From the NCBI RefSeq assembly GCF_024298765.1, contig NZ_CP101210.1: a DNA stretch of 64,000 bases, one strand, 5' to 3'. This DNA comes from Escherichia coli. GTDB taxonomy: Bacteria > Pseudomonadota > Gammaproteobacteria > Enterobacterales > Enterobacteriaceae. The notes under the pieces are model-generated. The model was not told the origin of the DNA. It did not search any database and was given only the letters and a program-made list of their open reading frames with translations. The number at the start of each line of letters is the position of its first letter. Positions within the stretch are counted from its first letter, which is position 1. The translations under genes were made by a program, and so were the position numbers. Positions 1 through 64,000 of the stretch are shown here, in pieces.

Positions 1-10689: not shown

Positions 10690-12219
10690 ATGAGACGGGC
10701 AATCAGCTACATCAGATTTTCAAGTGAACGACAACTAAAAGGGGACTCTGTACGCAGACAATCTAAGCTGGTCACTGACTGGCTTGATAAGAACCCTGAG
10801 TTTTACTTGGATTCATCCTTGAGCTTTAAAGATTTGGGGAAAAGTGCTTTTAGTGGTAAGCACTTGAAAGGTGGCTTAGGTGACTTTTTAACCGCTATCG
10901 AGAAAGGGCTTGTTAAAGCTGGTGATACACTACTAATCGAGAGTTTAGACCGTCTCTCACGTCAGGATATTGATATTGCTTCTGAGCTATTACGTCGTAT
11001 CTTAAGGGCTGGTGTAGATATAGTCACACTGAGCGATGGTGAACATTACACACGAGAAAGTTTAAAAGACCCGTTATCCCTGATTAAAAGCATTCTGATA
11101 ATGCAGCGGGCGCATGAGGAAAGTCTGAGGAAGTCTGAGCGTGTCCAAGCTGCATGGAACCGTAAAAAAGAACTCATCTCCGAAGGTATCAAGGTATCTA
11201 GGCGTTGTCCTGCATGGTTAAGGCTGAATGATGACCGTCGAACATTCACTATCATCCCCGATAAAGTGGAAGTTGTTAAACGAGCATTTGACCTGAGATT
11301 ACAGGGTTTAAGCTTTTGGGCTATCACCAGAACTTTAAACGATGAAGGCCACTTGTCATTGAATCAATACACACCTAAACAAAAGGGATGGTCTGATACT
11401 GCTGTAAAGAAACTACTCAGAAATCGTGCTGTGATTGGATGTTTCACACCTGCTGGACGTGAAGAAGTTCAGGGTTACTACCCCGCAATAATCAGTGAGT
11501 CACTATTCTATCGAGTACAGCAACTGAACACAGGGCAATATGGTAGGGCTTCTGTATCAAGTAATCCGCTATCAGTCAACTTGTTCAGGGGTATCATCAA
11601 ATGTTCTGAGTGTGGGGCTACTATTGTTCTTGGTGGATATGCCTTAAAACGTTTTGGGATGTACAGATGCCCTAATCGTTCAGCTAACAGGTGTAGTGCA
11701 AAGGCTATCAGTCGTAAGCAAACGGATACAACTATCCTTTACATGCTCGCATTATGCGACCGTTTTGAAACTGAAAATACTGACACTATTGATAGCCTTA
11801 AATTACAGCGTGAAGATTTGCAGCGTAAAATCTCAAAAATGGCAGAACTCGCTATTGAACTCGATGACATGACAATTATCACAGAGAAATTACGTGATAT
11901 GAAGAATGCGCTATCAAAACTCAATCATGATATCGAAGAGGAAACAAAGCGGATAAAGGCCATCACAACTGGAAGCCTCAAAGATATTGACAGGACAACA
12001 AAGGAAGGGATGATAGAGACACAGCTACTTATCAAGGGCGTACTCAAAGAAATAGTTATAGATGCCGCTAAACGTCGCTGTAAAGTGACTTTTCACAACG
12101 GTAAGGTAATTGACCTACCTATAACAGAAAACCCCTCAGAGGACGTTACAGAGGCCATACAGTCGCTTTCTGAAGTCACTGAGAGGGGTTTAATAGATGT
12201 TGATGTAGTAGCGATTTAG
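10690..12219 (+). CDS. Large serine recombinase (integrase-type)
   Basis: About 509 aa: N-terminal resolvase-type catalytic domain (AISYIRFSSERQ with the candidate Ser nucleophile; SLDRLSRQ), a Cys-rich zinc-ribbon-like segment (CSECGATIVLGG...YRCPNRSANRCS) and a C-terminal predicted coiled coil. ATG at 10690 preceded by AGGT. Confidence 0.8.
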   Translation: MRRAISYIRFSSERQLKGDSVRRQSKLVTDWLDKNPEFYLDSSLSFKDLGKSAFSGKHLKGGLGDFLTAIEKGLVKAGDTLLIESLDRLSRQDIDIASELLRRILRAGVDIVTLSDGEHYTRESLKDPLSLIKSILIMQRAHEESLRKSERVQAAWNRKKELISEGIKVSRRCPAWLRLNDDRRTFTIIPDKVEVVKRAFDLRLQGLSFWAITRTLNDEGHLSLNQYTPKQKGWSDTAVKKLLRNRAVIGCFTPAGREEVQGYYPAIISESLFYRVQQLNTGQYGRASVSSNPLSVNLFRGIIKCSECGATIVLGGYALKRFGMYRCPNRSANRCSAKAISRKQTDTTILYMLALCDRFETENTDTIDSLKLQREDLQRKISKMAELAIELDDMTIITEKLRDMKNALSKLNHDIEEETKRIKAITTGSLKDIDRTTKEGMIETQLLIKGVLKEIVIDAAKRRCKVTFHNGKVIDLPITENPSEDVTEAIQSLSEVTERGLIDVDVVAI

Positions 12220-12358
12220 TATCTCTTATTAGGATTCACTGAGTACTTTTTAAGCTTTGAAGCTACCCGACCAGCGTTACTGTTAGCATTGGTGAGGTTG
12301 GTTTTTTCAGCTTCTTCACAAAAAAGCTTCAGAGGTCTTCTTAACCATCCGCTAAGCA

Positions 12359-12402
12359 GGAGAGAGGGTGGTACATGAGAAAGAACCCTCACTTCTAAAA
12401 AG
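12359..12402 (+). repeat. Copy A of recurring element motif GAGAGAGGG-N-ACCCT-N-AAAAG
   Basis: ggagagagggtggtacatgagaaagaaccctcacttctaaaaag; contains the inverted repeat GAGGG...CCCTC; about 140 bp after the large recombinase stop. Confidence 0.5.
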
Positions 12403-12807
12403 ATTTTTTAGCTATTTTGCTTAAAACCATATCAAAAGATACATTTTATTGATTCAGGTCAAAGACAAAAGCATTGACAAAATGGTAAAATTGTTCACAT
12501 GACCTTACTTAACAGACTTTTTAAGAGCTTTTGAGAAGCTTGTTGAACAGACACTCTTTCTGGAGTGTTGTCTTTTACTTAAGAGGTTTGTTTAGATAAC
12601 TCTCAAGGCATCTCTTAAGAATCACTGTTAAGGTGATACTCTCCCTTCGGGTTATATCGTATCTCTTCTCCCGTTAGACAGTTTTTCCTAGCAACTTCAT
12701 AGTTATCTGTCAAGTGCCTTTGAAGATTCCATCAAGACCTCTGAATCTGACCTGATATAGATGCTGTGAAGGCATATTCTCTAGGTCTGTGTAGCTTACT
12801 TAGTGGG

Positions 12808-12853
12808 AAGAGAGGGATATAGTGACCATAGGGGAACCCCTCCTGTTAAAAAG
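12808..12853 (+). repeat. Copy B of the recurring element motif
   Basis: aagagagggatatagtgaccataggggaacccctcctgttaaaaag; same GAGGG...CCCTC arrangement, same orientation. Confidence 0.45.
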
Positions 12854-13356
12854 ACTACTTAGAAGTCTGAGACTTTAGTAAAATCTGTGAATATAGCTTC
12901 TCAGACGCTCTGTAACGCATTCTAAGCGATTTTACCACCTTATTTTAAGGTGGGTGGTACATCCCTATAGGTTACCCTAAAAATGGGGTTAAAACTCGCT
13001 ACAGAGCTTTCTATGAGGCTTGGTAGAGTTGCATAAATTTTACACAACACTTATTCAGCTTCTAAATTTTTTTATAAAAAATCGTAGTAACCCCTCTACA
13101 TTCCCCTTCACCGATAATCTTCAAAAATATCTATCACAGGTCTATACCTGCTAAGTACCCGTCACTACGCCTAAGTGGTCCCCTTTGCAAAATTTTAAAA
13201 TATCTATTGACTTTTTATGTGAACTGTTATAAAGACCGCTCCATCTCTTAGGCATACCGTTATAGCATACTAAAAAGGTATAGCTAACCCCCTGTAAAAA
13301 CCATACCGATTAGCCTTGTAAAACACTTTATCGGTACATTATACTCAACTCATCAA

Positions 13357-13926
13357 ATGAGTAAGGCAAATGAGTATATTATGGCTAACATTGGTTATAT
13401 CCGAGTTTCATCAATCCAGCAGATTACAGACCGTCAACTTGAAGGGGTCGTACTGGATAAGATATTTACTGATAAAGCATCTGGGAAGAATACAGACCGT
13501 CCACAACTAAAGGCTATGCTCGATTATGTTCGTGAAGGTGATGTTATCCATGTACACGACTTGTCACGTTTAGGGCGCTCTACCGTGGATGTATTAACGC
13601 TGGTGGATAAACTTTCACAGAAAGGTATCAAGGTTCACTTTCACAAAGAAGGTCTGATAACTGGTGACGATAACCCCACGTCTAAGATGATTCTCACAAT
13701 CTTTTCAGCAGTGGCTGAAGCTGAACGTAAAATGATGCTTGAGCGTCAACGAGAAGGCTATGAAGCTGCTAAAGCTGCTGGTCGTGTAGTTGGAAGGGGT
13801 AACGGTAAAGCGGTTGACAGAGAAGGTATTAAAGCTGCTCTTGCTGCTGGTGGTTCAATCGCTAAAGTAGCCGCTCAATTCAACGTTGCCAAGTCAACTG
13901 TACAGCGTATTAAAGCTGAAGATTAA
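13357..13926 (+). CDS. Small serine recombinase, resolvase/invertase type with C-terminal HTH
   Basis: 189 aa; GYIRVSSIQQ catalytic motif, IFTDKASG and LSRLGRS motifs typical of Tn3/gamma-delta-type resolvases, C-terminal HTH (IAKVAAQFNVAKSTVQRI). Alternative start ATG at 13381. Confidence 0.82.
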   Translation: MSKANEYIMANIGYIRVSSIQQITDRQLEGVVLDKIFTDKASGKNTDRPQLKAMLDYVREGDVIHVHDLSRLGRSTVDVLTLVDKLSQKGIKVHFHKEGLITGDDNPTSKMILTIFSAVAEAERKMMLERQREGYEAAKAAGRVVGRGNGKAVDREGIKAALAAGGSIAKVAAQFNVAKSTVQRIKAED

Positions 13927-13939
13927 GTCAGGAAATACA

Positions 13940-14623
13940 TTAGATTTTTCTTCCAAATAAACTTGGGAGATTCTTACGGTTTCTTGCTTGCATCATTATT
14001 TCTGGGCTAACAAGTTTTTTTAATTCGCTTCTGTACTCATCAATAGAACACTCATCCGCAACAAGTTTTGAAATCAGGTCTTCAATAGACATAACATCTT
14101 GTTGCAGGAAATCAAGTTCACGAGACAAGTGCTTTTTTTGATTCTCTAACTTTCCTATCTCAGCATTTAAGTTATCTACATCTGTCGCCAATTTCTCTGC
14201 CTGAGATTTCAAATTACTTGTATCTTCTTTTTCTCTTTCGATAAGGTTTTTTTGTTTCTCAATCTTCAACTTTGACGTCAGTCTAGCTGACTCTTCAAGA
14301 TTTTCAGCTTCTACTTTTTGTCTTGCTCGCCATGCGGTTGCCTTGATTTGAAGTAGTGTTACAAGGTTGCTGAAGTAAGGGAAAAAGGTCGCCAAAATGA
14401 ACCCTAGCCCTACGGGATAGCATAATGTTTTTAGATAGAAGTCTTCCGTCGATGTGATTTGTTGAATACGAGTAACAACCGAAGCCTCACTAAGACACAT
14501 GATAGCAATGCTTTTCCAGTTAAATCCCACCCATGACAAAATGATGTAGCCCCATAAAGGGTTAGCTACTCGTTCCTTCAACGCCTGCTTAACTGATTCC
14601 GTGATACTTTCTTCACTACTCAC
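13940..14623 (-). CDS. Hypothetical protein with two N-terminal hydrophobic segments and a C-terminal predicted coiled coil
   Basis: 227 aa ORF confined to the insertion; hydrophobic segments WGYIILSWVGFNW and PVGLGFILATFFPYF, then a K/E-rich heptad-like region; no family recognised. Confidence 0.6.
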   Translation of the reverse strand: MSSEESITESVKQALKERVANPLWGYIILSWVGFNWKSIAIMCLSEASVVTRIQQITSTEDFYLKTLCYPVGLGFILATFFPYFSNLVTLLQIKATAWRARQKVEAENLEESARLTSKLKIEKQKNLIEREKEDTSNLKSQAEKLATDVDNLNAEIGKLENQKKHLSRELDFLQQDVMSIEDLISKLVADECSIDEYRSELKKLVSPEIMMQARNRKNLPSLFGRKI

Positions 14624-14714
14624 AATTACTGCTCCATAGAAAACTCTGGTTTGAGAAATTTTAATGCGAATCCAATCAGTTAGATAGACCTGTAAATAGC
14701 AATTTTATAGAAGT

Positions 14715-14756
14715 CGAGAGAGGGATGACTAACACCCTGCATAGTTTCCTGAAAAG
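14715..14756 (+). repeat. Copy D of the recurring element motif
   Basis: cgagagagggatgactaacaccctgcatagtttcctgaaaag; same orientation; about 95 bp upstream of the minus-strand 227 aa gene start. Confidence 0.45.
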
Positions 14757-14954
14757 AGACTTCGCATATTATCTATATATTTCAATAAGTTATGCTAAAA
14801 AGGAACTATACCAATACTGCATAGATTCTGCGTAAAACTGCTTGGATACTTGGAAATCCACCATTAAATTGCATAGTCATTCACCTGATAAAGCCTGTTA
14901 TTAACAGGTGATAGGATTCGGATGTTCTCATAGTGTATTTAGGGAATTAATATC

Positions 14955-16001
14955 AGCATTACATTTTTATTTTCGGCCATCGCCTCACCGTTTTGGGGTG
15001 GACTCGCCGACCGTAAAGGCCGAAAACTCATGCTATTACGCTCTGCCCTCGGCATGGGCATCGTGATGGTGTTGATGGGACTGGCACAAAATATCTGGCA
15101 GTTTTTGATCCTGCGGGCGCTTCTTGGGTTACTTGGCGGATTTGTCCCCAACGCTAATGCTCTTATCGCCACACAAGTACCGCGTAATAAAAGCGGCTGG
15201 GCGCTGGGTACGCTCTCCACAGGCGGCGTTAGTGGTGCGTTGCTCGGCCCAATGGCTGGCGGCCTGCTCGCCGATAGCTACGGCTTACGTCCGGTATTCT
15301 TTATTACCGCCAGTGTGCTCATACTCTGCTTTTTCGTCACCCTGTTCTGCATCAGAGAAAAATTCCAGCCGGTCAGCAAAAAAGAGATGCTGCACATGCG
15401 GGAAGTGGTGACATCACTTAAAAACCCGAAACTGGTACTCAGCCTGTTTGTCACCACGTTAATCATCCAGGTGGCGACAGGCTCAATTGCCCCCATTCTG
15501 ACGCTGTATGTCCGCGAACTGGCGGGTAACGTCAGTAACGTCGCCTTTATCAGTGGCATGATCGCCTCGGTGCCAGGCGTGGCGGCTCTGCTAAGCGCAC
15601 CACGACTCGGCAAACTTGGCGATCGAATCGGACCCGAAAAGATCCTGATTACAGCGCTGATCTTTTCTGTACTGCTGTTGATCCCAATGTCTTACGTTCA
15701 GACGCCATTGCAACTTGGGATTTTACGTTTTTTGCTCGGTGCCGCCGATGGTGCACTACTCCCCGCCGTACAGACACTGTTGGTTTACAACTCGAGCAAC
15801 CAGATCGCCGGGCGTATCTTCAGCTATAACCAATCGTTTCGTGATATTGGCAACGTTACCGGACCATTGATGGGAGCAGCGATTTCAGCGAACTACGGTT
15901 TCAGAGCGGTATTTCTCGTCACCGCTGGCGTCGTGTTATTCAACGCAGTCTATTCATGGAACAGTCTACGTCGTCGTCGAATACCCCAGGTATCGAACTG
16001 A
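14955..16001 (+). pseudogene. mdtG: mdtG 3' fragment (C-terminal ~348 codons), separated from its 5' part by the insertion
   Basis: In frame from 14955: [43 protein letters not shown]... to ...[13 protein letters not shown], recognised as the remainder of MdtG; no start codon or RBS in native context. Confidence 0.85.
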
Positions 16002-16083
16002 TTTTTCGCCTTTCATACTTGCAAAAGCGGAGAATCAGCTATCCTTTTCCCTGAAACCTCATCAACTCAAAGGGAGAATCGTG

Positions 16084-16458
16084 ATGACCATGTACGCAAC
16101 GCTTGAAGAAGCCATTGACGCTGCACGCGAAGAATTTCTTGCAGACAACCCCGGCATCGACGCCGAAGATGCGAATGTGCAACAGTTCAATGCCCAAAAA
16201 TACGTTTTGCAGGACGGCGACATCATGTGGCAAGTTGAGTTTTTTGCCGACGAAGGGGAAGAAGGTGAATGTTTACCTATGCTTAGCGGTGAAGCCGCGC
16301 AAAGTGTTTTTGATGGCGACTATGATGAGATAGAGATACGCCAGGAGTGGCAGGAAGAGAATACATTACATGAATGGGACGAGGGGGAATTTCAGCTTGA
16401 GCCACCGCTGGATACCGAGGAAGGACGCGCAGCAGCTGATGAGTGGGATGAACGTTAA
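16084..16458 (+). CDS. msyB: Acidic protein MsyB
   Basis: MTMYATLEEAIDAAREEFLADNPGIDAEDANVQQFNAQKY..., very acidic, 124 aa. Confidence 0.92.
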   Translation: MTMYATLEEAIDAAREEFLADNPGIDAEDANVQQFNAQKYVLQDGDIMWQVEFFADEGEEGECLPMLSGEAAQSVFDGDYDEIEIRQEWQEENTLHEWDEGEFQLEPPLDTEEGRAAADEWDER

Positions 16459-16686
16459 TCACTCATACGGGCCATGATGAATGTCGATCGGCAGCAGTAA
16501 AGTATCGAAAACCAGGGAGAATGGCAGATCAAGGATCGTGACGTAACGCCAGGCGGAGTCACGCACGTCCCATTGCACACCGGGATAATATTGGTTGCCA
16601 TGCCCCTGCCCCGGTATAGTGCGACTAATGATGCTGCCACAGCCACTCAGCAAGGTCACCATTATGCTCATCACAATTAAACGCAT
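16459..16686 (-). CDS. yceK: Lipoprotein YceK
   Basis: 75 aa MRLIVMSIMVTLLSGCGSIISRTIPGQGHG... with lipobox. Confidence 0.88.
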   Translation of the reverse strand: MRLIVMSIMVTLLSGCGSIISRTIPGQGHGNQYYPGVQWDVRDSAWRYVTILDLPFSLVFDTLLLPIDIHHGPYE

Positions 16687-16748
16687 TTGATACCTCTTCC
16701 GTAAAAAATACCGGCATAACGCCGGTATTTTTATTGGCTCGTTGTTTT

Positions 16749-16850
16749 TGCCGGATGCGGCGTGAACGCTTTACCCGACCTACAAAATCTTGCAAAATCA
16801 ATAAATTGCAGGAACGATGTAGGCCTGATAAGCGTAGCGCATCAGGCAAC
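16749..16850. repeat. REP-type palindromic repeats
   Basis: gccggatgcggcgtgaacgc...taggcctgataagcgtagcgcatcaggc, the GCCGGATGCGGCG / GCCTGATAAGCG family seen elsewhere in the window. Confidence 0.6.
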
Positions 16851-16857
16851 TACGTTT

Positions 16858-21040
<4,183 letters not shown>

Positions 21041-21322
21041 TCAGCACACTGGCTCATGGATTAAGCACCTGATTGCAACCGTTTTCACTTTCCGTGCTTC
21101 TCCTAAAGACAGAAGCATCGACTTCGTGTAGGGTTTGCCAGCAAATTTATTTATCAACCGTCTTACAGACGCTTCCATTCTGGTTAGTGGTAGCGATGAT
21201 GCTATGCATAAAAACCTTGAAGCCTGCGCCTGGCGCGGTCAGGTCGGTGTCGCTATGGCAACAAGCCTAAAGGCATAACCCGACAGGGATAAGACGAAAA
21301 ATCCGAGATTAGTTAACCATAT

Positions 21323-22480
21323 ATGAATCCAGTACCCGCGCAACGTGAATATTTCCTCGACTCCATCCGCGCCTGGCTGATGTTGTTAGGGATCCCTTTT
21401 CATATTTCTTTAATCTATTCGAGCCATACATGGCATGTGAATAGCGCCGAACCGTCATTGTGGCTGACCCTTTTTAATGACTTCATCCACTCGTTCCGCA
21501 TGCAGGTATTTTTCGTTATATCCGGGTACTTTTCCTACATGCTTTTTTTACGCTATCCCTTGAAAAAATGGTGGAAAGTACGTGTCGAACGTGTAGGTAT
21601 CCCGATGTTAACAGCCATCCCCCTACTGACATTACCGCAATTTATTATGCTGCAATACGTCAAAGGGAAAGCGGAAAGTTGGCCTGGGCTATCATTGTAT
21701 GACAAATATAATACGTTGGCCTGGGAATTAATATCACACCTGTGGTTTTTACTGGTGTTAGTAGTCATGACGACGCTGTGCGTATGGATATTTAAGCGCA
21801 TCAGAAATAATTTAGAAAATTCTGATAAAACGAATAAAAAATTCTCGATGGTAAAACTATCGGTGATTTTTTTGTGCCTCGGCATCGGTTATGCGGTAAT
21901 AAGAAGAACGATTTTTATTGTGTATCCGCCCATTCTGAGTAATGGCATGTTCAATTTTATTGTCATGCAAACGCTATTTTATTTGCCGTTCTTTATCCTC
22001 GGCGCACTGGCTTTCATTTTCCCTCATCTTAAAGCCTTGTTTACCACGCCGTCTCGTGGCTGTACCCTTGCAGCAGCATTGGCATTTGTCGCTTATTTAC
22101 TCAACCAGCGCTATGGCAGTGGCGATGCCTGGATGTACGAAACCGAGTCGGTGATCACCATGGTCCTCGGTCTGTGGATGGTGAATGTGGTCTTCTCCTT
22201 TGGCCACCGTTTGCTTAACTTCCAGTCAGCGCGGGTGACTTATTTTGTTAACGCATCGCTGTTTATCTATCTGGTTCACCACCCGTTAACGCTGTTTTTC
22301 GGCGCATACATTACACCACACATCACCTCCAACTGGCTTGGTTTTCTCTGTGGCCTGATATTCGTAGTAGGGATTGCGATAATTCTGTATGAAATTCATT
22401 TACGCATCCCATTATTGAAGTTTTTGTTCTCTGGTAAACCGGTTGTTAAGCGTGAGAACGATAAAGCACCAGCCCGTTAA
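21323..22480 (+). CDS. opgC: Glucans biosynthesis protein C (succinyltransferase)
   Basis: 385 aa multi-[39 protein letters not shown]..., divergent from opgGH. Confidence 0.9.
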
Positions 22481-22487
22481 GCCACGC

Positions 22488-23969
22488 TTATAATAACCAT
22501 TCCACGGGCAATATCGACGCCAGTCTGACCATAACCCGCTTCCAGAAACTGGTGGCGGGTTCTTTTTTGAGAATAATCTCTTTCTTTGCATGACGATCAA
22601 CCCAGTTGATCCGTCCCCACCTGTCCAGACGGAGCTGCCAGGCCGCATCATACTGGCTCTGAATAAAGCGTTTATCAATTAACTGTGCCAACGTTTCGCT
22701 CTCTATCACGAAGCCCATTTCAGTATTGAGCAATGTCGAACGTGGATCGAAATTGAAAGAGCCGATAAACACCGTTTTACCATCGATGCTAAAGGTTTTA
22801 GCATGCAAGCTGGCACCGGAATTACCGGTTATACCGCGATCGTGTAACGTACTACTTTGTTCACGCGTCGGCTTGAGTTCATATAATTCCACGCCATAGC
22901 GGAGCAATTTTTTGCGCCAGCGCGCGTATCCGGCATGGACGACAGCAACATCGTTAGCGGCAAGAGAATTGGTTAGGATCGCAATCTTTACCCCTTTTCT
23001 CACCATCCGTAAGAGTTGCGCCACACCTGCGCGTGTCGGTACAAAATAGGAAGAGATAATATCGATGCGTTCACTGGGTGAGCCCATGATATCGAACAGG
23101 CGCTGCGGTAACAGTGAATGCCGTTTTGCCTTGCCTTCCCCTTTCGCCGGATCATCACTTAATAAACGTGTTTTCGCCCAGATAAGCGGCAACGTTCCAT
23201 CAACCAGATGATTTATAAACGGGCTGGATTCCATTTTGCGTAAATAACGATGCGTCATGGCATCGTTGTGCCAGGATGCTGGTAACTCGATGCGATCCGC
23301 CATTTCACCTTCCGGGACATCCAGCACCTGCTGTAGGGGTGAAACCGATTTGCAATACCAGTAGCGGGCGAAATCATCGGCAACGTCCTCTACAACTGGT
23401 CCTATTGCCATGACATCTAAATCCGAAAAAAGTGGCTCTTCCCCTGCACCAAAATAGGCATCACCAATATTTCGCCCCCCTACCAGGGTAACCACGCCAT
23501 CGACAGTGAAACTTTTATTGTGCATACGGCGATTGAGACGGGAAAAGTCGGTGATATAACCAAGCGGACGCAGCAAGCGAAACGAGAAAGGATTAAAAAG
23601 CCGGACTTCAATGCGGGGATGACTGTCAAGCAAGCGTAAAATGTCGTCAAGTCCGGGCGTATTGTTGTCATCCAGCAACAAACGGACGCGAACGCCACGC
23701 TTTGCTGCGGCTAACAGGGCGGAAAAGAGTAACCGACCCGACATATCGTCCTGCCAGATGTAATACTGAACATCCAGCGTATGCTCTGCCATTTCGGCCA
23801 GACGGTACCGGGCGGCAAACGCATCCAGACTTTTCTCCAGAGGAAAAAGGCCACACTGACCGGGATGTTGCGAACACAGTGGCAGCACCGCGCTCGCCAG
23901 CCGGGGCAAATCATTCATCTCCTTGTTGAGTAAGGAGTCTTTCGTAGAGGTGGGCGTTTTCTTCATCAT
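22488..23969 (-). CDS. clsC: Cardiolipin synthase C (phospholipase D family)
   Basis: ORF 22488..23978 (-) starts on TTG; contains [13 protein letters not shown]... and PLD-type HxK motifs ([16 protein letters not shown]). True start uncertain (ATG at 23969, 23966 or 23918). Confidence 0.85.
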
Positions 23970-24444
23970 AACAGACAAAGTATACCTGTTCGGGTAAAGC
24001 GTGACGGGTAATAAATTCTGAAACGGTTTTTACTGCGATTTCAGCCGCTGCCGCACGAGGGTAACCATAAACCCCAGTACTGATTGCAGGAAAAGCCACT
24101 GACGTATAGCTGTTTGCCGCCACCAGTCGTAGGCTATTGAGATAGGCATCCTGCAAAAGCTGGTCTTCGTTTTGTTCACCACCACGCCAGACTGGCCCGA
24201 CGGTGTGCACTACGGCTTTAGCAGGAAGATCGCCTGCAAGCGTAATAACGGCATGCCCCGTAGGGCAATCGCCCTGCTGCTGCCTGACTTTTAAACAGGC
24301 ATCCAACAGGGCCGGACCCGCTGCGCGATGAATGGCCCCATCGACGCCGCCGCCTCCCATTAATGACGGATTAGCCGCATTCACAATCACATCAACGGCC
24401 AGTTTGGTAATATCACCCTGCACAACATGAATACGCGTTTTCAT
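23911..24444 (-). CDS. ymdB: O-acetyl-ADP-ribose deacetylase (macro domain)
   Basis: 177 aa [43 protein letters not shown]..., a macro domain signature. Confidence 0.93.
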
Positions 24445-24538
24445 AACGCCTCCTTACACCTTCTTGTTTCTTAAGTGTACAGCAGGCTTTTTGGTTAAAT
24501 CGCATTTTTCTGCTCAGCAACGTGAGTTGTTCAGAAAC

Positions 24539-24966
<428 letters not shown>

Positions 24967-24969
24967 TAG

Positions 24970-25303
<334 letters not shown>

Positions 25304-25361
25304 ATTCTTCTCCCGAAAAAAAACAGGGCTTGCGCCCTGTTTCTTTAATACAGATGATGTA

Positions 25362-36989: not shown

Positions 36990-37130
36990 AAAAGCTTGCC
37001 GGATGCGGCGTGAACGCCTTATCCGGCCTACCGACCCGCACCGATTGTAGGCATGATAAGACGCGCATGCGTCGCATCAGCGCACGAACGCCTGGTGCGG
37101 CACGAACGCCTTATCCGCCTGAAAACATTA
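36990..37130. repeat. REP/BIME palindromic repeats
   Basis: gccggatgcggcgtgaacgccttatccggcctac ... cggcacgaacgccttatccgcctg, several REP-like units between phoH and efeB. Confidence 0.65.
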
Positions 37131-38399
37131 AACCCGCAATAACGCGCTTCCGAGATAATCGTTCGTGTCCTTCACCCCCGGCAGCGCAAAAAAATAACCG
37201 CCGCCGATAGGTTTAACGTATTCCTCCAGCGCTTCGCCATTGAGCCTTTTTTGTACTGTCAGGAAGCCTTTTTCCAGATCGTGTTGATAGCAGACAAACA
37301 GTAGCCCCATATCCAGTTGTCCGGAGTTGGTGACGCCCAACGAATAACTGTAGCCACGACGCAGCATCAGACTTGACTCACTCTCTGGCGTGCGGGGATT
37401 CGCCAGCCGGATATGGCTGTCCAGCGCAATCACCTTCCCTTCCGGATCGCTGGCGTAATCGGGAACATCATGCTCATGCTGCATTCCCAGCGGCGCGCCG
37501 GTTTGCTTATCACGCCCAAATATCGTCTGCTGTTCTTTCAGCGGCGTTCTGTCCCAAAATTCCACCCGAAACTGAATCAACCGCACCGCCTGGTAGCTGC
37601 CGCCGATTGTCCACGCAGGCTCCTGCTGATCTGCCGTCACCCACACCACTTTTTGCATCAACTTATCATTCTGGCTATCGGGATTGGCAGTGCCGTCTTT
37701 GAAACCCAGCAAATTAATCGGCGTCTCTTTGCCTTTACTACGCGCCGCGTGATCGGAAATAAACCCTTCCCGCTTCCAGCGCACACTGAGCAAATCCGGC
37801 GTGTGTTTGATGATATCGCGCAGCGCATGGATCACCGTATCCTGGGTGTTGGCGCAAATTTGTAGCAACACATCACCATGACATAATGCTGCATCAAGCG
37901 AGTCGTTGGGGAAACGCGTCATCTTCTGCAACTTTTTCGGCATCTGTGGCGCAAGACCAAACCGTTCATCAAACAACGAGTGACCCACCGATAACGTGAT
38001 GGTGAGATTATCGGGCGCAATGTAGCCGCCAAGAATGCCGGAATCGAGTGGTGGCAGGCGCGGATTTGGCGTTTCTGGTGCCGCTCCGCCCTGAGTCAGA
38101 AAAGCAAAACGCTGAGTCAACAAGCGAAACAACCGTTCAAGATCGGCTTTATCGCTGGCAAGCACATCAAACGCCACCAGCATCATTGCAGCCTGTTGTG
38201 GTGTCAGGATCCCTGCCTGATGCTCACCATAAAACGGCTGTTTCTCATTGCGTGCATCCGGTGAAAGCGTACCCGGCGCACTTTGCGTTTTTTGTGCATG
38301 AGCGACCGGACAACTTCCCGCCAGCGCCAGTGCACCAATCCCTTTCAGTAAACGTCGGCGTGACGGTTCATTCACGCCGTTTTCATCTTTATACTGCAT
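37128..38399 (-). CDS. efeB: Dye-decolorising peroxidase EfeB (Tat-secreted, haem)
   Basis: 423 aa [35 protein letters not shown]... with a Tat-type twin-arginine signal. Confidence 0.93.
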
Positions 38400-38404
38400 A
38401 ACGT

Positions 38405-39532
38405 TTAATCCAGTCCCAGCACACCGCGAAGTTGCGCCAGATCTTCCGCCAGCGCAGTAATCGGTCCTTTCAGTGCATTCCGGTCGGCATCGGTCAATTT
38501 GTCGTAGGTTTCAAAACCGTCTTTAGTACGGTATTTCGCCAGAATGGTATCGACCTTTTTAAAGTTGGCATCGACTTTTGCCAACAGTTCCGGGTTGGCT
38601 TTTTGCAGTTGTGGACGCAGTAGATCGACAATTTTCTGCGAGCCTTCAACGTTAGCCTGGAAATCCCACAGATCGGTGTGGCTGTAGCGATCTTCTTCAC
38701 CGCTGATTTTGCTGGCTGCCACTTCCTCAATCAGTCCGGCTGCACCGCCGACCACTTTTGAAGGTGGGAAAGCCAGTTCACTGATGCGTTTTTGCAAATC
38801 GACCACATCGGTATAAAGCTGGTCAGCGTACTTATCCATTCCTTTGGTGGTGTTGTCGCCAAACAATGCTTTTTCCAGACGGTGGAAACCGGTGAATTTT
38901 GGATCGGCGGCTTTTTGCTCATAATCATCTTCACGGGCGTCAATGCTACCATCCAGATCGGAGAACAGTTCAGCAATCGGTTCAATGCGCTCATAGTGCT
39001 GGCGCGTCGGCGCATACAGTGCTTTTGCTTTTTCGATATCGCCTGCTTTAATAGCGTCGGTAAAGGCTTTGGTGTCGGCCACCAGCTGCGTGGTTTCCGC
39101 CATGACATACGCTTTATATGCAGTAATTGCACCACCAAGACTTAACAGCGCATCACTTTGCGCCGCATCCGCCGTTGCCTCACCTTTGACAATCAACTTC
39201 CCTTTCGGGTTAGTCAGCAGACCGCAGGTCATATCGTATTCGCCAGGCTGTAAATTCGCCGTCATTTTCTGGCTAAAGCCAGGGGCGATATTTTCTCGCT
39301 CTTCCACCACCATCACGCCTTTGAGGATCTCCCACTCCAGCGCCTTCTGGCTGTGGTTCTGAATAATGAACTGTGTTTTCCCGGCGTTAACCGTAATGGT
39401 CATCGGTTCGCACTGCTTATCCGTCACGGTGACTTTGACTTGCGGCACATCAGCGGCGTTAGCCATAAAAGCGGAAGAAAACAGCACAGCCACACTCAAC
39501 TGCAATGCGTTACGGCGGAAGTTAATGGTCAT
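38405..39532 (-). CDS. efeO: Periplasmic iron uptake protein EfeO
   Basis: 375 aa [43 protein letters not shown].... Confidence 0.93.
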
Positions 39533-39589
39533 GACGAGACTATCCCTTTAAAGTATGTTGTAACTAAGCAAGAGTTTGCGTCGTATTTG

Positions 39590-40420
39590 CTACGCAGAGC
39601 GAGACGCTGTCGCCCCTGCACGTGGTGGCAGGGCAAATGCCACCAGCGCCGGGATGAGATAAATAAACCAGACGGCGACTTCGCTGACACTTGGCGCTTC
39701 CTGATAGCCAAAAATCCCTTCCATCAGCGTGCCAAACAGCGAGTGAGTTGACAGCACCGCGCTCATATCGAAGGCGATTTCCTGAAAGTGGTTCCACAAT
39801 CCGGCTTCATGAAATGCGCGAATGGCACCAGCTGCCAGCCCAGCGGCGACGAAGAGAATAAACAGACTGGTCCATTTAAAAAATGCACCAAGATTGAGGC
39901 GAATACCGCCCCAGTAGAGCAGGAAGCCGAGCACCACGGCTGTAGCAAGACCGAGCATTGCACCCAGCGGCGGCCAGATCCCGACATCTTGTTGAAATGC
40001 CGCCAGCAGGAAAAAGACCGACTCCAGCCCTTCCCTTGCAACGGCAAAAAAGACCATCATCACCAGCGCCCAGCCATGATGATTTCCACGCTGCAATGCG
40101 CTATCGACTGCCTGTTCCAGTTGCACTTTGACGTTGCGCGACACTTTACGCATCCAGAAAACCATCCAGGTAAGGATCACCACGGCGATCACCGCCACGA
40201 TACCTTCAAACAGTTCCTGTTCTTTTTGCGGGAATTCGCCGGTGGTTTCGTTAATGAAGATACCCAAGCCCAGGCACAACGCAGCGGCAAGCAACACGCC
40301 AATCCACATCACACTAATCCATCGGCCTCGCTGGGTACGCTTAAGATAGCTGGCAATCAAACTGACAATCAGCGCGGCTTCAAGTCCTTCGCGCAACATA
40401 ATGAGAAACGGAACAAACAT
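39590..40420 (-). CDS. efeU: Ferrous iron permease EfeU (FTR1 family), intact
   Basis: ORF 39590..40429 (-); start MFVPFLIMLREGLEAALIVSLIAS...; two REGLE-type motifs (REGLEAA, REGLESV); uninterrupted frame of about 276 aa. Confidence 0.9.
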   Translation of the reverse strand: MFVPFLIMLREGLEAALIVSLIASYLKRTQRGRWISVMWIGVLLAAALCLGLGIFINETTGEFPQKEQELFEGIVAVIAVVILTWMVFWMRKVSRNVKVQLEQAVDSALQRGNHHGWALVMMVFFAVAREGLESVFFLLAAFQQDVGIWPPLGAMLGLATAVVLGFLLYWGGIRLNLGAFFKWTSLFILFVAAGLAAGAIRAFHEAGLWNHFQEIAFDMSAVLSTHSLFGTLMEGIFGYQEAPSVSEVAVWFIYLIPALVAFALPPRAGATASRSA

Positions 40421-40477
40421 GCCACCCACCCTTAAACGTTTTTCTGAGTCAATCTATGCAAAGAAAAGTAAATCGCA

Positions 40478-40497
40478 GTGATAGCGATTATCATTAC
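40478..40497. promoter_or_regulatory. Candidate Fur box in the efeU promoter region
   Basis: gtgatagcgattatcattac resembles the GATAATGATAATCATTATC Fur consensus, about 60-80 bp upstream of efeU. Confidence 0.4.
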
Positions 40498-41073
40498 GGC
40501 AAAGAAAAATACAAGCGGAATGTTTATAAAATGATGTTGGAATGTAAACAAAGAGAGGTAATGGCAGGGGATATAAACGATTATTCCAGGTACAAAGATG
40601 GGATTGTTTACAACGAGCCATGTGTTCTTGCCAGATGCCGCGTAAACGCCTTATCCAGCCGACAAAACTGTCCAGACTCAATGCATCAGAGCTTCCATGT
40701 AAAACTGATAAGCGGGTGTATCAAGCAATTTCGTCCATCCGCGATTATCAAATCTAACTTTTTGCCCGGAACATAATAACAGCTCGGGTGTTGGTGGCGT
40801 CAAAGTCGCTGAAGCGTTCCCCGAAGGCCGGGGCAGCCCACATGGATGTGGGCTGAGGGCGCGTCTTACAGGACATTACCTCGCGCCCGACCCGGTAGCC
40901 GAAGGGGATAAGCTGAAGGTACCGCGCAGCGGCGATTTTGTTCGCCAGAGCCCGGGGTGCAGGGGGTGGCGGCGATTGGCCGCCCCCTGCACCATTCAAT
41001 TTATATGGCGAGGCACATTAAGGGAGCGCAACCCGCTGCTGAAGCCAAACAAAACCGCCGCAGGCTAAGTCCC

Positions 41074-42582
<1,509 letters not shown>

Positions 42583-43004
42583 CTAAAGTCTCCAAAAAAT
42601 TATTATCGGCAATGTCGAAACTTGCCGTTATATCTGCCACCGGAACGGGGTAACAGAGTTTATGTTTTACCAGGGCGACCGTATCCTGCCGGAAGCGCTG
42701 GTTATTCACAATCGATTTAACACACCATTTACATTAAATTTTAGTGCTCAGCGACACTATTTTTCATCAGGTTGCACTCTCTCACATTTTTTGCGGTTGC
42801 ACCTTTCAAAAATGTTAACTGCCGCAGAGAAAAAGTCTGAGTTATTTTTTTAATCCCTGTCATATCGATTTCGTTTATTAACATTTCATTCATTTTTAAG
42901 CTTGCTACGCAGGTCACATTTAACACAGTTGCACAAAGTTGCAACATCATGGATATTTCACGATAACGTTAAGTTGCACCTTTCAGAACAACAGGAGTAA
43001 TGGC
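42583..43004. promoter_or_regulatory. Divergent putP/putA control region with PutA operator motifs
   Basis: Five GTTGCA motifs at 42771, 42796, 42928, 42938 and 42973 in an AT-rich intergenic region; GTTGCA is the known PutA recognition motif. Confidence 0.75.
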
Positions 43005-46000
43005 ATGGGAACCACCACCATGGGGGTTAAGCTGGACGACGCGACGCGTGAGCGTATTAAGTCTGCCGCGACACGTATCGATCGCACGCCACACTGGTTA
43101 ATTAAACAGGCGATTTTTTCTTATCTTGAACAACTGGAAAACAGCGATACTCTGCCGGAGCTACCTGCGCTGCTTTCTGGCGCTGCCAATGAGAGCGATG
43201 AAGCACCGACTCCGGCAGAGGAACCACACCAGCCTTTCCTCGACTTTGCCGAGCAAATTTTGCCCCAGTCGGTTTCCCGCGCCGCGATCACCGCTGCCTA
43301 TCGCCGTCCGGAAACCGAAGCGGTTTCGATGCTGCTGGAACAAGCTCGCCTGCCGCAGCCAGTTGCTGAACAGGCGCACAAACTGGCGTATCAACTGGCC
43401 GATAAACTGCGTAATCAAAAAAACGCCAGTGGTCGCGCAGGTATGGTTCAGGGGTTATTGCAGGAGTTTTCGTTGTCATCGCAGGAAGGCGTGGCGCTGA
43501 TGTGTCTGGCGGAAGCGTTGTTGCGTATTCCCGACAAAGCCACCCGTGATGCGTTAATTCGCGACAAAATCAGCAACGGTAACTGGCAGTCACACATTGG
43601 TCGTAGCCCGTCGTTGTTTGTTAATGCCGCCACCTGGGGGCTGCTGTTTACCGGCAAACTGGTTTCCACCCATAACGAAGCCAGCCTCTCCCGCTCGCTG
43701 AACCGCATTATCGGTAAGAGCGGTGAACCGCTGATCCGCAAAGGTGTGGATATGGCGATGCGCCTGATGGGCGAGCAGTTCGTCACTGGCGAAACCATCG
43801 CAGAAGCGTTAGCCAATGCCCGCAAGCTGGAAGAAAAAGGTTTCCGTTACTCTTACGATATGCTGGGCGAAGCTGCACTGACCGCCGCAGATGCACAGGC
43901 GTATATGGTTTCCTATCAGCAGGCGATTCACGCCATTGGTAAAGCGTCTAACGGTCGTGGCATCTATGAAGGTCCGGGCATTTCAATCAAGCTGTCGGCG
44001 CTGCATCCGCGTTACAGCCGCGCCCAGTATGACCGGGTAATGGAAGAGCTTTACCCGCGTCTGAAATCACTCACCCTGCTGGCGCGTCAGTACGATATTG
44101 GTATTAACATCGATGCCGAAGAGGCCGATCGTCTGGAGATCTCCCTCGATCTGCTGGAAAAACTCTGTTTCGAGCCGGAACTGGCAGGCTGGAACGGCAT
44201 CGGTTTTGTTATTCAGGCTTATCAAAAACGCTGCCCACTGGTGATTGATTACCTGATTGATCTCGCCACCCGCAGCCGTCGCCGTCTGATGATTCGCCTG
44301 GTGAAAGGCGCGTACTGGGATAGTGAAATCAAGCGCGCGCAGATGGACGGCCTTGAAGGTTATCCGGTTTATACCCGCAAGGTGTATACCGACGTTTCAT
44401 ATCTCGCCTGTGCGAAAAAGCTGCTGGCGGTGCCGAATCTAATCTACCCGCAGTTCGCAACGCATAACGCCCATACGCTGGCGGCAATTTATCAACTGGC
44501 GGGTCAGAACTACTACCCGGGTCAGTACGAGTTCCAGTGCCTGCACGGTATGGGCGAGCCACTGTATGAGCAGGTCACCGGGAAAGTTGCCGACGGCAAA
44601 CTTAACCGTCCGTGTCGTATTTATGCTCCTGTCGGTACCCATGAAACGCTGCTGGCGTATCTGGTGCGTCGCCTGCTGGAAAACGGTGCTAACACCTCGT
44701 TTGTTAACCGTATTGCTGACACCTCTTTGCCACTGGATGAACTGGTTGCCGATCCGGTCACTGCTGTAGAAAAACTGGCGCAACAGGAAGGGCAAACTGG
44801 ATTACCGCATCCGAAAATTCCCCTGCCGCGCGATCTTTACGGTGACGGGCGCGACAACTCGGCAGGGCTGGATCTCGCCAATGAACACCGGCTGGCCTCG
44901 CTCTCTTCTGCCCTGCTCAATAGTGCACTGCAAAAATGGCAGGCCTTGCCAATGCTGGAACAATCGGTCGCGGCTGGTGAGATGTCGCCCGTTATTAACC
45001 CTGCGGAACCGAAAGATATTGTGGGCTTTGTGCGTGAAGCCACGCCGCGTGAAGTAGAACAGGCGCTGGAAAGTGCGGTTAATAACGCGCCAATCTGGTT
45101 TGCCACTCCTCCGGCTGAACGCGCGGCGATTTTGCATCGCGCTGCTGTGCTGATGGAAAGCCAGATGCAGCAACTGATTGGTATTCTGGTGCGTGAGGCC
45201 GGAAAAACCTTCAGTAACGCCATTGCCGAAGTGCGCGAAGCGGTCGATTTTCTCCACTACTACGCCGGACAGGTGCGGGATGATTTCGCTAACGAAACCC
45301 ACCGTCCATTAGGGCCTGTGGTATGTATCAGTCCGTGGAACTTCCCGCTGGCGATTTTCACCGGGCAGATCGCTGCCGCACTGGCGGCAGGTAACAGCGT
45401 ACTGGCAAAACCGGCAGAACAAACGCCGCTGATTGCCGCGCAAGGGATCGCCATTTTGCTGGAAGCGGGTGTACCGCCAGGCGTGGTGCAATTGCTGCCA
45501 GGTCGGGGTGAAACCGTGGGCGCGCAACTGACGGGTGATGAACGCGTGCGCGGGGTGATGTTTACCGGTTCAACCGAAGTCGCTACGTTACTGCAGCGCA
45601 ATATCGCCAGCCGCCTGGACGCTCAGGGTCGCCCTATTCCGCTCATCGCTGAAACCGGCGGTATGAACGCGATGATTGTCGATTCTTCAGCACTGACCGA
45701 ACAGGTCGTCGTGGATGTACTGGCCTCGGCGTTCGACAGTGCAGGCCAACGTTGTTCGGCGCTGCGCGTGCTGTGTTTACAAGATGAAATTGCCGACCAC
45801 ACGTTGAAAATGCTGCGCGGCGCAATGGCCGAATGCCGGATGGGTAATCCGGGTCGCCTGACCACCGATATCGGTCCGGTGATTGATAGCGAAGCGAAAG
45901 CCAATATTGAGCGTCATATTCAGACTATGCGTAGTAAAGGCCGTCCGGTGTTCCAGGCGGTGCGGGAAAACAGTGAAGATGCCCGTGAATGGCAAAGCGG

Positions 46001-46967
46001 CACCTTTGTCGCCCCGACGCTGATCGAACTGGATAACTTTGCCGAATTGCAAAAGGAGGTCTTTGGTCCGGTGCTGCATGTGGTGCGTTATAACCGTAAC
46101 CAGCTGCCGGAACTGATCGAGCAGATTAACGCTTCCGGCTATGGTCTGACGCTTGGCGTTCATACGCGTATTGATGAAACCATCGCCCAGGTCACTGGCT
46201 CGGCCCATGTCGGTAACCTGTACGTTAACCGTAATATGGTGGGCGCAGTGGTCGGGGTGCAGCCATTCGGCGGCGAAGGGTTGTCCGGCACCGGGCCGAA
46301 AGCAGGCGGTCCGCTCTATCTCTACCGTCTGCTGGCGAATCGCCCGGAAAGTGCACTGGCAGTGACGCTCGCGCGTCAGGATGCAGAGTATCCGGTGGAT
46401 GCGCAGTTGAAAGCCGCATTGATCCAGCCGCTAAATGCACTGCGGGAATGGGCGGCAAACCGTCCAGAATTGCAGGCGTTATGTACGCAATATGGCGAGC
46501 TGGCGCAGGCAGGAACACAGCGATTGCTGCCAGGGCCGACGGGTGAACGCAACACCTGGACGCTGCTGCCGCGTGAGCGCGTGTTGTGTATTGCGGATGA
46601 TGAACAGGATGCGCTGACTCAGCTCGCCGCCGTGCTGGCGGTGGGCAGCCAGGTACTGTGGCCGGATGACGCGCTGCATCGTCAGTTAGTGAAGGCATTG
46701 CCATCGGCAGTCAGCGAACGTATTCAACTGGCGAAAGCGGAAAATATAACCGCTCAACCGTTTGATGCGGTGATCTTCCACGGTGATTCGGATCAGCTTC
46801 GCGCATTGTGTGAAGCAGTTGCCGCGCGGGATGGCGCAATTGTTTCGGTGCAGGGTTTTGCCCGTGGCGAAAGCAATATCCTTCTGGAACGGCTGTATAT
46901 CGAGCGTTCGCTGAGTGTGAATACCGCTGCTGCTGGCGGTAACGCCAGTTTAATGACGATCGGTTAA
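43005..46967 (+). CDS. putA: Bifunctional proline dehydrogenase / P5C dehydrogenase and repressor PutA
   Basis: Internal ATG of ORF 42939..46967 gives MGTTTMGVKLDDATRERIKSAATRIDRTPHWLIKQAIFSYLEQLE... (ribbon-helix-helix N-terminus); 1320 aa. Confidence 0.95.
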   Translation: MGTTTMGVKLDDATRERIKSAATRIDRTPHWLIKQAIFSYLEQLENSDTLPELPALLSGAANESDEAPTPAEEPHQPFLDFAEQILPQSVSRAAITAAYRRPETEAVSMLLEQARLPQPVAEQAHKLAYQLADKLRNQKNASGRAGMVQGLLQEFSLSSQEGVALMCLAEALLRIPDKATRDALIRDKISNGNWQSHIGRSPSLFVNAATWGLLFTGKLVSTHNEASLSRSLNRIIGKSGEPLIRKGVDMAMRLMGEQFVTGETIAEALANARKLEEKGFRYSYDMLGEAALTAADAQAYMVSYQQAIHAIGKASNGRGIYEGPGISIKLSALHPRYSRAQYDRVMEELYPRLKSLTLLARQYDIGINIDAEEADRLEISLDLLEKLCFEPELAGWNGIGFVIQAYQKRCPLVIDYLIDLATRSRRRLMIRLVKGAYWDSEIKRAQMDGLEGYPVYTRKVYTDVSYLACAKKLLAVPNLIYPQFATHNAHTLAAIYQLAGQNYYPGQYEFQCLHGMGEPLYEQVTGKVADGKLNRPCRIYAPVGTHETLLAYLVRRLLENGANTSFVNRIADTSLPLDELVADPVTAVEKLAQQEGQTGLPHPKIPLPRDLYGDGRDNSAGLDLANEHRLASLSSALLNSALQKWQALPMLEQSVAAGEMSPVINPAEPKDIVGFVREATPREVEQALESAVNNAPIWFATPPAERAAILHRAAVLMESQMQQLIGILVREAGKTFSNAIAEVREAVDFLHYYAGQVRDDFANETHRPLGPVVCISPWNFPLAIFTGQIAAALAAGNSVLAKPAEQTPLIAAQGIAILLEAGVPPGVVQLLPGRGETVGAQLTGDERVRGVMFTGSTEVATLLQRNIASRLDAQGRPIPLIAETGGMNAMIVDSSALTEQVVVDVLASAFDSAGQRCSALRVLCLQDEIADHTLKMLRGAMAECRMGNPGRLTTDIGPVIDSEAKANIERHIQTMRSKGRPVFQAVRENSEDAREWQSGTFVAPTLIELDNFAELQKEVFGPVLHVVRYNRNQLPELIEQINASGYGLTLGVHTRIDETIAQVTGSAHVGNLYVNRNMVGAVVGVQPFGGEGLSGTGPKAGGPLYLYRLLANRPESALAVTLARQDAEYPVDAQLKAALIQPLNALREWAANRPELQALCTQYGELAQAGTQRLLPGPTGERNTWTLLPRERVLCIADDEQDALTQLAAVLAVGSQVLWPDDALHRQLVKALPSAVSERIQLAKAENITAQPFDAVIFHGDSDQLRALCEAVAARDGAIVSVQGFARGESNILLERLYIERSLSVNTAAAGGNASLMTIG

Positions 46968-47006
46968 ACAGGTAGCCGGAGGATGTTACAACCTCCTCCG
47001 GCATCT

Positions 47007-47645
47007 TTAACGTGGTCGAATCCCCTCAATAATTATCCGCTGCACGTTTTCAACCGTTTGATTGAAAAACACCTCATCGCGCAACGTCGCGCCTGTCACC
47101 GCCTCCACCTGAGGGGCAAAATCGGCGTAATGTTGAGTGGAAGCCCAAATCATAAAAATCAAATGCTGCGGGTCAATCGGCGCGAGTTTGCCGCTTTTGA
47201 CCCAACCGGCAATCAGCGCCGATTTCTCATCAATTAATGCCTTCAAATCGCCCGTCAGTTCATCCATTAACAGCGGTGCACCTGCCAGCATCTCCATACA
47301 GAACAGGCGCGAAGCCTGCGGATAATCGCGTGAGACTTCCAGCTTCAGACGGATGTACTCTTTGATCGCCGCCAGCGGGGCGAAATCTTCACGAAACGCT
47401 TTTAACGGTGCCAGCCAGATATCGAGAATCTGCCGCAGTACGGCTATATACAGCGCCTCTTTTGACGGAAAGTAATACAGCAGATTGGTTTTTGAAACAC
47501 CCGCCAACTCCGCGATCTGCTCCAGCCTTGTGCCGTGAAAACCGAATTGTGAAAAAGTGTCCAGTGCTGCGCTAAGAATCGCTTTTTTCTTCGCGCTTAC
47601 TGCGCGCGAACGCTTACCCGTTGTTTTCACTGCGCCTTGCGTCAT
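47007..47645 (-). CDS. rutR: TetR-family regulator RutR
   Basis: ORF 47007..47672 (-); start MTQGAVKTTGKRSRAVSAKKKAILSAALDTFSQFGFHGTRLEQIAELAGVSKTNLLYYF... (TetR HTH); 212 aa. Confidence 0.92.
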   Translation of the reverse strand: MTQGAVKTTGKRSRAVSAKKKAILSAALDTFSQFGFHGTRLEQIAELAGVSKTNLLYYFPSKEALYIAVLRQILDIWLAPLKAFREDFAPLAAIKEYIRLKLEVSRDYPQASRLFCMEMLAGAPLLMDELTGDLKALIDEKSALIAGWVKSGKLAPIDPQHLIFMIWASTQHYADFAPQVEAVTGATLRDEVFFNQTVENVQRIIIEGIRPR

Positions 47646-47831
47646 GCGCTCTCCCCTCTTGTTGATTGGCAACAGGATAGCAAAACCCCCGCCCGGCCTC
47701 GACCTTCTGCACTCTCATCGCGCACGAATGCATGTTTTATGTGCAACTGTTTTGACCGTTTAGTCCACTTTTTTTCAGGCATTTTAGACAACTTAACATT
47801 AACACATTAATAACATTCACTTTTTAAAAAC

Positions 47832-47847
47832 TGGCATCCGCTTTGCA
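47832..47847 (+). promoter_or_regulatory. Sigma54 (-24/-12) promoter of the rut operon
   Basis: TGGCATCCGCTTTGCA matches TGGCAC-N5-TTGCA with the GG and GC elements at the correct spacing, about 30 bp upstream of rutA. Confidence 0.7.
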
Positions 47848-47875
47848 AACAAGCCATTACGCGGCTGAAAAGGAT

Positions 47876-49716
<1,841 letters not shown>

Positions 49717-49727
49717 GGAGTTTAACG

Positions 49728-50114
49728 ATGCCAAAATCCGTAATTATTCCTGCTGGCAGCAGCGCACCGCTGGCCCCCTTCGTTCCCGGCACGCTGGCTG
49801 ATGGCGTGGTGTATGTCTCCGGTACGCTGGCTTTTGATCAACATAACAACGTGCTGTTTGCCGATGACCCAAAGGCGCAAACCCGCCACGTTCTGGAAAC
49901 CATCCGCAAGGTCATCGAGACGGCGGGTGGCACGATGGCGGATGTGACCTTCAACAGCATCTTTATTACCGACTGGAAAAATTACGCCGCGATTAACGAA
50001 ATCTACGCCGAGTTTTTCCCGGGTGACAAACCGGCGCGATTCTGCATTCAGTGCGGACTGGTAAAACCTGACGCGCTGGTGGAAATCGCCACAATTGCGC
50101 ATATCGCCAAGTGA
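49728..50114 (+). CDS. rutC: RutC (RidA/YjgF family)
   Basis: 128 aa [37 protein letters not shown].... Confidence 0.92.
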
Positions 50115-50121
50115 GGCCGCG

Positions 50122-50934
50122 ATGAAACTTTCACTCTCACCTCCCCCTTATGCTGATGCGCCCGTAGTGGTGTTGATTTCGGGTCTTGGCGGTAGCGGCA
50201 GTTACTGGTTACCGCAACTGGCGGTGCTGGATCAGGAGTATCAGGTAGTCTGTTACGACCAGCGCGGCACCGGCAATAATCCCGACACGCTGGCAGAAGA
50301 TTACAGTATCGCCCAGATGGCAGCGGAACTGCATCAGGCGCTGGTAGCCGCAGGGATTGAGCGTTACGCGGTGGTCGGCCATGCGCTCGGTGCGCTGGTG
50401 GGAATGCAGCTGGCGCTGGATTATCCCGCGTCGGTAACTGTGCTGGTCAGCGTTAACGGCTGGCTACGAATAAACGCCCATACGCGCCGCTGTTTTCAGG
50501 TTCGCGAACAGTTACTACATAGCGGCGGCGCGCAGGCATGGGTGGAAGCGCAGCCGTTGTTCCTCTATCCCGCCGACTGGATGGCGGCCCGCGCACCTCG
50601 CCTTGAGGCAGAAGACGCGCTGGCACTGGCGCATTTTCAAGGCAAAAATAATTTACTGCGTCGACTTAACGCCCTCAAACGCGCTGACTTTAGTCACCAT
50701 GCGGATCGTATCCGCTGCCCGGTGCAAATCATCTGCGCCAGTGATGATCTGCTGGTGCCAACAGCATGTTCCAGTGAACTTCATGCCGCCCTGCCCGATA
50801 GCCAGAAAATGGTGATGCGCTATGGCGGACACGCCTGCAACGTGACCGATCCCGAAACGTTTAATGCTCTGTTACTCAACGGGCTTGCCAGCCTGTTACA
50901 TCACCGTGAAGCCGCCTGTAAGGAATTGCTATGA
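50122..50934 (+). CDS. rutD: RutD (alpha/beta hydrolase)
   Basis: ATG at 50122 gives [29 protein letters not shown]... with GHALGA nucleophile elbow. Confidence 0.9.
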
Positions 50935-51521
50935 ACGAAGCCATTAGCCCAGGTGCGCTTAGCACCTTGTTCACCGATGCCCGCACTCACAACGGCTGGC
51001 GGGAGACACCCGTCAGCGATGAGACGTTACGGGAGATTTATGCCCTGATGAAATGGGGGCCGACATCAGCTAACTGTTCTCCGGCACGGATCGTGTTTAT
51101 CCGCACTGCAGAAGGAAAAGAACGTCTGCGCCCGGCGCTTTCCAGCGGCAATCTGCAAAAAACCCTGACCGCGCCCGTCACCGCTATCGTCGCCTGGGAC
51201 AGTGAATTTTATGAACGGTTACCACTACTGTTTCCCCACGGTGATGCCCGCAGTTGGTTTACCTCCAGCCCACAACTTGCCGAAGAAACAGCGTTTCGCA
51301 ACAGTTCCATGCAGGCGGCTTATCTGATCGTCGCCTGCCGCTCGCTGGGGCTGGATACCGGCCCGATGTCGGGCTTTGACCGTCAACACGTGGACGACGC
51401 CTTTTTTACGGGCAGCACGCTGAAGAGCAATCTGCTGATTAATATTGGCTATGGCGATAGCAGCAAGCTTTATGCGCGCCTGCCACGTCTGTCCTTTGAG
51501 GAAACCTGCGGGCTGATGTAA
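50931..51521 (+). CDS. rutE: RutE (nitroreductase-like)
   Basis: 196 aa [51 protein letters not shown].... Confidence 0.92.
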
Positions 51522-51531
51522 GGAGCAAACT

Positions 51532-52026
51532 ATGAACATTGTCGATCAACAAACTTTTCGCGATGCGATGTCCTGCATGGGCGCGGCGGTCAATATCATC
51601 ACCACGGACGGTCCAGCCGGGCGCGCCGGGTTCACCGCCAGCGCCGTCTGCAGCGTGACCGATACGCCGCCCACATTACTGGTGTGCCTGAATCGTGGGG
51701 CGTCCGTCTGGCCGGTATTCAATGAAAATCGAACGCTGTGTGTAAATACACTTAGCGCCGGACAGGAGCCGCTTTCAAACCTTTTTGGCGGCAAAACGCC
51801 CATGGAACACCGCTTTGCCGCCGCCCGCTGGCAGACTGGTGTGACCGGATGCCTGCAACTGGAAGAAGCACTGGTTTCGTTTGACTGCCGTATCAGCCAG
51901 GTGGTGAGCGTCGGCACCCACGACATTCTGTTTTGCGCCATCGAAGCGATTCATCGTCACGCCACCCCCTACGGGCTGGTGTGGTTTGATCGCAGTTATC
52001 ACGCGCTGATGCGCCCTGCTTGTTAA
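51532..52026 (+). CDS. rutF: Flavin reductase RutF
   Basis: 164 aa [56 protein letters not shown].... Confidence 0.92.
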
Positions 52027-52046
52027 CCTCCTTAAGGAGACAGCTG

Positions 52047-53375
52047 ATGGCAATGTTCGGTTTTCCTCACTGGCAGTTAAAATCGACCTCTACAGAGAGC
52101 GGCGTGGTCGCGCCGGATGAACGATTGCCGTTTGCTCAGACGGCAGTAATGGGCGTTCAACACGCGGTGGCGATGTTTGGCGCGACGGTGTTAATGCCGA
52201 TTCTGATGGGGCTGGATCCCAATCTTTCCATTTTTATGTCGGGGATCGGCACGTTACTGTTTTTCTTTATTACCGGCGGGCGCGTGCCCAGTTATCTCGG
52301 TTCCAGCGCGGCTTTTGTCGGCGTGGTGATTGCCGCAACGGGCTTTAATGGTCAGGGAATTAATCCGAATATCAGCATCGCGCTGGGCGGGATTATCGCC
52401 TGTGGGCTGGTTTATACCGTCATTGGCCTGGTGGTGATGAAAATCGGTACGCGCTGGATTGAACGACTAATGCCGCCGGTTGTGACGGGTGCGGTAGTGA
52501 TGGCGATTGGCCTGAACTTAGCGCCTATCGCAGTGAAAAATGTATCGGCTTCGGCCTTTGATAGCTGGATGGCGGTAATGACGGTGCTGTGTATTGGGCT
52601 GGTGGCCGTATTTACCCGTGGCATGATCCAGCGATTATTGATTCTCGTAGGATTAATTGTCGCCTGTCTGCTGTATGGCGTGATGACCAACGTTTTAGGG
52701 CTGGGAAAAGCCGTCGATTTTACTCTCGTCAGCCATGCTGCCTGGTTCGGTCTGCCACATTTTTCCACTCCTGCTTTTAATGGTCAGGCAATGATGCTGA
52801 TTGCGCCCGTGGCGGTGATTCTGGTGGCGGAAAACTTAGGTCATCTCAAGGCGGTCGCCGGGATGACCGGACGCAATATGGACCCGTATATGGGGCGGGC
52901 ATTCGTCGGTGATGGTCTGGCGACGATGCTTTCTGGCTCTGTCGGCGGTAGCGGCGTAACCACCTACGCCGAGAATATCGGTGTGATGGCCGTGACAAAA
53001 GTCTACTCGACGCTGGTGTTTGTTGCCGCTGCCGTCATCGCCATGCTGTTGGGCTTTTCGCCGAAATTTGGCGCGCTGATTCATACCATTCCAGCACCGG
53101 TGATTGGTGGTGCATCAATTGTTGTGTTCGGGCTGATTGCCGTCGCAGGCGCAAGGATCTGGGTACAAAACCGTGTCGATTTAAGCCAGAACGGTAATTT
53201 GATTATGGTCGCAGTAACCTTAGTGCTGGGCGCGGGTGATTTTGCTCTCACGCTGGGCGGTTTTACGTTGGGAGGGATCGGTACAGCCACCTTTGGCGCG
53301 ATTTTACTCAATACGTTGTTAAGCAGAAGGTTGGTTGACGTTCCACCGCCAGAAGTTGTTCATCAGGAGCCATAA
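52047..53375 (+). CDS. rutG: Pyrimidine permease RutG (NCS2 family)
   Basis: Internal ATG of ORF 52020..53375 gives MAMFGFPHWQLKSTSTESGVVAPDERLPFAQTAVMGVQHAVAMFGATVLMP...; 442 aa. Confidence 0.92.
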   Translation: MAMFGFPHWQLKSTSTESGVVAPDERLPFAQTAVMGVQHAVAMFGATVLMPILMGLDPNLSIFMSGIGTLLFFFITGGRVPSYLGSSAAFVGVVIAATGFNGQGINPNISIALGGIIACGLVYTVIGLVVMKIGTRWIERLMPPVVTGAVVMAIGLNLAPIAVKNVSASAFDSWMAVMTVLCIGLVAVFTRGMIQRLLILVGLIVACLLYGVMTNVLGLGKAVDFTLVSHAAWFGLPHFSTPAFNGQAMMLIAPVAVILVAENLGHLKAVAGMTGRNMDPYMGRAFVGDGLATMLSGSVGGSGVTTYAENIGVMAVTKVYSTLVFVAAAVIAMLLGFSPKFGALIHTIPAPVIGGASIVVFGLIAVAGARIWVQNRVDLSQNGNLIMVAVTLVLGAGDFALTLGGFTLGGIGTATFGAILLNTLLSRRLVDVPPPEVVHQEP

Positions 53376-53457
53376 ATAGAAAACCGCCGGGGTAACCGGC
53401 GGTGATGACTTTTTGACGAGCTTCAGACAAAAATACATTCGTCATTGATTAGCCCGG

Positions 53458-53631
53458 CTAGTTGTCGCTTTTGCCGTGACTGCTCTTGCCACCTTTTTTA
53501 CCTGCTTCAGATGCGCGCTGCGGGTCATTTTTGAAATTACCCCCGCTGTGCTGTCCACCTTTTTTACCTGCTTCTGATGCTCTTTCGCGGTCTTCTGCAA
53601 AATTGCCGGAACCGCCTCGATGGTTTGCCAT
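53458..53631 (-). CDS. ymdF: Stress-induced KGG-repeat protein YmdF
   Basis: ORF 53458..53661 (-); start MANHRGGSGNFAEDRERASEAGKKGGQHSGGNFKNDPQRASEAGKKGGKSSHGKSDN with two EAGKKGG repeats; 57 aa. Confidence 0.85.
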   Translation of the reverse strand: MANHRGGSGNFAEDRERASEAGKKGGQHSGGNFKNDPQRASEAGKKGGKSSHGKSDN

Positions 53632-53985
53632 TACTGACCTCCGTCTGGGTATAGACATCATATTGCATAGAATTAACGCGGCGTATGGCGGCTGCCATAT
53701 TTTCGCTACGTGGGACTAAGCTTAGTGAACTGACGCGGGCAGACCCGCGTTTGGTAATATCCTGCAACAGCTTCTTAGCGAGAATAGATATCATCTCCAA
53801 TAATTATCCATAAGCCGCTCTTATGATTAAAAAAACGCGATGAGATAAAAATGTGTCATTTTGCGACAAAATTACGTGCTTGTGAAAGTTGTTATAAATC
53901 AAATAAGTGGTTGTGAAATTTGCACTCTGAAAAGGACGTCTTATCTTTAAATAAGTGGTAGCGAATCGCTACGGAATAGAGATAA

Positions 53986-54600
<615 letters not shown>

Positions 54601-54620
54601 TCTTCAACAGGAGGATACGC

Positions 54621-54848
54621 ATGCCAACTCAAGAAGCGAAAGCTCATCACGTCGGTGAATGGGCATCTCTGCGCAATACGTCGCCGGAAATAGCCGAGGC
54701 CATTTTCGAAGTCGCCGGGTACGACGAAAAAATGGCGGAAAAGATTTGGGAAGAAGGTAGCGATGAAGTGTTAGTCAAAGCCTTTGCTAAGACCGATAAA
54801 GATTCGCTTTTTTGGGGCGAACAGACCATCGAACGTAAAAACGTTTAA
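54621..54848 (+). CDS. yccJ: YccJ
   Basis: 75 aa [43 protein letters not shown]..., directly downstream of wrbA. Confidence 0.9.
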
Positions 54849-54885
54849 CCAGCGACTCCCCCGCTTCACGCGGGGGAGTTTTCTG

Positions 54886-56127
54886 TTATTTCACCGCTTC
54901 ATTCAATACGCGATCAAACTTATCCATTGGGCAAAAACCGTTGGCATCTATCGGGCAACCGCTTAATTCCAGCGTCACGCGCTGCGCAGGTGCCTGCAGG
55001 GTTAACGCATCGGCATTACGTAACTGTTCCGCACTCTGGTACACATATTCAATTTTCATCAAATCGCGATTGGCTTTGCTGTCATGCCAACGCTGGAAAA
55101 CGATTTTGCCGCCAATCGGCGTGCGTTCGTTCTGGTCATGCAACTGATACGGTTTGAAATCCAGCGCCGTTAACAGAGAGGCAATGTTGGAGTCGTGCCC
55201 AACTAATACCGTGATTTTCGGTGCACTGGTGCGATCGGTGACCAGGGCTTTGTCGATATAACTGACCAGCGGTTTCGCAACATTGCGCGCCACTTCCGGT
55301 GAGGTAAACAGGCTGTCCTGGTAACCGTTTTTCAGCTTCGACAACACCTTCCACTGCTGGTCAGATTTGATTTCTCCCCAGGCCACCTGATCCATCGGAA
55401 AACCTTCGTAGTATTGCAAAGTAAACGCATCTACCAGCGAGTTGCCGACTTTCAGCGGCCCGGAAACGCCCGGTTCTTGTTGATACTTCGCGCTAAAGGT
55501 ATTTTTGCCATCTACAAGCGAACATTGTTGCTTCTCTTTACACGCAGGAGAATCTTTATAGTTAACGATTTGTTCCAGTAGCTTGTAGCTGTCGGTAAGC
55601 TGGAGTTTGCTGAGCTCTTTCTCCATTGCCGCCACCGCCTGTTCACTGAATGCGGCGGAATCATCGGTGATCACTGGGTTAAAGGTGGGGTCCATAGTGC
55701 CCATTTTTTCCTGGTGATGAACAGGAATATCACACCCAGGGAATGCGCCAGTAATAAAGAACTGCGCGGTCGCGACGGTGCGTTGCAGACTATTGGCATA
55801 GGCATAAACGGTGTCCGGTGGCGGGCATTCCCCTGATTTCACCATCCCCTGTTCTGCCAGCCATTCACGCATATAATGGCCCATATACACTTCGAGCACG
55901 CCCCCTTTAGTGGTGAGCTGCCCACCGGGGACGTCCCATTCAGGCCATTTATTCGGCGTCGACTGCTCCAGCACACTGCCATTGTTCGCCAGCGGCGCAC
56001 GTAAGTTATGACGGCTCATCATAAGGACTTGCTGTAGCTGATAGCCTTCCGGTACGGTTTGTGCCTGAGCATTTGAAGCGAGTAAAACTATCCCTGCCAC
56101 AGTTGCGGCGATTAGCGTTTTGTTCAT
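54886..56127 (-). CDS. agp: Periplasmic glucose-1-phosphatase (histidine acid phosphatase)
   Basis: 413 aa [46 protein letters not shown]... with RHNLRAP active-site motif. Confidence 0.95.
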
Positions 56128-56661
56128 TCCTCATACCTCTTTTGTTATCAATAATTAAAGAGTGTGACAGAAATATGTCATTTTTCCGGGAACAGGTTCG
56201 CAAAATGGCTCGTTGAACGCCTGTTTTTCTATATTCCCCTTTAAAAACAGGCAAGTTTTGACGCAAACTATGCCTGATTAGCCCCGGCCTCGTTTACGCC
56301 GCTAATGATTACATCAGTAGCTATAAAGAAAATCAGCGGCGTTACCATTACCAATAAAAAAAGAATGTGAGACTAATAGAAATGGTTTTTAGCACATGTC
56401 TTTATCATTAAATTGCATAACGATTTAAATAGTCGAGTTGTGCATTCCTTTCCTTATTGTTTAACTTGTAAGCATGAGCCATAAGTTCAGGAGGGAGGTA
56501 AATAAAATATGTTCCTCCCACCTTGAGGCGACCTCCTCTCCGCGATGATTTCAATAACATATTCTGTGTTGGCATATGAAATTTTGAGGATTACCCTACA
56601 CTTATAGGAGTTACCTTACAGGGGTTCCTTCAATTTGAGTTGATTTACGCGAGATAACGCT

Positions 56662-57582
56662 ATGGAATTAAAGGATTATTACGCCATCATGGGCGTGAAA
56701 CCGACGGACGATCTCAAGACAATCAAGACCGCCTATCGTCGACTGGCCCGCAAATACCATCCTGATGTCAGCAAAGAACCGGATGCCGAAGCCCGCTTCA
56801 AAGAGGTCGCTGAAGCCTGGGAAGTGTTAAGTGATGAACAACGTCGCGCTGAGTATGATCAGATGTGGCAACATCGCAACGATCCGCAATTTAGCCGTCA
56901 GTTCCAGCATGGCGACGGTCAGAGTTTTAACGCCGAAGATTTTGACGATATCTTCTCGTCAATTTTCGGTCAGCATGCCCGCCAGAGCCGTCAACGCCCC
57001 GCCACACGCGGCCACGATATTGAAATCGAAGTGGCGGTTTTCCTCGAAGAAACGCTTACTGAGCATAAGCGTACCATCAGCTATAACCTGCCGGTTTATA
57101 ACGCCTTTGGCATGATCGAACAGGAAATCCCGAAAACGCTGAATGTGAAGATCCCGGCGGGCGTCGGCAATGGTCAACGCATCCGCCTGAAAGGCCAGGG
57201 GACGCCGGGCGAAAACGGCGGTCCAAATGGCGACCTGTGGCTGGTGATTCACATTGCGCCACATCCGCTGTTTGATATTGTCGGCCAGGATCTGGAAATA
57301 GTGGTGCCGGTTAGCCCGTGGGAAGCGGCGCTGGGTACTAAAGTCACCGTTCCAACACTGAAAGAAAGCATTTTGCTGACTATCCCGCCTGGCAGCCAGG
57401 CCGGGCAACGATTGCGCGTTAAAGGCAAAGGTCTGGTGAGCAAAAAACAGACCGGCGATCTGTATGCGGTACTGAAAATCGTGATGCCGCCGAAACCGGA
57501 TGAAAACACTGCCGCGCTGTGGCAGCAACTGGCAGACGCCCAGTCGTCTTTTGATCCACGTAAAGATTGGGGGAAAGCATAA
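56662..57582 (+). CDS. cbpA: Curved DNA-binding protein CbpA (DnaJ homolog)
   Basis: 306 aa [39 protein letters not shown]..., a J-domain with HPD. Confidence 0.95.
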
Positions 57583-57887
57583 TGGCTAATGTTACGGTGA
57601 CTTTTACTATTACCGAATTTTGCCTGCATACCGGCATCTCTGAAGAGGAGTTGAATGAAATTGTCGGTTTGGGGGTGGTTGAACCGAGTGAGATCCAGGA
57701 GACAACCTGGGTATTTGACGACCATGCCGCCATTGTGGTGCAACGCGCGGTACGCCTGCGTCATGAACTGGCTCTGGACTGGCCGGGGATCGCGGTGGCG
57801 CTGACGTTAATGGATGATATTGCGCACCTGAAGCAGGAAAACCGCCTGCTGCGCCAGCGGCTTTCCCGGTTTGTGGCTCACCCGTGA
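57582..57887 (+). CDS. cbpM: Chaperone modulator CbpM
   Basis: ORF 57567..57887; ATG at 57582 gives [35 protein letters not shown]...; overlaps the cbpA stop by 1 nt; 101 aa. Confidence 0.9.
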
Positions 57888-57894
57888 GTTTGTT

Positions 57895-58240
57895 GCCTGA
57901 TGCGACGCTTAACGCGTCTTATCAGGCCCACAAAAAGCACTGTTCCCGTAGGCCGGATAAGGCGTTCATGCCGCATCCGGCAACTGCGCCATAATGCCTG
58001 ATGCGACGCTTAACGCATCTTATCAGGCCCACAAAAAGCACTGTTCCCGTAGGCCGGATAAGGCGTTCTCGCCGCATCCGGCAACTGCGCCATAATGCCT
58101 GATGCGACGCTTAACGCATCTTATCAGGCCCACAAAAAGCACTGTTCCCGTAGGCCGGATAAGGCGTTCTCGCCGCATCCGGCAACTGCGCACTAATGCC
58201 TGATGCGACGCCTGCCGCGTCTTATCAGGCCTACAAACGG
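57895..58240. repeat. Tandem BIME/REP cluster (about 3.4 units of ~100 bp)
   Basis: tgcctgatgcgacgcttaacgc(g/a)tcttatcaggcccacaaaaagcactgttcccgtaggccggataaggcgtt...gccgcatccggcaactgcgccataa repeated head to tail from 57895, 57995, 58096 and 58197. Confidence 0.85.
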
Positions 58241-58242
58241 CA

Positions 58243-58842
58243 TTATCTTTTTTGGTAGTCACACTCCACTAACACCAGCAATAACTGGCTTAGTGCCGCG
58301 TAAAAACCAAAGCTGTCATACTGTCGACAACGCGCAGCAAACTCTGGTAACCATTCCCGCAGAGCCGTCAGTGTTTTTTGCCGCAAACCGTCGATTCTTC
58401 GCGCAGGAACGGTCCCCTCTCCCAGCGAAAAATGCAGATGACTCAACAAATCGAGATAGATCGCCAGATGATCTGCCGGTTCGTTGAAATTGCCGCTGGT
58501 TTCCATCCCCGCCTCAACTAACAAGCGTTTAATCTCTTGCTCGTCCTGTTTGTAGGCCGATGCATACGGCAGCGCCGCTTGTTTGTCGGTCATCAGAAAC
58601 AGGCCGCAAAAGTCAGCGGCCAGTTCCAGACGGGCATCGTCACGTACTGTCAGAGTGGCAATACTGTTTTCCAGCCCATTCACCGCCGCAGTGAGCGGAG
58701 GTTCGCTTTTCAGCAACGAAAACCATTCAGCCATCTGCGCACTGGCGATTTGCGTCAGTTGTTCATCGTCCAGTTCACGGGAGAACAACTGCGCCAGCCA
58801 GGCGTAAACACAGGCAATCTGTTGTGCTGTCAGCGTGGTCAT
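58243..58842 (-). CDS. torD: TMAO reductase chaperone TorD
   Basis: ORF 58243..58875 (-); start [29 protein letters not shown]...; 199 aa; start overlaps the torA stop. Confidence 0.92.
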
Positions 58843-61385
58843 GATTTCACCTGCGACGTGGGAACATATTCGCACTGCGCCACCATCTCAACAGGGCCGT
58901 TAAACGCCGTCACCTGCTCCACTGTTCCGTTGTACTTCTCAATTTCCACCAGCGTGGTATGCGCACTGGTCGCCTGCGCCAACTGCGAAGTACCGATGTC
59001 GATGGTCAACACGTTGGGGTTACCGTATTTGCACAGCGCACCAGGCTCGCCGCCTTTATCTGGATCGTACCATGCCCCTTCATGAATTCGCGCCACGCCG
59101 GGTGCATAGCGGTCAGAAACCACTGCCCCTGCCAACACCTGACCGCGAGCGTTAAACACGCGTACCACATCACCGTTACGAATACCGCGCGCGCTGGCAT
59201 CCTGCGGGTTAATGAACACTGGCTCTTTGCCCGCTACCGTATATTGCTGACGCAGCGTTTCCGACTCACATAACTGCGAGTGAAGTCGGAAATCCGGATG
59301 CACAGATTGCAGATGCAACGGATACTTCTGCGAGCCGGGCCCACCGTGGGAGCGTTCGATTTTCTCAAACCACATCGGATGCCCCTGACAATCGTCGTAG
59401 TTCATATCAGCGATGGTTTTCGAGTAGATCTCAATCAGGCCACTCGGCGTGCCCAGCGGTTCGAGATCCGGATCTTCGCGGAATGCCTGGTGGCGAACAA
59501 ACATCTGCGGATGGTCAAACTCGACGTACTCTTTATTATTCCAGAAGTCATCAAACGCTGGCAGATGAACGCCGCGTCCTTTGCCCTGTTGTACACCTTC
59601 CTGCCAGATGCGTTTCAGCCAGCCCATTTCGTCCAGCCCTTCGGTAAAGGCTTCTTCGCGATTAAAGCGACGGCACAGCTCGCGGAAAATATCGAAGTCG
59701 TTGCGCGCCTCGAACTGCGGCGGCACGACCTGTTTCATGGCGATAATGCCACGATTGGAGTGGTTGCCGTACTGGTCGAGATCGTTACGCTCAAACTGCG
59801 TGGTCGCAGGCAGCACGATATCGGCAAAGCGGCAGGTTGAGGTCCACTGGTTATCTATGGCGATAACCGTTTCCAGCTTGCGCCAGCCTTCAATAATGCG
59901 GTTGATCTGCTGATGGCGATGGAACGGGTTAGTTCCGGCAAAAATACACATTTTCAGCGGCGGTAGTTTTACCGATTTACCGTTCCAGTTGATCACTTTC
60001 CCCGGTTCGAGGATCGCATCGATAAAACGGGCAATCGGAATGGTGCTGCTGTAGCCTTTGTAGTCGCTGTTGTCGTGAACAGGCGGAATCGACGTAGAGC
60101 CGGAGAAACCACTCAGAATAACGCCTTTACGCCCCGGCGTGCCTGCGCCGTTATAGTGCCAGCCAAAACCAAAACCTCCACCTGGCAGGCCAATTTGCCC
60201 CAACATCGCCGCCAGAACGACAATCATCCACGCCCACTGTTCACCGTGCTGCATACGCTGCACGCACCAGCCAGCAATAATCTGCGTTCTGTTCGCCGCC
60301 ATCTGCCGCGCCAGCCCACGAATGGTTTCGGCATTAATACCTGTCAGTTTTTCAGCCCATGCGGCATCTTTCGGCTGACCGTCTTTCTCACCCAGCAGAT
60401 ACGGCAGGAACTGCTCAAAACCTACACAGTAGTTAGCGAGGAAGTTTTTGTCGTACAGGTTTTCACTGTACAGCGTATGCGCCAGAGCCAGTTGCAGCGG
60501 CACGTCAGTTTGCGGGTTAACCGCAATGTGCTTCACATGCTCGCGCCCCAGATACTCATGGGTGGATGTGACAACCGGATCGATGCTGATGACCTCAATT
60601 TCACCGGCGGCGACTTTCGCTTTTAGCTGCTCGTAATATTCATAAACATCGTGATCCGGGCACCACCAGTTCGCTTGCTGGTTTTTCAGCAAATCGGAGC
60701 CCCACAGCACAATGGTTTTGCTGTTCTGCAATACCAGCGGCCAGGAGGTTTGCTGTTCATACACTTCCATCGAACCGACTACGCGCGGCAGGATCACCTG
60801 CGCAGCCCCGGTAGAGTAATCTCCGCCTGTACCCACGCTATTACCATGCAAGGCAATCGCTTTCGCCAGCATCCCCGAAGCGTTATGGAACATCCCCGTC
60901 GATTGCCAACCACTGGCGGTCAGCAAGGCACTCGGCCCGTGAATTTTCTGTACGCGTTCCAGTTCTTCATAGAACATGTCGAGGGCTTCATCCCAGCTCA
61001 CGCGCACAAAACGGTTATCACCGCGCTGGGAGGTGTCTCTCAGATGGCGCTTACGCAGCCAGTCCACGCGTACCATCGGGTAACGAATACGCGCCGCGTT
61101 GTGTACATGATCCGGCAATCCGGCGATCATTTTCGACGGATATTTATCCAGTTCGAACGGTTTTGCTGCCACAAAGCGACCCTCCTTCACCGTCGCGCGG
61201 ATAGCCCCCCAGTGCGACCCGGTAAGAATGCCCTCTTTCGAGATGACAGCCTCAGTCGCCGCTTGCGCCGCAGTCGCACGGCGCGGCGTTAACAATGACG
61301 GCCCCAGCATCCCGGCGACGGTTAAGCCGCCGAGTTGTGCCAGAAAACGCCGACGTGATGCCTGAAAGAGATCGTTATTGTTCAT
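58839..61385 (-). CDS. torA: Trimethylamine-N-oxide reductase TorA (molybdoenzyme, Tat signal)
   Basis: 848 aa [39 protein letters not shown]... with twin-arginine signal. Confidence 0.96.
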
Positions 61386-62557
61386 TATTTTTCTTCCTTC
61401 TTATCGCCGTGAGCTTTACCTGCGGTGTCAGACGCATTCATTTGCAGATATTTCAACAAGGTGCGTTCTTCACGTTTATCGAGGCTGGTAAAGCCAATCA
61501 TGCCGTTGAGCGTGCCGATCCAACCGTTAGCGTCAAAGTGGGATATTTCCGGTGCGCCGTGGCACTGGTTACAGGTGCCGTTGTACAGCGAATCCGCATA
61601 AGCCCAGATCGGTTTGATATCGTTCACCATGTCGCCTTTCTTCATCCACGCAGTAGCCTGCAACTTGCTCCACTCGGTATTGGTGTCGGCAACGGTGGTT
61701 TTCTCCAGCGTTTTCACCTGCTGCTGCACATCACCACGAATCGAGGCAACAAAGATGCGTTTACCTGGGAATTGGGTGAGTACACGCTGACGTCCTGCAC
61801 TTTCCGTCCAACCAGTGATTTCAATTTGCAGCCAGTCGCCGTCACGTTTAAGGACTTTCACTTCCGAAGCAGGCAGCAGAGAACCAGACGCTTCTTTATC
61901 GCCTTTCGCCGCATAAATCGGCTTAATATCAATGGAGTACAGCGTGTCACCACTATCATTAGCACTGGCGCGCAGCTCATCGAACTGCTTACGGAAGCCA
62001 CTACTCATATCCGGTAACTGGTGGGCAATACCTTTATGACAGTCGATGCAGGATTGATTATCTTTCGCTGCCACCTTCATCTGACGCGCCGCTTCAGGAT
62101 GCTGCTTGGCATGATCCATCGCATCGTAGTTATGGCAGGAGCGACAGGTTGCCGAGTTGTTTTCTTTCATTCGCGCCCATTCACGCTCGGCAAGTTCCGC
62201 GCGTTTGGCTTCGAATTTTTCAGGTGTATCAATGGAGTGGGCAATAAAGGTCTGGTAAATGTCGTTGCTCGCTTCCAGTTTGCGCTTCACCATGCCTGGA
62301 ATATCCGGCGGGATATGACAGTCATGGCATTCAGCTCGCACGCCGGAGGCGTTCTGGAAGTGCACCGACTGTTTATATTCTTCATACACCGGTTGCATAC
62401 TGTGGCAACTGACACAAAATTCGGTTGTGCTGGTGACTTTGATCCCAACGTGTGGCAATACAATCAGCGCAATGCCAATCACAATCCCAATAGCGACCAG
62501 CGCCAGTACCGACCAACGAGCACTGGGTCGGCGTAGCGCGTTCCAGAGTTTCCGCAT
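61385..62557 (-). CDS. torC: Pentahaem c-type cytochrome TorC
   Basis: 390 aa with several CxxCH motifs (CVSCH, CHDCH, CRSCH, CIDCH, CNQCH). Confidence 0.96.
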   Translation of the reverse strand: MRKLWNALRRPSARWSVLALVAIGIVIGIALIVLPHVGIKVTSTTEFCVSCHSMQPVYEEYKQSVHFQNASGVRAECHDCHIPPDIPGMVKRKLEASNDIYQTFIAHSIDTPEKFEAKRAELAEREWARMKENNSATCRSCHNYDAMDHAKQHPEAARQMKVAAKDNQSCIDCHKGIAHQLPDMSSGFRKQFDELRASANDSGDTLYSIDIKPIYAAKGDKEASGSLLPASEVKVLKRDGDWLQIEITGWTESAGRQRVLTQFPGKRIFVASIRGDVQQQVKTLEKTTVADTNTEWSKLQATAWMKKGDMVNDIKPIWAYADSLYNGTCNQCHGAPEISHFDANGWIGTLNGMIGFTSLDKREERTLLKYLQMNASDTAGKAHGDKKEEK

Positions 62558-62605
62558 AATAGCCCCTGTAAAATTATGGTTTAGTGAAGCGATCTTAATG
62601 AGTAA

Positions 62606-62668
62606 ATATGAACAGCGGCACTGGTCAGGATGAACGGCTTACGGCAGAATATGAACAGATATGAACAG
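62606..62668 (-). promoter_or_regulatory. TorR-binding tor boxes in the torC promoter
   Basis: Direct repeats of ATGAACAG (= CTGTTCAT on the torC strand) at 62608, 62651 and 62661, plus a degenerate copy at about 62629, between torC and torR. Confidence 0.75.
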
Positions 62669-62686
62669 AATGAGTAAAACCCTCTG

Positions 62687-63379
62687 ATGCCACATCACAT
62701 TGTTATTGTTGAAGATGAGCCGGTTACCCAGGCGCGATTACAATCCTACTTCACTCAGGAGGGGTATACCGTTTCCGTTACGGCGAGCGGTGCCGGGCTG
62801 CGGGAAATTATGCAGAATCAGCCGGTGGATTTAATTCTGCTGGATATTAATTTGCCCGATGAAAATGGCCTGATGTTAACCCGCGCCCTGCGAGAACGCT
62901 CAACGGTGGGGATTATTCTGGTTACGGGACGCAGCGATCGGATTGACCGTATTGTTGGGCTGGAAATGGGCGCAGACGATTACGTCACCAAACCGCTGGA
63001 ACTGCGCGAACTGGTAGTACGGGTGAAAAATCTGCTCTGGCGAATCGACCTCGCGCGACAAGCTCAACCGCACACACAGGACAACTGCTATCGCTTTGCC
63101 GGTTATTGCCTGAATGTGTCGCGCCATACGCTGGAGCGGGATGGCGAGCCGATTAAACTGACCCGCGCAGAGTATGAAATGTTGGTGGCATTTGTGACGA
63201 ATCCGGGCGAAATTCTTAGCCGTGAACGTCTGCTGCGTATGCTCTCTGCGCGTCGGGTGGAAAACCCTGACTTGCGCACCGTCGATGTGTTAATTCGTCG
63301 TTTACGCCATAAACTCAGCGCGGATTTACTGGTGACGCAACATGGCGAAGGTTATTTCTTAGCCGCTGATGTGTGCTGA
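62687..63379 (+). CDS. torR: Response regulator TorR (OmpR family)
   Basis: 230 aa MPHHIVIVEDEPVTQARLQSYFTQEGYTVSVTASGAGLREIMQNQPVDLILLDINLPDENG.... Confidence 0.95.
   Translation: MPHHIVIVEDEPVTQARLQSYFTQEGYTVSVTASGAGLREIMQNQPVDLILLDINLPDENGLMLTRALRERSTVGIILVTGRSDRIDRIVGLEMGADDYVTKPLELRELVVRVKNLLWRIDLARQAQPHTQDNCYRFAGYCLNVSRHTLERDGEPIKLTRAEYEMLVAFVTNPGEILSRERLLRMLSARRVENPDLRTVDVLIRRLRHKLSADLLVTQHGEGYFLAADVC

Positions 63380-64000: not shown

What the first reader, a model, noticed from the sequence alone, without database searches (positions are those of the whole stretch)
42583..43004. Five GTTGCA PutA operator motifs in the put control region
GTTGCA occurs five times (42771, 42796, 42928, 42938, 42973) in the divergent putP/putA intergenic region, matching the known autoregulation by PutA binding to this motif.
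Basis: partly seen in the sequence, partly recalled or inferred. Interest (0 to 1): 0.2.

Follow-up and report, generated by a model that had tools for sequence, protein, structure and literature searches.

The report
Known PutA operators between putP and putA
The five GTTGCA motifs are real and are the already well-characterised binding sites through which the E. coli PutA enzyme-repressor shuts off its own gene and the proline transporter gene, so this is an ordinary, textbook regulatory region.

Summary
GTTGCA occurs on the + strand at 42771, 42796, 42928, 42938 and 42973, inside the 422-bp spacer (42583-43004) between putP (41074-42582, -) and putA (43005-46967, +). A sixth hit on the - strand (42940) arises only because site 4 is the palindrome GTTGCAAC.

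The hexamer is not enriched in the window overall (50 hits against 53.6 expected). The local cluster is: 6 hits against 0.29 expected, and none of 20,000 shuffles gave five or more on one strand.

The window is E. coli, and K-12 has the five sites at identical offsets. The published PutA consensus cGGTTGCACc (PDB 2RBF) equals site 2 exactly. The PutA ribbon-helix-helix domain is identical to the crystallised one.

Sites 1-4 are exact in 68-77 of 77 other Enterobacterales species, with fixed 25-bp and 10-bp spacing. Site 5 is exact in 0 of 77, so it is specific to E. coli.

Sites 3 and 4 overlap the predicted putA core promoter. Sites 1 and 2 lie 95-125 bp upstream of the mapped putP TSS (42676).

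The feature is already known and interest is low. By-products are an E. coli-only site 5, a natural 177-bp deletion between the 13-bp repeat shared by sites 2 and 5, and a probably spurious annotated ORF in the spacer.

The parts
41074..42582 (-). putP, sodium/proline symporter (502 aa), one of the two repressed genes
   Evidence: ORF; NCBIfam NF011948 equivalog, 1143 bits against a cutoff of 955; annotated putP in the 100% identical strain 104
42676..42676 (-). Major mapped putP transcription start (K-12 coordinate 1078434, 94-nt leader)
   Evidence: Kim et al. 2012 supplementary file 2 and Cappable-seq. The 51-nt upstream sequence printed by Kim et al. is found exactly at window 42676-42726 on the - strand
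42683..42711 (-). putP P1 core promoter inferred from the mapped TSS: -35 TTGTGA (42711-42706), 17-bp spacer, -10 CAGGAT (42688-42683)
   Evidence: Read from the sequence relative to the TSS. Both hexamers are 91-92% conserved across 77 species, against a spacer mean of 60%
42706..42733 (-). Probable ArcA-P binding site: direct repeats TGTAA (42733-42729), TGTTA (42722-42718; 11 bp apart), TGTGA (42710-42706; 12 bp apart). It is not a PutA site but is part of the same control region
   Evidence: Geometry. It matches the description in PMC3798270 of the putP P1 footprint, where DR1 and DR2 are protected and DR3 at 12-bp spacing is not. Conservation 87-97%. The assignment of coordinates is my inference
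42770..42777 (+). PutA operator 1: GGTTGCAC (core GTTGCA 42771-42776); -100..-95 from the putP TSS
   Evidence: 8/8 match to the read-out bases; exact GTTGCA in 70 of 77 other species
42794..42803 (+). PutA operator 2: cGGTTGCACc (core 42796-42801); -125..-120 from the putP TSS. It shares the 13-mer GTTGCACCTTTCA with site 5
   Evidence: identical to the published consensus for 2RBF (PMC4655474); exact in 68 of 77 species, the rest being one-base variants
42927..42934 (+). PutA operator 3: aGTTGCAC (core 42928-42933), overlapping the predicted putA -35 (TTGCAC, 42929-42934). This strain has A at 42927 where K-12 and 76 of 77 other species have G
   Evidence: core exact in 77 of 77 species; only 89 of 5418 E. 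coli genomes share this exact 40-mer
42937..42945 (+). PutA operator 4: aGTTGCAAc (core 42938-42943), a palindrome that gives the extra - strand hit at 42940. It lies in the spacer of the predicted putA promoter, 10 bp from site 3
   Evidence: GTTGCA....GTTGCAAC present once in all 80 loci; exact in 77 of 77 species
42952..42957 (+). Predicted putA -10 hexamer GATATT (predicted TSS near 42964). This is a prediction, not a mapped feature
   Evidence: Sequence; 97% conserved across 77 species; part of the invariant block TTAACAnnGTTGCAcaaaGTTGCAACat-N4-GATAtt. The consensus scan does not report it because the -35 matches only 3/6. No putA TSS was found in the datasets I could read
42972..42979 (+). 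PutA operator 5: aGTTGCAC (core 42973-42978), 32 bp upstream of the putA ATG and about +10 from the predicted putA TSS. E. coli-specific
   Evidence: Exact in 0 of 77 other species, including E. albertii. The surrounding 40-mer is identical to the window or K-12 allele in 4260 + 1115 of 5420 E. coli genomes
42993..42997 (+). putA Shine-Dalgarno AGGAG
   Evidence: Sequence; 88% conserved
43005..46967 (+). putA, trifunctional repressor / proline dehydrogenase / P5C dehydrogenase (1320 aa). Residues 1-52 (43005-43160) form the ribbon-helix-helix DNA-binding domain that reads the operators
   Evidence: NCBIfam NF008772 equivalog, 2659 bits against a cutoff of 1750. Residues 1-52 match PDB 2GPE, 2RBF and 2AY0 at E about 1e-30, and residues 1-60 are shown identical to 4O8A. 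The segment TTMGVKLD is invariant in 76 species

Best explanation
The five GTTGCA motifs are the operators O1-O5 of the E. coli put control region. When proline is scarce, PutA is cytoplasmic. Its N-terminal ribbon-helix-helix dimer inserts its beta-ribbon into the major groove at each GTTGCA, reading about 8 bp (GGTTGCAC). This represses the divergent putA and putP genes. Proline reduces the FAD of PutA, which drives the protein to the membrane, where it works as an enzyme, and the operators are vacated. In this window, O3 and O4 sit on the predicted -35 hexamer and spacer of the putA promoter, and O5 sits just downstream of the predicted start, so bound PutA should exclude or block RNA polymerase at putA. 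O1 and O2 lie 95-125 bp upstream of the mapped putP start, so they must act on putP by something other than simple occlusion of that core promoter. What is shown here: motif positions, enrichment, strand bias, deep conservation of O1-O4, identity of the DNA-binding domain, the position of the putP start, and K-12 equivalence. What rests on established knowledge: PutA binding to GTTGCA and the redox switch. What is inferred: the putA promoter position, the occlusion mechanism, and how O1 and O2 act.
For: The spacer is E. coli, present in 5420 of 5426 genomes, and K-12 has identical motif offsets (-234, -209, -77, -67, -32 from the putA ATG). The published consensus cGGTTGCACc, with GGTTGCAC as read-out bases from PDB 2RBF (PMC4655474), equals site 2. 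Sites 1 and 2 match 8/8, sites 3 and 5 match 7/8, and site 4 matches 6/8. PutA gSELEX gives a single peak at the putA/putP spacer (PMC8249747), and EMSA on 420-bp put control DNA gives a Kd of about 45-58 nM (PMC5293562). The RHH domain matches the solved structures and is identical to 4O8A over residues 1-60. Phylogenetic footprint: the O1-O4 hexamers are 97-100% identical in 77 non-E. coli species against 60% for the spacer, and exact in 70, 68, 77 and 77 of 77. Spacing is constant at 25 and 10 bp. There are 301 hits on the putA-sense strand against 13 non-palindromic hits on the other strand, with about 8 expected by chance per strand. The RHH beta-strand TTMGVKLD is invariant in the same species. 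The putP TSS is at 42676. The invariant block joining O3, O4 and GATATT is shown.
Against: No binding experiment exists for this strain, and none can be done here. The paper that mapped the operators could not be read, so the numbering, the split of three sites for putA and two for putP, and the affinities are from my memory of its abstract. GTTGCA alone is unspecific: there are 44 other copies in the window, at chance frequency. O5 is not conserved outside E. coli, so conservation gives it no support. O1 and O2 do not overlap the mapped putP core promoter, which leaves the putP mechanism unexplained. The putA promoter is only predicted, its -35 matches 3/6, and the consensus scan does not report it. 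This strain carries a rare A at the 5' read-out position of O3.
Confidence: 0.95

Rival explanations
1. The repeated hexamers are conserved because they are promoter elements (GTTGCA/TTGCAC resembles the sigma-70 -35 hexamer TTGACA) or sites for another regulator of this spacer such as ArcA or CRP, and not because PutA binds them.
For: O3 overlaps the predicted putA -35. The spacer does carry other regulators' sites: ArcA-P footprints putP P1 (PMC3798270). A weak CRP-like match, TGCTACGCAGGTCACA, lies at 42903.
Against: O1 and O2 are at -95..-125 from the mapped putP TSS, which is not a -35 position. Conservation extends over the 8-bp GGTTGCAC that the RHH reads, not over the TTGACA pattern. 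The ArcA repeats (TGTAA/TGTTA) are a different sequence at a different place. The CRP scan at 3 mismatches is at chance level (216 against 220). PutA alone selects this spacer in gSELEX.
Confidence: 0.03
2. The cluster is a chance or compositional effect of an A+T-rich spacer.
For: The hexamer occurs at chance frequency in the window as a whole, and the spacer is 38.9% G+C.
Against: None of 20,000 dinucleotide-preserving shuffles of the spacer gave 5 or more on a strand, and the Poisson P is about 7e-7. The same motifs occur at the same spacing in 77 other species.
Confidence: 0.005
3. The motifs are constrained as codons of the 69-aa 'hypothetical protein' that PGAP annotates on the - strand at 42741-42950 (WP_000979523.1 / WP_000979516.1).
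For: The ORF exists and is annotated in RefSeq genomes. It covers sites 1-4.
Against: The longest ATG-started - strand ORF over this stretch varies from 0 to 126 aa among 80 loci, and from 47 to 69 aa within E. coli. The middle of the ORF (42741-42760 and 42830-42878) is the least conserved part of the spacer, while the conserved blocks are short and operator-sized.
Confidence: 0.01

Closest known systems
E. coli K-12 put control region operators O1-O5 (Zhou et al. 2008, J Mol Biol 381:174; PDB 2RBF)
   Same: Same species, same 422-bp spacer, and the same five GTTGCA positions relative to both start codons. Site 2 equals the crystallised consensus cGGTTGCACc. The PutA RHH domain matches the crystallised one.
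   Different: There are five base differences from K-12 in the spacer (42873, 42912, 42926-27, 42985). One of them changes the 5' read-out G of O3 to A, a rare allele (89 of 5418 genomes share the exact 40-mer). Another changes the 3' flank of O5 (CCTTTCA here, CCTTTCT in K-12).
put control regions of Salmonella, Klebsiella, Citrobacter, Enterobacter, Serratia, Yersinia and Pantoea
   Same: Divergent putP/putA genes, an O1-O2 pair 25 bp apart, an O3-O4 pair 10 bp apart with O4 always GTTGCAAC, an invariant GATAtt after O4, and an invariant RHH beta-strand.
   Different: They have four sites, not five. The putA-proximal O5 is absent as an exact motif in all 77. A few have an extra - strand copy at -42 or about -102.
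Pseudomonas putida PutA RHH domain and its DNA complex (PDB 2JXG/2JXH/2JXI)
   Same: Homologous RHH domain (E = 4.7e-20 to the window PutA). From memory, it recognises the same GTTGCA core.
   Different: It is a different family (Pseudomonadaceae). Its control region was not examined here.
Other ribbon-helix-helix repressors (Arc, Mnt, MetJ, CopG, NikR)
   Same: A beta-ribbon reads a short motif in the major groove, and repression uses several short repeated sites (PMC2777438; CopG-family hits).
   Different: Those proteins usually bind as dimers of dimers to adjacent inverted or tandem half-sites. PutA appears to bind as a single dimer per site. Its five sites all face one way and are spread over 200 bp, and the repressor is fused to a 1,270-residue membrane-switching enzyme.

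Membership tests
PutA operator array of the enterobacterial put control region | Lies in the spacer between divergently transcribed putP and putA | tested here: met
   putP 41074-42582 (-) and putA 43005-46967 (+), both NCBIfam equivalog hits above cutoff; all five motifs lie in 42583-43004
PutA operator array of the enterobacterial put control region | Each site contains GTTGCA and approaches the read-out sequence GGTTGCAC | tested here: met
   Five exact cores. Matches to GGTTGCAC are 8/8, 8/8, 7/8, 6/8 and 7/8. The consensus is from PMC4655474
PutA operator array of the enterobacterial put control region | [quoted passage not shown] | tested here: met
   NF008772 over residues 1-1320. Residues 1-52 match PDB 2GPE/2RBF/2AY0, and residues 1-60 are identical to 4O8A
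PutA operator array of the enterobacterial put control region | Positions coincide with the experimentally defined operators of E. coli K-12 | tested here: met
   A K-12 derivative (XL1-Blue) has GTTGCA at the same five offsets and nowhere else on that strand of the spacer. That the K-12 operators are 'five sites each containing GTTGCA' is from my memory of Zhou et al. 2008, which could not be read
PutA operator array of the enterobacterial put control region | Clustering beyond chance and evolutionary conservation as sites | tested here: met
   for O1-O4. Conservation outside E. coli is not met for O5 (0 of 77), although O5 is fixed within E. coli
PutA operator array of the enterobacterial put control region | PutA protein physically binds these sites and represses putA/putP in a proline-reversible way | not testable with these tools
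   Only literature for K-12 is available: gSELEX (PMC8249747) and EMSA on put control DNA (PMC5293562)

The most novel reading that the evidence does not exclude
Operator 5 (42973) is a recent, E. coli-lineage-specific addition to an otherwise ancient four-operator array. It arose by point changes next to a pre-existing ACCTTT flank (E. albertii has gCTATACCTTTA there). This created a 13-bp direct copy of the high-affinity operator 2 just downstream of the putA start. The result would be tighter putA autorepression in E. coli than in its relatives, and as a side effect a direct repeat that occasionally deletes the whole putA promoter, as in strain 2013C-3492.
Probability: 0.4. Interest if true: 0.2.

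Novelty: already known. Interest (0 to 1): 0.08.

Why it matters
It matters little as a discovery. The put control region and its GTTGCA operators have been a model for trigger-enzyme regulation since the 1980s, and were structurally explained in 2008. Three small points may be useful to annotators or to people who study PutA. First, RefSeq carries a probably spurious 69-aa ORF across operators 1-4. Second, only four of the five operators are conserved beyond E. coli, so conclusions about the fifth site should not be transferred to Salmonella or Klebsiella. Third, the two putP-side operators sit about 100 bp upstream of the mapped putP start, so how they repress putP is not explained by simple promoter occlusion.

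Tried and rejected
1. I tried to read the primary and review literature on operator mapping: PMC2665032, PMC2664619, PMC3715380, PMC2666929, PMC3234807, PMC5650515 and PMC1390768. None is held. Full-text searches for PutA with GTTGCA found nothing relevant.

2. A CRP consensus scan with 3 mismatches was uninformative: 216 matches against 220 expected. I do not claim any CRP site.

3. The sigma-70 consensus scan found only one spacer hit on the - strand (ATGAAA/TAAAAT, 42767-42738). That hit lies in a poorly conserved stretch and does not fit the mapped TSS, so I rejected it as the main putP promoter.

4. I looked for a mapped putA TSS. The - strand part of the Cappable-seq file was cut when stored. 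Kim et al. 2012 list no putA TSS. Thomason et al. 2015 is not held. The putA promoter therefore stays a prediction.

5. I considered TTAACA (42920-42925) as the putA -35, but it would need a 19-bp spacer to CATCAT, so I rejected it.

6. I checked the second-densest GTTGCA cluster (29804-30165) as a possible second PutA target. It is spread over the ycdZ and ycdY coding sequence and their spacer in mixed orientation, and gSELEX shows no second target, so I rejected it.

7. I considered the annotated 69-aa ORF as the source of constraint and rejected it.

Full report
**Observation.** Reading 42400-43200 and searching the window for GTTGCA confirms + strand copies at 42771, 42796, 42928, 42938 and 42973, exactly as stated. 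There is one more hit on the - strand, at 42940. It arises because site 4 reads GTTGCAAC (42938-42945), which is its own reverse complement, so it is not an independent site.

The interval 42583-43004 is exactly the spacer between the start codon of a 502-aa ORF on the - strand (41074-42582) and the ATG at 43005 of a 1320-aa ORF on the + strand (43005-46967).

**Is it more than chance?** The hexamer by itself is not special: 50 copies in 64 kb against 53.6 +/- 6.6 in shuffles. The clustering is special:
- There are six hits in 422 bp where 0.29 are expected from the rest of the window (Poisson about 7e-7, about 1e-4 after allowing for all windows).
- No other 422-bp stretch holds more than four.
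- None of 20,000 dinucleotide-preserving shuffles of the spacer gave five or more on one strand.
- GTTGCA is the most repeated hexamer in the spacer (all).

**What the locus is.** The two ORFs are the sodium/proline symporter PutP (NF011948, 1143 bits) and the trifunctional PutA (NF008772, 2659 bits over residues 1-1320). The spacer is present in 5420 of 5426 complete E. coli genomes at 95% identity or more, and is 100% identical to strain 104.

The first 52 residues of PutA match the crystallised ribbon-helix-helix (RHH) domain (PDB 2GPE, 2AY0, the DNA complex 2RBF). Residues 1-60 are identical to 4O8A.

**Comparison with the characterised control DNA.** I could not open the paper that mapped the operators (Zhou et al. 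2008, J Mol Biol 381:174; PMC2665032) or several related manuscripts. What I state about it comes from my memory of its abstract:
- Five operators, each containing GTTGCA, were identified by gel shift.
- Three of them are needed for putA repression and two for putP repression.
- There is a 2.25-A structure of PutA52 on the 21-bp operator 2.
- The flanking bases of operator 4 lower affinity 15-fold.

Readable sources support the essentials:
- PMC4655474 tabulates the PutA consensus as cGGTTGCACc, with GGTTGCAC as the bases read in 2RBF.
- PMC8249747 reports that in genomic SELEX PutA binds only the putA/putP spacer.
- PMC5293562 describes the RHH domain (residues 1-52), binding to 420-bp put control DNA with a Kd of about 45-58 nM, and the proline- and redox-driven switch from DNA to membrane.
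- PMC2777438 notes that PutA appears to bind DNA as a single RHH dimer.

In the window, cGGTTGCACc occurs once, at 42794-42803, which is the second motif counted from putP. A K-12 derivative (XL1-Blue) has a 422-bp spacer with GTTGCA at the same five offsets from the putA ATG (-234, -209, -77, -67, -32) and nowhere else on that strand. Since K-12 has only these five GTTGCA-containing places, they must be the five published operators. The natural numbering is O1 = 42771, O2 = 42796, O3 = 42928, O4 = 42938 and O5 = 42973.

Matches to the 8-bp read-out sequence are 8/8, 8/8, 7/8, 6/8 and 7/8. O4 has the most deviant flanks, which agrees with what I remember of the affinity data.

**Independent test by comparative genomics.** A scan of one genome per species with PutA residues 1-250 returned 80 loci, from Escherichia, Citrobacter, Salmonella, Klebsiella, Enterobacter and Kosakonia to Serratia, Yersinia, Pantoea and Erwinia. 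I delimited each putP-putA spacer with tblastn. The findings are:
- All 80 loci carry GTTGCA-N4-GTTGCAAC exactly once.
- Most carry a second pair 25 bp apart, about 133 bp further upstream.
- In a MAFFT alignment of the window against 77 non-E. coli spacers, the window bases of O1-O4 are 97-100% conserved, against a spacer mean of 60%.
- Exact GTTGCA is found at O1, O2, O3 and O4 in 70, 68, 77 and 77 of 77 species. The exceptions are mostly one-base variants such as GTTGTA, GTTGCG and GTTACA.
- The 5' G and 3' C of GGTTGCAC are conserved too.
- The motifs are strongly oriented. There are 301 hits on the putA-sense strand and 13 non-palindromic hits on the other, where about 8 per strand are expected by chance.
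- The DNA-reading N-terminal strand of PutA, TTMGVKLD, is invariant in all 76 species with a clean start.

**Site 5 is the exception.** Its window bases are only 20% conserved, and no other species has GTTGCA there, including the sister species E. albertii, which reads gCTATACCTTTA. Within E. coli it is essentially fixed. The 40-mer around it is identical to the window allele in 4260 genomes and to the K-12 allele (one change, 3' of the core) in 1115, out of 5420. O5 shares the 13-mer GTTGCACCTTTCA with O2.

**Placement relative to promoters.** Two open datasets put the main putP start at K-12 coordinate 1078434, with a 94-nt leader (Cappable-seq, PMC4782308; Kim et al. 2012, PMC3415461). The 51-nt upstream sequence printed by Kim et al. 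is found exactly at window 42676-42726 on the - strand, so the start is at 42676. This implies a -35 TTGTGA (42711-42706) and a -10 CAGGAT (42688-42683), both over 90% conserved.

O1 and O2 therefore lie at -95..-100 and -120..-125. They are upstream of this core promoter and do not overlap it.

No putA start was available. The invariant block TTAACAnnGTTGCAcaaaGTTGCAACat-N4-GATAtt suggests -35 TTGCAC (42929-42934), a 17-bp spacer and -10 GATATT (42952-42957), with a start near 42964. That would put O3 on the -35, O4 in the spacer and O5 near +10. This is a prediction. The -35 matches only 3/6, and the consensus scan does not report it.

**Mechanism.** With oxidised FAD and low proline, PutA dimers occupy the operators through their single RHH dimer. 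Occupancy of O3 and O4 (and O5 in E. coli) should exclude or block RNA polymerase at putA. Proline reduces the flavin and the protein moves to the membrane, which relieves repression. That part is established knowledge combined with my positional inference. How O1 and O2 repress putP from about 100 bp upstream is not explained by the anatomy. Interference with an upstream activator or an alternative promoter, or cooperation with O3-O5, are possibilities I could not test.

**Rivals.** I considered three and rejected them:
- A chance or compositional effect is excluded.
- Constraint from promoter hexamers or another factor does not fit the position of O1 and O2, or the 8-bp conservation pattern. 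The ArcA repeats are a different sequence at a different place.
- Constraint from the annotated 69-aa ORF (42741-42950, - strand) is unlikely. The ORF is not maintained: 0-126 aa across species and 47-69 aa within E. coli. Its central part is the least conserved part of the spacer.

**Other features of the spacer.** A conserved block at 42706-42733 carries three direct repeats on the putP strand: TGTAA, TGTTA (11 bp apart) and TGTGA (12 bp apart). This geometry matches the published description of the ArcA-P footprint at putP P1, where DR1 and DR2 are protected and a DR3 at 12-bp spacing is not (PMC3798270).

**Verdict.** Interest is low.

Noticed in passing
window 42973-42985 vs 42796-42808; L085 (E. 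coli 2013C-3492, NZ_CP027445.1) 1288-1532: Sites 2 and 5 share the 13-mer GTTGCACCTTTCA as a direct repeat 177 bp apart. Strain 2013C-3492 has a 245-bp spacer with a clean 177-bp deletion whose ends lie in these repeats. The deletion removes sites 3 and 4 and the predicted putA promoter. It is rare: only about 2-8 of 5420 genomes lack full coverage of the region.
   Followed up: partly
window 42973-42978: Operator 5 is exact in 0 of 77 other Enterobacterales species, including E. albertii, but is fixed in E. coli. The ancestral array therefore has four operators.
   Followed up: yes
window 42741-42950 (- strand): RefSeq/PGAP annotates a 69-aa 'hypothetical protein' (WP_000979523.1 / WP_000979516.1) inside the put control region, across operators 1-4. 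The ORF length is not conserved (0-126 aa across species, 47-69 aa within E. coli), so it is probably a spurious call.
   Followed up: partly
window 42926-42927: This strain has CA where K-12 has TG. At 42927, the 5' read-out base of operator 3, it has A where K-12 and 76 of 77 other species have G. Only 89 of 5418 E. coli genomes share the exact 40-mer.
   Followed up: partly
window 42706-42733 (- strand): Three direct repeats, TGTAA / TGTTA / TGTGA, at 11-bp and 12-bp spacing, 87-97% conserved, overlap the -35 region of putP P1. The geometry matches the published ArcA-P footprint description for putP.
   Followed up: partly
window 42640-42648 and 42683-42700: Strongly conserved blocks (CGGAACGGGG in the putP leader at about +28..+36, and ATCCTGCCGGAAGCG around the -10) within an otherwise variable spacer. 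The leader block has no explanation here.
   Followed up: no
window 30019-30071 (ycdZ-ycdY spacer) and 29804, 30160: This is the only other local concentration of GTTGCA: 4 copies in 360 bp, in mixed orientation. The short spacer holds an inverted pair TGCAACA-N10-TGTTGCA, followed by a near-perfect CRP-like site AGTGATGTAGATCACA (30055, 1 mismatch). It is probably unrelated to PutA.
   Followed up: partly
window 57917-58134: The sequences TCTTATCAGGCCCACA and TGCGACGCTTAACGCA recur with a 101-bp period (57917, 58018, 58119 and 58002, 58103). This looks like a tandem array of REP/BIME-type extragenic repeats.
   Followed up: no

Follow-up and report, generated by a model that had tools for sequence, protein, structure and literature searches.

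In glnAp2, the classic NtrC-dependent sigma54 promoter at glnA, a tandem pair of NtrC sites situated over 100 bp upstream of a -24/-12 promoter acts by looping, and IHF sites around -52 are typical of many sigma54 promoters. The divergent control region between rutR and rutA shares with glnAp2 the -24/-12 promoter and the two tandem upstream NtrC or NtrC-like sites, but differs from it in having weaker sites (10/14 and 9/14 matches) that lie 21 bp apart, a box for a TetR-family repressor between enhancer and promoter, and a divergent sigma70 gene. This box belongs to the same family of 16-bp semi-palindromes as the RutR box of carAB P1, with TTGACCATTTGGTCCA at carA (13/14) compared to TTGACCGTTTAGTCCA at rut (11/14), and the two boxes are reported to have similar nanomolar affinities and to be both sensitive to uracil. 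At carP1, the box is situated a long way upstream, at -184.5, and the effect of RutR is positive, whereas at rut it lies in the rutR start region and the effect is negative.

The rutR-rutA control region itself is already known. It is a well-studied, ordinary switch, which activates the breakdown of pyrimidines under nitrogen scarcity in the presence of uracil, and which combines a documented nitrogen-regulated sigma54 promoter with a pathway-specific TetR-family repressor. Here we describe it in a stretch of E. coli DNA of 64,000 nucleotides (the window), where it occupies the interval 47673-47875 between rutR on the minus strand and rutA on the plus strand. With a probability of roughly 90%, the standard reading applies: an NtrC/sigma54-driven rutA promoter, with RutR repressing rutR and damping rut. 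The gain for annotation is that the coordinates of the RutR box are fixed, the NtrC-like sites are added and a shorter RutA start (47933) is supported. The architecture is conserved across Enterobacterales, while the transcription start of rutA is still only a predicted one; the leader block and the IHF-like site are small leads.

The features discussed below are the following (window coordinates; distances are given from the predicted rutA start):

47007..47645, minus strand: rutR coding sequence from the list of open reading frames, a TetR-family repressor of 212 aa, transcribed away from rutA
47708-47724, no strand assigned: NtrC-like site 1, TGCACTCTCATCGCGCA, 10/14 match to TGCACCAnnnTGGTGCA, centre at about -142
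47729-47745, no strand assigned: NtrC-like site 2, TGCATGTTTTATGTGCA, 9/14 match, centre at about -121, 21 bp from site 1
47752-47767, no strand assigned: RutR box, TTGACCGTTTAGTCCA, reverse complement of the published K-12 site
47773-47798, no strand assigned: variable AT-rich spacer, in which variation within E. coli is concentrated
47800-47812, minus strand: IHF-like site, TATTAATGTGTTA, one mismatch to WATCAANNNNTTR, centre at about -52
47832-47847, plus strand: sigma54 promoter, TGGCATCCGCTTTGCA, identical to the K-12 motif bound in ChIP-seq
47858, plus strand: predicted rutA transcription start according to a 19-bp rule, not experimentally mapped
47858..47900, plus strand: leader block, ACGCGGCTGAAAAGGATATGCAGGATGCAGCGCCCCGTCTGA, in which GCAGGATGC (47878-47886) is the core and another GGA is found at 47872-47874
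47933..53375, plus strand: rutABCDEFG operon, with the rutA start as annotated by PGAP (MKIGVF...)

The locus in E. coli

The translation of rutR begins with MTQGAVKTTGKR, and the gene is annotated as rutR in both Nissle 1917 and K-12. All seven rut genes are intact and, as the preliminary description had put it, tightly packed, with intergenic gaps of -1, 11, 7, -4, 10, and 20 nt. Their products are 95-100% identical to the Nissle 1917 counterparts, RutE being the lowest (187 of 196 residues). RutD (50122-50934) has 270 aa here and 266 aa in Nissle 1917; owing to a short C-terminal extension, there is a 4-nt overlap between the rutD stop and the rutE start. Inside rutR, a peak of a published K-12 CsrA CLIP-seq data set (peak_110, U00096.3 1074528-1074704) maps to approximately 47183-47359 of the window, on the minus strand.

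The same locus with the same divergent gene order is found in E. coli K-12 (b1012-b1013 intergenic region). In MG1655, the NtrC-like sites, the RutR box, the IHF-like core, the -24/-12 elements, and the leader are base for base those of the window. The 15 substitutions that separate the two strains across the 301-nt region compared fall elsewhere: the AT-rich spacer (47773-47819) has 11 of them, the stretch separating the NtrC sites has two, and the rutR leader and the sequence immediately past the promoter have one each.

We searched a 351-nt query around the control region against 5426 complete E. coli genomes and obtained matches in 5421 of them, with five genomes showing none. The query is 100% identical to Nissle 1917, where the flanking genes are annotated as rutR and rutA; across the surrounding 16 kb, the window and Nissle 1917 are only 96.7-98.4% identical, and the window is therefore not from Nissle 1917 but from another strain. 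The 67-bp segment that holds the dyads and the box is at least 95% identical in all 5420 E. coli genomes, and the adjoining 67-bp spacer is 80-90% identical in 3175 of the 5420 and 60-80% identical in 44. The same pattern was seen when ten Escherichia alleles were aligned (Escherichia sp. E1V33 plus nine E. coli strains, among them K-12 and that of the window): the RutR box is invariant, NtrC-like site 1 nearly so, and variation lies at 47773-47798, with several distinct spacer alleles at 47791-47798 within E. coli. In one genome, NZ_AP045758.1 (strain 23CRST001), the query aligns over no more than its first 126 nt, ending near window position 47725, and this strain may have an interruption or a deletion of the control region in the stretch from one NtrC site to the other.

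Promoter, putative enhancer and operator

In the sigma54 promoter, the GG of the -24 element (47833-47834) and the GC of the -12 element (47845-47846) are 10 bp apart within the pattern TGGCAC-N5-TTGCW and face rutA, and the motif lies 85 nt upstream of the rutA ATG at 47933. The preliminary description had located TGGCATCCGCTTTGCA exactly, on the plus strand, and had called it textbook; as it differs from TGGCACNNNNNTTGCW in one base, having T in place of C behind TGGCA, it is very good, not strictly textbook. Upstream of rutA, sigma54 ChIP-seq in K-12 identified site OS10, whose motif is CTGGCATCCGCTTTGCA (PMC4591121), and genomic SELEX with the RpoN holoenzyme gave a peak in the rutA/rutR spacer (PMC8743547). 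An earlier microarray study had placed ycdM (rutA) among the sigma54-responsive genes, with an identical predicted promoter. The comparison with the published rutA promoter that had been proposed as a check thus returned the identical K-12 motif, from ChIP-seq and from genomic SELEX. The claim of a nitrogen-regulated sigma54 promoter for rut is supported as well, with TGGCATCCGCTTTGCA being the sigma54-bound K-12 motif and an NtrC peak lying in the region.

According to the rule of the ChIP-seq study, by which transcription starts 19 bp downstream of the motif centre (PMC4591121), rutA is predicted to start at 47858, which agrees with the published distance of 18 nt from the ATG annotated in K-12 (47876). 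No experimentally mapped rutA transcription start was found in the literature searched, and the status of the rutA promoter in EcoCyc as of 2015 was 'predicted' (PMC4591121). A second sigma54-like motif, TGGCAACAGGATAGCA, occurs on the plus strand at 47667-47682, in the rutR leader region and upstream of the NtrC sites. It has two mismatches, is also found in Escherichia sp. E1V33 and has variants in a few other genera; since matches at this stringency are fewer in the window than expected by chance, it is probably not a promoter.

The putative upstream enhancer consists of the two tandem NtrC-like sites (-142 and -121), whose position is conserved across genera. They were absent from the preliminary description and are the only matches to TGCAC-N7-GTGCA with at most one mismatch in the window. 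When compared with the 17-bp dyad TGCACCAnnnTGGTGCA, they match at only 10 and 9 of 14 positions, with the outer TGCA/GCA bases conserved. In nitrogen-starved K-12 cells, NtrC ChIP-seq detected a 94-fold peak at ycdMLKJIHG, that is rutABCDEFG (PMC4066584); its interval maps to the promoter side, approximately 65-100 bp from the assigned sites, and does not pinpoint them. The rut operon has been listed as NtrC-activated, and the rutA/rutR spacer was not listed at the 40% cut-off of an NtrC genomic SELEX, which recovered only seven known targets. The two dyads are given here as putative NtrC sites.

The RutR box is centred at about -98.5 from the predicted rutA start and lies 6 bp from NtrC-like site 2. 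TTGACCGTTTAGTCCA is a 16-bp match to TTGACCAnnTGGTCAA with three mismatches (11/14), in which the key positions, A at 4 and T at 13, are kept. The left half-site matches better than the right one (6/7 versus 5/7), as had been noticed before; the RutR-type site itself, proposed at about 47744-47759, is indeed the published operator but lies 8 nt further to the right. Comparison with that operator, another of the proposed checks, showed TTGACCGTTTAGTCCA to be the reverse complement of TGGACTAAACGGTCAA, the ChIP-chip site at rutA (11/14; PMC2475637).

For the K-12 site, published measurements gave a Kd of 8.6 nM for RutR on the rutA-rutR fragment, with half-inhibition by uracil at ~9 nM, and, by ITC on a 50-mer carrying the box, a Kd of 44 nM with one dimer per DNA. 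The 50-mer of the published EMSA and ITC experiments contains the RutR box of the window. Four substitutions in the box (an operator-constitutive mutant) abolish the uracil-sensitive autoregulation of rutR. Published experiments, mostly on sequence identical to the window, have shown that sigma54, NtrC, and RutR bind in this region, that rutR needs the box for its autoregulation, and that RutR responds to uracil. In the literature, RutR is a repressor of both wings, rutR and rutA, and one paper speaks of an 'activation' of the rut operon by RutR. Of the effects documented for RutR at the box, that on rutR autoregulation is greater than that on rutA.

Conservation and the probable working of the switch

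We fetched 80 rutA loci from Enterobacterales genomes, which together with the window yielded 79 usable upstream regions from genera ranging from Escherichia to Rahnella, Serratia, and Yersinia. A divergent rutR is present upstream in 74 of the 80 loci that were fetched. All 79 regions have a perfect TGGCAY-N5-TTGCW ahead of rutA and, upstream of this motif, a RutR-box-like site, in which positions 4=A and 13=T are likewise kept in 79/79. The order of the regulatory motifs is common to all 79, and their spacing varies little: the offset between NtrC-like sites 1 and 2 is 21 bp in 53/79, and that between site 2 and the RutR box is 23-24 bp in 70/79. Column by column, TGCAC..GCA, TGC..GTGCA, TTGACC..GTC, and TGGCA..TTGC are sharply conserved, with poorly conserved sequence between them, and the GTGCA of site 2 is invariant in the 78 unique sequences.

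In Erwinia, Winslowiella, Serratia, Yersinia, and some Pantoea and Rahnella, a second RutR-like box is found ~19 bp downstream of the first (loci L027, L031, L051, L061, L068, and L072 among them), for example TTTACCAAATGGTCTA followed by TAGACCAAATGCTCAA. The distance from box to promoter is 88-90 bp in these two-box loci and ~80 bp in Enterobacteriaceae, including E. coli, which have one box.

The IHF-like site lies in an AT-rich context between the NtrC and RutR sites and the sigma54 promoter. Its columns Y-A-A-N4-T-T-G/A-A-T-W are conserved across genera, with the Y at 47800 corresponding to R on the other strand, and at the position of the E. coli mismatch 53 of 78 sequences have the G of the consensus. 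With at most one mismatch, the site is present in 57/79 loci, in comparison with ~1.2% of composition-matched shuffles. The literature text searched makes no mention of IHF binding at 47800-47812.

Published work has the RutR box lying downstream of the start of rutR, whose promoter is upstream of the box. For this reason we place the rutR sigma70 promoter, which is probably located on the minus strand within 47773-47798, in the variable spacer, with TAAAAT (47785-47780) as a candidate -10 element; no strong sigma70-like promoter passed a consensus scan of 47600-47950. The candidate IHF site may overlap the rutR promoter.

In the standard reading, the sigma54 holoenzyme at the -24/-12 elements would not get beyond a closed complex before an ATP-dependent activator comes into play. 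Upon nitrogen limitation, NtrC-P would occupy the tandem sites, loop to the holoenzyme and open the complex, and the AT-rich spacer and the IHF-like site would probably aid the looping. A uracil-free RutR dimer on the box would repress rutR and dampen rut, and uracil would release it. Given the 6 bp between box and dyad 2 and the conservation of this offset, we infer that RutR might interfere sterically with NtrC, by blocking either the assembly of the NtrC oligomer or the loop.

Deletion of rutR caused no rise of rutA mRNA in exponential phase (published), and the repression of rutA by RutR is therefore seen only with NtrC active, or is modest. This result fits a two-key logic and also leaves room for a simpler scheme, in which the box serves essentially rutR autoregulation only and rutA is under the control of NtrC and sigma54 alone. 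The position of the box would suit this scheme, as the box follows the rutR start and, with its centre at -98.5, does not cover the -24/-12 elements, but the offset of 23-24 bp from NtrC-like site 2, which is kept in 70/79 loci, suggests a functional composite with the enhancer. In the same way, autoregulation is lost when the box is mutated and exponential-phase rutA mRNA was unchanged upon deletion or acetylation of RutR, but the latter null effect was measured while NtrC was inactive, and RutR is described in the literature as repressing both wings. Taken together, we consider control of rutR alone improbable and retain the standard reading, with RutR acting on both wings.

The main role of the sigma54 holoenzyme at 47832-47847 could also be to repress a sigma70 promoter overlapping the site, and not to transcribe rutA. 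A general model of such repressive promoters has been published, and the RpoN holoenzyme binds the site in vitro without NtrC; however, the scan of 47600-47950 revealed no sigma70-like promoter, nitrogen-starved cells have NtrC bound in the region, the operon has been counted among those activated by NtrC, and the sigma54 motif is conserved together with its enhancer sites and spacing in the 79 loci, which makes a mainly repressive role very improbable in comparison with the NtrC-activated promoter of the standard reading.

The motif scan for sigma54 and RutR that had been suggested as a check recovered both sites, with counts in the window that are not above chance. The sigma54 pattern with at most one mismatch has one match compared to 3.5 expected in shuffles, the RutR pattern with at most three mismatches has three compared to 2.85, and the NtrC pattern with at most one mismatch has two compared to 3.2. 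Motif enrichment in the window was consequently rejected as evidence, and function is argued here from context, published experiments, and conservation. What exceeds chance is the position and clustering of the sites between the divergent genes, their identity with K-12, and their conservation in 79/79 regions. That the matches are chance resemblances without any regulatory role, as the counts at or below shuffle expectation in the 64-kb window might suggest, is refuted by their identity with experimentally bound K-12 sites and by the conservation of sequence, order, and spacing in 79/79.

The rutA start and its leader

The K-12 record starts rutA at the ATG at 47876 (382 aa), while PGAP uses the ATG at 47933 (363 aa). 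The 19-codon K-12 extension is interrupted by stop codons in 36 of 78 relatives, including another E. coli. Since the extension is not conserved as protein, comparison of the sequences favours the shorter RutA, starting at 47933, as more likely, with a leader of ~75 nt.

This leader contains a conserved, GGA-rich block of ~40 nt overall, in which the core GC-A/G-GGA-N-GC is invariant and a second GGA lies 9 nt upstream. It is found in 61 of 79 Enterobacterales leaders, from Escherichia to Rahnella, in differing reading frames and whatever the frame, and is missing as a unit from the other 18. In 4409 E. coli genomes, it is present as a single copy with at least 99% identity, and a repeated element was rejected on account of the single copy per genome. 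A protein N-terminal extension or upstream ORF was likewise rejected, as the frames differ and stops occur in 36/78 relatives. Searches for a structured RNA in the rutA leader gave no Rfam match and a fold weaker than that of shuffles (z = +1.5), and RNAalifold on the block returned only two invariant pairs and no covariation.

The leader core, CAGGA(T/A/C)G, resembles the CsrB repeat, CAGGA(U/A/C)G, and for this reason a CsrA reading is possible. CsrA-bound mRNA leaders have at least two GGA motifs, as a rule in the loops of short hairpins, one of which overlaps the Shine-Dalgarno sequence. The rutA leader has two conserved GGA motifs 9 nt apart and a stem of only 2-4 bp, and neither GGA overlaps the rutA Shine-Dalgarno sequence. 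The supplements of the CsrA CLIP-seq study contain no peak at rutA and, for this locus, list only the peak inside rutR. Tentatively, and with a low probability, the block may be a primary-sequence platform for CsrA or another RNA-binding regulator. If so, control by NtrC and RutR would be complemented by a post-transcriptional one that links pyrimidine catabolism to carbon status.

Elsewhere in the window, the 17-mer TGCACACACCGGGGGGA occurs in three plus-strand copies within 1.7 kb (32750-32766, 32931-32947, and 34422-34438), which indicates some repeated element bearing no relation to the rut locus.

What the first reader, a model, noticed from the sequence alone, without database searches (positions are those of the whole stretch)
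57895..58240. Head-to-tail BIME array between cbpM and torD
About 3.4 near-identical ~100 bp units of REP-type palindromes. Such arrays are copy-number variable and can affect transcript stability; the repeats are contiguous with no unique spacers, so this is not CRISPR.
Basis: seen in the sequence. Interest (0 to 1): 0.2.

Follow-up and report, generated by a model that had tools for sequence, protein, structure and literature searches.

The report
Ordinary E. coli BIME-2 repeat array
The repeat is real, but it is a textbook E. coli BIME-2 element: seven small hairpin-forming palindromes between the ends of two converging operons, with a copy number that differs between strains. It is ordinary.

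Summary
Window 57894-58237 holds 3.4 head-to-tail copies of a 101-bp unit (95% match). It fills the gap between the stop codons of cbpM (+) and torD (-) in an E. coli chromosome.

- **Anatomy.** Each unit is one Z2 and one Y palindromic unit (REP) in opposite orientation, joined by 16-nt and 14-nt linkers. There are seven palindromes in all.
- **Family.** The palindromes match those of K-12 REP325, the published Y/Z2 model array. They give three Rfam naRNA4 hits above the gathering score. This is the definition of a BIME-2.
- **Copy number.** Across 5,426 complete E. coli genomes, 455 carry 3.4 units, about 640 carry 2.4, and the rest carry 1.4 units or degenerate 2-3 palindrome versions. None carries more than 3.4. 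Marker bases are shuffled between alleles, so the array has expanded, contracted and been converted repeatedly.
- **IS1397.** Two genomes carry IS1397 inside a Z2 loop of this array.
- **Excluded readings.** There are no unique spacers, no intrinsic terminator and no credible ORF.
- **Likely role (inferred).** It is a two-sided 3'UTR hairpin block that stabilises mRNA and attenuates read-through, and possibly a translational brake, because a palindrome starts 7-8 nt after each stop codon.

Interest is low and the element is already known.

The parts
57582..57887 (+). cbpM CDS (last gene of cbpAM); stop TGA at 57885-57887, 7 nt before the first palindrome
   Evidence: ORF list; annotated as cbpM in 100%-identical genomes
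57894..58237 (.). Whole BIME-2 array: 3.4 tandem copies of a 101-bp Z2-linker-Y-linker unit
   Evidence: TRF; the repeat finder
57895..57931 (+). Palindromic unit 1, Z2 type; foot tetranucleotide CCAC instead of CTAC
   Evidence: Motif parse and fold, -21.3 (+) / -20.4 (-) kcal/mol
57932..57947 (.). Tail-to-tail linker AAAAAGCACTGTTCCC (16 nt); repeated at 58033-58048 and 58134-58149
57948..57981 (-). Palindromic unit 2, Y type (GTAG foot on + strand)
   Evidence: aligns to REP325 Y
57982..57995 (.). Head-to-head linker AACTGCGCCATAAT (14 nt); repeated at 58083-58096 and, with 2 changes, at 58184-58197
57996..58032 (+). Palindromic unit 3, Z2 type (CCAC foot; a G>A change in the stem weakens the + strand hairpin to -15.5 kcal/mol)
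58049..58082 (-). Palindromic unit 4, Y type
58097..58133 (+). Palindromic unit 5, Z2 type (CCAC foot)
58150..58183 (-). Palindromic unit 6, Y type
58198..58234 (+). Palindromic unit 7, Z2 type with canonical CTAC foot and a different loop (CCTGCC); this loop is the IS1397 insertion point in strain PAR
57951..58029 (+). Rfam naRNA4 (RF02564) match 1 (Y-linker-Z2 pair), 75.2 bits against gathering score 59.5
58052..58130 (+). Rfam naRNA4 match 2, 76.5 bits
58153..58231 (+). Rfam naRNA4 match 3, 81 bits
58243..58842 (-). torD CDS (last gene of torCAD); stop codon at 58243-58245, 8 nt from the foot of the last palindrome
   Evidence: ORF list; annotated torD is 600 nt in identical or related genomes

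Best explanation
This is a BIME-2-type REP cluster of Escherichia coli. Seven ~35-nt imperfect palindromes alternate between Z2 type (forward) and Y type (reverse), joined by a 16-nt tail-to-tail linker and a 14-nt head-to-head linker. The composite 101-bp unit has been amplified locally to 3.4 copies.

Shown here:
- the identity of the palindromes;
- the alternating geometry;
- the extragenic position, exactly filling the 355-bp gap between the convergent cbpAM and torCAD operons;
- the strain-to-strain copy-number polymorphism (1.4, 2.4 or 3.4 units, never more in 5,426 genomes), with marker bases shuffled between units. This implies repeated unequal recombination, slippage or gene conversion, or RAYT/TnpA-REP-mediated addition and loss of units;
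- use of its Z2 loops as IS1397 targets.

Inferred from published work on REPs, not tested here:
- The gap contains no intrinsic terminator, so both operons should transcribe into the array.
- On either RNA strand each unit folds into a -15 to -21 kcal/mol hairpin. These hairpins would block 3'->5' exonucleases, stabilising the upstream message, and would attenuate read-through (partly Rho-dependent) into the opposing gene. The array would thus act as a two-sided 3'UTR element.
- A palindrome starts 7 nt after the cbpM stop codon and 8-12 nt after the torD stop codon. Both lie inside the <=15-nt window in which REPs were reported to stall terminating ribosomes and lower translation of the last cistron.
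- At the DNA level, BIME-2s are known gyrase binding and cleavage sites, which suits a region between convergent transcription units.
For: - Repeat.
- Anatomy and hairpin energies.
- Whole-array folding z-scores of -8.7 and -10.7.
- Y and Z2 stems are nearly identical to K-12 REP325 units, while the linkers differ, as expected for BIME-2.
- Three full-length naRNA4 matches above the gathering score.
- No IHF consensus in the array, so it is not BIME-1.
- Gene context.
- Allele series of 92/151/153/152/254/355/356 bp with mosaic markers.
- Population counts.
- IS1397 inside Z2 loops of this locus in two genomes, with a TAAA duplication in one.
- No terminator-like site within 57888-58242.
- Literature: BIME-2 definition and copy-number variability (PMC3333891); REP325 as combined stabiliser and partly Rho-dependent terminator, and REPs between convergent genes correlating with higher expression of both genes (bioRxiv 10.64898/2026.03.23.713779); REPs within 15 nt of a stop codon stall ribosomes (PMC12306157, citing Liang et al. 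2015).
Against: - None against the identity.
- For function, nothing was measured at this locus. The 2026 preprint stresses that REP effects depend on context and that terminal REPs are not generally associated with longer half-lives.
- About 80% of E. coli genomes make do with 2-3 degenerate palindromes here, so extra units are clearly dispensable and may be neutral.
- Three of the four Z2 units carry CCAC instead of the canonical CTAC foot. According to PMC3333891, a mutated GTAG abolishes TnpA-REP binding and cleavage on that strand.
- The global MFE folds pair distant units with each other rather than forming seven local hairpins, so the in vivo RNA structure is uncertain.
Confidence: 0.93

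Rival explanations
1. The array is a gene cluster for three naRNA4-like small RNAs that bind the nucleoid protein HU and bridge cruciform DNA to condense the chromosome, as proposed for REP325.
For: There are three full-length Rfam RF02564 matches above the gathering score on the + strand. The units are near-identical to REP325 in both hairpins. PMC4550694 reports HU binding and DNA condensation by naRNA4.
Against: - The Rfam model is in effect a model of a Y-linker-Z2 REP pair, so a match shows BIME-2 membership, not sRNA function.
- The follow-up study found that deleting or over-expressing REP325 did not change nucleoid volume, that REP-REP contacts were absent, and that no stable ternary complex formed (bioRxiv 10.64898/2026.03.23.713779).
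- No promoter-like site was found in or next to the array.
- Most strains have degenerate units here.
Confidence: 0.05
2. The extra units are selectively neutral by-products of replication slippage or RAYT activity, with no effect on the neighbouring genes.
For: Copy number varies freely from 1.4 to 3.4 within one flanking haplotype, and about 80% of genomes carry only degenerate palindromes. IS1397 insertions that split the array are tolerated.
Against: The outermost palindromes keep the same short distance to both stop codons in every allele examined. Published data show that REPs in 3'UTRs alter termination and decay. This rival concerns only the extra copies and is compatible with the best explanation for the element as a whole.
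Confidence: 0.35
3. It is a degenerate or orphan CRISPR array.
For: Regularly spaced palindromic repeats.
Against: The sequences between the palindromes are themselves repeated (16-nt and 14-nt linkers identical or nearly identical in every unit). The palindromes alternate in orientation and type. The neighbours are cbpAM and torCAD, not cas genes. The units match REP325.
Confidence: 0
4. The array encodes a small protein (79-aa ORF at 58023-58262 on the - strand, or 51-aa ORF at 57922-58077 on the - strand).
For: Open reading frames exist.
Against: There is no Pfam match above threshold (best 16.5 bits against a cut-off of 27). Nothing was annotated under the match in any of the 54 rows listed by the two repeat-only searches. 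The ORF length would change with unit number, and the ORFs are simply read-through of repeated palindromes.
Confidence: 0.01
5. It is a bidirectional intrinsic (Rho-independent) terminator.
For: There are G+C-rich hairpins between convergent genes. About 40% of REPs between convergent genes lie within predicted bidirectional terminators (bioRxiv 10.64898/2026.03.23.713779).
Against: No hairpin in 57888-58242 is followed by a U-tract on either strand, and the terminator scan found no site in the gap. The nearest T-run on the + strand starts about 15 nt beyond the last stem, inside torD.
Confidence: 0.1

Closest known systems
BIME-2 family of E. coli REP/PU clusters (Gilson, Bachellier, Hofnung; summarised in PMC3333891)
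   Same: Y and Z2 palindromic units in alternating orientation; short linkers; several tandem copies; strictly extragenic; tandem copies well conserved within a locus; number of copies variable between strains; target of IS1397.
   Different: Nothing essential. Three internal Z2 units have CCAC instead of CTAC at the foot. The linker sequences are specific to this locus, which is typical of BIME-2.
REP325 / naRNA1-6 of E. coli K-12 (yjdM-yjdN intergenic; Rfam RF02564 naRNA4)
   Same: Same architecture and almost the same period (100 against 101 bp). The Y and Z2 stems are nearly identical. The Rfam naRNA4 model matches full length.
   Different: REP325 has 5.8 units (12 palindromes) and lies between tandem genes inside an operon. 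This array has 3.4 units (7 palindromes) and lies between convergent operons. The linkers differ (AACGGTGCCGAC / AAATTCCCGCACCCTCC against AACTGCGCCATAAT / AAAAAGCACTGTTCCC).
BIME-1 (RIP/RIB elements: Y + Z1 with the long L linker carrying an IHF site)
   Same: A pair of inverted REPs in an intergenic region.
   Different: BIME-1 elements are single-copy and carry an IHF site. This array has Z2 units, 14-16-nt linkers, no IHF consensus and is tandemly amplified.
REPINs / RAYT-mobilised REP doublets (Pseudomonas; PMC3116915)
   Same: The unit is a pair of inverted REPs. Amplification is presumably linked to a single-copy domesticated Y1 transposase (TnpA-REP/RAYT).
   Different: REPINs are mostly dispersed doublets. 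Here the doublet is amplified in tandem at one site. No RAYT gene was looked for in the window.

Membership tests
BIME-2 | Built from Y-type and Z2-type palindromic units | tested here: met
   The units align to the Y and Z2 units of K-12 REP325, with invariant stems. There are three full-length naRNA4 (Y-l-Z2) matches of 75-81 bits against a gathering score of 59.5.
BIME-2 | Successive palindromes in alternating orientation (head-to-head, tail-to-tail) | tested here: met
   Z2(+), Y(-), Z2(+), Y(-), Z2(+), Y(-), Z2(+).
BIME-2 | Short linkers rather than the long L linker with an IHF site (which would make it BIME-1) | tested here: met
   The linkers are 16 and 14 nt. No WATCAANNNNTTR match lies within 57888-58242.
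BIME-2 | Occurs as multiple tandem copies whose number varies between strains at a given locus | tested here: met
   3.4 copies here. Alleles of 1.4, 2.4 and 3.4 units occur on the same flanking haplotype. 455 genomes have 3.4 units, 1,092 have at least 2.4 and none has more than 3.4, out of 5,426.
BIME-2 | Extragenic location | tested here: met
   The array lies wholly between the cbpM stop (57887) and the torD stop (58243).
BIME-2 | Conserved GTAG/CTAC tetranucleotide at the foot of each palindrome and a mismatch in the stem | tested here: inconclusive
   All three Y units have GTAG and the last Z2 has CTAC, but Z2 units 1, 3 and 5 have CCAC. The stem mismatch or bulge is present in all predicted hairpins. 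Other alleles have CTAC in the first Z2.
BIME-2 | Specific target of IS1397 (insertion into the loop of a palindromic unit) | tested here: met
   IS1397 sits in a Z2 loop of this locus in strain WP4-W18-ESBL-09, flanked by a TAAA duplication, and in the last Z2 loop of strain PAR.
BIME-2 | Bound and cleaved by DNA gyrase; bound by Pol I; cleaved and recombined by TnpA-REP | not testable with these tools
   Biochemical properties reported in the literature (references in PMC3333891).
naRNA4 (Rfam RF02564) | Covariance-model score at or above the gathering threshold | tested here: met
   81, 76.5 and 75.2 bits against 59.5, model positions 1-77 of 77.
naRNA4 (Rfam RF02564) | Expressed as a discrete RNA that binds HU and condenses DNA | not testable with these tools
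   There are no expression data. The nucleoid role itself was not reproduced in bioRxiv 10.64898/2026.03.23.713779.
CRISPR array | Identical direct repeats separated by unique spacers | tested here: not met
   The sequences between the palindromes are repeated with the unit, and the palindromes alternate in type and orientation.
Intrinsic (Rho-independent) terminator | G+C-rich hairpin immediately followed by a U-tract | tested here: not met
   The scan found no terminator-like site within 57888-58242 on either strand.

The most novel reading that the evidence does not exclude
The number of 101-bp units may act as a heritable, reversible dial. Because the array is the shared 3'UTR of two convergent operons and starts within 15 nt of both stop codons, gaining or losing units would change mRNA protection, read-through into the opposing operon and ribosome stalling at the last cistron. 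That would shift the CbpM:CbpA ratio (CbpM inhibits the co-chaperone CbpA) and TorD supply for TMAO reductase maturation, without touching coding or promoter sequence.
Probability: 0.1. Interest if true: 0.35.

Novelty: already known. Interest (0 to 1): 0.08.

Why it matters
It matters little beyond correct annotation. BIME-2 arrays have been described since the early 1990s, and their variable copy number is a published family property. The practical points are these:

- **Assembly and typing.** The locus is a 101-bp-period length polymorphism (92 to 356 bp) that short-read assemblies can collapse and that can serve as a typing marker.
- **Annotation.** Rfam scans will label it as three naRNA4 "sRNA genes", which should be read as "REP pair", not as evidence of a functional sRNA. 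ORF callers may also produce spurious small ORFs in it.
- **A natural test series.** The allele series (1.4, 2.4 and 3.4 units on one haplotype, IS1397-split versions and degenerate versions) offers ready material for testing the recent "REP as dual 3'UTR regulator" model between convergent genes.

Tried and rejected
- **Synthetic 9.4-unit query with flanks, to rank genomes by array length.** This was uninformative. The tool joins several pieces that reuse the same subject DNA, so short arrays also "covered" the query. I replaced it with repeat-only queries filtered by E-value, which separate arrays by the length of a single contiguous match.
- **Inverted-repeat search with a 9-nt seed.** It reported no inverted pairs, because mismatches interrupt the REP stems. 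Motif parsing and folding showed the hairpins.
- **Liang, Rudd and Deutscher 2015.** I tried to read it by PubMed id and by PMC id. It is not held, so I cite its result through PMC12306157.
- **Two malformed literature queries.**
- **CRISPR, small-protein, intrinsic-terminator and BIME-1 readings.** All were tested and rejected.
- **Assembly artefact.** Rejected because hundreds of independent complete genomes carry the same array.

Full report
**1. The observation**

Tandem Repeats Finder reports a single array at 57894-58237 with period 101, 3.4 copies, 95% matches, no indels and score 618. The gap-free repeat finder gives three in-register copies spaced 101 + 101 bp, at 98% and 92% identity to the first.

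The array sits in a 355-bp gap between two ORFs that end facing each other. One is at 57582-57887 (+). The other has its stop codon at 58243-58245 (-). A 951-bp query around the array is 100% identical to all 30 complete E. coli chromosomes listed. In those chromosomes the two genes are annotated cbpM (chaperone modulator) and torD (TorA-specific chaperone). The window is therefore E. coli chromosome. Its closest relatives include several avian pathogenic (APEC) isolates, some of them O78.

**2. Anatomy**

Parsing the sequence gives seven imperfect palindromes:

| Unit | Type and strand | Coordinates |
|---|---|---|
| 1 | Z2 (+) | 57895-57931 |
| 2 | Y (-) | 57948-57981 |
| 3 | Z2 (+) | 57996-58032 |
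| 4 | Y (-) | 58049-58082 |
| 5 | Z2 (+) | 58097-58133 |
| 6 | Y (-) | 58150-58183 |
| 7 | Z2 (+) | 58198-58234 |

- Tail-to-tail neighbours are joined by the 16-nt linker AAAAAGCACTGTTCCC. Head-to-head neighbours are joined by the 14-nt linker AACTGCGCCATAAT (the last copy has two changes).
- The 101-bp composite units are head-to-tail, while the palindromes inside them alternate in orientation.
- Each palindrome folds on either strand into a bulged hairpin of -15.5 to -21.3 kcal/mol.
- The whole region folds far better than shuffled sequence, with z = -8.7 on the + strand and -10.7 on the - strand. The global minimum-energy folds pair distant units with one another, so the exact RNA structure in vivo is open.
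- The three Y units carry the canonical GTAG foot. The last Z2 has CTAC, but Z2 units 1, 3 and 5 have CCAC.

**3. What family it belongs to**

The published definition (PMC3333891) has these elements:
- E. coli REPs are of type y, z1 or z2.
- Their linkers vary in length and sequence between loci, while tandem copies at one locus are well conserved.
- The copy number at a locus differs between strains.

I fetched the model Y/Z2 array REP325 of K-12 (period 100, 5.8 copies) and aligned its units with those of the window. Both hairpins are almost invariant, and the linkers differ. This is what the definition predicts.

Rfam gives three full-length matches to naRNA4 (RF02564), the RNA named after the fourth Y-l-Z2 unit of REP325. 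The scores are 75-81 bits against a gathering score of 59.5. There is no IHF consensus in the array, and the linkers are too short for the BIME-1 L motif.

The alternative readings fail:
- There are no unique spacers, so it is not CRISPR.
- No hairpin is followed by a U-tract on either strand, so it is not an intrinsic terminator.
- The 79-aa and 51-aa ORFs inside the array have no Pfam match above threshold. Nothing is annotated under the match in any of the 54 rows that the two repeat-only searches list.

**4. Copy number across strains**

A systematic sample of 60 records, taken at even steps through the ranking of 5,433 matching records, gives the distribution below.

| Span of the 951-bp query in the record | Rows |
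|---|---|
| 951-952 bp | 5 |
| 850 bp | 7 |
| 747-749 bp | 26 |
| 688 bp | 20 |
| Partial match (35% of query) at an IS1397-disrupted locus | 1 |
| Unrelated plasmid hit | 1 |

Extracted intergenic regions:

| Intergenic length | Strains | Structure |
|---|---|---|
| 92 bp | IAI1, 789 | two palindromes |
| 151-153 bp | K-12, O157 | three diverged palindromes |
| 152 bp | BH100 | 1.4 canonical units |
| 254 bp | AR_0089 | 2.4 units |
| 355-356 bp | window, ATCC 25922, 09-02E, FDAARGOS_536, SC477 | 3.4 units |

I then searched with a repeat-only query and E-value cut-offs that only one long contiguous match can pass:
- 455 of 5,426 genomes hold a contiguous match at E <= 1e-140. It spans 344 bp in 29 of the 30 rows listed, and 318 bp in the IS1397-interrupted strain PAR.
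- 1,092 genomes hold at least 2.4 units.
- None holds a longer array (E <= 1e-195; one search is the positive control).

The window therefore carries the longest allele class, found in about 8% of complete genomes.

All seven expanded or canonical alleles that I fetched go with one CbpM protein variant (WP_000024569.1). The five short or degenerate alleles fetched from PGAP-annotated records go with another (WP_000024560.1). K-12 is annotated under a different accession series (NP_415519.1), so its variant was not compared.

Within the expanded haplotype, several marker bases occur in different combinations and orders between alleles of the same length:
- CTAC-AAAGAG against CCAC-AAAAAG;
- TTCATG, TTTATG or TTCTCG;
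- CCATAA against CACTAA;
- GATGCG against GATACG;
- the loop of the last Z2.

For example, unit 1 of the window keeps unit-1 markers on both sides of a short tract that carries unit-2 markers. This indicates repeated unequal exchange, slippage or gene conversion rather than a single duplication. That is an inference from the pattern. RAYT (TnpA-REP)-mediated addition of units, as modelled in PMC3333891, is an alternative route that I cannot distinguish here.

**5. IS1397**

Two genomes carry IS1397, the insertion sequence known for inserting specifically into palindromic units of BIMEs (references in PMC3333891), in this very locus:
- In WP4-W18-ESBL-09 it sits in the loop of the Z2 unit, flanked by a TAAA duplication.
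- In strain PAR it sits in the loop of the last Z2, in an array otherwise identical to the window's.

This independently confirms that the units behave as bona fide palindromic units.

**6. How it most likely works**

*Shown here*
- The array is the only structured element in the shared 3' region of the convergent cbpAM and torCAD operons.
- There is no intrinsic terminator and no promoter-like site in or beside it.
- Hairpins can form on both RNA strands.
- The first palindrome starts 7 nt after the cbpM stop. The last one has its foot 8 nt, and its stem 12 nt, from the torD stop.
- This geometry is kept in all alleles examined, because expansions are internal.

*Inferred from the literature*
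- REP325 both stabilises the upstream message and acts as a partly Rho-dependent attenuator. It yields a ladder of hairpin-ended transcripts.
- About 30% of convergent gene pairs in E. coli have a REP between them, and those pairs show higher expression of both genes (bioRxiv 10.64898/2026.03.23.713779).
[quoted passage not shown] 2015).
- BIME-2s are in vivo gyrase cleavage sites (Espeli and Boccard 1997, cited in PMC3333891).

I therefore rate the array as a two-sided 3'UTR hairpin block, with a possible translational effect on CbpM and TorD and a probable gyrase site.

About 80% of genomes have only two or three degenerate palindromes here, so the extra units may well be neutral.

The naRNA4/HU nucleoid-condensation reading (PMC4550694) is not supported by the follow-up work. 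It needs expression data that I do not have.

**7. Verdict**

The element is a known kind of repeat (BIME-2) at a locus that carries REPs in all E. coli. The only strain-specific feature is the allele (3.4 units, the maximum seen). Interest is low and the novelty class is "already known".

Noticed in passing
window 32683-33108: This is the second tandem repeat of the window: period 181, 2.4 copies, 98% match. It starts inside the 3' end of tRNA-Ser(GGA) at 32614-32701 and overlaps a borderline Rfam RtT match at 32746-32882 (46.3 against 45 bits). It resembles the tyrT/RtT arrangement, in which the units repeat the tRNA 3' end.
   Followed up: partly
L007 1499-3027 (strain WP4-W18-ESBL-09) and L011 from ~612 (strain PAR): IS1397 is inserted into the loop of a Z2 palindrome of this same cbpM-torD BIME in two unrelated genomes. 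One shows a TAAA target duplication. The other sits in an array identical to the window's.
   Followed up: yes
window 16750-16826: A Y-type REP core at 16750 is followed by an IHF consensus at 16796-16808 and an Rfam ES036/CssrF match at 16784-16826 (47.9 against 37.6 bits). This looks like a BIME-1/RIP-type element, a contrast to the BIME-2 studied here.
   Followed up: no
window 35719-35912 (+): There is a strong Rfam match to Ysr251 (Yersinia antisense sRNA family, 192.8 bits against 100). It lies antisense to the 3' end of a 307-aa ORF at 35714-36637 (-).
   Followed up: no
window 26923-27014 (+) and 3299-3348 (+): Rfam gathering-level matches to ES056 sRNA (119.7 bits) and to the PyrC leader (68.7 bits). 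Both are expected E. coli features.
   Followed up: no
window 56128-56661: Only about 535 bp separate the 413-aa ORF at 54886-56127 (-) from cbpA at 56662. I recognise that ORF as glucose-1-phosphatase Agp from my own knowledge. K-12 has yccE upstream of cbpA, and ATCC 25922 has a pseudogene fragment there. yccE therefore appears to be absent in this strain.
   Followed up: no
cbpM, window 57582-57887, and loci L002-L012: The seven canonical or expanded BIME alleles fetched (1.4-3.4 units) are linked to CbpM variant WP_000024569.1. The five degenerate two- or three-palindrome alleles fetched from PGAP-annotated records are linked to WP_000024560.1. This suggests two old haplotypes of the region, with amplification confined to one.
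   Followed up: partly
E. coli genome search: Four of the 5,175+4 matching places for the repeat-only query lie on plasmids, so chromosomal BIME-2-like sequence occasionally sits on plasmids. I did not examine these.
   Followed up: no

What the first reader, a model, noticed from the sequence alone, without database searches (positions are those of the whole stretch)
62558..62686. Tor boxes between torC and torR
Three clear direct repeats of ATGAACAG and one degenerate copy (CTGTTCAT on the torC strand) lie in the short divergent spacer, the arrangement expected for TorR-dependent activation of torCAD. torR and torT also overlap convergently at 63352-63379.
Basis: partly seen in the sequence, partly recalled or inferred. 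Interest (0 to 1): 0.2.

Follow-up and report, generated by a model that had tools for sequence, protein, structure and literature searches.

The report
Known TorR binding boxes of E. coli
The repeats are the four textbook "tor boxes" where the regulator TorR binds between the torR and torCAD genes of Escherichia coli to switch on TMAO respiration, so the finding is correct but ordinary.

Summary
The window is E. coli chromosome. The 129-bp spacer 62558-62686 lies between torC (61385-62557, -) and torR (62687-63379, +).

Read on the torC strand, it holds three exact copies of CTGTTCATAT: box1 62659-62668, box2 62649-62658 and box4 62606-62615. It also holds one 7/10 copy, CCGTTCATCC (box3, 62628-62637). 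All four are in the same orientation, with start-to-start spacing of 10, 21 and 22 bp.

These are letter for letter the published tor boxes. They are identical to K-12 MG1655, which differs only at three positions downstream of box4.

The exact decamer occurs nowhere else in the 64 kb. The layout is conserved in Citrobacter, Edwardsiella, Budvicia, Grimontia and Photobacterium, always with box4 8 bp upstream of a TAnnAT -10.

The 28-bp convergent torR/torT overlap (63352-63379) is also real and matches the K-12 annotation.

Nothing here is new. One side observation concerns other genomes, not this window. The distal tandem decamer varies in copy number: one copy in 14 and three copies in 79 of 5,426 complete E. 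coli genomes.

The parts
62659..62668 (-). tor box1, CTGTTCATAT (distal; half of the high-affinity TorR site)
   Evidence: published sequence in PMC9239176; identical in K-12
62649..62658 (-). tor box2, CTGTTCATAT, tandem with box1 (TTCATA-N4-TTCATA)
   Evidence: the tandem core is found just upstream of torR in 11 of 30 TorR-orthologue loci, and once more within a further 5, against 0.2 expected by chance over all 80 loci
62628..62637 (-). tor box3, CCGTTCATCC (7/10 match, low-affinity site)
   Evidence: PMC9239176; the TTCA core is invariant across 8 Enterobacterales spacers
62606..62615 (-). tor box4, CTGTTCATAT (promoter-proximal site, 8 bp upstream of the torC -10)
62592..62597 (-). torC promoter -10 hexamer TAAGAT. 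No recognisable -35 (GTGCCG), as expected for an activator-dependent promoter. Inferred transcription start near 62585.
   Evidence: PMC10845959 places the -10 at ...AAGAT; TAnnAT is conserved at a fixed 8 bp from box4 in 6 genera; relaxed scan. The start position is inferred, not measured here.
62622..62650 (+). Candidate torR promoter: TGGTCA (62622-62627), 17-bp spacer, CAGAAT (62645-62650). Inferred start near 62657, inside box2.
   Evidence: relaxed scan, 8/12; CTGACCAGTG and the xAxxAT hexamer are conserved in Escherichia, Citrobacter and Edwardsiella. Inferred.
61385..62557 (-). torC, pentahaem c-type cytochrome (first gene of torCAD)
   Evidence: NCBIfam NF011606, 883.5 bits against cut-off 455
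58839..61385 (-). torA, TMAO reductase
   Evidence: NF011682, 1614.5 bits
58243..58842 (-). torD, TorA-specific chaperone
   Evidence: annotation of the identical strain 104 (offset +56299); NF003442, 253 bits
62687..63379 (+). torR, OmpR/PhoB-family response regulator
   Evidence: NF008034, 428.7 bits against cut-off 275, full length
63352..64000 (-). torT 3' part (runs off the window); overlaps torR by 28 bp at 63352-63379
   Evidence: NF008185, 303.8 bits

Best explanation
The spacer is the well-characterised torR-torCAD control region of Escherichia coli. TorR is an OmpR/PhoB-type response regulator phosphorylated by TorS when TorT/TorS sense TMAO. It binds four same-orientation decamers (tor boxes).

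The tandem pair box1-box2 is the high-affinity site. It is bound whether or not TorR is phosphorylated, and it lies over the torR transcription start, so it represses torR.

Phospho-TorR then fills the weaker box3 and box4. These sit two helical turns apart on the same face of the DNA. Box4 lies immediately upstream of a -35-less promoter (TAAGAT -10), where TorR recruits RNA polymerase to transcribe torCAD.

Shown here: the sequence identity, the spacing, the gene context and the cross-genus conservation. Taken from the literature: TorR binding, autoregulation and cooperativity. Inferred: the exact transcription start positions.
For: - The box sequences and spacing are exact and match the published boxes quoted in PMC9239176.
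- The spacer is identical to K-12 across boxes 1-4.
- The flanking genes pass the TorC, TorA, TorD, TorR and TorT equivalog models, and RefSeq annotates them the same way.
- EMSA showed TorR binding to boxes 1, 2 and 4, but not to box3 alone (PMC9239176).
- Genomic SELEX gave a single TorR peak genome-wide, in the torR/torC spacer (PMC5934670).
- TorR-P bound the torCAD promoter while ArcA-P and FNR did not (PMC10845959).
- Unphosphorylated TorR binds the high-affinity sites and blocks RNA polymerase (summary of Ansaldi 2000 in PMC5294996).
- Phylogenetic footprint: the 10 / 21-22 / 22 bp four-box layout, with a TAnnAT 8 bp after box4, is kept in Citrobacter, Edwardsiella, Budvicia, Grimontia and Photobacterium.
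- The 67-bp box array is identical in 5,100 of 5,415 E. coli genomes that hold it.
Against: There is no direct binding or expression measurement for this strain's spacer. It differs from K-12 at three positions (62603, 62571, 62562), all downstream of box4. The strict sigma-70 scan finds no promoter in the spacer, which fits activator dependence but leaves the start sites inferred. The primary papers (Simon 1995, Ansaldi 2000) could not be read here.
Confidence: 0.97

Rival explanations
1. The repeats are a chance or neutral small tandem/dispersed duplication with no regulatory role.
For: Short two- or three-copy repeats do occur elsewhere in the window: five other places have an 8-mer present 3 times within 129 bp. 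The distal pair does slip in copy number in nature.
Against: All three exact 10-mers in the 64 kb lie in this spacer. Only 20 of 20,000 shuffles reach the observed repetition. The TTCAT cores and their spacing are invariant from Escherichia to Budvicia, while the flanking spacer bases diverge. TorR binding is published for the identical sequence.
Confidence: 0.01
2. The motifs are mainly sites for another regulator: ArcA (same protein family, similar direct-repeat sites), FNR (a half-site-like TTGCT-N4-AAGAT over the -10 in K-12), or the Dnd phosphorothioation proteins that recognise GAAC/GTTC.
For: PMC10845959 notes putative ArcA and FNR motifs in the torC promoter. PMC9239176 shows that DndCDE can compete with TorR at the boxes in a dnd-carrying Salmonella.
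Against: ArcA-P and FNR did not bind the torCAD promoter in vitro. In this window the FNR-like half-site is weaker still (TTACT instead of TTGCT). Dnd competition needs a dnd system, which was not looked for here, and it acts on top of TorR control rather than replacing it.
Confidence: 0.02

Closest known systems
tor boxes of the E. coli K-12 torCAD promoter / torR operator (Simon et al. 1995 Mol Microbiol 17:971; Ansaldi et al. 2000 J Bacteriol 182:961; cited from reference lists, content partly from my own knowledge)
   Same: All four decamers, their order, orientation and 10/21/22-bp spacing, the 129-bp spacer length, the flanking genes and the 28-bp torR/torT overlap.
   Different: Three single-base differences between box4 and the torC ATG: 62603 A vs G, 62571 T vs C and 62562 C vs T on the torC strand. 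The window's version is the commoner one among complete E. coli genomes: 3,498 of 5,416 spacers are at least 99% identical to the window, and K-12 falls in the 97.7% class.
[quoted passage not shown]
   Same: The same box sequences are quoted, with TorR EMSA on each box.
   Different: A different genus. In that strain the Dnd phosphorothioation proteins compete with TorR at the boxes. No dnd genes were looked for in this window.
Direct-repeat sites of OmpR/PhoB-family response regulators, for example PhoB pho boxes (my own knowledge)
   Same: A winged-helix regulator binds head-to-tail to direct repeats with a period of about 10-11 bp. The proximal repeat abuts a promoter that lacks a -35. The half-site CTGTTCATAT resembles the pho half-site CTGTCATA.
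   Different: A different regulator and signal. The tor layout adds a distal high-affinity pair that doubles as the regulator's own operator, with single boxes spaced two helical turns apart.
TorR sites of Shewanella and Vibrionaceae (TTCATA-N4-TTCATA; my own knowledge for S. oneidensis)
   Same: The same hexamer tandem lies just upstream of torR on the opposite strand in two Shewanella loci (L024, L027), one Vibrio locus (L015), Photobacterium indicum and Grimontia.
   Different: In most of those loci torC is not the divergent neighbour, and boxes 3 and 4 are not evident.

Membership tests
TorR-dependent torCAD promoter (tor boxes) | Three copies of the decamer CTGTTCATAT plus one degenerate CCGTTCATCC, all in the same orientation as torC | tested here: met
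   published sequences quoted in PMC9239176
TorR-dependent torCAD promoter (tor boxes) | Located in the short spacer between divergently transcribed torR and torCAD | tested here: met
   ORFs, RefSeq annotation of an identical genome, NCBIfam equivalogs
TorR-dependent torCAD promoter (tor boxes) | Box1-box2 tandem (10 bp), with box3 and box4 at whole helical turns (21 and 22 bp), so all are on one face of the helix | tested here: met
   spacings 10, 21 and 22; the same spacings in five other genera
TorR-dependent torCAD promoter (tor boxes) | Sequence identity with the experimentally studied K-12 region | tested here: met
   126 of 129 spacer positions identical, with all differences outside the boxes
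TorR-dependent torCAD promoter (tor boxes) | TorR protein physically binds the boxes and TMAO induces torCAD through them | not testable with these tools
   Literature only, on identical box sequences: EMSA (PMC9239176), Genomic SELEX (PMC5934670), TorR-P binding (PMC10845959)
TorR-dependent torCAD promoter (tor boxes) | Box1-box2 overlaps the torR transcription start (autorepression) | tested here: inconclusive
   The best candidate torR promoter, TGGTCA-17-CAGAAT, predicts a start near 62657, inside box2, and is conserved. No transcript data are available here. The literature statement comes via PMC5294996 and my own knowledge of Ansaldi 2000.
OmpR/PhoB-family response-regulator direct-repeat site | The cognate regulator has a receiver domain plus a winged-helix output domain of the OmpR/PhoB type | tested here: met
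   TorR matches TorR full length and, more weakly, ArcA, OmpR and PhoB models

The most novel reading that the evidence does not exclude
Nothing in the window itself is new. The most novel reading left open concerns the distal tandem decamer (box1-box2). It may be a slippage-prone micro-repeat whose copy number in natural E. coli sets the strength of torR autorepression and of torCAD inducibility. One copy is seen in 14 genomes, two in the great majority and three in 79 of 5,426 genomes. This would make it a small heritable tuning knob for TMAO respiration. The window carries the standard two-copy state. The copy-number variation is shown; its regulatory effect is not.
Probability: 0.3. Interest if true: 0.3.

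Novelty: already known. Interest (0 to 1): 0.07.

Why it matters
The finding matters only as a correct annotation. It marks the cis-regulatory region through which E. coli turns on TMAO respiration and keeps TorR levels in check, and this has been understood since the 1990s. It shows that the first-stage reader can recognise a real regulatory repeat array from sequence alone. It adds no new biology for this window.

Tried and rejected
- The strict sigma-70 and terminator scan of the spacer found nothing. A relaxed scan was needed, which fits an activator-dependent promoter.
- Rfam found no RNA family in the spacer or the torC leader.
- The primary papers could not be opened by DOI or PMC id, so their content is cited second-hand or from memory.
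- The literature search for 'TTCATA' was swamped by unrelated hits.
- I considered whether the perfect 10-nt repeat AATGAGTAAA flanking the box array (62597-62606 and 62669-62678) marks extra TorR half-sites. I rejected this as unsupported. It is 9/10 in K-12 and not conserved in Citrobacter, Edwardsiella or Budvicia. Only the box4-side copy is in a 10-bp register with a box.
- I considered ArcA or FNR sites. These are rejected on published negative binding.
- No terminator was found in the torR/torT overlap.

Full report
**What is there.** The window is Escherichia coli chromosome. A 1.2-kb stretch around the finding is 100% identical to many complete genomes and is present in 5,414 of 5,426. 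ORF listing and the RefSeq annotation of an identical genome (strain 104) give these genes:

| Gene | Coordinates | Strand |
|---|---|---|
| torD | 58243-58842 | - |
| torA | 58839-61385 | - |
| torC | 61385-62557 | - |
| torR | 62687-63379 | + |
| torT | 63352 to past the window end | - |

All five products pass NCBIfam equivalog models above the curated cut-offs. TorR scores 428.7 bits against 275 and TorC 883.5 against 455. The finding's coordinates, 62558-62686, are exactly the 129-bp torC-torR spacer.

**The repeats.** The table gives each box as read on the torC strand.

| Box | Coordinates | Sequence | Match to consensus |
|---|---|---|---|
| box1 | 62659-62668 | CTGTTCATAT | 10/10 |
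| box2 | 62649-62658 | CTGTTCATAT | 10/10 |
| box3 | 62628-62637 | CCGTTCATCC | 7/10 |
| box4 | 62606-62615 | CTGTTCATAT | 10/10 |

All four share one orientation, with start-to-start spacing of 10, 21 and 22 bp. The exact decamer occurs three times in the whole 64 kb on both strands, all of them here. Only 20 of 20,000 dinucleotide shuffles of the spacer contain any 8-mer three times.

**Identity with the known element.** PMC9239176 quotes the TorR sites as box1, box2 and box4 = 5'-CTGTTCATAT-3' and box3 = 5'-CCGTTCATCC-3', which is an exact match. Alignment with K-12 MG1655 shows the spacer identical through all four boxes. The only three differences lie between box4 and the torC ATG, at window positions 62603, 62571 and 62562. 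The window's haplotype is the commoner one: 3,498 of 5,416 genomes are at least 99% identical to it over the spacer, and K-12 is in the 97.7% class.

**Published function for this sequence.**
- TorR shifts boxes 1, 2 and 4, but not box3 alone.
- Genomic SELEX finds a single TorR peak in the whole genome, in this spacer, with or without acetyl phosphate (PMC5934670).
- TorR-P binds the torCAD promoter, while ArcA-P and FNR do not (PMC10845959).
- Unphosphorylated TorR also occupies the high-affinity sites and keeps RNA polymerase off (PMC5294996, summarising Ansaldi 2000).
- From my own knowledge of Ansaldi et al. 2000, which I could not open here: box1-box2 covers the torR start and mediates TMAO-independent autorepression, and boxes 3 and 4 are filled cooperatively by phospho-TorR and must lie on the same helical face.

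**Independent sequence evidence.** A scan of one genome per species with the TorR protein returned 12 loci with the same divergent torC-torR arrangement. In E. albertii, Citrobacter werkmanii, two Edwardsiella, two Budvicia, Grimontia and several Photobacterium, the four-box layout recurs with 10 / 21-22 / 22-bp spacing. The TTCA(T/C)A cores are invariant while the bases between boxes diverge.

Box4 is always followed, after 8 bp, by a TAnnAT hexamer. In the window this is TAAGAT at 62592-62597. PMC10845959 places the torC -10 at this hexamer.

No -35 is recognisable upstream of it (GTGCCG). This fits an activator-dependent promoter in which box4 sits where a PhoB-type activator would.

On the other strand, TGGTCA-17-CAGAAT (62622-62650) is the best torR promoter candidate. 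It is conserved and predicts a start near 62657, inside box2. Both start positions are inferences.

The tandem core TTCA(T/C)A-N4-TTCA(T/C)A lies immediately upstream of torR in 11 of the 30 orthologue loci (TorR at least 50% identical). It occurs elsewhere within a further 5 of them. It is absent from the 50 more distant paralogue loci, and 0.2 occurrences are expected by chance over all 80 loci. It occurs once in the window.

**The second claim.** torR ends with TGA at 63377-63379 and torT ends with TAA (on the - strand) at 63352-63354. The two genes therefore overlap tail to tail by 28 bp, exactly as annotated in strain 104 and K-12. No intrinsic terminator is predicted there.

**Verdict.** Both the observation and the interpretation are correct, and the feature is the already-known TorR control region. 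One refinement is that the spacer works in both directions, activating torCAD and repressing torR. Novelty is none and interest is low.

**Side observations.**
- Among complete E. coli genomes the 67-bp box array is identical in 5,100 of 5,415.
- The distal tandem decamer varies in copy number. In 14 genomes one copy is lost, giving a 119-bp spacer with three boxes. This occurs on at least two haplotype backgrounds and includes two O157:H7 strains.
- In 79 genomes one copy is gained, giving a 139-bp spacer with five boxes, for example O121 RM8352. Whether this changes regulation was not tested.
- A perfect 10-nt repeat AATGAGTAAA flanks the array in this strain. It is imperfect in K-12 and not conserved beyond Escherichia.

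Noticed in passing
Other E. coli genomes, position equivalent to window 62649-62668 (loci L083-L086): The distal tandem tor box varies in copy number in nature. 14 of 5,426 complete genomes have one copy (3-box, 119-bp spacer), including O157:H7 PV15-279 and F3113, O45:H2 FWSEC0003 and O166:H15 JNE21-009. 79 genomes have three copies (5-box, 139-bp spacer), for example O121 RM8352. The 3-box allele sits on at least two haplotype backgrounds, which suggests recurrent slippage. I did not check whether this has been published.
   Followed up: partly
window 62597-62606 and 62669-62678: A perfect 10-nt direct repeat, AATGAGTAAA, brackets the box array, one copy abutting box4 and one abutting box1. 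It is 9/10 in K-12 and not conserved in Citrobacter, Edwardsiella or Budvicia, so it is probably fortuitous. The box4-side copy puts a CTCATT hexamer in a 10-bp register with box4.
   Followed up: yes
window 62603, 62571, 62562: The three differences from K-12 in the spacer all fall between box4 and the torC ATG. One lies between box4 and the -10 (TTTACT vs TTTGCT), which weakens the FNR-like half-site discussed in PMC10845959. The other two lie in the inferred 28-nt torC leader, where that paper proposes a Moco-responsive element. The window haplotype is the majority form.
   Followed up: partly
window 57951-58231: Three tandem copies, about 101 bp apart, of the Rfam family naRNA4 (a REP/BIME-type repeat; 75-81 bits against a gathering score of 59.5) fill the gap between cbpM and the end of torD.
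   Followed up: no
E. coli strain D10 (NZ_CP010157.1, hit H1) and strain OkiPb01695 (H40): In strain D10 the torR region matches in two pieces that span 1,978 bp instead of 1,201, with an IS1A transposase annotated under the match. This suggests an IS1 insertion in or next to torR. In OkiPb01695 the spacer matches in two pieces with only 78% coverage.
   Followed up: no
window 3299-3348, 16784-16826, 26923-27014, 32614-32882, 35719-35912: Other Rfam hits above gathering score elsewhere in the window: the PyrC leader, ES036, ES056, a tRNA followed by an RtT-like element, and Ysr251.
   Followed up: no
E. coli genome collection: Six of the matches to the torC-torR region are on records labelled as plasmids. 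I did not examine them.
   Followed up: no
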